In this document: piece by piece, positions 1-32,000 of the stretch
How the letters are laid out: each line of letters opens with the position of its first letter
Numbering within the stretch: the first letter of the stretch is position 1
Assembly: GCF_000189295.2 (NCBI RefSeq)
Contig: NC_016803.1
Span: forward strand, 1,620,001-1,652,000
Direction of reading: 5' to 3'
From: Pseudodesulfovibrio mercurii
GTDB lineage: Bacteria; Desulfobacterota; Desulfovibrionia; Desulfovibrionales; Desulfovibrionaceae
Length of the DNA: 32,000 nt
The notes under the pieces: generated by a model
Databases searched by the model: none
Seen by the model: the letters and a program-made list of their open reading frames with translations, nothing else
What the model was told of the DNA's origin: nothing
Made by a program: the position numbers and the translations under genes

Positions 1-636
1 CCGGGCGATGAGCACCAGCCGGACGAGGTAGCGCCACTCGGGGGTCAGGGCGTTCGCGTCGAACCCGGCCTTGAGCACGGTCCGGGTCAGGGCGTAGTCG
101 AACCCGGCCTGGCCAAGGAGGGAGACCATCTCGGCGCCGGTCAGGAAGGGGTCGGGCTGTTGCCCGCCGAACTCGTTGACGTAGGCCTCCACGTCCGCGC
201 GCGTGGCCCCCTTGGAGAGGCCTTCGCCGAGCGCCACCAGGACGCGGGCATCGGTCTTCCCGGATGGTCCTGGCAGGAGCCCGGCCACGAAGGCGTAGTC
301 GTTGATGCGGACCTTGAGGGCGTGGACGATGAGCGCGGGCCTGACGTGCTTGGACAGCCCCTCCTCAAGCTTGTCCTCCAGCGGGGCCAGGGGGAGCTTG
401 CGGTCGCAGGCCTCGACGAGCGGCGCGAGCAGGCTCGCCCCGTCGGCTTCGGTGAGGTCGCCCGAGGCCACGGCGGCGCGGACGCGGTCCACGGTTTCGG
501 AGAAGACGCCGCACTGACGGGCGCGGTCGGCGAGGGTGGCGAGGCTTGCATCCCCGGCTCCCGCCGGGCGTGCCAGGAAGGTGAGGCACAGCACCAGCAG
601 GAGGACCAGGGTGTGGAGGTTATAGCGTTTGTTCAT
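1..636 (-). CDS. Secreted hypothetical protein (N-terminal 212 codons; 3' end runs off the window)
   Basis: Absent from the ORF track because there is no stop in the window. The reverse frame is open from ATG at 636 to base 1. Translation MNKRYNLHTLVLLLVLCLTFLARPAGAGD... is a signal peptide. GC-rich third positions. The start overlaps the stop of the upstream anti-sigma gene by 17 nt, suggesting an operon. Confidence 0.6.
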   Translation of the reverse strand, partial: MNKRYNLHTLVLLLVLCLTFLARPAGAGDASLATLADRARQCGVFSETVDRVRAAVASGDLTEADGASLLAPLVEACDRKLPLAPLEDKLEEGLSKHVRPALIVHALKVRINDYAFVAGLLPGPSGKTDARVLVALGEGLSKGATRADVEAYVNEFGGQQPDPFLTGAEMVSLLGQAGFDYALTRTVLKAGFDANALTPEWRYLVRLVLIAR

Positions 637-1192
637 GTTCTCCATTCACAAAAACTATGGAATTCCGGTTGCCGAACCCGTCGTCGCTGGTCATGGGCGC
701 GTTGGGATCGGGCACGAGCTGGTTCCCGTTGACCAGGAACAGGTATTCGTGGTCGCCCGGCGGCAGCTGGGCTTCGAGTACCCAGGCCTGCGCGTCCGAA
801 CTGTACCACATGACCGAGCGTTCCGCCCGCCAATTGTTGAAGGACCCGATGACCGAGACCTTGCGGGCGTGCATGTCCGCATCGTGCAGGATGAAGCGCA
901 CGGTGGCAAGTCTCGGGCCGACATTCTCCACGGGTTTCTGGGTGGTCACGAAGGCCAGGGCCAGCAGGGCCACGGCCAGGGTCATGGCCGGGATGGCCGT
1001 GATCGGCCGCACCGTCAGGACCCTGGGGCGCAGGAACCACAGGCGCAGCCGGGTCCACAGGGTCGGCCGCTTGGGATGCAGACGGGCCATGATCCGGTTG
1101 GTCAGGTCCGCCGGCGGATCGGCCTCGTGGGCCGTCTGCACGGCATGGATGATGACATCTTCCATGCGGGTGTCGAATTGCTTTTTCGTCAT
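620..1192 (-). CDS. Membrane anti-sigma factor with extracytoplasmic CBM48 / AMPK-beta glycogen-binding-like domain
   Basis: 190-aa ORF with one TM helix (ITAIPAMTLAVALLALAFVTT). The C-terminal segment VSVIGSFNNWRAE...LPPGDHEYLFLVNGNQLVPDPNAP...NSIVFV matches the recalled AMPK1_CBM pattern (GSFNNW, LP.G.H.Y.F.V.G....DP). ATGA start/stop overlap with the sigma gene at 1189-1192. Confidence 0.75.
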   Translation of the reverse strand: MTKKQFDTRMEDVIIHAVQTAHEADPPADLTNRIMARLHPKRPTLWTRLRLWFLRPRVLTVRPITAIPAMTLAVALLALAFVTTQKPVENVGPRLATVRFILHDADMHARKVSVIGSFNNWRAERSVMWYSSDAQAWVLEAQLPPGDHEYLFLVNGNQLVPDPNAPMTSDDGFGNRNSIVFVNGEHEQTL

Positions 1193-1752
1193 GGGTTGTT
1201 CCCCCCATCGAATTGTTGCCGGACCATGTCCAGCCCTCTGCTCAGTCGCATCTTGGCCGCGCTGACGCTGATCCCCAGGGTGCCCGCAATCTCCTGCATG
1301 GTGAAGTCATGCCGGTAGCGGAGAATGAGCGCCTCGCGGTATTTCGGGTCGAGGTCCATGACGGCCTCGAAGGCCTTGGCCCCGTCGAGCCGGTCGTTCA
1401 TGACCCTGGGCTCGTCCCGTCTGTCCCGTTCGCGGACCATGACCGCCGCGTCTTCCACGAACACGTGCCTGTCCCGGCCGTCCTTGCGGAGCCAGTCCCG
1501 AGCCACGTTCAGGGCCAGCGTGTACAGCCATGGGAAAAACCGTCTGCGCTGGTTGAAGGACTCAAGCTTCTCGTAGGCCCGGACAAAGGCATCCTGGGCG
1601 AGGTCGGCCGCGATGTCCGCGTCGCCCGCCATGCGCAGCATGAGATTGTACACGGGCCGCTGGTACTCGCGTACCAGGGTGCCGTACAGCTGGACATCGC
1701 CCAGCAGTATGTTCCGTACAATTTCCGCTTCGCGTTTCTCTTTCATTGCCAT
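1189..1752 (-). CDS. ECF-family RNA polymerase sigma-70 factor
   Basis: Regions 2 and 4 are recognisable (YQRPVYNLMLRMAGDADIAADLAQDAFVRAYEKL; FTMQEIAGTLGISVSAAKMRLSRG). The ORF extends to 1779, but the MAMKEK start at 1752 (or 1746) is more likely. Confidence 0.9.
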   Translation of the reverse strand: MAMKEKREAEIVRNILLGDVQLYGTLVREYQRPVYNLMLRMAGDADIAADLAQDAFVRAYEKLESFNQRRRFFPWLYTLALNVARDWLRKDGRDRHVFVEDAAVMVRERDRRDEPRVMNDRLDGAKAFEAVMDLDPKYREALILRYRHDFTMQEIAGTLGISVSAAKMRLSRGLDMVRQQFDGGNNP

Positions 1753-1888
1753 CCCAACGGCCCCGTCAACGGGCCGCAACTCATCTGCACCTAGTTATAC
1801 GCACCAGGACCCGTCCGGGTCACAGACTCTTGCCCGGCGATGCGTACTAGGCTATCACCATACACGCAGACCATAGGAGATAACAATC

Positions 1889-2410
1889 ATGGATCCCCGC
1901 GACAATGCGGTGCTTCGGGCCATTCGCGAACGCCGGTCCATCCGCAGGTTCACCGCCGAGCCGGTTTCGAAGGAACAGCTGACCGCCATCCTCGAGGCCG
2001 GGCAGTGGGCCCCCAGCGGCAAGAACAACCAGCCCTGGCGCTTCCTGGTCGTGACCCGCGACGACCCGCGCATGGAGAGGCTTGCCGCGTGCACCGAGTA
2101 CGCCCGCATCGTCCGCTCCGCGGCGGCCTGCATCTGCGTCCTGCTCGACAGGTCGGCCATGTACAGCGAGATGAAGGACCACCAGGGGGCCGGGGCGTGC
2201 ATCCAGAACATGCTCCTGGCCGTCCACGTCCTCGGCCTGGGCGCGGTCTGGCTGGGCCAGATCGTCAACGATCAGGCCGCCGCCCTGTCGGCCATCGGCC
2301 TGTCCGGGGCCGACTACGAGCTTGAGGCCGTGCTGGCCCTGGGCCGCCCGGACCAGCCGGGCAAATCCTCGCGCAAACCACTCGACGAACTGCTGCTGGA
2401 GAAATTGTAA
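1889..2410 (+). CDS. Nitroreductase family protein
   Basis: 173 aa with RRSIRRFT, APSGKNNQPWRF and a GLGAVWLG-type core. AGGAGA RBS upstream of the ATG. Confidence 0.9.
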   Translation: MDPRDNAVLRAIRERRSIRRFTAEPVSKEQLTAILEAGQWAPSGKNNQPWRFLVVTRDDPRMERLAACTEYARIVRSAAACICVLLDRSAMYSEMKDHQGAGACIQNMLLAVHVLGLGAVWLGQIVNDQAAALSAIGLSGADYELEAVLALGRPDQPGKSSRKPLDELLLEKL

Positions 2411-3030
2411 TGGATATAACGACCTTCCCGCTGGGTCCCCTCCAGACCAACTGCTACGTGCTGGCCAACGACGGCCAGGCCGTGGTCGTGGACCCGGGCG
2501 GCGATCCCGCCCCCCTGCTCCGCCACCTGGAGGCCGGGGGGCTGACCCTGAGCGTGATCCTGAACACGCACCTGCACTTCGACCACACCGCGGGCAACAA
2601 GGCCCTGTCCGAGGCAACGGGCGCGCACATCCTGGCCAACGACGCGGACGGCTACCTCATGGACACCTGGCTGGGCCGGGGCGGCGACATGGGGCTGCCC
2701 CTGGTGCCCCCCTACACCTGGACCAACCTGGAGCCGGGCGAGACCGTCTTTGCCGGGACCGGGTGCACGGTCTTCCACACCCCGGGCCACTCGCCGGGCA
2801 GCCTGACCTTCTATTTCCCGGATGCCGGGGCCGCCTTCGTGGGCGACCTGATCTTCTACCGGTCCATCGGGCGCACGGACTTTCCCGGCGGGGACCTGGA
2901 CGCGCTCAAGCGTTCGGTCACGGAGCACATCTTCACCCTGCCGCCCGAGACCCGGCTGCTCTCCGGCCACGGACCGGAGACCTCGGTGGGCGACGAGAAA
3001 AACCACAACCCGTTCTTCGGGGGATTCTGA
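2410..3030 (+). CDS. MBL-fold metallo-hydrolase (glyoxalase II-like)
   Basis: 206 aa with the HLHFDHTAGN (HxHxDH) motif and TPGHSPGS. TAATG overlap with the nitroreductase stop. Confidence 0.9.
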   Translation: MDITTFPLGPLQTNCYVLANDGQAVVVDPGGDPAPLLRHLEAGGLTLSVILNTHLHFDHTAGNKALSEATGAHILANDADGYLMDTWLGRGGDMGLPLVPPYTWTNLEPGETVFAGTGCTVFHTPGHSPGSLTFYFPDAGAAFVGDLIFYRSIGRTDFPGGDLDALKRSVTEHIFTLPPETRLLSGHGPETSVGDEKNHNPFFGGF

Positions 3031-3074
3031 TGAGCGAGCCCGTCAGCATAGATATCCGCGACAAGTGTTGAGGG

Positions 3075-3272
3075 GTGGGACTGGAGGTAGGTTGGTACCT
3101 CCGTTTCGCCCGGACCGACCGGATCGAGGCCCTGGTCTCCCTCAAGGGGGCGGCCCAGGTGCGTCATGAGGAACACATCTTCCCGGACTGGAACTTCGAG
3201 GTCGTGGAGCTCGAGGACCACGCCCGGGCGGTCATGACCCGCAGGAAACCGCTCTACGACAAGGAGCCGTAA
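3075..3272 (+). CDS. Small hypothetical protein (65 aa from GTG; a shorter GTG start near 3159 is possible)
   Basis: GC3-rich frame. Its stop abuts the next ATG (TAAATG). No recognisable domain, and the SD for the 3075 start is poor. Confidence 0.35.
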   Translation: MGLEVGWYLRFARTDRIEALVSLKGAAQVRHEEHIFPDWNFEVVELEDHARAVMTRRKPLYDKEP

Positions 3273-3875
3273 ATGACCCGCGCCGCCGTCTTCGCCTGCT
3301 CCCACCGCCGGGGCGGCAACACCGACCACGCCGCCGAACTCCTGGCCGAGGGCGTGCGCCGGGCCGGGGGCGCGGCCGACGTGTACTACGTGCGCAACTT
3401 CGAGGTCATGCCCTGCCTGGCCTGCGGATACTGCGACGCGCCGGAGCGCACGGGCCGGGAGCGCTGCGTGCTCGGGCCCACGGACCAGGCCTGGGACCTG
3501 TTCGCCCCCTGCCTGACCGCCCGGACCATCCTGTTCGCCTCGCCCATCTACTTCTACCACCTGCCCTCGCGGCTCAAGACCTGGATCGACCGGGGCCAGC
3601 AGTTCTGGCGGGCCCGGCTGGACAATGAGCCGTGGATCGCGGACCTGCCGCCGCGCACGGCCCACGCCGTGCTCCTGGCTGGCCAGCCCACGGGCGAAAA
3701 GCTCTTCGACGGGGCGCGCCTGACCCTCAAGTACTTCGTCCACAACTTCGGGATGGACCTGGCCGCCCCCCTGACCCTCCGGGGGGTGGACACCCGCAAC
3801 GACCTGCGGACCAAGGCGGACTTCGAGGCGCGCATCCTGGCCCTGGGACGCACGGCCTGGGAAACGGCCGACTAG
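3273..3875 (+). CDS. Flavodoxin-fold NAD(P)H-dependent FMN reductase / iron-sulfur flavoprotein (Isf)-like
   Basis: 200 aa with an N-terminal SHRRGGNT loop, a compact Cys cluster CLACGYC...C (C-x2-C-x2-C-x10-C) and the ASPIYFYHLPSRLKTWIDR motif. Confidence 0.8.
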   Translation: MTRAAVFACSHRRGGNTDHAAELLAEGVRRAGGAADVYYVRNFEVMPCLACGYCDAPERTGRERCVLGPTDQAWDLFAPCLTARTILFASPIYFYHLPSRLKTWIDRGQQFWRARLDNEPWIADLPPRTAHAVLLAGQPTGEKLFDGARLTLKYFVHNFGMDLAAPLTLRGVDTRNDLRTKADFEARILALGRTAWETAD

Positions 3876-3879
3876 GCGC

Positions 3880-4620
3880 ATGTTCCGGCCGGTCCTGAAC
3901 CTCGCGCGCGCCCTGGGCTTGCGGGCCGGACGATGCCCGGTCTGCGCCTCGGTCATGGCCGACGGGTCCCGGACCCTGTGCCCGGCCTGCGCCGGGGAGC
4001 TGCCCCTGCGCACCGGCGGCCTGTGCCCGGCCTGCGGCGGGATGTCCGGCCGGGAGGAGGACCCGCCCACCCTGTGCCCCGAGTGCCGCCTGGACCCGCC
4101 GCCCTGGGACCGGCTCTATTTCCACGGCCGGTACACCGGGCTCCTGCGCGAACTGATCCTGGGCTACAAGTTCCGCGACCGGTTCGACCGCGACCGGCTC
4201 CTGGGGGCGCTCGGCGTGGCCGCCTTCGAGGCGCGCGGCGGACTGGTGCCGGACGCGGTGGTCCCGGTGCCCCTGCACGGCCGGAGGCTGGCCTGGCGCG
4301 GCTTCAACCAGAGCCTGGAGATCGCGCGCGGCCTGGCCCGGCACCTGGACCGGCCCCTGCTGGTCCACGGGCTGACGCGCACGCGCAACACCCCGCCCCA
4401 GACCCGGTTCGGGCTCAGGGAGCGGCAGGCCAACATCAAGGGGGCCTTTGCGGCGGACCCGGCCCTGGTCCGGGGCAGGCGGCTGCTCCTGGTGGACGAC
4501 GTGTACACCACGGGCTCGACCCTGAACGAGTGCGCCCGGACCCTGCTCCGGGCGGGCTGCACCGGGCTGGACGTCCTGGTCCTGGCCCGGACCCAGCGGG
4601 AGCCCACCGAGTCCATATAA
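3880..4620 (+). CDS. comF: ComF-family phosphoribosyltransferase
   Basis: 246 aa. N-terminal paired CxxC zinc-ribbon motifs (CPVC...CPAC...CPAC...CPEC) and a PRTase motif LLLVDDVYTTGSTL. Confidence 0.85.
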   Translation: MFRPVLNLARALGLRAGRCPVCASVMADGSRTLCPACAGELPLRTGGLCPACGGMSGREEDPPTLCPECRLDPPPWDRLYFHGRYTGLLRELILGYKFRDRFDRDRLLGALGVAAFEARGGLVPDAVVPVPLHGRRLAWRGFNQSLEIARGLARHLDRPLLVHGLTRTRNTPPQTRFGLRERQANIKGAFAADPALVRGRRLLLVDDVYTTGSTLNECARTLLRAGCTGLDVLVLARTQREPTESI

Positions 4621-4682
4621 TGTATGTATTGGCCGGGCGGACGAAAAGTTGGCAAAAAAAGCGAAAAAACCGGACTCGGGGC

Positions 4683-4712
4683 TTGACTTCCACGCGTGGT
4701 TGCGGCTAGGTT
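4683..4712 (+). promoter_or_regulatory. Candidate sigma-70 promoter for rplU-rpmA
   Basis: TTGACT (4683-4688), 18-nt spacer, TAGGTT (4707-4712), about 30 nt upstream of the rplU ATG. Confidence 0.3.
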
Positions 4713-4742
4713 GCCTCCTCTTACGAATTGGAGGTTCACACT

Positions 4743-5054
4743 ATGTTCGCTATTATCGAGACCGGCGGGAAACAATACCGCGTTGAAGAAGGTCTTGAAC
4801 TCAATGTAGATTTGCTGAAGGCCGATGCCGGCGACGCGCTGAGCATCGATTCCGTTCTCCTGGTCGACAAGGACGGCGACACCAAGATCGGCGCCCCCTA
4901 TGTCGAAGGCGCTAAGGTCGAGTGCGAAGTCCTGGGCCACCTGCGTGGCGAGAAGGTCGTCGTCTTCCACAAGCTGTCCAAAAAGGACTCCCGCAAGACG
5001 CAGGGCCACCGCCAGGATTACACCAAACTGAAAGTCAATTCCATCACGGCCTAG
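4743..5054 (+). CDS. rplU: 50S ribosomal protein L21
   Basis: [17 protein letters not shown]... is a canonical L21 N-terminus. GGAGG RBS at 4730-4734. The upstream MEVHT extension in the ORF track was rejected. Confidence 0.97.
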
Positions 5055-5074
5055 CGCCTGGAAGGGAGGATAAC

Positions 5075-5344
5075 ATGGCTCATAAAAAAGCTGGTGGTAG
5101 CTCCAGAAACGGTCGCGACAGCGCCGGTCAGCGGCGCGGCGTGAAGCGCTTCGGCGGGCAGGAAGTGCTCGCCGGCAACATCCTCGTGCGTCAGCTCGGT
5201 ACCAGATTTCATCCCGGCGAAGGCGTGGGCATGGGCAAGGACTACACCCTGTTCGCTCTCGTCGACGGCGTGGTCAAGTACGAGAAGTACACCCGCAAGA
5301 AGGTCGTCAAGACCCGCGTGAGCGTGACGCCCCCCGAGGCCTAG
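5075..5344 (+). CDS. rpmA: 50S ribosomal protein L27
   Basis: [28 protein letters not shown]... is a canonical L27 N-terminus. GGGAGGA RBS. 89 aa. Confidence 0.97.
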
Positions 5345-5370
5345 TTCCCGATAGCGCAAGCATAGTTGCC

Positions 5371-5406
5371 GGGCAGGGAGCGGTCATGCTCCCTGCCCGT
5401 TTTTTG
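5371..5406 (+). terminator. Rho-independent terminator/attenuator after rpmA
   Basis: Perfect 11-bp stem GGGCAGGGAGC (5371-5381) / GCTCCCTGCCC (5388-5398), followed by G and TTTTTT. Confidence 0.7.
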
Positions 5407-5446
5407 CGTTCGGGGCTGCGGAAACTCCAAGGGTGAGGACGGAAAC

Positions 5447-6478
5447 ATGAAATTCGTGGATGAAGCGACCATCAAGGTGGCGTCCGGCAAGGGCGGCAAC
5501 GGCTGCGCCAGCCTGCGGCGCGAGGCCAACATGCCCAAGGGCGGTCCGGACGGCGGCGACGGCGGCAAGGGCGGCGATCTGATCCTGCGCGGATCGGAGC
5601 GGCTCATGTCCCTGTACGACTTCCGCCTGAAGCGCCACTACACGGCCAAGAACGGCCAGTCCGGCATGGGCCGCGACCGCTACGGCAAGGCCGCCGACGA
5701 CCTGATCGTGGATCTGCCCGTGGGCACCCTCGTCTACGAGATCATAGAGGAAGAGGACGGCACCACCCGCGAGGAGCTGGTGGCCGACCTGGTGGAGGAC
5801 GGCACCCAGATCGTCATCTGCAAGGGCGGCGACGGCGGACGCGGCAACCTGCACTTCAAGTCCTCGATCAACCGCACTCCGCGCTACGCCGAACCCGGTT
5901 TTCCGGGCCAGGAAAAGCTGCTCCGGCTGGAGCTCAAGATCCTGGCCGACGTGGGGCTCCTCGGCCTGCCCTCGGCGGGCAAGTCCACCTTCATCTCCAA
6001 GGTCTCGGCCGCCCGGCCCAAGATCGCGGCCTACCCGTTCACCACGCTGGTGCCCAACCTCGGGGTCATCGAGAACGACGACTTCAAGCGCATGGTCATC
6101 GCCGACATCCCCGGCCTGATCGAAGGGGCCAGCGAGGGGCGCGGCCTGGGCATCACCTTCCTCAAGCACGTGGAGCGGACCCGCTTCCTGGTGCACATCC
6201 TGGCCGCCGAGGACGTCAACCGCGACGACCCCGTGGACGGCTACGCCATGCTCAACCAGGAACTGCGCGAGTACAACGCCGAGATGGCCCTGAAGCCCCA
6301 GATCAAGGTCATCAACAAGATCGACACCCTGTCCGAGGACGAACTGGCCGACATGAAGGCCAAGGTCGCCGCCTCGGGCGAGACGATCTACTTCATCTCC
6401 GCCCTGACCGGCGAGGGCGTGGACGAGCTGCTCGCGGCCATGTGGCGGCAGCTCGCCCAACTCGACGACGAGGGTTAG
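5447..6478 (+). CDS. obgE: GTPase Obg/CgtA
   Basis: MKFVDEATIKVASGKGGNGCASLRRE, glycine-rich Obg fold, and G-motifs GLPSAGKST, DIPGLIEGA and NKID. Start chosen at M28 of the track ORF. Confidence 0.95.
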   Translation: MKFVDEATIKVASGKGGNGCASLRREANMPKGGPDGGDGGKGGDLILRGSERLMSLYDFRLKRHYTAKNGQSGMGRDRYGKAADDLIVDLPVGTLVYEIIEEEDGTTREELVADLVEDGTQIVICKGGDGGRGNLHFKSSINRTPRYAEPGFPGQEKLLRLELKILADVGLLGLPSAGKSTFISKVSAARPKIAAYPFTTLVPNLGVIENDDFKRMVIADIPGLIEGASEGRGLGITFLKHVERTRFLVHILAAEDVNRDDPVDGYAMLNQELREYNAEMALKPQIKVINKIDTLSEDELADMKAKVAASGETIYFISALTGEGVDELLAAMWRQLAQLDDEG

Positions 6479-6861
6479 TCCTCTCCGCTCCCCCGCTCGG
6501 CAAAGACCGCCTTGGCCGCGAAGACCGCGTTCAGGGCCGCCGGGAACCCCGCATAGACCGAGATCTGCAGGAAGGTCTCGACGATCTCCTCACGCGTCCA
6601 GCCCACGTTCATCGCCCCGTGCAGATGCACCTTGAGCTGCGGCTCGCACCCGCCCTTGGCGGCCAGGGCCGCGATGGTGATCAGCTCCCGCTCCTTGAGG
6701 GACAGGCCGGGTCGGGAATAGACGTCCCCGAACCCGTACTCGACCATCAGCCTGGCCAGGTCCGGGGCCACGTCGCCCAGGGCCTCCATGACCCTGTCGC
6801 CCTGCTCGCCGTCCACGCGGGCGAGCATCTCCATGCCGCGTTCAAACCGTTCGTTGTCCAT
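6475..6861 (-). CDS. Carboxymuconolactone decarboxylase (CMD/AhpD-like) family protein
   Basis: 128 aa with LKERELITIAALAAKGGCEPQLKVHLHGAMNVGWTREEIVETFLQISVYAGFPAA, typical of the CMD family. Its stop overlaps the obg stop convergently by 4 nt. Confidence 0.85.
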   Translation of the reverse strand: MDNERFERGMEMLARVDGEQGDRVMEALGDVAPDLARLMVEYGFGDVYSRPGLSLKERELITIAALAAKGGCEPQLKVHLHGAMNVGWTREEIVETFLQISVYAGFPAALNAVFAAKAVFAERGSGED

Positions 6862-6929
6862 GACAACCTCCTTTTTCCCAACCCTGGCCCCGGCGCTGTG
6901 ACACGTCCAATATCGCTTTTAACGCGCTG

Positions 6930-6948
6930 TGATATGGTTTACATATCA
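6930..6948. promoter_or_regulatory. Candidate LysR-type operator (inverted repeat)
   Basis: TGATAT-N7-ATATCA in the divergent CMD/LysR intergenic region, immediately upstream of the LysR ATG. Confidence 0.35.
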
Positions 6949-6951
6949 GCC

Positions 6952-7836
6952 ATGGATACCCGACAGATGCGCTATTTCCTGGCTGTGGCCGAGACCCTGC
7001 ACTTCCGCAGGGCGGCCGAGCGGCTGCACATGACCCAGCCGCCCCTGTCGCAGCAGATCGCGGCCTTCGAGGCGGAGCTGGGCGTGGCGCTGTTCGTGCG
7101 CGACCGGCGGTCCGTGGCCCTGACCGAGGCGGGCGCGTGCCTGCTCAAGGACGTGCGCCGCATCCTGGCCGACGTGGACGCGGCCGAGCGGCGGGCCGTG
7201 GACACGGGGTTGGGCCGCGTGGGCAGGCTGCGCGTCGGATTCATCGGCCCGGCCATCGACGGTCCGCTGGGGCCGGACCTGAAGCGGTTCGGCGAGAGCC
7301 ATCCGGGCATCACCCTGGAGCTGACCGAGAAGTCCACGCCCGAGCTGGCCGAGCTGGTGCGCGGCGGCGGGCTGGACGCGGCCGTGGTTCGGCTGTCCGG
7401 GACGGGACGGGACGGGCTCATCCACCGGGTCTACCACCGCGAGACCTACGTCCTGGCCGTGCCCGCCGCCCACCGGCTGGCCAGGGAAACGGCCATCGCG
7501 CCGGCGATGCTCGACGACGAGCCGATGATCATGTTCCCGCGCGCCCTGAACCCGGCCCTGCACGACCGGTGGACCGCGCTCTTCGCCCGGCACGGGGCCC
7601 GGCTGCGCGTGGCCCAGGAGGTCCTGACCAAGCACGCCACCGTGGCCCTGGTGGCCGCCGGGCTGGGCCTGTCGCCCGTGCCCCGGTCCACGGCGGACAC
7701 GGGCCGCCGGGACGTGGCCTTCATCCCCTTCGCCGTGGCCGCGCCGGAGCTGGAGTTCCACCTCATCGCCCGCGACGGTCCGCACGGCCCGGCCCTGGCG
7801 ACCTTCCTCGACCAGCTGGCCCCGGAGCGCCCCTGA
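6952..7836 (+). CDS. LysR-family transcriptional regulator
   Basis: MDTRQMRYFLAVAETLHFRRAAERLHMTQPPLSQQIAAFEAELG is a canonical LysR HTH. 294 aa. Divergent from the CMD gene. Confidence 0.9.
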   Translation: MDTRQMRYFLAVAETLHFRRAAERLHMTQPPLSQQIAAFEAELGVALFVRDRRSVALTEAGACLLKDVRRILADVDAAERRAVDTGLGRVGRLRVGFIGPAIDGPLGPDLKRFGESHPGITLELTEKSTPELAELVRGGGLDAAVVRLSGTGRDGLIHRVYHRETYVLAVPAAHRLARETAIAPAMLDDEPMIMFPRALNPALHDRWTALFARHGARLRVAQEVLTKHATVALVAAGLGLSPVPRSTADTGRRDVAFIPFAVAAPELEFHLIARDGPHGPALATFLDQLAPERP

Positions 7837-7919
7837 CCCGAGCCCCCGGCCGGAAGCCCGCGCCCCCGCGGGCAAGTCCCTCCTTGCGGCCCGGAACCAG
7901 TTGGAGTACCGTGCGCCCC

Positions 7920-9080
7920 ATGACGAAATCGCCCATTACCCGAGACACCCTGCTGGACAACGTCCGGCGGGTGGTGATCAAGGTAGGCTCGGCCGTGCTG
8001 ACCACCCGCGACGGCCTGAACGGCGCGGCCATCAACCGGCTGGCGGACCAGCTGTCGGAACTGTCGAACCGGGGGCTGGACGTGGTCCTGGTCTCCTCGG
8101 GCGCGGTGGCCGCGGGCAGACAGCGCATCTACGAGCGGACCCGGAAGAAGCACCGCAACGGCAAGGACATGGTCTCCCGGCAGGCGGCCTCGGCCGTGGG
8201 CCAGGGACGGCTCATGCACGACTACGACGAGGCCTTTGCCCGGCACGGCAAGGTCACGGCCCAGGTCCTGCTGACCCGCAGCGGGCTGAAGCTGCGCGAC
8301 CGCTTCCTGAACGCGCGCAACACCTTGGAACGGCTCCTGGAATGGGGCGTCATCCCGATCATCAACGAGAACGACACCGTGTCCACCCGCGAACTGGAGT
8401 TCGGGGACAACGACACCCTGGCCGCCATGTGCCTGGGGCTGGTCGGCGCGGATCTGTTCGTGAACATGACCTCGGCCGACGGGGTCTTCGACCGGAACCC
8501 GGACGGCGATCCGGAGGCCAGGCCCATCCCGCTCATTGAGGACATCGCGGCCCTGGACCTCGAGGCCATGTGCGACGGCAAGAGCAGCGTGGGCACAGGC
8601 GGCATGTACTCCAAGCTGCGCGCGGCCCGGCGGGCGGCCCAGCTGGGCGTGCCCACCCTGATCGTCACGGGCAAGGGCGCCTTCGACATCCCGGCCGTGC
8701 TCGCCGGAGACCAGGGCGGCACCCTGGTCCTGCCCGACGAGCGCGTGGTCTCGAGCAAAAAATTCTGGCTGGCCTACCACGACGACCCGTCCGGGGCCGT
8801 CCTGGTGGACGGCGGCGCGGCCAACGCCCTGCTGACCAAGGGCACGTCGCTGCTGCCCATCGGCATCACCGGGGTGGAGGGCTGCTTCGAACGCGGGGCG
8901 CTGATCTTCATCAAGACGGCGGACGGCGTGGAACTCGGCGTGGGCCAGACCAACTATTCCGCCGACGAACTCTGCCGCATCAAGGGCAAGCGCACGGACG
9001 AACTGGCGGCCATCATCGGGCCCACGGTCTCGGACGAGGCCGTACACCGCGACAACATGCTCCTGGACGCGGCCATCTGA
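7920..9080 (+). CDS. proB: Glutamate 5-kinase (with C-terminal PUA domain)
   Basis: RVVIKVGSAVLT, VLVSSGAVAAG, IINENDTVST.ELEFGDNDTLAA, TGGMYSKL; C-terminal PUA-like GALIFIKTADGVELGVGQTNYSADE. 386 aa. Confidence 0.95.
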   Translation: MTKSPITRDTLLDNVRRVVIKVGSAVLTTRDGLNGAAINRLADQLSELSNRGLDVVLVSSGAVAAGRQRIYERTRKKHRNGKDMVSRQAASAVGQGRLMHDYDEAFARHGKVTAQVLLTRSGLKLRDRFLNARNTLERLLEWGVIPIINENDTVSTRELEFGDNDTLAAMCLGLVGADLFVNMTSADGVFDRNPDGDPEARPIPLIEDIAALDLEAMCDGKSSVGTGGMYSKLRAARRAAQLGVPTLIVTGKGAFDIPAVLAGDQGGTLVLPDERVVSSKKFWLAYHDDPSGAVLVDGGAANALLTKGTSLLPIGITGVEGCFERGALIFIKTADGVELGVGQTNYSADELCRIKGKRTDELAAIIGPTVSDEAVHRDNMLLDAAI

Positions 9081-10288
9081 TGCGCAGGCTCTACCTCGAC
9101 CGCAACCTCCAGTACGTCTTCGGCGTGACGCTCATGGCCGTGCTCGGGGTGTCGTCGATCATCCCGGCCCTGCCCGACATCATGAAGGGGCTCCACCTGG
9201 ACGCGCAGCGGATCGGCCTGGTCATCTCGGCCTTCACCCTGCCCGGCGTGCTCTTCTCGCCCCTGGTCGGCATCCTGGCCGACCGCGTGGGCCGCAAGGT
9301 GCTCCTGGTGCCCTCGCTGTTCGTCTTCAGCGGGTTCGGGTTCGCCTGCTTCTTCGCCGAGACCGTGCAGCAACTCCTGGTCCTGCGTTTCTTCCAGGGC
9401 GTGGGCGCGGCCCCGCTGGGCGTGCTCTACTCGACCATGATCGGCGACCTGTACACCGGCCCGGAGCGCGGCCAGGCCATGGGCTACAACGCCTCGGTCC
9501 TGGCCATGGGCACGGCGGGCTATCCGGCCGTGGGAGGCGTACTGGCCCTGCTCGGCTGGAACTACCCCTTCCTGCTCCCCCTGTTGGCCGTGCCCCTGGG
9601 GCTGGCCATCCTCTTTTTCATGCAGACCCCGGAGCCGCAGAAGACCGGCAGCATAAAGGAATATTTCGCGGCCGCCTACCGGCGAATGAAGACACGCGAG
9701 GCCATGAGCCTGTTCGCCACCACCCTGCTGACCTTCATCATCCTGTACGGCCCGCTGATCACCTACCTGCCCATCCTGCTCAGCCACCGGTTCGGGGCCT
9801 CGTCCGCGACCATCGGGCTGGTCTTCCTGGCCGCCTCGGGCTTCACCGGGCTGGCTTCGTTCCAGCTCGGGCGGCTGACCCAGCGCTTCGGGCAGCGCAC
9901 CCTGCTCTCGGCGGCCGCCGTGTTCTACGGCCTGTGCATGCTCTTCACGCCCCACGCCCCGTCCCTGCTCCTGACCATCCCACCGGTCATCTGCTTCGGC
10001 CTGGCCCAGGGCCTGAACATCCCCACGGTCATGACCATGCTGACGACCATCGCGCCCATGGAACAGCGCGGCGCATTCATGGCCGCCAACGGCCTGCTCC
10101 TGCGCCTGGCCCAGACCGTGGCCCCCATGATCATGGGCGGGCTCTACGCCATGGGCGGCATGAACGCCGTGTACACGGGCGGGTTCGCCTGCGCCGTGGC
10201 CATCCTGCTCCTGGCCCGCTTCTGCATCGTCAACATCGACCACAACGCCCCTCAGCACCCGGCCGGGAACATCGACAAGACAGCATGA
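9080..10288 (+). CDS. MFS transporter
   Basis: 402 aa with about 12 predicted hydrophobic helices and the MFS loop motif GILADRVGRK. ATG overlaps the proB stop (TGATG). Confidence 0.9.
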   Translation: MRRLYLDRNLQYVFGVTLMAVLGVSSIIPALPDIMKGLHLDAQRIGLVISAFTLPGVLFSPLVGILADRVGRKVLLVPSLFVFSGFGFACFFAETVQQLLVLRFFQGVGAAPLGVLYSTMIGDLYTGPERGQAMGYNASVLAMGTAGYPAVGGVLALLGWNYPFLLPLLAVPLGLAILFFMQTPEPQKTGSIKEYFAAAYRRMKTREAMSLFATTLLTFIILYGPLITYLPILLSHRFGASSATIGLVFLAASGFTGLASFQLGRLTQRFGQRTLLSAAAVFYGLCMLFTPHAPSLLLTIPPVICFGLAQGLNIPTVMTMLTTIAPMEQRGAFMAANGLLLRLAQTVAPMIMGGLYAMGGMNAVYTGGFACAVAILLLARFCIVNIDHNAPQHPAGNIDKTA

Positions 10289-10431
10289 CGTCCCTCCGTT
10301 CCCGCCTGCAACACAGGCTCAACCCCCTGCACGTCTACTGCAGGCTTCGCTCGCTGGGTCTGGCCCATCGGCCCGCCCTGATGGTCTCCAGCTGCTGGGA
10401 ACGCGTCCTGTATCGGCGCATCCTGTCCTGA
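10285..10431 (+). CDS. Possible 48-aa small protein, translationally coupled to the MFS gene
   Basis: ATGA overlap with the MFS stop. Basic, Cys-containing peptide MTSLRSRLQHRLNPLHVYCRL.... No recognisable homology. Confidence 0.3.
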   Translation: MTSLRSRLQHRLNPLHVYCRLRSLGLAHRPALMVSSCWERVLYRRILS

Positions 10432-10439
10432 TCGAAGTC

Positions 10440-10456
10440 CGGGCCCCCCCGGCCCG
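10440..10456. terminator. GC hairpin between convergent genes
   Basis: CGGGCC-CCCCC-GGCCCG directly abutting the PadR stop. No U-tract. Confidence 0.3.
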
Positions 10457-10801
10457 CTACGACTCCCGGTAGCGCCGGATGAACGCGTCCAGCCGGTCGC
10501 GCTGCTTCTCCATGTGCAGAATCCACGCCTCCAGAACCTCCAGGCCCTCGGGCGTGACCGAGTAGACCCGCTTGGCCGGGCCGTCGCCCTCGGCATCCCA
10601 GTTGGAGGTGACCAACCCCTCCTCGTCCATCTGACGCAGATGGCGATAGATCATGCCCGGAGGCGCGTCGTCCCGCAAAAAGCCGTAGTCCCCGATGGAC
10701 TGGATGAGCTGGTATCCGTAGGAAGGCCCGGCCTTGAGGGCCATGAGCAGGGAGGGCTGTACGTACCGCTGCGGCTTGGAGCCGCCCACTTTTTTCGACA
10801 T
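10457..10801 (-). CDS. PadR-family transcriptional regulator
   Basis: MSKKVGGSKPQRYVQPSLLMALKAGPSYGYQLIQ...IYRHLRQMDEEGLV...RVYSVTPEG is a PadR winged helix. The upstream part of the track ORF was rejected as hydrophobic and AT-rich. Confidence 0.85.
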   Translation of the reverse strand: MSKKVGGSKPQRYVQPSLLMALKAGPSYGYQLIQSIGDYGFLRDDAPPGMIYRHLRQMDEEGLVTSNWDAEGDGPAKRVYSVTPEGLEVLEAWILHMEKQRDRLDAFIRRYRES

Positions 10802-10817
10802 GAGTGCAATGTCCTTC

Positions 10818-10847
10818 TTGACTATAGGTGCTTTAAGGATATATATA
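10818..10847 (+). promoter_or_regulatory. Candidate sigma-70 promoter for the small basic protein gene
   Basis: TTGACT (10818-10823), 17-nt spacer, ATATAT/TATATA (10841-10847), in an AT-rich divergent region. Confidence 0.4.
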
Positions 10848-10892
10848 CAGTATAGACCAATGTCCATTAAGGCACAAGCCAAGGAGACAATC

Positions 10893-11105
10893 ATGAAGAT
10901 TTTCGTACGTGAACGCATGCGGGCCGAGGAAGGGACCAGGAAGCCGAGATACCGCGTTGTCGGCATCCAGGGCGGGGATTTGAAGATTTACGCCAAGCGC
11001 ATCCGCCGGTGCGAGCTCAAGGAGCTGGCCGAACAGACGGGTGCCGAGATCGTCTACCTCCCCCGTGACGGCGAAGGGAGTGAGGGGAAGAAGAAGGCCG
11101 CGTAG
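10893..11105 (+). CDS. Small basic hypothetical protein (70 aa), divergent from PadR
   Basis: Strong RBS AAGGAG 6 nt upstream of the ATG. MKIFVRERMRAEEGTRKPRYRVVGIQGGDLKIYAKRIRRCELKELAEQTGAEIVYLPRDGEG.... Coherent codon usage. Confidence 0.6.
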   Translation: MKIFVRERMRAEEGTRKPRYRVVGIQGGDLKIYAKRIRRCELKELAEQTGAEIVYLPRDGEGSEGKKKAA

Positions 11106-11106
11106 C

Positions 11107-11283
11107 GGCTCCCGATAGCGGGCGATCTGCGCATTCTTTCCGGGGGGCTTGCGTCCTCACGTGGTAAGCCACGCTGCGGCGAAAGCCCCCCCGGAAGAAA
11201 ATGCACATCTGACCCACTCTCAAAAGCCTCGTGCGAACGCGGGAGAAGAGCCGCTGCCGGGTGCTGCGCACCCGAATCGCTCC
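11107..11283 (+). repeat. Structured intergenic repeat, copy A
   Basis: Aligns end to end with the reverse complement of 19900-20084. Contains a long imperfect hairpin (11131-11153 / 11180-11204) with an apical CGTGG-TAAG-CCACG hairpin. Confidence 0.85.
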
Positions 11284-11295
11284 AGTTTTTTGAAG

Positions 11296-11335
11296 AAAAA
11301 GGCCTTCGACTCGATACAGAGTCGAAGGCCTTTTT
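11296..11335. terminator. Bidirectional rho-independent terminator
   Basis: AAAAA-GGCCTTCGACTC-GATACA-GAGTCGAAGGCC-TTTTT: perfect 12-bp stem flanked by A and T tracts. Sits between convergent transcription units. Confidence 0.8.
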
Positions 11336-11396
11336 GTGCTCTTTGGCCCGCGAAGCGGCAATAAAAAGTATAGGAAAGGAGAGGGGATGGGGGCCC

Positions 11397-11451
11397 GGGG
11401 GAAGGGGAGAGGGAAAGCCCTTTACAAAGGGTTTCCCTCTCCCCTTCCCCC
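11397..11451. repeat. Long polypurine/polypyrimidine hairpin
   Basis: GGGGGAAGGGGAGAGGGAAAGCCCTTT-ACA-AAAGGGTTTCCCTCTCCCCTTCCCCC: a stem of about 26 bp with one bulge. Lies 22 nt downstream of the MoSto-like gene stop. Confidence 0.7.
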
Positions 11452-11472
11452 GGCCGCCGGAGGCATTCCTTG

Positions 11473-12324
11473 CTAATCCTTGTAGATGATCGTGCCGACG
11501 TGTTCGCCGTCCAGGGCGGCGTGGAGGTGTTCGGGGTGGCGGAGGACATCGATGATCTGGAAGGACTTGAGGGTCTTGGCGTTCTTGAGGAAGGTCAGGA
11601 CCGGACGTTCGACGATGAGGTCGTCGAGGTCGAGCTTGATCAGTTCGTCCACGTGGATCTTGTCGTAGAACTTGAGGGCGTCGCGGTTCTTGGCCTTCTT
11701 GGGGTCGCCGTCGAACATGCCCTTTTCGTCCTTGAGGTAGATAAGCGAGCGCGCGCCGATGTTTTCGGCCAGGAGGAAGGCCCCGGAATCGGTGCGGTGG
11801 GGCGGGATGGAGCCGTGTTCGGCCGGGTGCTCGAAGAAGCCGTAGGGCGGGATGCCGGTGGTGATGGGCAGGTAGCCGAGCTGGCAGTACATGTGCAGCT
11901 GCTCCAGGTGGTCGCCGTGGCCGATGAGGGCGCCGCCGTGCTTGGCCAGGAGGACCGAGAGCATCTCGGCGTTCTGGGCCGAGACCTTGTCGCCGAGCTT
12001 GGACAGGACGCCGGTGGGCATGCCCAGGTCCACACCGATGGAGTAGACGTGGCGGGCCCGGGTGCCGCCGCCGCACATGAGCAGAATCTTGTGCTTTTCC
12101 TTGGCCTTGACCAGTTCCTTGAGGATGGGGAACAGGGCCTTGGCCCCGCGGTCCATGATGGACTGGCCGCCGATCTTGAGCACGTTGACGTCCGGCTGCA
12201 TGCGGAAGTACTCGCTCGCCTCGGTGCCCTTGAGCACGTTGCGGTCCACCAGGGACTCGCCCATGAGCGGGGTGTCGATATGCAGTCTGCCCTTGGCGTC
12301 CTTTTCCTTGATCAGCTTGCCCAT
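11473..12324 (-). CDS. Amino-acid-kinase-fold protein resembling molybdenum storage protein (MosA/MosB-like)
   Basis: 283 aa with VLKIGGQSIMDRG, LMCGGGTRARHVYSIGVDLG, PPHRTDSGAFLLAE and C-terminal GEHVGTIIY. This pattern is recalled from A. vinelandii MoSto subunits. Distinct from the true argB and proB genes in this window. Confidence 0.8.
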   Translation of the reverse strand: MGKLIKEKDAKGRLHIDTPLMGESLVDRNVLKGTEASEYFRMQPDVNVLKIGGQSIMDRGAKALFPILKELVKAKEKHKILLMCGGGTRARHVYSIGVDLGMPTGVLSKLGDKVSAQNAEMLSVLLAKHGGALIGHGDHLEQLHMYCQLGYLPITTGIPPYGFFEHPAEHGSIPPHRTDSGAFLLAENIGARSLIYLKDEKGMFDGDPKKAKNRDALKFYDKIHVDELIKLDLDDLIVERPVLTFLKNAKTLKSFQIIDVLRHPEHLHAALDGEHVGTIIYKD

Positions 12325-12361
12325 GCGGGTGTCCTCCAGGTGTGTTTATGAATTGTCATAC

Positions 12362-12389
12362 ATTGTACCTGCCGGTGGAAAAATGGCAA
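12362..12389 (-). promoter_or_regulatory. Candidate sigma-70 promoter for the MoSto-like gene
   Basis: On the minus strand: TTGCCA (12389-12384), 16-nt spacer, TACAAT (12367-12362). GGAGGA RBS before the ATG at 12324. Confidence 0.45.
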
Positions 12390-12423
12390 GCCGCTTGGAA
12401 TCGCGCCAGGTTGAGCATCATGC

Positions 12424-13617
12424 CTAGATGGAGATCCGCCCCTTGTTGATGATCCAGGTCATGCAGATGCCCACGCCGAAGGCCCAGGCCAGATTGGAGG
12501 CCATGGTGATGCCGAGCATGACCATCATGACGAACAGGCCCGAGCGGGTCTGCACGTCCTGGATGGTCAGGGCGAGTTGCGCCCCGGCGTAGAACAGGAG
12601 CATGCCGAGCACGCCCATGGGCAGGAGGTGCAGGACATTGATGGACTGGGAACCCAGGAGCACGGCCAGGGCCACGAAGAGCAGGCCGATGATCACGTTG
12701 GAGCCCGCGGTGCGCGCCCCGAAGGCGTAGTGCGCGGCCAGGCCGCCCGCGCCGTGGCACACGGGCATGCCGCCCACCAGGGCGGCGAAGACGTTGGCCA
12801 GCCCCATGGAGATGCACAGGGCGCGGTCCGTGACCCTCCGGCTGTCGTTGCCGAAGTATTCGAAGCTCAGGTCCCGGCTGGCGATGACCGCGTTGCCCAT
12901 GGTCATGGGAATCTGCGGGGCCACCAGGGCGACCAGGGCGAAGCCGAAGTCCGCCATGGTCGGGATGCCGAAGGGCAGGATCTCGGGCATGTGCAGCCCC
13001 ACGCGGATGTCCACCAGCTCGCGCCAGGCCCCGAACAGGGTGCCGAAGACCGCGCCCGCCACGACCACCACCAGCCCGGCCGGAAAGCGGTTGCTGCGCA
13101 GGAGCAGCAGGGCGATCAGGCCGAAGAGCACGCCGGACAGCACGGACATGGACACCGGGCCCAGGGACTGGACAAGCAGAAACGGCTCGCACATCCCATT
13201 CATGAGCTGAAGCGGGTTCTTGCCCACGATGAGGTGGACGCCCTTGGACAGAAGCAGGATGCCGGTGGACAGCTGCACGCCCCGGATGACCGGCCGGGGC
13301 ACCAGGCGGGCCACGCGGTCCACCAGGCCGGTGGTCCCGAGGAACAGGAGCATCACGGCCAGGAGGATGCCCGAAGCGGTGATCATCTGGGGCGAGAGTG
13401 CCAGGCCGATGGCGTAGGCCGAGACGACCTTCATGGGCTGGACCGCGATGGGCACCCGGTAGTAGAATCCGGCCAGGAGATACATGAGCCCCACGGTCAG
13501 GAAGAGCCCGGTGGCCGACAGGCCGTTGATCATGATCATGCCGAAAGACAGCGGCAGCAGCGTGCCCAGGTCGCCCATGGAGCCCGCCCATTCCATCCGA
13601 TTGAAACTCAGTCGCAT
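12424..13617 (-). CDS. MOT1-family (sulfate-permease-like) putative molybdate transporter
   Basis: 397-aa polytopic membrane protein. Both recalled MOT1 signature motifs are present: YRVPIAVQPMKVVSAYAIG and GGMPVCHGAGGLAAHYAFGARTAG. Confidence 0.8.
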   Translation of the reverse strand: MRLSFNRMEWAGSMGDLGTLLPLSFGMIMINGLSATGLFLTVGLMYLLAGFYYRVPIAVQPMKVVSAYAIGLALSPQMITASGILLAVMLLFLGTTGLVDRVARLVPRPVIRGVQLSTGILLLSKGVHLIVGKNPLQLMNGMCEPFLLVQSLGPVSMSVLSGVLFGLIALLLLRSNRFPAGLVVVVAGAVFGTLFGAWRELVDIRVGLHMPEILPFGIPTMADFGFALVALVAPQIPMTMGNAVIASRDLSFEYFGNDSRRVTDRALCISMGLANVFAALVGGMPVCHGAGGLAAHYAFGARTAGSNVIIGLLFVALAVLLGSQSINVLHLLPMGVLGMLLFYAGAQLALTIQDVQTRSGLFVMMVMLGITMASNLAWAFGVGICMTWIINKGRISI

Positions 13618-13863
13618 ACGGCTATCCCCTGGTTAATTTCCTAGCACTTTAGGAGGATTTAACAAACTCGGTACAATGGATGCAACCGCAATCTGTTGAC
13701 TTCCCGCGATCTTTTTCACCATATTTTTCTATGGATGTCATGCAATCCGCCGATACCATCACCCGAAACCGCGTTGCGCGGACATTGACAGGGCGTGAAC
13801 CCTGCACATATCATCAAATATTGGTTGCCGCTTTTCCCCGACACGCAGCCCGAAAACACGACC

Positions 13864-16500
13864 ATGAGACACCCCTCGACCCCACTCCGCCCCGCATGGT
13901 GCCTGTGCGCCGCCCTCCTCTGGCTGGCCATCGGCCCCGCCGCCACGCCCGCCGTTGCCGCGCCCGTGCACTTCACCGTCCTGCTGGCCCCGTTCGAGAC
14001 CCCGGATACCGCCGGGAAGGCGCACCGGGCCGCGCTCAAGGCGCTCCTGACGGCCAACGGGTTCCGCGTAGTGGAGCCGCCGGAACTGCTGAACGGCCCC
14101 GGGCGGTACGCGGGCGTCTCCAAGTGGCTGGAGCCCGCCTGGCGCGACGGCTGGCTCGCCCGGACCCAGGCGGAATACGTCCTGTTCGGCCGGGAGGACG
14201 GCGACCTTTTGGTCCTGGGCATCTACCCCGGCTACGACTACGACGACTCGCCCAACGAGCTGACGGCCTACCGCCCCGGTGATCCGGCCGAGATGGACCG
14301 GCTGGCCCGCGACATCGGCCGGGCCGTGATCAACGCGGCCCGCGACTTCGTGGACGACGAGGACATGGACAACCGGGCCTACCGGCTCTCCCGCCACGCG
14401 GACAGGCTCAAGACGGCCCTCGGGCTCAAGGACAGCCCGTTCTTCCGCTCCCCCGGCAACACCTACGCCCTGCGCCTGGCCGTGGTGGAGACCCTCATGG
14501 AGCTGGACTGGGAGGTGGAGGACCGCTTCGTGCTCGAGGAGGTCATGACCCGGCTCGCGCCCCTGCTGGCCTCGGAAAAGGACAACCCCGACACGCGCGG
14601 CTACGTCTGGTCCCTGTCCATCCTCCTGAACACCCGCCTGGGCGACCGCTACGACGACCCCGCCGCCCTGCTGCGGGCCGTGGCCGACTGCGACGCCGTG
14701 CTCGCGTTCCCCGAGACCGGGGAGGACGCGGAGACCGCGTCGTGGACCTATGCCCAGAAGGGGGAAAACCTGCGGCGGCTGGCGCAACTGCGCGATGACA
14801 ACGGACTGTACCGGAGATCCAGCGACGACTTCATGCGGGCCCTGGACCTGCTGCCCAAGGGCCCGAACCGGCAACGGGGCGACATGCACTCCGACCTCGG
14901 CCTCAACGGCATGGACATGGCCCGCGCCACCGGGGACCCCAGGCTCTTCAAGGACGCCATCGGGCACTTCGACCGGGCGATCGAAAATTTCGACAGGCGG
15001 GAATACCCCTGGAGCTGGGGCATGGCCCAGGTCAACCGGGCCTGCGCCCTGATCGGCCTGGCCGACATCGAGGACCAGGTGGACAACCGGCGGCGGGCCA
15101 ACAAGAACCTGCGGCTGGCCCTGGAAGCCTTCACCCTGCGGGATTATCCGAGCCGATGGCTGGCCACCGAGGTCGCCCTGGGGCGCAGCCTGGTCAGCCT
15201 CGGCGACGAGACCGGAACGCCCGAGCCGTACCAGGAGGCCGCCGCCCTGCTCGACAAGGCCGTGCCCAGAGCGGAGGCGGAGGGCCTGGACTGGTCCGAG
15301 ATGTCCTTCTGGCTGGGGCTGGCCCACGAGCAGCTGGGCGAGACCGGGGACGACGCCGTACAGTTCGAGACCGCCGCGACCTGGTACGACAAGACCCTCG
15401 GCAAGCTGCCAGACGACGACCTGGACCTGAGGCCCTATACCTACAAGCGGCTCGGGTACGTGCTCGCGCAACTCGGCGAGCGCGAAAGCCTGCCGGAATA
15501 TTACGACAGGAGCGGGCAGGATTACGCCGTGGCGGCGGCCCTGTTCGCGCGGTCGGGCGACGAGGAGGAATGCGCCCTGGCCCGATTCCAGGAGGGGCGC
15601 AGCTATCTTTCCCTCACGGCGAGAACGCCCCAGGTCGAATCGCTGGACAAGGCGCTGTCCGCCTTCACCAAGGCCCTGGACCACTTCCGGGGTCACGACG
15701 AACGCCTGGCGACGGCCCGGTGCAACATCTACATCGCCCGGTGCCTCCTCCACCTCGGAGACCGGCTGGCCGAGGCCGACCACTACGTCAAGGCCCTGGC
15801 GCGCCTGGACGAGGCGCAGAAAGACCTTGCCGACAAGGCCCACCCCGCCGACTGGCTCAACACCGTGGCCGTGAAGGGGATGGCCTACGCCAGGCTGGCC
15901 GACCACTACAGGAGCATCGACGACTACGACAAGGCCATCGGGGCGTATTCCACCGTGCTGACGGCGATCCGGCTCGAAGACAACCCGGAACTGTGGGTGG
16001 ACACCCAAAGCGACCTGGGCATGACCCTCAAGCGCAAGGCCGCGCAGCTCGACGACGTCTCCATGGCCGAAGAGGCCGGGACCCACTTCCAGGCCGCACT
16101 CGACCATCTCAACCGCGAGCAGGACCCGGCACGGTGGGCGCGCGTCAGCAACAACTACGCGAATCTCCTGTGCTTCCAGGGCAGACTGACGCGGAAGACC
16201 GGCAGCCTTGAACAGGGCATCGCCACCTACCGCGCCGTGCAGGCGGTCTGGACCAGGGAGCGATACCCCCTGCAATGGGCCATGACCCTCTACAACATCG
16301 GCAACGCCCAGCTGTCCATCGCCTCCATGGGCGGGGACGGCAAGACGGCGGAGACCGCCCTGTCCCTGCTGCTGCAGGCCAGGGACAACCTCGGCGACCA
16401 GTCCCCCGGCTTCCGGGACGACATCGACGACAGCATCCGCACGGCCCGGAACCTGATCCGGCGGCTCCAGCGGAAGACCCCGGCCCGGTCCACCACCTAG
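13864..16500 (+). CDS. Secreted tetratricopeptide-repeat protein (878 aa)
   Basis: Start chosen at MRHPSTPLRPAWCLCAALLWLAIGPAATPAVAAP (signal peptide). At least six degenerate repeats have a [D/E/Y]P..W motif followed by a helix (REYPWSWGMAQVN, RDYPSRWLATEV, AHPADWLNTV, DNPELWVDTQ, QDPARWARVS, RYPLQWAMTLYNIGNA). Confidence 0.85.
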   Translation: MRHPSTPLRPAWCLCAALLWLAIGPAATPAVAAPVHFTVLLAPFETPDTAGKAHRAALKALLTANGFRVVEPPELLNGPGRYAGVSKWLEPAWRDGWLARTQAEYVLFGREDGDLLVLGIYPGYDYDDSPNELTAYRPGDPAEMDRLARDIGRAVINAARDFVDDEDMDNRAYRLSRHADRLKTALGLKDSPFFRSPGNTYALRLAVVETLMELDWEVEDRFVLEEVMTRLAPLLASEKDNPDTRGYVWSLSILLNTRLGDRYDDPAALLRAVADCDAVLAFPETGEDAETASWTYAQKGENLRRLAQLRDDNGLYRRSSDDFMRALDLLPKGPNRQRGDMHSDLGLNGMDMARATGDPRLFKDAIGHFDRAIENFDRREYPWSWGMAQVNRACALIGLADIEDQVDNRRRANKNLRLALEAFTLRDYPSRWLATEVALGRSLVSLGDETGTPEPYQEAAALLDKAVPRAEAEGLDWSEMSFWLGLAHEQLGETGDDAVQFETAATWYDKTLGKLPDDDLDLRPYTYKRLGYVLAQLGERESLPEYYDRSGQDYAVAAALFARSGDEEECALARFQEGRSYLSLTARTPQVESLDKALSAFTKALDHFRGHDERLATARCNIYIARCLLHLGDRLAEADHYVKALARLDEAQKDLADKAHPADWLNTVAVKGMAYARLADHYRSIDDYDKAIGAYSTVLTAIRLEDNPELWVDTQSDLGMTLKRKAAQLDDVSMAEEAGTHFQAALDHLNREQDPARWARVSNNYANLLCFQGRLTRKTGSLEQGIATYRAVQAVWTRERYPLQWAMTLYNIGNAQLSIASMGGDGKTAETALSLLLQARDNLGDQSPGFRDDIDDSIRTARNLIRRLQRKTPARSTT

Positions 16501-17523
<1,023 letters not shown>

Positions 17524-17527
17524 GCCC

Positions 17528-18778
17528 ATGCACGGATTCTTCACCATCATCTCCCGCGCCGAGTTCGAGGCCCTGCTGCGAGGCTTCGCCCCCCTGGACG
17601 CCGAGACCGTGGACCTGGCCGAATCGGCCGGGCGCGTCCTGGCCCACGACCTGATCGCCCCCCACGACTGGCCCCTGCTGGCCCGGTCGTGCATGGACGG
17701 CTTCGCGGTCAACGCCCGCGACGTATTCGGGGCCGGCGAGTCCAATCCCGGCTACCTGGAATGCGTGGCCGCCCTGTCCATCGACAAGTTGCCGGACATC
17801 GTCCTCAACCCCGGCGAGTGCGCGCGCATCGCCACGGGCGGGGTGCTGCCCGAGGGCGCGGACGCCGTGGTCATGGTCGAGCACACCCAGGCCATGCAGG
17901 ACGAGATCGTGGGCGGGACCATCGAGATCCGCAAAAGCGCGGCCCCGTTCGACAACGTCATGCAGCGCGGCGAGGACGCCAGAAAGGACGCCACCGCCCT
18001 GCCCGCGGGCACGGTCCTGCGGCCCCAGGAGATCGGCCTGGCCGCTGCCCTGGGCTTCGAGGAAATTTCACTGGTCAGACGGCCCAGGGTGGGCATCCTG
18101 TCAACGGGCGACGAGCTCATCGAGGTCGGCGCCACGCCCAGGCCCGGCCAGGTGCGCGACGTGAACACCCACACCGTGGCCGCCCTGGTGGAACAGGCGG
18201 GCGGCCTGCCCGTGCCCTACGGGATCATCAAGGACGACCTGGAGAGCCTCGGCCGAGCCCTGGCCACGGCCATCGCCGAGAACGACGCGGTCCTGTTGTC
18301 CGGGGGCAGCTCCATCGGCGTGCGCGACCTCACGGTCCAAGCCATCGAGGCCATGGAGGACGCGAAAATTCTGGCCCACGGGGTGGCCATCAGCCCCGGC
18401 AAGCCGACCATCCTCGGCCGCGTGGGCAAGAAGCCCGTGCTCGGCCTGCCCGGCCAGGTGACCTCGGCCCTGGTGGTGGTCCACGTCCTGGTCCTACCGC
18501 TCCTGCGCCATCTCCAGGGCGATCCGGCCGCGTTCTCCCCGACCTGCCGCTGCCTGCGCAAGGCGCAGCTGGCCCGCAACGTGGCCTCAAAGCCGGGTCG
18601 CGAGGACTACGTGCGCATCCGGCTGGAGGAACGCCCCGGCCAACCGCCCCTGGCCCACCCGGTGCTCGGCAAGTCCGGGCTGCTGCGGACCATTGTCCAG
18701 GCCCATGGGCTGGCCACCATCCCGGCCGATTCCGAGGGGCTCTACGCCGACGCGTTGGTTGATATCTGGATCGTTTAA
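17528..18778 (+). CDS. moeA: Molybdopterin molybdenumtransferase MoeA
   Basis: 416 aa with SCMDGFAV, ARIATGGVLPEGADAVVMVE, ILSTGDEL, NTHTVAALV and LLSGGSSIG, typical of MoeA. Confidence 0.92.
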   Translation: MHGFFTIISRAEFEALLRGFAPLDAETVDLAESAGRVLAHDLIAPHDWPLLARSCMDGFAVNARDVFGAGESNPGYLECVAALSIDKLPDIVLNPGECARIATGGVLPEGADAVVMVEHTQAMQDEIVGGTIEIRKSAAPFDNVMQRGEDARKDATALPAGTVLRPQEIGLAAALGFEEISLVRRPRVGILSTGDELIEVGATPRPGQVRDVNTHTVAALVEQAGGLPVPYGIIKDDLESLGRALATAIAENDAVLLSGGSSIGVRDLTVQAIEAMEDAKILAHGVAISPGKPTILGRVGKKPVLGLPGQVTSALVVVHVLVLPLLRHLQGDPAAFSPTCRCLRKAQLARNVASKPGREDYVRIRLEERPGQPPLAHPVLGKSGLLRTIVQAHGLATIPADSEGLYADALVDIWIV

Positions 18779-18802
18779 CGTCTTGAACAGACTGACATTC
18801 GA

Positions 18803-19753
18803 TTAAAAATCCTCTTCCTGGCCGTCGAGTTCCAGAATCTTCCAGCCCTCGTTGCCCTTCATGAGCACGAAGACCGAGTCGTCCTCGAGGTTTTTGTCCA
18901 GCTTGCCCACCTGCACGCGGTAGGTCCCGAAGGCGCGGACCTCGGCCACGTCCTTGTCCAGGTAGACCAGCTCGAAGCCGAGGCCGGAGGGGTCCACCCT
19001 GGCCGAGCGCAGGAGCTTGAAGGTGCCGCGCTGGCGCTGGATCTCCTTGAAGACCTCGAACTGGAAGTCGAAGCGGTCGCGCACGTGGGACGCGAAGAGC
19101 AGGTAGTAGTCGTCGTCCAGGGAGGTCTGTTTGACGTAGAAGTCCCGGAGCAGGGTCTTGATCTCGTCGGGCACGGCATTGGTCGTGTCGGCGGGCGGCG
19201 CCTGGGGCACGAATTTCCCGCCCCGAGCGGTCCCGTCGTCCGGCGCGGGCATGAGGGTCAGGTACAGCTTGACCTCGGACACGGCCAGCTTCATGCGCGC
19301 CAGGGGCACGCCCTCGGGAAAGACCGAGTCCACCACGATGCGGATGGACTTGAACGGCTTGCCCGGACATTTCACGACCTGCTCGCCCGGCTCGTCGCGC
19401 AGCCAAAAGGGGAACTCCGAGCCGTCGGGATAGACCACCCGGCCCGAGCGGATGCGCCGGAACTTCTCGAACTGCCCCGGCCCCTGGTGCCCGTTGTAGA
19501 TGCCGAGCCCCGTGACCCGCACGGGCACGTCGAAGGCGAACTCCATCCACTGCCCTTCGCCCGAGGAGATGCTCCCCCCGGCCCAGGCCGTGGCCGGGTC
19601 CCCGTCCATGAGGTTCCCCGGCGCGTACTCGAGCCCCAAGTCCACCTTGAAGCTGGACACCCGGACGTCCACATTCAACGCCCAAGCCGCCCCGCCCCAC
19701 AACAGGACGCCCGACACCATCAGCCCCAAGGCCACCAGACGAACATTTCGCAT
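18803..19753 (-). CDS. Secreted two-domain protein: discoidin/galactose-binding-like N-domain plus NTF2-like C-domain
   Basis: Start chosen at MRNVRLVALGLMVSGVLLWGGAAWA (signal peptide). NLMDGDPATAWAGG...GEGQWMEFAF...VTGLGIYNG is an F5/8-type-C-like pattern. The C-terminal ~130 aa look NTF2/SnoaL-like; this is a weak call. Confidence 0.8.
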   Translation of the reverse strand: MRNVRLVALGLMVSGVLLWGGAAWALNVDVRVSSFKVDLGLEYAPGNLMDGDPATAWAGGSISSGEGQWMEFAFDVPVRVTGLGIYNGHQGPGQFEKFRRIRSGRVVYPDGSEFPFWLRDEPGEQVVKCPGKPFKSIRIVVDSVFPEGVPLARMKLAVSEVKLYLTLMPAPDDGTARGGKFVPQAPPADTTNAVPDEIKTLLRDFYVKQTSLDDDYYLLFASHVRDRFDFQFEVFKEIQRQRGTFKLLRSARVDPSGLGFELVYLDKDVAEVRAFGTYRVQVGKLDKNLEDDSVFVLMKGNEGWKILELDGQEEDF

Positions 19754-19880
19754 GACGCCCTCTCTACCACAACACGTCGGAATCCGTCCCGTATAAAAAG
19801 CGCTCCCCACGGCGCCGCCCCCCACCGGGGCGGCTCGGTCGGCGCAGCCCGACCGACAGCCCCTCCCCCGTGGCGATTCG

Positions 19881-19891
19881 CCCCCCCCCCC
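19881..19891. repeat. Homopolymeric C11 (G11 on the minus strand) tract
   Basis: Direct reading: CG-CCCCCCCCCCC-T-CCCCC. Lies about 130 nt upstream of the discoidin-like gene start, at the edge of repeat copy B. Confidence 0.9.
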
Positions 19892-19899
19892 TCCCCCTT

Positions 19900-20084
19900 G
19901 GAGCGATTCGGTCGGCGCAGCCGCCCGACAGCGGCTCTCCCCCACGCGCCCGCACGCAGTCAGGCTTTCGAGAGTGGGTCAGCTGTGCATTTTCTTCCGG
20001 GGGGCTTTCACCGCAGCGTAGCCGTCTACGTGAGGATGAAAGCCCCCCCGGAAAAAATGTGCAGATGGCCCGCTATCGGAAGCC
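19900..20084 (-). repeat. Structured intergenic repeat, copy B (inverted relative to copy A)
   Basis: The reverse complement aligns with 11107-11283 (same termini GGCT[C/T]CCGATAGCGGG ... CGAATCGCTCC). The apical hairpin here is CGTAG-ACGG-CTACG. Confidence 0.85.
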
Positions 20085-20088
20085 GCAC

Positions 20089-20167
20089 CTACTAGGCGGG
20101 AAAGCGCGAAAAAAAGGGCGGCCCGCTCGGGCCGCCCTTTTTTATTCCGCGCTTTCCCGCCTAGTAG
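20089..20167. terminator. ahcY terminator embedded in a nested 79-nt palindrome
   Basis: Inner hairpin A7-GGGCGGCCC-GCTC-GGGCCGCCC-T6 (20109-20143). Outer perfect 20-bp inverted repeat CTACTAGGCGGGAAAGCGCG (20089-20108) / CGCGCTTTCCCGCCTAGTAG (20148-20167). Confidence 0.8.
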
Positions 20168-21591
20168 CGGTAGTGGTCGGGCTTGTAGGGGCCTTCGACA
20201 TCGACCCCGATGTAATCGGCCTGCTTCTGGGTCAGCTTCTCCAGCTTCACGCCGAGACGGCCCAGGTGCAGGCGGGCGACCTCTTCATCCAGCTTCTTGG
20301 GCAGGATCATGACCTTGGGCTCATAGTCGTTCTTGGCCAGGTCCATCTGGGCCAACGCCTGGTTGGTGAAGGAGTTGGACATGACGAAGCTCGGGTGGCC
20401 GGTGGCGCAGCCGAGGTTGACCAGGCGGCCTTCGGCCAGGATGATGATGGACCGGCCGGACGTGAGGGTCCACTTGTCCACCTGGGGCTTGACGGTCTTC
20501 TTGGTGCAGCCCTTGGTCTTCTCCAGGTAGATCATCTCGATCTCGGAGTCGAAGTGGCCGATGTTGCACAGGATGGCCTCGTCCTTCATGGCCTCCATGT
20601 GGGCGCCGGTGACCACGTGGTAGTTGCCGGTGCAGGTGACGAAGATGTCGCCGCGCGGGGCGGCGTCGTCCATGGTGGTCACCTCGAAGCCCTCCATGGC
20701 GGCCTGCAGGGCGCAGATGGGGTCGATCTCGGTGATCAGGACGCGCGCGCCGAAGCCGCGCATGGACTGGGCGCAGCCCTTGCCCACGTCGCCGTAACCG
20801 ACCACGACCACGACCTTGCCCGCCACCATGACGTCGGTGGCGCGCTTGATGCCGTCGGCCAGGGACTCGCGGCAGCCGTACAGGTTGTCGAACTTGGACT
20901 TGGTCACGGAGTCGTTGACGTTGATGGCCGGGAACAGGAGTTCGCCCGCGCGCTGCATCTCGTAGAGACGATGCACGCCGGTGGTGGTCTCCTCGGACAC
21001 GCCGCGCACCTTCTTGGAGATGTCGGTCCACTTGGTCGGATTGGCCTTCACCGAGGCGCCCAGGCGGTCCATGATGATCTGGAACTCGTGGACGTCGTAT
21101 TCCTTGTCGGCCAGGGACGGGTCGGCCTCGACCTTGACGCCCTGGTGGATGAGCAGGGTGGCGTCGCCGCCGTCGTCCACGATGAGGTCCGGGCCCGAGC
21201 CGTCGGGCCAGGTCAGGGCCTGCTCGGTGCACCACCAGTAGTCCTCCAGGGTCTCGCCCTTCCAGGCGAAGACCTTGGCCATGCCGGAGTCGGCGATGGC
21301 CGCGGCGGCGTGGTCCTGGGTGGAGAAGATGTTGCAGGACGCCCAGCGGATGTCCGCGCCGAGCGCGTGCAGGCACTTGATGAGCATGGCGGTCTGGATG
21401 GTCATGTGCAGGGAGCCGGTGACCTTGAGGCCCTTGAGCGGTTTTTCCGTGCCGTACTTCTCGATGATGGCCATGAGGCCGGGCATCTCGCGTTCGGACA
21501 GCTGCATTTCCATGTGGCCCCACTCGGCCAGGGAGAGGTCGGCCACCTTGTACTCGCAGGCGGGATCGACGGGCGTGACGTTTTTGGACAT
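20161..21591 (-). CDS. ahcY: Adenosylhomocysteinase
   Basis: 476 aa, [25 protein letters not shown]...[14 protein letters not shown]...[14 protein letters not shown]...NIGHFDSEI...DHYRY. GGAGGAAACC RBS. Confidence 0.97.
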
Positions 21592-21614
21592 GGTTTCCTC
21601 CAAAGATGGGGTTG

Positions 21615-22526
21615 TTATCGTTTTTCGGCCTCGTACAGGACCACGACGAGGCCCATGTTGACCTTGAATTCCGTGACGGAGCGGATGTCGAAGCGCGCCT
21701 CCTCCAGCCAGCCGCACATGCTCTCGCGGGGGATGCCGAGTCGGCGGTCCCCGTACTCCGAGCGCATGAGCTCGTTCTGGTGCTGGTCGAACTCGGCGAT
21801 GATCAGGCGGCCGCCGATCTTGAGCACGCGGCCCGCCTCGCGGATGGCGTCGAGCGGCATGGCCAGATGGTGCAGGACCAGGGACATGACCGTGCAGTCC
21901 GCCTCCCAGTCGCGCAGGGGCAGGTGAGTCATCTCCCCGATGCGCAGGGACATGCGCCCGTTGCCCGAGAAGCGCTCCTCGGCCAGCTCGAGCATCTTGG
22001 GCGAGTTGTCCACGCCGATGACCGAGCGCGACGAGCGGGACAGGATCTCGAGCATGTCGCCCGTGCCGCAGCCGATGTCCGCTGCGCAGTCGCACTCGGG
22101 CAGCCGGGCCTGGATCTCGCGGCCCAGGTCCAGGTCGCCCAGGACCTCGGCGGTCATGCGGTCCCACTCGGGCGCGATGTCGTCGAAGAACTGGCGGGTG
22201 GCCGCCGTGCGCTCCAGGATGACCTTCTCGGCCCGGTTGCGGTCCCGCTTGAGCTCGGGCTCGCCGGACATGAGTTCGCGCACGCCGTTGAGGAACGCGC
22301 GGCCCTGTCCGTCCTCGCTGGCCCGGTAAAAGGCCCACAGGCCCTCGCGGCGCACGTGCACCAGCCCGGACTCGGACAAAATCTTGAGATGCCGCGAAAT
22401 CCGCGACTGCCCCATCTCCATGACCTGCACGATCTCGCCCACGTTGAGCTCGTATTCCAGCAGGACATTGACCAGGCGCGCCCGGGTTTCGTCAGACAAC
22501 GCTTTGCAATACTTTATTATTTCCAT
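21615..22526 (-). CDS. sahR: ArsR-type HTH fused to a SAM-methyltransferase-like domain (SahR-type regulator of the methyl cycle)
   Basis: N-terminal [40 protein letters not shown] (ArsR HTH). C-terminal [10 protein letters not shown]...[10 protein letters not shown] (SAM-binding fold). Lies 23 nt upstream of ahcY on the same strand. Confidence 0.75.
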
Positions 22527-22537
22527 TTGATTCGCTC

Positions 22538-22559
22538 TATATCAGGATATCTTGATATA
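22538..22559. promoter_or_regulatory. Candidate SahR operator (22-bp palindrome)
   Basis: TATATCAGGATATCTTGATATA is palindromic at 20 of 22 positions. It sits 12 nt upstream of the sahR ATG, downstream of the candidate promoter. Confidence 0.6.
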
Positions 22560-22571
22560 CGGAACAGCTCT

Positions 22572-22600
22572 TACCTACATAAGAAGGGGCCACCGGTCAA
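22572..22600 (-). promoter_or_regulatory. Candidate sigma-70 promoter of sahR-ahcY
   Basis: On the minus strand: TTGACC (22600-22595), 17-nt spacer, TAGGTA (22577-22572). The operator follows immediately. Confidence 0.4.
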
Positions 22601-22929
22601 GCCGCATCATTCACTCGCTTCCGGGTTTATCGTCCGGGACGCAAAGGGGTGCCCGCCATTTCAGGGGCAACAGGGCGTTTCCCTGCGGGCGGCGGTGATT
22701 CACGTCCACGCGGACCTTCTGAACGTCCGTCCACGGTCTGACCGACGGCAGAGGGGAACGGCGCGGGACGCGACCGAGCCAGGCGACCCGATTCCCCTGC
22801 CCACGGCCCGGTTCACCCCGTTCGGTCATTGCAAGTAACTCTCTGAAAAGAAGAAGAAAACCAAAGTTAATAATTGCACCTGCCCGGCCCCTTGCGTATA
22901 GGGCGGGAAACAACCGCACAGGAGTTACC

Positions 22930-23730
22930 ATGAAACCTTTGTATCTCGCTTTTCTGGCCTGTCTCCTTCTTTCCGCCTGCTCCGCCGCGACCCAGAACAT
23001 CCCGGTCAGCTCCAATCCCGACGGGGCCCAGGTCCTGGCCGACGGCCAGGCAGTGGGCACCACGCCGTGCAACGTGACCCTGGAAAAAACCCAGCCGCAC
23101 ATCCTGACCGTCAAGAAGGACGGCTACCGGCAGGTGGACGTCCAGATCACCCGCAAATACGACACCGCGGGCGTGACCCGCGACGCGGCCCAGACCGGCC
23201 TGTGGCAGAGCTCCAACGGGGCCGACACCGAAGGGGCCGTGGCCAACGCCCTCATGAGCGTCGGGGCCGAGGAGGAATCCGGCGACGCCTACGTGCTCTC
23301 GCCCGCCTCGGTGGTGGTCCGGCTTGAGCCCGTGAACGGCCAGCCCGCCGTGGCCCAGGCCGACGCGCCCGTGGTCATTTCGTCCGACCAGCTCGACCCG
23401 GCCGACCAGAAGCGGCTGGAGGAGAGCCGGACCGGGGACGTCTCGACCACCGAGCCCGCCACCCTGGGCAGCGCCGTGGCCGACGATCCGGCCAAGGAGG
23501 CCGAGGCCGTGCTCGAAGGCGCCGCCGTGGCCGCCCCCACCGTGGGCACGGACAAGGAATGGGGCAGCAGCCACACCTCCACCTCGCACAACAGCGACGG
23601 CTCCTACACGCAGACCACCACCAGCACCAAGGCCAGTGTCGGGGTCCACGTCAATCCCGTGGAGGCCGGACTCGAGGCCATCAAGCTCCTGGAGGGCGCC
23701 GAGGGCTCGAGCAGCCAGTCCGCCGAATAA
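22930..23730 (+). CDS. PEGA-domain lipoprotein with acidic, Ser/Thr-rich C-terminal tail
   Basis: Lipobox LLSAC. IPVSSNPDGAQVLADGQAVGTTPCNVTL...LTVKKDGY is PEGA-like. Tail ...GSSHTSTSHNSDGSYTQTTTSTKAS.... GGAG RBS. Confidence 0.85.
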   Translation: MKPLYLAFLACLLLSACSAATQNIPVSSNPDGAQVLADGQAVGTTPCNVTLEKTQPHILTVKKDGYRQVDVQITRKYDTAGVTRDAAQTGLWQSSNGADTEGAVANALMSVGAEEESGDAYVLSPASVVVRLEPVNGQPAVAQADAPVVISSDQLDPADQKRLEESRTGDVSTTEPATLGSAVADDPAKEAEAVLEGAAVAAPTVGTDKEWGSSHTSTSHNSDGSYTQTTTSTKASVGVHVNPVEAGLEAIKLLEGAEGSSSQSAE

Positions 23731-23759
23731 CCGCCGCCTTTCGCCGCGCGATCATCCAA

Positions 23760-23790
23760 GGGCCCTGCTCGCGCGGGGCCCTTTTTCTTT
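23760..23790 (+). terminator. Rho-independent terminator
   Basis: GGGCCCTGC-TCGC-GCGGGGCCC (9-bp stem with one G-U pair), followed by TTTTTCTTTT. Confidence 0.7.
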
Positions 23791-23930
23791 TCTGTGGGGG
23801 ATCGGAGATCGCGGCATCGGTCCCGGAAGGGCCGTGTATCGACGCGCAACGACACGCGGCGGGGACAAGGACGGTGGGGCCGTAGCGGTCGCCGTCCAGG
23901 CCGGGCGCGGCTGCGTTCGGCGGCCATGGC

Positions 23931-23950
23931 GGCCGGGGAATATCCCGGCC
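23931..23950 (-). terminator. Hairpin downstream of the GT4 gene
   Basis: GGCCGGG-GAATAT-CCCGGCC, 3 nt after the GT4 stop. No U-tract. Confidence 0.3.
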
Positions 23951-23953
23951 CTT

Positions 23954-25081
23954 CTAGCCGGAGGGGGCGTCGCAGATGAGTGCGACGAGCCGGTCCCAGG
24001 AAAACCGTTCCTTGGTCAGCCGGGCGTTATCGGTCAGCTCCGCCAGCTTCGGGCCGTCCAGCCCCCTGACGAGCGCATCCGCCAACGCGGCGGCGTCGGA
24101 CGGGGGGACGAGCAACCCGTTGCGGCCGTCTTCGATCACTTCCGCCAGATTGCCGACGCGCGTGGCCACCACGGGCTTGCCGAACCCGTATGCCAGCTGG
24201 GACACGCCGCTGCCCGATGCCGAGCGGTACGGCTGGACGACCAGGTCGGCGGCGGCAAAGTACCTGCCCAGGTGCTCGTTCGGGACGTACTCATCGACCA
24301 GGCGCACGTGTTCGCCGAGGCCCAGGCGGTCCAGCTGTTCCAGGTACGCGTCCTTGTCCTTCCAGAACTCCCCGACGACCATGAGGGTCACGTCGCGGGA
24401 CGCCAGGACCGAGGGCATGGCCTCCAACAGGACGTCCAGCCCCTTGTACGGACGGACGAAACCGAAAAACAGCAGGACGTTCCCGGAGAGATTCAGTTCC
24501 CGGACGGCCTGTTCGCGGTCCATGCTCCCCCCGGCCAGGGAGACGTAGGTGGGATGGAACCCGGTCACCACCGGGAAATCCGCGCCCAGCAGGGCCTTCG
24601 CCTTTTCGCTCTCCTGTTGCGACTGGGTGACGATGCGGTCCGCGCGGGACAGCGTCAGGCGGGTGATCGCCCGCTTGAGGGCAGACGGCTCATGCTCCAG
24701 GACGTTGTGGCACAGGAAAACGACGCGGGTGGGCAGGAACCACCGCACCCAGGTGATCAGGACCAGGTAGAGCGGCGCCCAGAAGACCACCCACCAGGGC
24801 AGGACGAGCAGGTCGGGCTTGAAGCGCACCACGGCCCTGGCCGTTTGCAGCCAGGTGAAGGGGTTGACCGAATCCACCAGGAAATCCACGCCCTCCACAT
24901 GCAGTCCGTCGGCGCTGGGGTCCTTGTCCGACTTTCCGGGGAACAGGATCGCCGGGTACTGCCGCTTGTACGAGATGAACTGGACCTCGTGATCCTTTTT
25001 CAGGGCCTCGCAGAGCAGCGTCGTGTGGTGCGAGATGCCGCCCCGATAGGGATGCGTTGGACCGACAAGACTAACGCGCAT
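23954..25081 (-). CDS. Glycosyltransferase family 4 (GT-B fold)
   Basis: 375 aa from MRVSLVGPTHPYRGGIS. C-terminal LVVQPYRSASGSGVSQLAYGFGKPVVATRVGNLAEVIEDGRNGLLV is an E-x7-E-type GT4 motif region. Confidence 0.9.
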   Translation of the reverse strand: MRVSLVGPTHPYRGGISHHTTLLCEALKKDHEVQFISYKRQYPAILFPGKSDKDPSADGLHVEGVDFLVDSVNPFTWLQTARAVVRFKPDLLVLPWWVVFWAPLYLVLITWVRWFLPTRVVFLCHNVLEHEPSALKRAITRLTLSRADRIVTQSQQESEKAKALLGADFPVVTGFHPTYVSLAGGSMDREQAVRELNLSGNVLLFFGFVRPYKGLDVLLEAMPSVLASRDVTLMVVGEFWKDKDAYLEQLDRLGLGEHVRLVDEYVPNEHLGRYFAAADLVVQPYRSASGSGVSQLAYGFGKPVVATRVGNLAEVIEDGRNGLLVPPSDAAALADALVRGLDGPKLAELTDNARLTKERFSWDRLVALICDAPSG

Positions 25082-25091
25082 GGGGTGCCCC

Positions 25092-26066
25092 CTATTTGGA
25101 ATCGTGCTCTTCGGCCGTGTCCGCGTTCTCGGGCAAGGGCCGTTGCCGCTGCTGGAAGCGGATCTCCTCGAGCAGCCGCCGGTTGGCCGAGAGCAGGTCC
25201 GCGACAAAGGCGATCAGGAACGTCTGGAAACCCATGCCCGCCAGCGAGCCGGCCAGGATCAAGGACTGGACGTGGCCGCTGCCGCCGCTGGTGAAATAGT
25301 AGAAGAGGAAGCGAACCCCGATGAGGGCTCCGGCGGAAAACAGGATCGCCGCGATGAGGGAAAAGAACAGGAACGGCTTGTAGACGACGAAGATCCGCAC
25401 AATGGTGAAGATGCTGCGCTTGATGTACGAGGGGATGCCCTTGACCAGCCGGGAGGGCCGCAGGTCCTCGTTGACCTGGACCGGGACCGAGGCCACGGAC
25501 ATGCCCTTCTGGCCCGCCTGGATGATGGTCTCCAGCGTGTAGGTGTAGTTGTTGAAGACCATCAGCTGCTGCGCCGCCTCCCTGGACATGGCGCGAAAAC
25601 CGCTGGGCGCGTCCGGCACGTCGGTCTGGCTGGCCACGCGCACGACCCAGCTGCCCAGCTTCTGCAACAGCTTCTTGAGCGGGGAGAAGTGCTCGATGGA
25701 GGTGATCGGGCGCTCCCCGATGACCAGGTCCGCCCTGCCTTCCAAAACGGGCCGGACCAACTCGGGAATGTCGCCCGCGTTGTACTGGTTGTCGGCGTCC
25801 GTGTTGACGATCACGTCCGCCCCGAGGGACAGGCAGGCGTTCAGGCCGGTCATGAAGGCCGCGGCCAGCCCCTTGTTCTTGGAATGGCGCACCACGTGGT
25901 CCACGCCGTGCCGCTTCGCCTCTTCCACGGTATTGTCCCGGCTGCCGTCGTCGATGACCAGCCACTCGACCTCCGTGAATCCGGGGACGGTGCGCGGGAG
26001 TTCGGCGAGCGCAATGCCCAGCGTCTTCTCTTCATTGTAACACGGGACCTGAATGATCAACTTCAT
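25092..26066 (-). CDS. GT2 polyprenyl-phosphate glycosyltransferase (GtrB/ArnC/DPM1-like, C-terminal TM helices)
   Basis: 324 aa from MKLIIQVPCYNEE. VIDDGSRDNT and NTDADNQY (DxD) motifs. Two C-terminal hydrophobic helices. Confidence 0.9.
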   Translation of the reverse strand: MKLIIQVPCYNEEKTLGIALAELPRTVPGFTEVEWLVIDDGSRDNTVEEAKRHGVDHVVRHSKNKGLAAAFMTGLNACLSLGADVIVNTDADNQYNAGDIPELVRPVLEGRADLVIGERPITSIEHFSPLKKLLQKLGSWVVRVASQTDVPDAPSGFRAMSREAAQQLMVFNNYTYTLETIIQAGQKGMSVASVPVQVNEDLRPSRLVKGIPSYIKRSIFTIVRIFVVYKPFLFFSLIAAILFSAGALIGVRFLFYYFTSGGSGHVQSLILAGSLAGMGFQTFLIAFVADLLSANRRLLEEIRFQQRQRPLPENADTAEEHDSK

Positions 26067-26341
26067 GCTGTGACTCCATGCTGAACGTCGAAAGAAATGT
26101 CGTCTTCGCCGTACATCTCGAATATTGCGCCGGGCGGGTCCCTTCCGGCCCCCGCCCCGCATGACGGACTTGTCCGATCCGGCAACTGTCAAACGTATCC
26201 TTGCAACCGGCGCGAACCGGATGCGGGCACCCTAGCCTATCCGCGCTCCGGATTCCAGCCGATCCGCCCGGCCGTTGCAAACTCCCGCGGCGCCGCCCCA
26301 CGGCGCGAAAACATCCCGGCGGCCATGCGGCCTCCCGGTCC

Positions 26342-27856
26342 TCAATACTCCGTCAGGATCACCGCGCGGTCATCCCACTCCCCCGCGAACCCGTTCCGCT
26401 CCATCAACAGATAGGTCTTCCCGTCCCTGGTCAGCGCCGGGAAATCCTCCAGGCTGAGGCCATGGGACCGGTCGTAATAGGGCACGTTCCCATGATACCT
26501 GATCTCCGTATAGAGCGCGCGGTACTTGTGGATGCCCTTGACGGTATGCTTCTCGTCCTCCCCCTCGGGGATGAACACGGGCAGCCCTTCGGCGCGGGCC
26601 TGCCGGACGGTCTCCATGACGCGGGCGGTCCGCATGCAGCCGGTGTCCGCATGCACGGCCGGGACGGCGTACCTGGCGATGAGCAGGACCAGGGCCGCGA
26701 AAAGGACCGCCCGGATGCCCCGCTCCCCCAGCCGGACCGGCAACCGGCATTTCCGGGCCAGTCCTTCGAAACGGACGGTGGACAGGAAGAGCATCATGAT
26801 CAGGATGGCCAGTTCGAACTCGACGAACTGGTAGCGGAAAAGCATCCGCTCCGGCCTGTTGAAGGGGAACACCGAGGTGATGGCGTAGGCGTGGCCGAGG
26901 AACCCGAAGAGAAACGGCACGGCCGGGATATAGATGTTCCGCCATTTCCTCAGCAGGGCGGAGACCGAGACCAGGAATGTGCCGTACAGCAGGATGGAGA
27001 CGAACCCGCCCGGATGTCGGAAGTAGACCAGGAAATTGGCGAGGTATTCGGTCAGCGAGACGGAATAGGACTGCCAGTTCCGGACGGCGGCATCAATGGT
27101 GCGGATGGGGCGATGGGAATGCTGGATCAGCTCAAGGCGGCCCAGCGACGCCCCGGTCAGCAGGTCGAAGACGGCGGTCTCGGCGGCGTAGACGACGAGG
27201 AACACCCCCAGGAAACAGAGGACGTAGCGGACCCGGGCGCCCATGCCGTCCGCCAGCATCCAGATGAGGAGGAGAAAGGCGGGCAGATAGTAGATGGACG
27301 TGACCTTGGCCCCGTAGGCCAGGGAGAAGAACAGCGCACTGGCGATCATGTTCGCCATGCCGCCGTCGTCCCGCCAGCGGGTCAGGCAATAGAGCGCCCC
27401 GAGCAGATAGGTGATGACCGCCCCCATGGGCAGAATCTGGCTTCCCAGCCGGATCATGGGCAGGGACAGGACGATCAGGATGCCGCCGACCAGGCCGACG
27501 CGCCACGACCGGAGTCTTGCCAGCAGCAGGAACCCGAAGACCACCGTCAGGGTGGACAGGAAAAAGGGCCAGACATAGTAGACCGTGGGCGCGGTGCCGA
27601 ACCATTTCTGGATGAAAAAGACAGGAATGTTGACAGCCCAGCGGCACGCATGGTGGTTCCAGCTGGCCGGAAGGTCCCCGAAGAGCACGTACTGCTTGAC
27701 GAGCATCCATTTGTAGACGGCGTCGCCGCCGTCCTCGACGAGTTCCGAAGTGAGGAAGCGGAAGAGCAACGACAGGGCGACCAGGAACAGGAGGCAGCCA
27801 TACAACGCGTATCGCCGCCCGCGGGCGTCTTCTTTCAAAACCGTTGCCTCACGCAT
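26342..27856 (-). CDS. GT-C fold integral membrane glycosyltransferase (ArnT/PMT_2-like)
   Basis: 504 aa with about 11 hydrophobic segments, an acidic first loop (SELVEDGGDAVYKW) and a ~100-aa soluble C-terminal domain. Adjacent to the GT2 polyprenyl-P enzyme gene. Confidence 0.75.
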   Translation of the reverse strand: MREATVLKEDARGRRYALYGCLLFLVALSLLFRFLTSELVEDGGDAVYKWMLVKQYVLFGDLPASWNHHACRWAVNIPVFFIQKWFGTAPTVYYVWPFFLSTLTVVFGFLLLARLRSWRVGLVGGILIVLSLPMIRLGSQILPMGAVITYLLGALYCLTRWRDDGGMANMIASALFFSLAYGAKVTSIYYLPAFLLLIWMLADGMGARVRYVLCFLGVFLVVYAAETAVFDLLTGASLGRLELIQHSHRPIRTIDAAVRNWQSYSVSLTEYLANFLVYFRHPGGFVSILLYGTFLVSVSALLRKWRNIYIPAVPFLFGFLGHAYAITSVFPFNRPERMLFRYQFVEFELAILIMMLFLSTVRFEGLARKCRLPVRLGERGIRAVLFAALVLLIARYAVPAVHADTGCMRTARVMETVRQARAEGLPVFIPEGEDEKHTVKGIHKYRALYTEIRYHGNVPYYDRSHGLSLEDFPALTRDGKTYLLMERNGFAGEWDDRAVILTEY

Positions 27857-28138
27857 CGAAACCTCTTCGCATCTCCCGGAACTCGGCCGTTTGCGGACGT
27901 TGGGCAGGGGAAAGCGGGAAAAAACGCCGTTTCCCGCCGGGTGCGTTCCCTGGCCGCGACGGGGTGGATGCGGGGAGTCCCCGCCCGCGTCGCCCTCCTC
28001 CGGGCCGAACGGCCGAATGTTCCTCTCGGATTCGCCCCGGGGCTTGTCACACGTCTCGTCGAAAGAGCACTATCTCAAATAAATCATCAAGTAAAACGAA
28101 ACTAATACATACAATCAAATGATACGCGCCCCCGCCGG

Positions 28139-29107
28139 TCACTCGCCCGCGCCTGCCTCCCGTGCCGGGATTCGGGTCCCCTGCGCCGACCGGCGCAAGG
28201 CGTGGACCATACCGATGCCTCCCAGCACAAAGGTCAGCCCCAGCATGACGCCGCGATCCAGGGTGCTGGCAAAAAAGCCCGCCTGGAAATTGAATCCCGT
28301 GGATGCAGCGAGAACGCCGATGACCCACTCCCTGACGCCCAGATTGCCCGGCGTCACGGTGACGAAGGTGAGCACCGAGGAAGCGGGCCCCACGATGAGG
28401 TAGAGCCAGATGGGCGCGGCGACACCAAAGGCCGTAAAGGAAATGTACAGGCGAAGACTGAAGAATATCTCCTGGCACAAAATGCAGCCGAGGACGGTCA
28501 ACAGGGCCTTCGGCGTCTGGCGCATGGTCCTGTGGGCCTGCGTCAGTTTTTCCAACCGCCCTTGCAAGAAGCGATTGCGGACGGAGATCTTGGCAACGGG
28601 GAAAAAGAATGCCGCCAGGGCCGCAATGAACACTCCGGCGAAAAGACAGTAAACCGCCACGGGCACCGAATATCCCCCCAGCTTCAGACCCACCAACCCG
28701 AGGCAACAGAAAAAGCTCGCGATAAGAGCGAGCAACATAGTGCGGGCCATCATTATCCCGACAAAGGCTGAATAGTCCATCCCCACGACATTCTTAAAAA
28801 AACGCATCCGCACAATCGTGCCGAGGCTCATGGGAAGATAGTTCCCTAGCATTCCCGCAGTCATGACGAAAAAATTCTCCCAGAACCCGATACGCTTCCC
28901 GGCAAGCCGAGTGAAAACCAGCAGCGGAATGGAATTCGCCGTCCAGTTGAGCAGGACAAGGGCCGCCATCGCGACGAGTTGCCAGTACGGCAGCGACAAC
29001 GTCCCCGCGAATGTACCCCGATGATTCCATAGATATGCGCCGAGGCCGACGAGAATGGACAGGGAAAGAAGGGCCTGTCCCCATTTTACAACTGTTTGTC
29101 TATCCAT
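28139..29107 (-). CDS. UPF0104 / lysyl-PG-synthase-TM (MprF flippase-like) family membrane protein
   Basis: 322 aa with about 8 TM segments, PGNLGVREWV near the C-terminus and a GNYLP-type motif, typical of the flippase-like family. Markedly lower G+C (92/180 hand count at 28741-28920). Confidence 0.75.
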   Translation of the reverse strand: MDRQTVVKWGQALLSLSILVGLGAYLWNHRGTFAGTLSLPYWQLVAMAALVLLNWTANSIPLLVFTRLAGKRIGFWENFFVMTAGMLGNYLPMSLGTIVRMRFFKNVVGMDYSAFVGIMMARTMLLALIASFFCCLGLVGLKLGGYSVPVAVYCLFAGVFIAALAAFFFPVAKISVRNRFLQGRLEKLTQAHRTMRQTPKALLTVLGCILCQEIFFSLRLYISFTAFGVAAPIWLYLIVGPASSVLTFVTVTPGNLGVREWVIGVLAASTGFNFQAGFFASTLDRGVMLGLTFVLGGIGMVHALRRSAQGTRIPAREAGAGE

Positions 29108-29685
29108 CTGCTCTCACTGCCCTTGGGGCTGAAGTACATCCGAATCCAGCCTCAAGCGCTTGGGCGTGCATCAAATGCTCGACGTCCAAACCGGCAAGCC
29201 GGCAAACCGTCGCCGGACGCATTGGCGGGAACCCTCGGGACGTCTCTGAGGCGAGCCCCGGACGTCCCTTCCTCTCGTGCGGCGGACACCCATGTTTTTG
29301 TTATGTTGGGCTTTGTACCTGCCTCCGAGGGATCACGCTTAATACGACAATAATAGTCGGCAGTCCATATAGAAGGGTGCGGTTCCGGACCCGCGGCCCG
29401 CCGGACCACGATCCTATAGAATACGCCGCCGCGCCGCACCGCTCTTTTGCGTTACATCTTTTCGCCCGTCTCCGGCAACGGGACGTCGGATCGCCCCGCG
29501 CTGCCCTTCTGGACGGCCGTCCGAGCGGCCGGACCGCCCTCCCCTCCACTTTTTTTGCACACCGGGGCCAAATGGGATTATGGTTGCGGAGGACGACGAA
29601 TTTTTGCGATAGTACCCTAGGACATTCGCCAAGCCGGTGGGCGAAGCGCCACGGGGACTCTACCGGCCGGACAAGGAGCAGGACA

Positions 29686-30573
29686 ATGTTCACGAAGATT
29701 TTGTTGGCGGTGACACCGCAGATCGACACGCAGACCGCGCCCAAGGCGGCCTTCGACCTGGCCCGTTCGCGCAATGCGGAAGTCATTTTGTTCCACGCCC
29801 TGCCCATTGCGCAGGACGCGTGGTGCGCCTTCGACGACCCGGCGGACCGGGACCGGCTGCTGGCTTCGGCCGAGGCCAGGATCGCCGAGTTCTTCCAGGA
29901 GGACCTCAAGGACGTCAGGCACTCCATCCGGGTGACCACGGGCGTGGCCCACGAGCAGATGCTCAAGATCATCCACGCCGAGGGCGTGGACCTCATCATC
30001 ATGGGTCACCACACCCGGCCGCCGCACCGGGCCGACCGCATGTGGGGGGTGGTGGACACGACCATCCGCAAGGTCTGCGCCAACGTGTTCTGCCCGGTCA
30101 TGGTGGTCACCAACCCCATGCCCGCCGGGGCGTCCATCAGGCGCATCGTCATGGCCACGGACTTTTCCACCCCGTCGGATTCGGCCCTGTGCTACGCGGT
30201 GCAGATGGCCGCCTCCTTCGGGGCGCACCTGGACATCTTCCACGTGCTCGACGTGGGCCAGGTCACGCCCAATCCCGAGTACTACATGCAGTCCATGGAG
30301 GTCTTCATCGACAAGGCCCTGGCCCGCATGCACAGCCGCTACGCCCGGGCCCTGGACGGCGTCGACCACGAGTTCCACTGCTGGGAGGGGCTGCCCTACG
30401 TGGAAATCCTCAAGCAGGCCCGCTGGCAGGAGGCGGACGTGGTCATCATGGCCCAGTACTCGTCCAGCGAGGACCACGCCAAGCCCTCGGTGGGGTCCAC
30501 CACCATCCAGGTGGCGCTGTCGCCGGGTTGCCCGGCCATCCTGGTCAACTACCGCGCGCGCACGTGCATCTAG
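29686..30573 (+). CDS. Tandem universal stress protein (UspA) domain protein
   Basis: 295 aa from MFTKILLAVT with AAGGAG RBS. Two Usp modules (ILLAVT...LIIMGHH...; IVMATDFS...VVIMAQYS...GSTTIQV). Confidence 0.9.
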   Translation: MFTKILLAVTPQIDTQTAPKAAFDLARSRNAEVILFHALPIAQDAWCAFDDPADRDRLLASAEARIAEFFQEDLKDVRHSIRVTTGVAHEQMLKIIHAEGVDLIIMGHHTRPPHRADRMWGVVDTTIRKVCANVFCPVMVVTNPMPAGASIRRIVMATDFSTPSDSALCYAVQMAASFGAHLDIFHVLDVGQVTPNPEYYMQSMEVFIDKALARMHSRYARALDGVDHEFHCWEGLPYVEILKQARWQEADVVIMAQYSSSEDHAKPSVGSTTIQVALSPGCPAILVNYRARTCI

Positions 30574-30581
30574 GAGCGACC

Positions 30582-31004
30582 ATGGCCCGAACCCTCTGCG
30601 CCCTGGCCGCCCTGGCCTGCCTGCTCACGGCCTTCGGCTGCGGCGTGCCCAAACAGAAGATTCCGGTGTCCACCGACCCGCTGGGCGCCGTGGTGTACGC
30701 CGACGGCGACAGGGCCTGCGGGTCCACGCCCTGCTCGGTCCGTCTGGACCGCCGGTCCGACCATCTCCTGACCATCGTCAAGGAGGGGTACGAGCAGGTC
30801 GAGGTCGTGGTGCGCCGCGAGTTCAAACCGGACCGCGCCATCCGCGACGGGGTCATCTCCGGGATCATCAAGGGCGGCGACCCCGAGGCCGTGGCCGCGG
30901 AAACGGCCAGGGAGGTGGACGAGCAGGAGCGCAGCGGCGAGGCCTACGTGCTCGAACCGTCCATCGTGACCATCCGGCTGACGCCCAAGGGCACGGGGAT
31001 ATGA
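30582..31004 (+). CDS. PEGA-domain lipoprotein (short paralogue of 22930-23730)
   Basis: Lipobox LLTAFGC. IPVSTDPLGAVVYADGDRACGSTPCSVRL...LTIVKEGY and ERSGEAYVLEPSIVTIRL parallel the first paralogue. AGGAG RBS. Confidence 0.85.
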   Translation: MARTLCALAALACLLTAFGCGVPKQKIPVSTDPLGAVVYADGDRACGSTPCSVRLDRRSDHLLTIVKEGYEQVEVVVRREFKPDRAIRDGVISGIIKGGDPEAVAAETAREVDEQERSGEAYVLEPSIVTIRLTPKGTGI

Positions 31005-31492
31005 CCATGGCCTACCGACGCACAACGGACCGGCCCAAGCGCCGGAACAAGGCCCAGAGCGTGGGCGACGCCCTGCCGGGCCTGCTGGACGGCCTGGACC
31101 GGGCGGGCGGCCGCAGGCTGGTCATGCTGTGGCGGGCCTGGGACGAGCTGCTCGGCGACATGGCCGCCATGGCGCGGCCCGTGGGTCATCGCGGCGGCAG
31201 GCTGGTCCTGGCCGCGGGCGATCCCATCGTCATGCAGGAGGCCCAGTATCTCGGCCCCATGATCCTCAAAAAGGTCAATGAATTTTTGGGACAGGAAGTC
31301 TTTGACAAAGTGGTGTTCGAACTGCTAAACGGCAGAGTTCCTTTGGACGGAGTGATCCGGCCGGAGGCCCCTAAGCCTCCGAGGAAACTTAAAAAACCTG
31401 AGAAGTTAGGCAGCTTGAATGAGCAGCTGGACCCGGATTCGCCTGTTGGCAGGTGCTACCGGGCCTACCAGCGAATGTTTGACGACTCGTAA
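31001..31492 (+). CDS. DUF721 (DciA-like) domain protein
   Basis: 163 aa. VGDALPGLLDGL...LVMLWRAWDELLG...RLVLAAGDPIVMQEAQYLGPMILKKVNEFLG...V..VVFEL matches the DUF721 pattern. ATGA overlap with the preceding stop; an alternative ATG is at 31007. Confidence 0.75.
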   Translation: MTMAYRRTTDRPKRRNKAQSVGDALPGLLDGLDRAGGRRLVMLWRAWDELLGDMAAMARPVGHRGGRLVLAAGDPIVMQEAQYLGPMILKKVNEFLGQEVFDKVVFELLNGRVPLDGVIRPEAPKPPRKLKKPEKLGSLNEQLDPDSPVGRCYRAYQRMFDDS

Positions 31493-31530
31493 CACAATTC
31501 CGCTTCAGGTATTTTTTTAAGGAGTACACC

Positions 31531-31881
31531 ATGAGCGAAGAAGTAAAAGAGATTTCCTTTGACGAGCTTGGCCTGACCAAGCCCCTTGAGAAGATGACCG
31601 CCAAGGAGCTGCGTGCCCTGTGCATGGACAAGCTCCCCATGATCTCCGGCGCCTCCGGCAAGGAAAAGGAAGTGCTGGTCCAGGAGATCAAGGAAGTCTT
31701 CGGCATCGTCGAAGAGGAGCAGATCTCCCCCTACAAGAAGCAGATCCACGAGATCAAGCGGCAGATCCGCGCCCTGCGCGAGAAGAAGAGCGCGACCGAG
31801 GACCGTACCCAGCGCGATCGCATCCGCCGTCAGATCACCAAGCTGAAGAAGCGCACCCGTCGGCTCGCCCGGGCCGTCTAA
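31531..31881 (+). CDS. Hypothetical protein with a highly basic C-terminal coiled coil
   Basis: 116 aa. AAGGAG RBS. Codon usage typical of well-expressed genes. MSEEVKEISFDELGLTKPLEKMTAKELRALC... (Rho_N/SAP-like helix; uncertain) and a C-terminal RRQITKLKKRTRRLARAV. Confidence 0.7.
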   Translation: MSEEVKEISFDELGLTKPLEKMTAKELRALCMDKLPMISGASGKEKEVLVQEIKEVFGIVEEEQISPYKKQIHEIKRQIRALREKKSATEDRTQRDRIRRQITKLKKRTRRLARAV

Positions 31882-31898
31882 ATTGTGCAAAAAAGAAG

Positions 31899-31927
31899 TT
31901 GACATAAAAGGGGCCAACCCTTAAATC
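31899..31927 (+). promoter_or_regulatory. Candidate sigma-70 promoter for tRNA-Gln
   Basis: TTGACA (31899-31904), 17-nt spacer, TAAATC (31922-31927), 14 nt before the tRNA 5' end. Confidence 0.5.
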
Positions 31928-31940
31928 AACTTCTCGCTGT

Positions 31941-32000
31941 TGGGCTGTCGTTCAATTGGCAGGACGACGGATTCTGGCTCCGTTAATCAAGGTTCGAGTC
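31941..32000 (+). tRNA. tRNA-Gln (anticodon CUG), 3' end truncated by the window
   Basis: Manual fold: acceptor UGGGCUG, D-stem GUUC/GGAC, anticodon stem ACGGA/UCCGU with loop UUCUGGC, T-arm CAAGG-UUCGAGU. Resembles E. coli tRNA-Gln as recalled. Confidence 0.85.

Follow-up and report, generated by a model that had tools for sequence, protein, structure and literature searches.

The window analysed here, a 32,000-nt stretch of Pseudodesulfovibrio mercurii ND132, contains both of the ND132 copies of an intergenic repeat that we examined, copy A on the plus strand and copy B on the minus strand. The family that includes them is referred to as E1. Copy A follows the gene for a 70-aa protein and is faced by a convergent gene of the amino-acid kinase family (Table 1). 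The 70-aa protein is a 100% match to DND132_1473 of P. mercurii ND132 and has 48 homologues in Pseudodesulfovibrio and Maridesulfovibrio; it is conserved with D. caledoniensis. Beyond copy A lie an intrinsic terminator and a member of a second repeat family, E2, which includes a palindrome with 33-bp arms. The repeated unit at copy A corresponds to 11105-11467. The stop of the convergent gene is 6-9 nt from the end of this E1-T-E2 composite, which can occupy the entire gap between convergent stop codons. Copy B starts 4 nt past the palindrome that holds the ahcY terminator, and around its far end two segments, 19800-19849 and 19873-19922, resemble each other at 70% (repeat D16).

Table 1. Features at copies A and B, with positions in the window
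Feature	Position	Strand	Observation
70-aa hypothetical protein DND132_1473, conserved	10893..11105	+	Gene upstream of copy A; its TAG stop (11103-11105) abuts the element
Copy A lower stem, 5′ arm (GGCTCCCGATAGCGGGCGATCTGCGCATTCTTT)	11107..11139	+	Near-invariant in about 39 sense-oriented copies
Copy A variable mid-stem, 5′ arm, type 1 (CCGGGGGGCTTGCG)	11140..11153	+	Swapped along with its partner segment in discrete subfamily types
Copy A conserved apical stem-loop (TCCTCACGTGG-TAAG-CCACGCTGCGG)	11154..11179	+	Conserved block with compensatory variants
Copy A variable mid-stem, 3′ arm	11180..11194	+	Covaries with 11140-11153
Copy A lower stem, 3′ arm (AAGAAAATGCACATCTGACCCACTCTCAAAAGCC)	11195..11228	+	Conservation extends to low-GC relatives from metagenomes
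Copy A variable linker with small CGnG hairpin	11229..11247	+	Length varies; indels or insertions in L002, L006, L020 and L003
Copy A 3′ module: GAGC...GCTC outer stem around the TCGGGTGC-TGC-GCACCCGA hairpin	11248..11284	+	92-100% identity between copies
A/G-rich spacer	11285..11300	+	U-tract source for opposite-strand termination; purine-rich in all terminator-bearing copies
E1-linked intrinsic terminator, bidirectional (GGCCTTCGACTC-GATACA-GAGTCGAAGGCC + T5)	11301..11335	.	17-bp stem and T run
Second repeat family E2: CGCGAAGCGG hairpin, AAAAAGTATAGGAAAGGA, G/C-rich palindrome 11390-11458, end ...GCCGCCGGAGGC	11348..11464	+	Repeat I6
Amino-acid kinase family gene, convergent, downstream of copy A	11473..12324	-	PF00696; synteny conserved
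Beyond copy B: G-rich run, partial second 3′ module, GGTGGGGGGCGGC remnant of the E1 5′ leader	19810..19898	-	Repeat D16
Copy B linker and 3′ module (...GAGCCGCTGTCGGGCGGCTGCGCCGACCGAATCGCTCCA)	19899..19962	-	A/B alignment, covariance model
Copy B long hairpin, 122 nt, type 1 mid-stem	19963..20084	-	Palindrome I2; covariance-model score 183 bits
ahcY terminator inside an extended palindrome with 27-nt arms (I12)	20089..20167	-	Palindrome takes in the ahcY stop codon
ahcY (adenosylhomocysteinase), co-oriented, upstream of copy B	20161..21591	-	PF05221, 2e-144; homologues of 476 aa

Copy A (11107-11284, plus strand) and copy B (19899-20084, minus strand) align with 87% column identity over about 180 nt, from GGCT[C/T]CCGATAGCGGG to CGAATCGCTCCA. 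Repeat finding in the window reports the pair independently (I1, I3 and I4), together with a palindrome inside copy B (I2, arms 19963-20021 and 20026-20084). The sequence-only reading of this DNA, which had proposed the pair by eye as a noncoding repeat of ~180 nt, thus described a real feature: there is no conserved ORF, and the copies differ by indels, confined to the linker as that reading had it, and by block-wise replacement of stem segments. Folding of both strands falls far below that of shuffled sequence (z = -4.9, -4.7 and -5.9). The alignment also bears out the two compensatory changes reported earlier, one in the apical stem (CGTGG/CCACG in copy A, CGTAG/CTACG in copy B) and one at the pair G11153-C11180 of copy A, which is A-T in copy B. 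It likewise bears out the formation of the 3′ hairpin from differing sequences, with TCGG-G-CGGC-TGC-GCCG-A-CCGA in copy B at the place of the copy A hairpin. Two of the proposed extents were too short. The long hairpin exists, but it takes in the whole of 11107-11228 (122 nt), of which the pairing of 11131-11153 with 11180-11204 is the inner part only. Similarly, ~180 nt are shared by the two copies, but the unit at copy A continues through the terminator at 11301-11335 and the second repeat at 11348-11464.

A pattern search for E1 recovered 26 genuine loci in two genomes and one chance match in Bacteroidales, and covariance-model matches of 67-213 bits were obtained at about 45 places. Beyond the window, the sequences came from D. 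caledoniensis, P. karagichevae and metagenomes. Copies A and B are therefore not a private pair: about 45 further copies were found, in at least three species, in line with the earlier view that the pair is not a random duplication. E1 is present in P. mercurii ND132, D. caledoniensis, P. karagichevae and metagenomic relatives, and is restricted to a Pseudodesulfovibrio sub-clade. The units, of 122-180 nt, are dispersed, with at least 14 and roughly 15-30 copies per genome; 13 loci are spread over the 4.15-Mb chromosome of D. caledoniensis, and 7 of the 14 copies in P. karagichevae lie at contig ends. Our structural alignment comprises 21 copies, the neighbour analyses 30 or 43, and the survey of the lower stem about 39 sense-oriented copies.

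The core of E1 is a 122-nt imperfect hairpin, comprising a near-invariant lower stem with fixed mismatches, a block-variable mid-stem and a conserved tip. Its arms are 31-nt imperfect inverted repeats, identical at 24 of 31 positions. Seven positions of the lower stem are mismatched, and five of these (pair positions 10, 13, 20, 24 and 25) are mismatched between the two arms in every copy, including the low-GC relatives. The mid-stem is replaced in blocks between subfamilies, with complementarity retained. We considered whether it might act as a guide matching local flanks, and rejected this: the 9-mer matches number six, where the null gives 7.5 +/- 3. The apical stem occurs as GTAG/CTAC, GTAC/GTAC and GTGG/CCAC, so that GTAG is not conserved across E1; GTAC belongs to type 3. 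In this clade the core is followed by the 37-nt 3′ hairpin module, which remains alone where the big hairpin has been deleted and is absent from the low-GC relatives. By inspection, neither the full 180-nt unit nor the E1-T-E2 composite has convincing terminal inverted repeats.

Pairing is conserved beyond sequence, as had been suggested from the two copies alone, with many double substitutions in 21-45 homologues. Among the 21 aligned copies, 97.1% of stem cells are paired, against 89.7% in shuffles and 33-45% in slid controls, and double changes affect 15 pairs and 86 cells, a level reached by 0 of 500 shuffles. The character of this pairing is unusual for an RNA selected in the sense orientation. 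G.U accounts for only 2-4% of pairs, with no sense-strand bias; the inner hairpins hold 864 Watson-Crick pairs and only 20 sense and 35 antisense wobble pairs; and one-sided intermediates (G-C to G-U) are almost absent. In all 21 copies, RNA folding favours the antisense strand by 15-25 kcal/mol. Because the stems are near-pure Watson-Crick, show no excess of sense G.U and fold better in antisense, selection on a sense-strand RNA is less expected. The step from conserved pairing to functional RNA taken in the sequence-only reading is accordingly unsafe, since near-pure Watson-Crick stems, flipped hairpins and giant palindromes suit a DNA palindrome equally well or better.

The placement of E1 relative to genes is strongly constrained. 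A position just after gene ends in fixed orientation, noted earlier for copies A and B, is found for about 90% of copies (about 38 of 43 share the direction of their upstream gene), and about 15 of the first 30 copies start 0-22 nt after a stop codon. Some begin 5-30 nt after the T-run of a terminator. Of 30 copies, 10 have convergent neighbours and seven are flanked by co-directional genes. Sequence upstream of E1, before GCGGCTT, is unrelated between copies and holds no conserved signal; a search for a sigma-70-like site found none. Many copies abut TAG, which raised the idea of a target or an element-borne stop. As 92 of 163 stop codons in these genomes are TAG, more than any other, this enrichment is not meaningful and we discarded the idea. 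The split between replication strands in D. caledoniensis is uninformative (8 of 14 copies, with the origin assumed at position 0).

The E1-linked terminator and E2 come after the 3′ module in about a third of copies. The terminator is carried by 12 copies including copy A, and is absent from copy B and from about half of the copies. All 12 occurrences of this terminator sequence type in about 450 kb sit at most 70 nt beyond the 3′ end of an E1 copy. E2 has 21 copies, with or without E1, and a diverged homologue in P. hydrargyri, from which E1 is absent. E1 is MITE-like in being small, noncoding, multi-copy and dispersed but shows no target duplication; its orientation, position and hairpin stability are those expected of a 3′-UTR element.

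Comparison of orthologous sites reveals presence/absence polymorphism of E1. Downstream of the 70-aa gene, ND132 and D. caledoniensis carry E1, and the more distant species P. cashew, P. hydrargyri, P. piezophilus and D. sp. Fe33 lack it; downstream of ahcY it is absent in three relatives, including P. portus. Some orthologous sites hold different inner hairpins in the two species compared. At one pair of orthologous copies (L025a and L014a) the arms and 3′ module are 93-97% identical and the inner hairpin 63%, although each inner hairpin matches a paralogue elsewhere at 95-97% identity. The non-repeat spacer next to these copies is poorly conserved. Copy A and its D. caledoniensis orthologue (L006) are 84-97% identical by segment. 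Four-fold sites are 80-91% identical, so divergence of the pair is about neutral and does not show purifying selection.

Other changes are of a kind expected at the DNA level. Inner hairpins are flipped in L026 and L058, L056 is a perfect giant palindrome of the form E1-T-E1, hairpin-deleted derivatives exist, tandem partial copies are common, and extended palindromes surround upstream terminators. One further pair, L019 and L023, resembled an inversion or stem swap; this was rejected, as each lineage has lost a different hairpin of an ancestral E1-T-E1 pair. In addition, an 82-nt module, E3, is inserted without obvious duplication and ends in a hairpin and GAATC, like the E1 3′ module.

Searches for relatives, a parent insertion sequence and an enzyme gave no match. 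No Rfam family matches E1 at the gathering threshold; the only hit in the window is a tRNA elsewhere, and permissive E-values yield sub-threshold matches to generic hairpins (miRNA precursors). The 3′ module (GAGCC...) was considered as domain V of a group II intron and set aside, as it gives no Intron_gpII hit and has the wrong loop and bulge geometry. No plasmid, phage or viral matches to E1 were found, and the literature on Desulfovibrio and Pseudodesulfovibrio yielded no description of such repeats. Up to 3.5 kb away from 43 copies there is no recurrent transposase, integrase or reverse transcriptase. All-against-all BLASTP of the ORFs at these loci returns only orthologues, and a Pfam scan of 145 neighbouring proteins finds only housekeeping families among those matched by at least two proteins. 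The pattern matches show no IS-like paired arrangement, and the 5′ flanks no conserved tetranucleotide or preferred target dinucleotide. By inspection, 30 copies show no repeated flank indicative of a target-site duplication; G-runs flank some copies on both sides, inconsistently. No match was found to a known IS or MITE that has both terminal inverted repeats and a target-site duplication. The E1 arm (GGCTTCCG...) may resemble the ends of ISL3-family elements.

Considered together, these data are consistent with E1 being a new family of palindromic foldback intergenic repeats, akin to ERIC, REP and Correia elements, that is carried in 3′ UTRs and probably shapes mRNA 3′ ends; we put the probability of this reading at about 70%. 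Copies A and B are members of an undescribed noncoding palindromic repeat family, not a stand-alone trans-acting sRNA gene. Of the two possibilities raised in the sequence-only reading, a functional RNA or a REP/MITE-like element, the latter is favoured, and a discrete sRNA gene is not, given the lack of conserved upstream sequence and the start of copies 0-22 nt after stops. We suggest that E1 is amplified, or was in the past, at the DNA level by an enzyme acting in trans, and that its copies are homogenised by ectopic gene conversion; it is only from the distribution of copies that E1 appears mobile. In sense between a stop codon and a terminator, E1 would form a long hairpin in the 3′ UTR of the transcript, which most likely acts like REP, ERIC or Correia elements in mRNA 3′-end protection or processing. 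With its linked terminator, E1 would insulate convergent or neighbouring genes.

E1 could instead be purely selfish or structural DNA with no function for the host or as RNA. Its arms would be kept complementary by DNA-level processes such as hairpin-templated repair, gene conversion (within an element or ectopic) and fold-back replication, so that the covariation would be mechanistic and not selected. The scarcity of wobble pairs and one-sided intermediates fits this well, as do the two flips, the giant palindrome, the hairpin deletions, the extended palindromes around upstream terminators and the near-neutral divergence of copy A from L006. However, indiscriminate homogenisation of the arms would have erased the seven lower-stem mismatches, five of them present in every copy. 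Moreover, the 90% sense orientation and the linked terminator imply transcription-connected selection, and at L025a/L014a the arms and 3′ module have stayed nearly identical next to a poorly conserved spacer. We consider a functionless E1 unlikely. More doubtful is the proposal that E1 is a folded single-strand DNA site for recombination or transposition by a tyrosine recombinase or HUH (Y1) enzyme, as in attC, REP/REPIN-RAYT or IS200/IS605-like systems, with the mismatches marking the active strand and the mid-stem serving as spacer. The conserved ends around a variable paired centre, the invariant asymmetric mismatches, the single orientation directly after ORFs, the replacement of inner hairpins at orthologous sites, the GTAG/CTAC at the tip and the absence of target-site duplication all speak for it, and E3, inserted without obvious duplication and ending like the E1 3′ module, is a further point of agreement. 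Yet no integrase or Y1 transposase recurs among the 145 neighbouring proteins, the copies are dispersed among housekeeping genes rather than in cassette arrays, RYYYAAC and GTTRRRY cores are absent as read, and there is no conserved tetranucleotide 5′ of the element. The length of 122 nt and roughly 15-30 copies per genome are also unlike REPs, and there is no clear replication-direction bias (with the origin position assumed).

Two accounts place the function in a separate transcript. Strong structure, an intrinsic terminator in about a third of copies and a variable segment between conserved scaffolds are what might be expected if E1 copies were paralogous genes for trans-acting sRNAs, every one having a promoter and a terminator to itself and the mid-stem or purine-rich spacer as seed. 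The variable segment, however, is buried in a helix and bears no relation to its own flanks, and the upstream sequences are unrelated; the start of many copies so soon after stop codons (0-22 nt) or T-runs (5-30 nt) leaves no room for a shared promoter. Deleted, flipped and tandem partial copies are common and Rfam offers no match, and we judge this account very improbable. Hardly credible, in our view, is a functional antisense RNA arising by read-through from the convergent gene, its near-perfect hairpin forming a roadblock or RNase III substrate. The greater stability of the antisense hairpin in all 21 copies agrees with it, as do the 10 of 30 copies between convergent genes. On the antisense strand, G.U pairs form at five of the seven lower-stem mismatches, but they are inherited together and represent few independent events (5 vs 1, not significant). 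Against it, too, the better T-run and the adjacent stop codon are on the sense side, 7 of 30 copies lie between co-directional genes, and antisense transcripts would meet the bidirectional terminator first.

ND132 is the model organism for microbial mercury methylation, and its intergenic regions contain at least three unannotated structured repeat families (E1, E2 and the 82-nt module). These repeats break short-read assemblies, can pass for sRNA genes, and probably define the mRNA 3′ ends of housekeeping genes such as ahcY. With a long hairpin, sequence-specific conserved ends, fixed mismatches, a swappable middle and its own bidirectional terminator, E1 is a clean case that could help to separate maintenance of pairing at the DNA level from that at the RNA level, and to seek its mobilising enzyme.

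Several known systems share parts of this architecture. Integron attC sites are imperfect palindromes of 57-141 bp that follow an ORF in fixed orientation, with unpaired bases that make the strands non-equivalent. E1 is likewise an imperfect palindrome in fixed orientation directly after an ORF, with conserved ends, a variable paired centre and unpaired conserved bases. Unlike attC, it lacks R′′/R′ cores by reading, forms no cassette arrays, has no intI nearby and is found beside housekeeping genes such as ahcY. That E1 is a dispersed attC-like folded-DNA site, at which a recombinase that recognises the hairpin by its asymmetric, invariant mismatches installs or exchanges 3′-end cassettes (hairpin, bidirectional terminator and E2) precisely between stop codons, strikes us as a long shot. 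It would explain the gap-filling composites, the differing inner hairpins at orthologous sites and the missing target duplications and, if true, would amount to a site-specific exchange, outside integrons, of regulatory modules at gene ends.

REP units are 20-40 nt long, occur in hundreds of copies and have a conserved GTAG and a RAYT gene with repeats on either side; REPINs are hairpins of two inverted halves with complementarity maintained, and REPs have roles in mRNA 3′-end stabilisation and termination. E1 resembles REP, BIME and REPIN elements as an extragenic palindrome after gene ends that spreads independently of an IS and can have GTAG/CTAC at its tip. It differs in its length (122 nt, or 180 nt with the module), its tens of copies and its unconserved GTAG, and no RAYT gene was seen beside any copy. 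With the Correia/NEMIS elements of Neisseria and the comparable MITEs RUP, BOX, Nezha and Chunjie, E1 has in common that they are small palindromic noncoding repeats in UTRs that form RNA hairpins and can carry transcription signals, in E1 the terminator. In Correia elements, terminal inverted repeats of 26 bp go with a TA target duplication and an IHF site, and the elements derive from an end that a transposase can recognise; for E1, in contrast, no target duplication, parent IS or preferred dinucleotide was found.

ERIC elements, or IRUs, of Enterobacteriaceae are imperfect palindromes of about 127 bp, present in tens of copies in transcribed intergenic regions. They are co-transcribed, have insertion variants at fixed internal sites and deletion derivatives, and have no known transposase and no clear target duplication. 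There is no sequence similarity between ERIC and E1, and E1 differs in being about 90% sense, in its 3′ module, terminator and block-variable mid-stem, and in its restriction to a few Pseudodesulfovibrio species. In other respects the two are alike: each is a single imperfect hairpin of about 120 bp, strictly intergenic and found in tens of copies in a genome, with insertion variants at fixed internal sites and deletion derivatives, and without a known transposase or clear target duplication. Like ERIC, E1 is probably transcribed along with the genes beside it. E1 opens no new category, and follows a logic similar to that known from ERIC, REP/REPIN and Correia elements.

The repeat pair claimed in the sequence-only reading is real: copies A and B, the window's two members of the intergenic palindromic repeat family E1, align end to end with 87% column identity; an independent repeat search also recovered them (entries I1, I3 and I4), and a covariance-model search of the window found only these two. 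The changes attributed to them are confirmed: in the apical stem A has CGTGG/CCACG and B has CGTAG/CTACG, the pair G11153-C11180 of A is A-T in B, and the 3′ hairpin is re-made between the copies. The long hairpin is also real and larger than first described, its whole 122 nt forming one interrupted helix. Folding of each copy is far stronger than that of shuffled sequence, with z near −4.8 for the given strand and −5.9 for its complement.

A 21-mer taken from the E1 3′ arm and scanned against a single genome of each species returned 27 loci: Desulfovibrio caledoniensis lm2024 and P. karagichevae 9FUS have 13 each, and the remaining one, from a Bacteroidales genome, was rejected as a chance match. 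A covariance model built on 21 canonical copies identifies ∼30 E1 copies in the scanned loci, and a metagenome scan with a 5′-arm pattern adds ∼14. The D. caledoniensis loci are dispersed across the 4.15-Mb chromosome, and in P. karagichevae half of the copies are ≤400 nt from a contig end, as expected of a repeat that breaks assemblies. E1 has no match in plasmids, phages or viral contigs, the suggested check against Rfam gave none, and a literature search returned nothing resembling the family. There is a strong case that E1 is a lineage-restricted, dispersed, modular repeat.

The unit opens with a leader in which GCGGCTT frequently follows a G-run; many copies are flanked on one or both sides by G-runs of variable length. 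The lower stem (∼31 pairs) has near-invariant, incompletely complementary arms: in all sense-oriented copies examined, positions 10 and 20 are T·C and positions 13, 24 and 25 are C·A or A·C, while 6 and 17 are usually C·A. Above it, the mid-stem (11–15 pairs) comes in discrete types, such as GGGGGCTTTCA, GGCCGCGCCAA, GAGGGCCCGCCTGA and GGGGGCAAGACA, whose two arms are swapped jointly, and the tip, ATCCTCACGTAG-ACGG-CTACGCTGCGGT, is a conserved apical stem-loop that also has compensatory variants. A variable linker with a small hairpin leads to GAGCCGCTGTCGGGTGCTGCGCACCCGAATCGCTCCA, the 37-nt 3′ hairpin module. In low-GC metagenomic relatives (L044, L045 and L057; L numbers denote loci from other genomes or metagenomes) the lower stem, mid-stem and tip are retained and the 3′ module is missing, so the 122-nt hairpin is the conserved core.

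Twelve copies, including copy A, are followed by one type of intrinsic terminator (T), GGCCTCCGACTC-N4-9-GAGTCGGAGGCC with a T-run after it; an A/G-rich spacer in front renders it bidirectional. All terminators of this type in the ∼450 kb examined have the 3′ end of an E1 no more than 70 nt away, and T therefore belongs to the repeated unit. In 11 of the 12, a second repeat, E2, comes next. E2 has 21 copies in L001–L027, with E1 present or absent alongside, is also present in L029, and usually adjoins the stop codon of an opposite-strand gene. At the copy A site, P. hydrargyri has a diverged E2 and no E1; E2 is a family independent of E1 and older than E1 there. An 82-nt three-hairpin module, CAAATCCGC...GGGGCGAATCA (−45 kcal/mol), is nested in four E1 copies at one shared point, between CTCTCGA and AAGCC; its single occurrence outside E1 shows a compensatory variant of hairpin 2. 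The module seems to be a third family of small repeats.

Coordinates of the repeats, linked modules and neighboring features (window unless a locus is named)
Feature	Locus	Position	Strand	Remarks
E1 copy A		11107-11284	+	3′ of the 70-aa gene
Copy A helix		11107-11228		122 nt
E1-T-E2 composite		11105-11467		Occupies the gap between stop codons of two convergent genes
E2		11348-11464	+	CGCGAAGCGG hairpin, AAAAAGTTTAGGAAAGGA, long G/C-rich palindrome ending GCCGCCGGAGGC
G-quadruplex-fitting motif in E2		11383-11409	+	GGGG-AT-GGGGG-CCC-GGGGG-AA-GGGG, four G-tracts
Short ORF in E2		from 11386		Good Shine-Dalgarno sequence; probably non-coding, because frame not kept in D. caledoniensis
E1 copy B		19899-20084	-	3′ of ahcY
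Sequence 3′ of copy B		19810-19898	-	11-G run; second 3′ module (partial); GGTGGGGGGCGGC, the customary 5′ leader of E1
ahcY terminator		20089-20167		Within a 27-nt-arm palindrome; outer arms take in the ahcY stop codon (CTACTAG...CTAGTAG)
PadR-family regulator gene		10252-10596	-	Divergent from 70-aa gene, judged by synteny with L028-L032
Shared PadR/70-aa-gene promoter region		10600-10892		∼90% identical to D. caledoniensis; as well conserved as coding sequence
TPR segment (2.8 kb)		13717-16548		901-aa TPR-repeat protein gene, 13795-16500; no counterpart in otherwise syntenic D. caledoniensis L006 (∼150 nt there)
tRNA gene, 5′ part		31941-32000	+	Ends at window edge; Rfam tRNA, 31.7 bits
E2	L029	3300-3410		
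82-nt module	L008	1177		
82-nt module	L015	6955		
82-nt module	L020	7480		
82-nt module	L023	2169	-	
82-nt module	L027	1761		
Reversed inner hairpin	L026	1835-2016		
Reversed inner hairpin	L058	370-566		
Inverted E1 pair	L056	12146-12464		Two full copies around a terminator

At the copy A site, E1 is present in D. caledoniensis (L006) and missing from P. cashew, P. hydrargyri, P. piezophilus and D. sp. Fe33; downstream of ahcY, three relatives, including P. portus, have only a simple terminator. The orthologous copies L025a and L014a (a and b mark two copies in one locus) are 93–97% identical in arms and 3′ module and just 63% in the inner hairpin, which in each matches a paralogue elsewhere at 95–97% identity; the pairs L001/L008 and L025b/L014b show a similar pattern. 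Such exchange at orthologous sites implies ectopic gene conversion or repeated insertion at one site. Between ND132 and D. caledoniensis, the orthologous pair has diverged about as fast as expected under neutrality. In L026 and L058 the inner hairpin (mid-stem and tip) has been flipped between the two arms, so that it is reverse-complemented when compared with every other copy. The inverted pair in L056 forms a perfect palindrome of >300 nt; L019 and L023, where hairpin deletion leaves solo 3′ modules, are decayed versions of such a pair. In L001 and L008 the terminators that precede E1 likewise sit in extended palindromes similar to that of ahcY, which suggests fold-back inverted duplication at terminators.

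The claim that copies follow gene ends is borne out, the upstream gene being co-directional with E1 in ∼27 of 30 copies (two genomes and the window) and 11 of 13 metagenomic copies. E1 starts 0–22 nt past a stop codon in ∼15 of the first 30 copies and just past a terminator T-run in ∼8. Copy A follows a 70-aa ORF that is identical to DND132_1473 of P. mercurii ND132, and E1 neighbors are ordinary housekeeping genes. TAG beside E1 was rejected as a special feature because it makes up 56% of stop codons here.

Conserved pairing, also claimed from the two copies, is well supported by the covariation statistics of 21. Standard pairs fill 97.1% of stem cells, versus 89.7 ± 0.5% with partners shuffled; 15 pairs (86 cells) change on both sides, and 0 of 500 shuffles attain the observed percentage paired, both-side changes or covariation score. 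Pairing falls to 33–45% once the partners are slid. Stepwise double changes occur inside a single mid-stem type, for example in L017 versus L018 and L010. Lower-stem mismatches are retained in every copy, distant relatives included, which speaks against simple arm homogenization.

Three features make a 3′-UTR role the most likely: E1 keeps a fixed sense orientation, with a stop codon before it and a terminator after it; it carries a bidirectional terminator of its own; and E1-T-E2 and E1-T-E1 are arranged symmetrically where genes converge. Transcription probably places E1 in 3′ UTRs as a long hairpin, which would probably protect or process mRNA 3′ ends, and E1 probably helps to insulate neighboring genes. 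RNA-level selection is unproven. The inner hairpins contain 864 Watson-Crick pairs, with 20 sense-strand G·U pairs and 35 antisense-strand ones; one-sided pair intermediates are very rare, and the antisense strand as RNA folds 15–25 kcal/mol better in 21 of 21 copies. Near-pure Watson-Crick pairing with better antisense folding is not the usual signature of sense-strand RNA under selection, and the same pattern is equally expected from a maintained DNA palindrome; that E1 is purely selfish DNA of this kind is the most likely of four rivals to the 3′-UTR role.

Next in likelihood, E1 could be a folded single-strand DNA site for a putative recombinase or Y1 transposase. Inspection of copies and flanks defined no target-site duplication or conserved target, nor terminal inverted repeats of the full unit, and no recurrent transposase, integrase or reverse transcriptase was found among neighboring genes. 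An sRNA gene family ranks third; copies share no related sequence 5′ of GCGGCTT, so there is no common promoter. Least likely is an antisense RNA. The alternatives first offered, a functional RNA or a REP/MITE-like repeat, are partly supported: the REP/MITE-like branch is, and the discrete sRNA is not. Copies A and B form one pair within a new family of foldback intergenic repeats that resembles ERIC, REP and Correia elements.

Follow-up and report, generated by a model that had tools for sequence, protein, structure and literature searches.

The 283-aa protein encoded at 11473-12324 on the minus strand of the 32-kb stretch of Pseudodesulfovibrio mercurii DNA analysed here (hereafter the window) is, judged from its sequence, a member of the molybdenum storage protein (MoSto) family, and it belongs to a distinct, single-copy clade of that family. 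Evidence from about 100 related loci points to this mos-like gene being part of an undescribed, widespread module that is tied to molybdenum or tungsten (Mo/W) uptake. We give a somewhat better than even chance, roughly 0.55, to the reading that the protein acts as a homo-oligomeric, ATP-dependent store or buffer for Mo/W oxyanions, by analogy with the storage protein of Azotobacter vinelandii.

Identity and family of the mos-like protein

The assignment of the mos-like protein to the MoSto family draws on phmmer, Pfam and a phylogenetic tree. Among PDB sequences, phmmer matches it to the two MoSto subunits, MosB (225.6 bits, E 7.9e-66, with 44.8% identity over 261 aa) and MosA (169.6 bits, E 9e-49); the homology to both is full-length and is strongest to beta, whereas the best UMP kinase match reaches 36.7 bits (E 3e-8). 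Pfam AA_kinase scores 72 bits on the protein. The pyrH models fall short of their cutoffs, both the archaeal TIGR02076 (58.7 bits, cutoff 158) and the bacterial TIGR02075 (24.8 bits, cutoff 243.9), and so, by a wide distance, do the equivalog models for ArgB and aspartate kinase. These phmmer and equivalog scores agree with the initial annotation, which had called the protein MoSto-like and distinct from ArgB, ProB and PyrH; no clustering with bona fide UMP kinases was seen, the MoSto match being far stronger. ArgB (16549-17523; TIGR00761, 270 bits) and ProB (AA_kinase plus PUA, within 7137-9080) do sit elsewhere in the window, as had been said, and the two ORFs of 283 and 397 aa and the quoted motifs are all found in the translation where it had placed them.

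The translation of the mos-like gene contains the motifs LKIGGQSIMDRG, CGGGTRARHVYSIGVDLG, IPPHRTDSGAFLLAE and DGEHVGT. Of the 45 alignment columns with a conservation of 85% or more among 28 MoSto family members, the mos-like protein keeps all, against 42 for MosB and 40 for MosA; the residues kept include KIGG, DRG, GGGTRARH, PPY, RTDxG, KDxxG..DP and VGT. The N-terminal arm, which like the C-terminal GEHVGT is typical of MoSto, is conserved as well. In a neighbour-joining tree the protein falls into a clade that is neither alpha nor beta, with hosts mainly among the Desulfobacterota and a bootstrap support of 100%, or 92% together with the sister sequences P0122 and P0123; deep nodes of the family tree have less than 50% bootstrap, and the order of this clade relative to the alpha/beta split is not fixed by the tree. 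The family as a whole is large: at 50% identity it forms 854 clusters, and at 90% it still comprises over 7,600 sequences. The NCBI name of the mos-like protein is 'uridine kinase'.

Copy number and ligand residues

Only one storage-like gene had been recognized at this locus, and the wider comparison bears this out. No second MoSto-like sequence was detected by tblastn in the 32-kb window, and 101 of 103 related loci (24/24 genome loci and 77/79 metagenome loci) show no local paralogue within the 8-10 kb around the gene that was searched at each locus. The two exceptions, both in metagenomes, represent a recent duplication within the same clade. Complete genomes with the gene include CP195092.1, AP026709.1, NZ_CP182342.1 and CP054837.1. 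At the control locus L025, a mosB-mosA pair, the MosB gene lies 13 nt ahead of that for the MosA representative, and a tandem pair is found in another clade at L028; the paired forms characterised or sampled (L025, L028) are all adjacent.

In our alignment, for which the residue numbering was verified, the mos-like protein and its whole clade have Gly, Tyr and Gly in place of alpha residues Glu129, His140 and His156. Likewise, beta Met149 is Ile in this clade, with Met kept in the sister sequences P0122-P0124, and two segments, GHGDH at residues 135-139 and RHPEH at about 262-266, are specific to the clade. We take residue 140 of alpha to be the axial His of the threefold-axis triad. Brunle et al. 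in PNAS in 2019 are said to have identified beta as the catalytic 'molybdate kinase' subunit of MoSto, and Met149 of beta is reportedly the 'gate' in the piercing mechanism that they proposed. Our own comparison of the catalytic site of the mos-like protein rests on family conservation. In A. vinelandii MoSto, Glu129 and His156 of alpha anchor clusters covalently (Mo8) and a His triad lies on the threefold axis, but most of the clusters are held non-covalently through hydrogen bonds and van der Waals contacts (PMC4504029). Since this clade does not keep the polyoxometalate ligands of the alpha type, the cluster chemistry is not simply transferable from A. vinelandii. On the other hand, because most clusters there are non-covalent, the three lost ligands do not rule out storage.

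Constant partners of the mos-like gene

Two near-invariant partners of the mos-like gene, both in the window, had been missed by the initial annotation. One is a basic protein of 70 aa (10893-11105, plus strand), a length also given by gene callers, whose gene converges on the mos-like gene and diverges from padR. It is present in 22/22 genome loci and in 58/59 metagenome loci with enough downstream sequence. All of its 48 homologues are named 'hypothetical', no Pfam or NCBIfam match to it appears even at E 10, and its AF2 model (pLDDT 76) has no fold match in the PDB. A molbindin of the Mop/TOBE type was considered for this small protein and was rejected on these same grounds. The other partner is a PadR-family regulator of 114 aa (10457-10801, minus strand; winged-helix domain PF03551, 56 bits, cutoff 27), also in 22/22 genome loci and 58/59 metagenome loci; its true start is MSKKVGG rather than that of a 169-aa ORF, and 114 aa are called in other assemblies.

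The divergent promoter region between padR and the small ORF contains a palindromic candidate operator (10818-10846), placed at padR's own promoter as an autoregulatory site would be, with the consensus ATATATCCT-N4-AGGATATAT-GTCAA, which occurs in every locus examined and is the top match of its position weight matrix (PWM) in each. Ahead of the mos-like gene and of MOT1 the same matrix finds no operator, save a weak site at -73 in L022, and we therefore do not propose PadR control of these two genes as a general rule. Two hairpins lie between the small ORF and the mos-like gene: a bidirectional terminator-like hairpin (11296-11335) with a 17-bp stem flanked by runs of A and of T and, just past the mos-like stop codon, a long hairpin (11390-11458) whose 33-nt arms are 88% complementary. 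Rfam returns no family, the Moco riboswitch included, in 10300-14000 or in the whole window; its matches are spurious miRNA-like ones on the long hairpin.

A third partner, a TiaS-like ATP-binding protein of about 250 aa, accompanies the gene in most related loci and is absent from the window. Its first approximately 157 residues adopt the TCKD fold of TiaS (Foldseek E 3e-9, rmsd 2.2 A) and carry a GxDDTD motif. In the sister-clade locus L027 the TiaS-like gene, the small ORF and the mos-like gene follow one another in this order and in the same direction. None of the three partners has a known link to Mo or W. We regard them as probable accessory or regulatory components of one system with the mos-like gene.

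The MOT1-type carrier and other neighbours

Upstream on the same strand lies a gene for a carrier of 397 aa (12424-13617, minus strand), which by its sequence is clearly a member of the MOT1-type molybdate carrier family. MFS_MOT1 (PF16983) is the sole Pfam family matching it, at 170.5 bits against a cutoff of 30 and in two stretches across both halves of the protein. Both signature motifs, PIAVQPMK and MPVCHGAGGLAAHYAFGARTAG, are present and a STAS domain is absent, so that the MOT1 assignment made initially is upheld and a SulP sulfate carrier lacking MOT1 motifs is not what was found. Neither an NCBIfam model for the carrier nor a PDB relative by sequence was found. Comparative surveys have given MOT1 as restricted to eukaryotes (PMC6147048, PMC13144720), and bacterial PF16983 genes have been noted in sulfate reducers (PMC5840216) and Caldithrix (PMC5317091); the literature searched contains no experimentally characterised bacterial member.

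At 23 of the 103 loci, which are not phylogenetically independent, the mos-like gene has a MOT1 homologue as a neighbour, in at least three arrangements: upstream and co-directional, upstream and divergent, or downstream of padR. Such varied placements, together with MOT1 identities of 31-92%, indicate that the two genes came together repeatedly and did not inherit a single arrangement. In other related genomes, the position equivalent to that of MOT1 is taken by the tungstate importer TupABC, and many related loci have neither. Unbiased clustering of neighbour genes recovered MOT1 at 23 loci, TupA/TupB at 16 and a molybdopterin aldehyde oxidoreductase at 7. When only well-flanked loci (4 kb or more upstream, 5 kb or more downstream) are counted, MOT1 or Tup is present in 18 of 35, leaving about half without a nearby Mo/W transporter. 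The pairing with MOT1 proposed from this window is therefore real, in that it recurs elsewhere, but it is facultative rather than fixed, and TupABC substitutes for the carrier in other genomes. A gene for MoeA (17528-18778) had also been pointed out about 4 kb away. It does lie 3.9 kb off, with argB in between, but this adjacency occurs in a single Pseudodesulfovibrio lineage, and we regard it as synteny only and not as a part of the module.

Promoters and leader

The spacer between the carrier and the mos-like gene (12325-12423) is 99 nt long, and the promoter reported in it, a Sigma-70-type TTGCCA-16-TACAAT with a 10/12 match, was located at 12362-12389 on the minus strand. Four promoter-like sites occur in the spacer region against 0.6 expected from shuffles, and a GGAGG stands 8 nt ahead of the mos-like ATG. 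This candidate promoter is kept in seven loci (the window, L001, L002, L003, L004, L005 and L018), whether MOT1 is upstream or not. No terminator-like site was found in the 99-nt spacer.

Ahead of the MOT1 gene, a conserved leader (13615-13703, minus strand) comprises a 5' UTR of about 45 nt with a small hairpin and is kept in the window, L001 and L002 though the flanks diverge. We infer from it a candidate MOT1 promoter, TTGCAT-17-TTAAAT, at 13657-13685 on the minus strand. The initial annotation had described the divergent leader (13618-13863) as AT-richer and as holding a possible operator. The leader is indeed lower in GC (49% against 66% for the window) and does contain CCATA-N6-TATGG at 13719-13734, but inverted repeats of 5 bp with spacers of 3-10 nt number 4 against 1.6 expected (P ~0.11), which is chance level, and L001 and L002, the closest relatives, have not kept this repeat; we therefore discard it as an operator.

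Discussion

The findings are best accommodated, in our opinion, by a store or buffer built from one type of subunit, which most likely would assemble into a hexamer as its relatives do. The hexamer of canonical MoSto has the composition (alpha-beta)3 and UMP kinases form homohexamers, and by this analogy it is reasonable to suppose that the mos-like protein forms a homomeric cage. ATP at a beta-like site would most likely drive the uptake of molybdate and/or tungstate into the protein, which would buffer the free oxyanion and keep some in stock for this anaerobe's Mo and W enzymes, with the adjacent MOT1-type carrier as a putative supply line in this genome. The mos-like gene would be expressed from its own conserved promoter, and transcripts of the carrier gene may also read through into it, as there is no terminator between the two genes. 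The A. vinelandii protein serves as a store for W as well as Mo and loads them with ATP (PMC6448029), and molybdate is toxic to sulfate reducers (PMC10102598). We infer in the present case the oligomeric state, the ATP dependence, the binding and identity of the metal, and the roles of the partners. A more far-reaching proposal, which we put forward only tentatively, is that the mos-like, 70-aa, PadR and TiaS-like proteins together form an unrecognised Mo/W homeostasis system of anaerobic Desulfobacterota, in which the cage would be homohexameric with all subunits catalytic, PadR would be a regulator of a new kind that responds to Mo/W, the two uncharacterised proteins would load or release the metal, and MOT1 and TupABC would be interchangeable. 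If this is true, the cage would shield sulfate activation from molybdate poisoning and provision the W/Mo enzymes.

Several other explanations have to be weighed against a storage role. The absence of the alpha-type cluster-anchoring ligands would also suit a Mo/W kinase or chaperone without bulk storage, which activates or selects the oxyanion or passes it on to cofactor synthesis (MoeA) or to a partner protein, with the 70-aa and TiaS-like proteins in the same relay. The beta-like character of the protein fits such a role, beta being reportedly the catalytic subunit, and so do the importers adjoining the gene, the position of moeA in this lineage and the second ATP-binding fold, TiaS TCKD, among the constant partners. 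We nevertheless consider this rather unlikely: to our knowledge, no relay of such kind exists for Mo or W, the moeA linkage is limited to one lineage with argB intervening, and the largely non-covalent clusters of A. vinelandii suggest that storage could do without these ligands. It is less probable still that the clade has left metal handling and that the protein is an AAK-fold enzyme phosphorylating something else, perhaps the 70-aa protein or else a metabolite made with the TiaS-like enzyme, the transporters being coincidental or indirect. One could cite in its favour the lost ligands, the invariant partners without Mo/W annotation, their co-directional order with the gene in L027 and the roughly half of well-flanked loci without a Mo/W transporter. 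However, chance poorly explains why three unrelated kinds of Mo/W gene, MOT1, TupABC and a molybdo-enzyme, recur in many arrangements, and the closest characterised relatives are, by a wide margin, both MoSto subunits, whose family-conserved residues are all kept.

That the protein is one subunit of a heteromeric MoSto with its partner paralogue elsewhere in the genome appears very improbable. Our search covered about 10 kb on each side at each locus and tandem pairs do occur in some other clades (L028), but the paired forms characterised or sampled are all adjacent, 101 of 103 loci of the clade have no local partner, the clade itself keeps catalytic-type features and the nearest outgroup, the UMP kinases, is homohexameric. 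The NCBI label 'uridine kinase' would imply that the protein is only a divergent member of the UMP kinases (PyrH) or a uridine kinase, and this reading is effectively refuted. The weak matches to archaeal pyrH and to UMP kinase structures that might speak for it stand against scores far below the PyrH equivalog cutoffs, scores of 225 and 169 bits for the MoSto subunits against 37 for the best UMP kinase, and the MoSto-typical N-terminal arm and C-terminal GEHVGT.

MoSto has so far been viewed as something rare that belongs to a few aerobic nitrogen fixers. According to a study from 2019 it has no known homologues (PMC6448029), and a 2026 survey placed MosAB among the rarest Mo genes (PMC13144720). 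Our data point instead to a large family, in which a single-gene clade is common in sediment sulfate reducers and tied to Mo/W importers. If the mos-like protein does store or buffer Mo/W, it would offer a simpler, one-subunit model for the origin of an oxyanion pump from a kinase fold and would account for the supply of the many Mo/W enzymes in organisms that molybdate poisons. Bacterial MOT1 and a PadR regulator would join the toolkit of Mo/W homeostasis, and the widespread annotation 'uridine kinase' would be corrected.

Comparison with known systems

Parts of this locus resemble several systems that have been described. The TiaS-like partner shares the TCKD fold and GxDDTD with the kinase domain of TiaS (tRNA-Ile2 agmatidine synthetase) and with methanogenesis marker protein 11, but it is bacterial, lacks the tRNA-binding domains and has another C-terminal beta domain. 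Molbindin/TOBE stores such as Mop and Tub are the other known means of holding Mo/W in the cytoplasm of anaerobes, and at about 70 aa they are similar in size to the small partner, which differs in having no TOBE or other Pfam match and no structural match. Molbindins bind single oxyanions without ATP. The carrier is like the eukaryotic MOT1 proteins of Arabidopsis, Chlamydomonas and Neurospora (MOT-1) in having both halves of MFS_MOT1, both motifs and no STAS domain, and differs from them in being bacterial.

The closest comparison is with A. vinelandii MoSto (PDB 2OGX, 4F6T, 6GU5), with which the mos-like protein shares full-length family membership, the AAK fold, all family motifs, the N-terminal arm and GEHVGT; its gene neighbourhood of Mo/W uptake also fits oxyanion handling. 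In contrast to the Azotobacter system, there is one gene in a separate clade rather than an adjacent alpha/beta pair, Gly, Tyr and Gly stand at the alpha ligands and Ile at beta Met149, and the GHGDH and RHPEH segments are particular to the clade. The 70-aa, PadR and TiaS-like partners are unknown in the Azotobacter system, and the importer at the mos-like loci is MOT1 or TupABC rather than ModABC. The hosts differ as well, this one being an anaerobic sulfate reducer and Azotobacter an aerobic diazotroph. PyrH, finally, belongs to the same fold superfamily and is the nearest relative outside MoSto. The usual neighbours of pyrH are housekeeping genes, unlike the Mo/W-transport context found here, and the mos-like protein has PPY...PPHRTDSG in the region of the UMP-site motif. 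The homohexamer of PyrH likely represents the ancestral state and may serve as a model for an assembly from one type of subunit.

Results

Identity of the storage-like protein and of its carrier

Both open reading frames reported in the initial annotation were recovered at their exact coordinates and lengths, the mos-like gene at 11473-12324(-) (283 aa) and the MOT1 carrier gene at 12424-13617(-) (397 aa), with 99 nt between them, and all the motifs listed for them are found in the two translations. ArgB (16549-17523) and ProB (AA_kinase plus PUA, inside ORF 7137-9080) are separate genes elsewhere in the window, as had been claimed. The 283-aa protein matches only the generic AA_kinase family in Pfam (72 bits) and lies far under the cutoffs of the NCBIfam equivalogs PyrH, ArgB and aspartate kinase, its pyrH equivalog scores being 58.7 against a cutoff of 158 and 24.8 against a cutoff of 244. 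Searched against all PDB sequences, it finds MoSto beta as the best match (225 bits, E 7.9e-66) and MoSto alpha at 169 bits (E 9e-49), while the best UMP kinase reaches 37 bits (E 3e-8). This ranking, together with 44.8% identity to MosB over 261 residues, therefore identifies it as a member of the MoSto family, as proposed from the sequence, and rules out a UMP kinase. Its relatives are named 'uridine kinase' by NCBI, which is a misnomer, and many of them 'molybdenum storage protein' by JGI. The only Pfam family matched by the 397-aa carrier is MFS_MOT1, over two stretches (170 bits, cutoff 30), which upholds its assignment as a MOT1-type carrier and leaves it without a STAS domain; neither an NCBIfam model nor a solved structural relative was found for it. 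Bacterial PF16983 genes have been noted previously in sulfate reducers (PMC5840216) and in a Caldithrix Moco locus (PMC5317091); comparative surveys describe MOT1 as eukaryote-only (PMC6147048, PMC13144720), and our literature search found no characterised bacterial member.

The closest loci are those of P. karagichevae 9FUS (96% amino-acid identity) and 'Desulfovibrio caledoniensis' lm2024 (95%), and the source of the window is a Pseudodesulfovibrio-like member of the Desulfovibrionaceae. The gene moeA (17528-18778) is nearby only in the Pseudodesulfovibrio lineage that also carries MOT1, with argB sitting between, and we treat its proximity as synteny. The interval between MOT1 and argB encodes a TPR-repeat protein of 901 aa whose N-terminus resembles a signal peptide (13795-16500, true start probably 13864), near a strong promoter-like site, TTGACA-18-TATCAT (11/12, 13785-13814); because argB is about 270 nt from MOT1 in the related loci L001 and L002, the TPR gene seems to have been inserted only in the lineage of the window. 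Adjoining moeA, a 380-aa protein (18803-19945(-)) with a NADase_transloc / F5_F8 type C domain (Pfam 35.7 bits) appears unrelated to the mos-like gene, and a partial tRNA gene (31941-32000(+), Rfam tRNA 31.7 bits) is cut by the window end.

A single-copy clade of a large family

The MoSto family comprises 854 clusters at 50% identity (E < 1e-3) and over 7,600 at 90% (E < 1e-10), and is thus much bigger than the literature implies, where one study states that MoSto has 'no known homologs' (PMC6448029); automated JGI annotation has already recognised the homology. In a neighbour-joining tree of full-length representatives with MosA and MosB, the window protein and its homologues from Pseudodesulfovibrio, Maridesulfovibrio, Solidesulfovibrio, Desulfobacter, Desulfobacterales and Syntrophobacteraceae form one clade (100% bootstrap), which joins the sister representatives P0122 and P0123 (92% bootstrap) and stands apart from both the MosA and the MosB clades. 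Bootstrap values at the deep nodes are below 50%, and the clade may have branched before or after the alpha/beta duplication. One storage-like gene had been noted at this locus, and that holds: a further family member occurs neither in the whole 32-kb window, nor within 10 kb in the 24 genome-derived loci, nor within 8 kb in 77 of the 79 metagenome loci. The two exceptions, L062 and L065, carry a recent same-clade duplication and not an alpha/beta-type pair, each copy sharing 76% identity with the window protein. The method does detect pairs, because it recovered a MosB gene 13 nt upstream of the MosA representative in the positive control L025 and a tandem pair in L028, which belongs to another clade (P0126).

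The alignment of representatives shows that the Lys of the KxGG motif is lost in clades P0126, P0131, P0157, P0158, P0176 and P0180, at least one of which has its genes as a tandem pair (L028), suggesting that pairs of catalytic and non-catalytic subunits arose more than once in the family. Another representative, P0143, is a 732-aa fusion whose MoSto-like domain occupies residues 463-730, preceded by an N-terminal 460 residues.

Over the 45 alignment columns that are at least 85% conserved among 28 family members, the window protein matches 45, MosA 40 and MosB 42. Its KIGGQSxxDRG segment is beta-like, alpha having a one-residue deletion at that place, and its N-terminal arm (RLHIDTPLMGESLV) is nearly invariant inside the clade. 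The position of beta Met149, which is said to be the 'gate' residue in Brunle et al. 2019 PNAS, is Ile across the whole clade. In A. vinelandii the Mo8 cluster is anchored covalently by alpha Glu129 and His156, and the threefold axis carries a triad of His residues (PMC4504029). With the alpha-subunit numbering checked beforehand, the alignment shows that Glu129, His156 and the threefold-axis His are not kept in the window protein, where they are Gly, Gly and Tyr. The clade has its own conserved GHGDH segment at the place of the alpha Glu129 pocket and its own RHPEH insertion in place of NGLxPG, and we speculate that these might serve as alternative ligands.

Gene neighbourhood

Our sample comprised 103 loci at 68-96% identity (the window, 23 non-duplicate genome loci and 79 metagenome loci), and all ORFs around the module were clustered without prior assumptions. 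The constant neighbours are a convergent ORF of about 70 aa and then a PadR gene, each present in 22/22 genome loci and in 58 of the 59 metagenome loci with enough flank; MOT1 is not constant. In the window these are the small ORF at 10893-11105(+), whose product has no family match and no fold match, and the PadR gene at 10457-10801(-), whose true start gives 114 aa, the same call as in other assemblies. The gap from the small ORF to the mos-like gene is 368 nt here versus about 70-100 nt in related loci, in part because a self-complementary repeat element of about 125 bp sits there. This element, which looks like a REP/MITE type, occurs twice in inverted orientation, directly after the small ORF (11105-11229) and at 19962-20086, with 43-nt arms 91-95% complementary between the copies; the second copy also pairs internally (19963-20084, arms of 59 nt).

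Next in line in 17 genome loci, and in 25 of the 38 metagenome loci that extend 2 kb or more downstream, is a TiaS-like protein of about 250 aa (for example L021:7534-8304(-)), which is absent from the window and its nearest relatives L001, L002 and L004. In a confident AlphaFold model (pLDDT 87), the N-terminal ~157 residues resemble the TCKD domain of TiaS, which binds ATP (Foldseek E 3e-9, rmsd 2.2 A), and weak NCBIfam matches agree with this assignment. This N-terminal domain carries a GxDDTD motif, and the family has more than 3,000 members, all labelled hypothetical, 'TiaS' or DUF1743. In sister clades the partners run in the direction of the mos-like gene: L027 has the order TiaS-like gene, small ORF, mos-like gene, and in L026 the TiaS-like gene stops 16 nt upstream of the mos-like gene, which argues for a functional unit of the mos-like gene and its partners.

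The other recurring neighbours were MOT1 (23 loci), a TupB-type permease (best NCBIfam match TupB, 290 bits versus a cutoff of 320), a TupA-type binding protein (sole NCBIfam match TupA, 255 bits), with TupA or TupB in 16 loci, an ABC ATPase, and a molybdopterin aldehyde oxidoreductase (803 bits, 7 loci). The proposed MOT1-mos pairing thus extends beyond the window but is not constant, Tup genes being found in other loci. In the 35 loci whose flanks reach 4 kb or more upstream and 5 kb or more downstream, MOT1 is present in 12, Tup in 7 and one or the other in 18 (51%). A typical genome has only a handful of Mo/W transporter loci, so a hit rate of about 50% within about 12 kb is probably far above chance, the counts being of loci and not of independent evolutionary events. 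MOT1 takes at least three positions: immediately upstream in the same direction (59-130 nt away), upstream but divergent, or beyond padR on the downstream side. The MOT1 neighbours are 31% to 92% identical to the window carrier. This points to repeated association with the mos-like gene rather than one inherited arrangement.

Promoters and regulatory sites

The promoter TTGCCA-16-TACAAT noted in the 99-nt spacer is present at 12389-12362(-) (10/12 match), the region has four promoter-like sites versus 0.6 expected from shuffles, and a GGAGG ribosome-binding site lies 8 nt ahead of the mos-like ATG. The promoter is kept in seven related loci with or without MOT1 upstream, and therefore the mos-like gene has its own promoter; read-through from MOT1 is also possible, since no terminator was found in the spacer. 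A strongly conserved palindrome occurs in the padR/small-ORF intergenic region of every locus (consensus ATATATCCT-N4-AGGATATAT-GTCAA; window 10818-10846). Scanning with a PWM derived from this palindrome turned up no further site close to the mos-like gene or MOT1, save a weak one in Solidesulfovibrio, and general PadR control of the mos-like gene is therefore not supported. At that one locus, L022, a palindrome like its own padR operator, ATATGCTC-TTT-GAGCATAT, precedes the mos-like gene by about 73 nt.

At 49% GC versus 66% for the window, the divergent leader (13618-13863) is AT-richer, as described, but the operator suggested within it, CCATA-N6-TATGG at 13719-13734, though present, is not above chance (P about 0.11) and is not conserved. 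The stretch of about 90 nt preceding the MOT1 start codon (13615-13703) is conserved in the nearest relatives and holds a candidate promoter, TTGCAT-17-TTAAAT, and a short hairpin; no Rfam family, the Moco riboswitch included, matches this leader. A 33-nt direct repeat, 76% identical and containing GTTGACTTCCCGC, has one copy in this conserved leader (13682-13714) and one directly upstream of argB (16535-16567); it may be chance or a shared regulatory box.

Discussion

The mos-like gene encodes a MoSto-family protein of a distinct single-copy clade, which has all conserved family residues and lies recurrently beside Mo/W importers. Given that UMP kinases form homohexamers and MoSto an (alpha-beta)3 hexamer, the simplest expectation is that the one subunit type would assemble into a homohexamer. 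Such a protein would bind ATP at its beta-like site and take up molybdate and/or tungstate, supplied by MOT1 at this locus and by TupABC at others. In A. vinelandii, MoSto stores Mo as well as W and uses ATP to load them (PMC6448029). The main rival is a role as chaperone or 'molybdate kinase' without bulk storage, and the absence of the alpha-type anchoring ligands speaks in its favour. If the protein is instead a store, the same absence means that its cluster chemistry may differ from that in A. vinelandii. The store would give a sulfate reducer a stock for its many Mo and W enzymes and would also hold free molybdate low, molybdate being highly toxic to sulfate reducers through futile cycling in sulfate activation (PMC10102598); such a buffering role is our inference.

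We found no literature on MoSto homologues in sulfate reducers, on a single-gene form or on this gene module, and we regard the single-gene MoSto-like module as a real and interesting lead from comparative genomics only. Although the window protein differs from the A. vinelandii MoSto complex in having no paired genes, no alpha-subunit ligands and no Met149, that complex is the closest known system, and by sequence the two belong to the same family.
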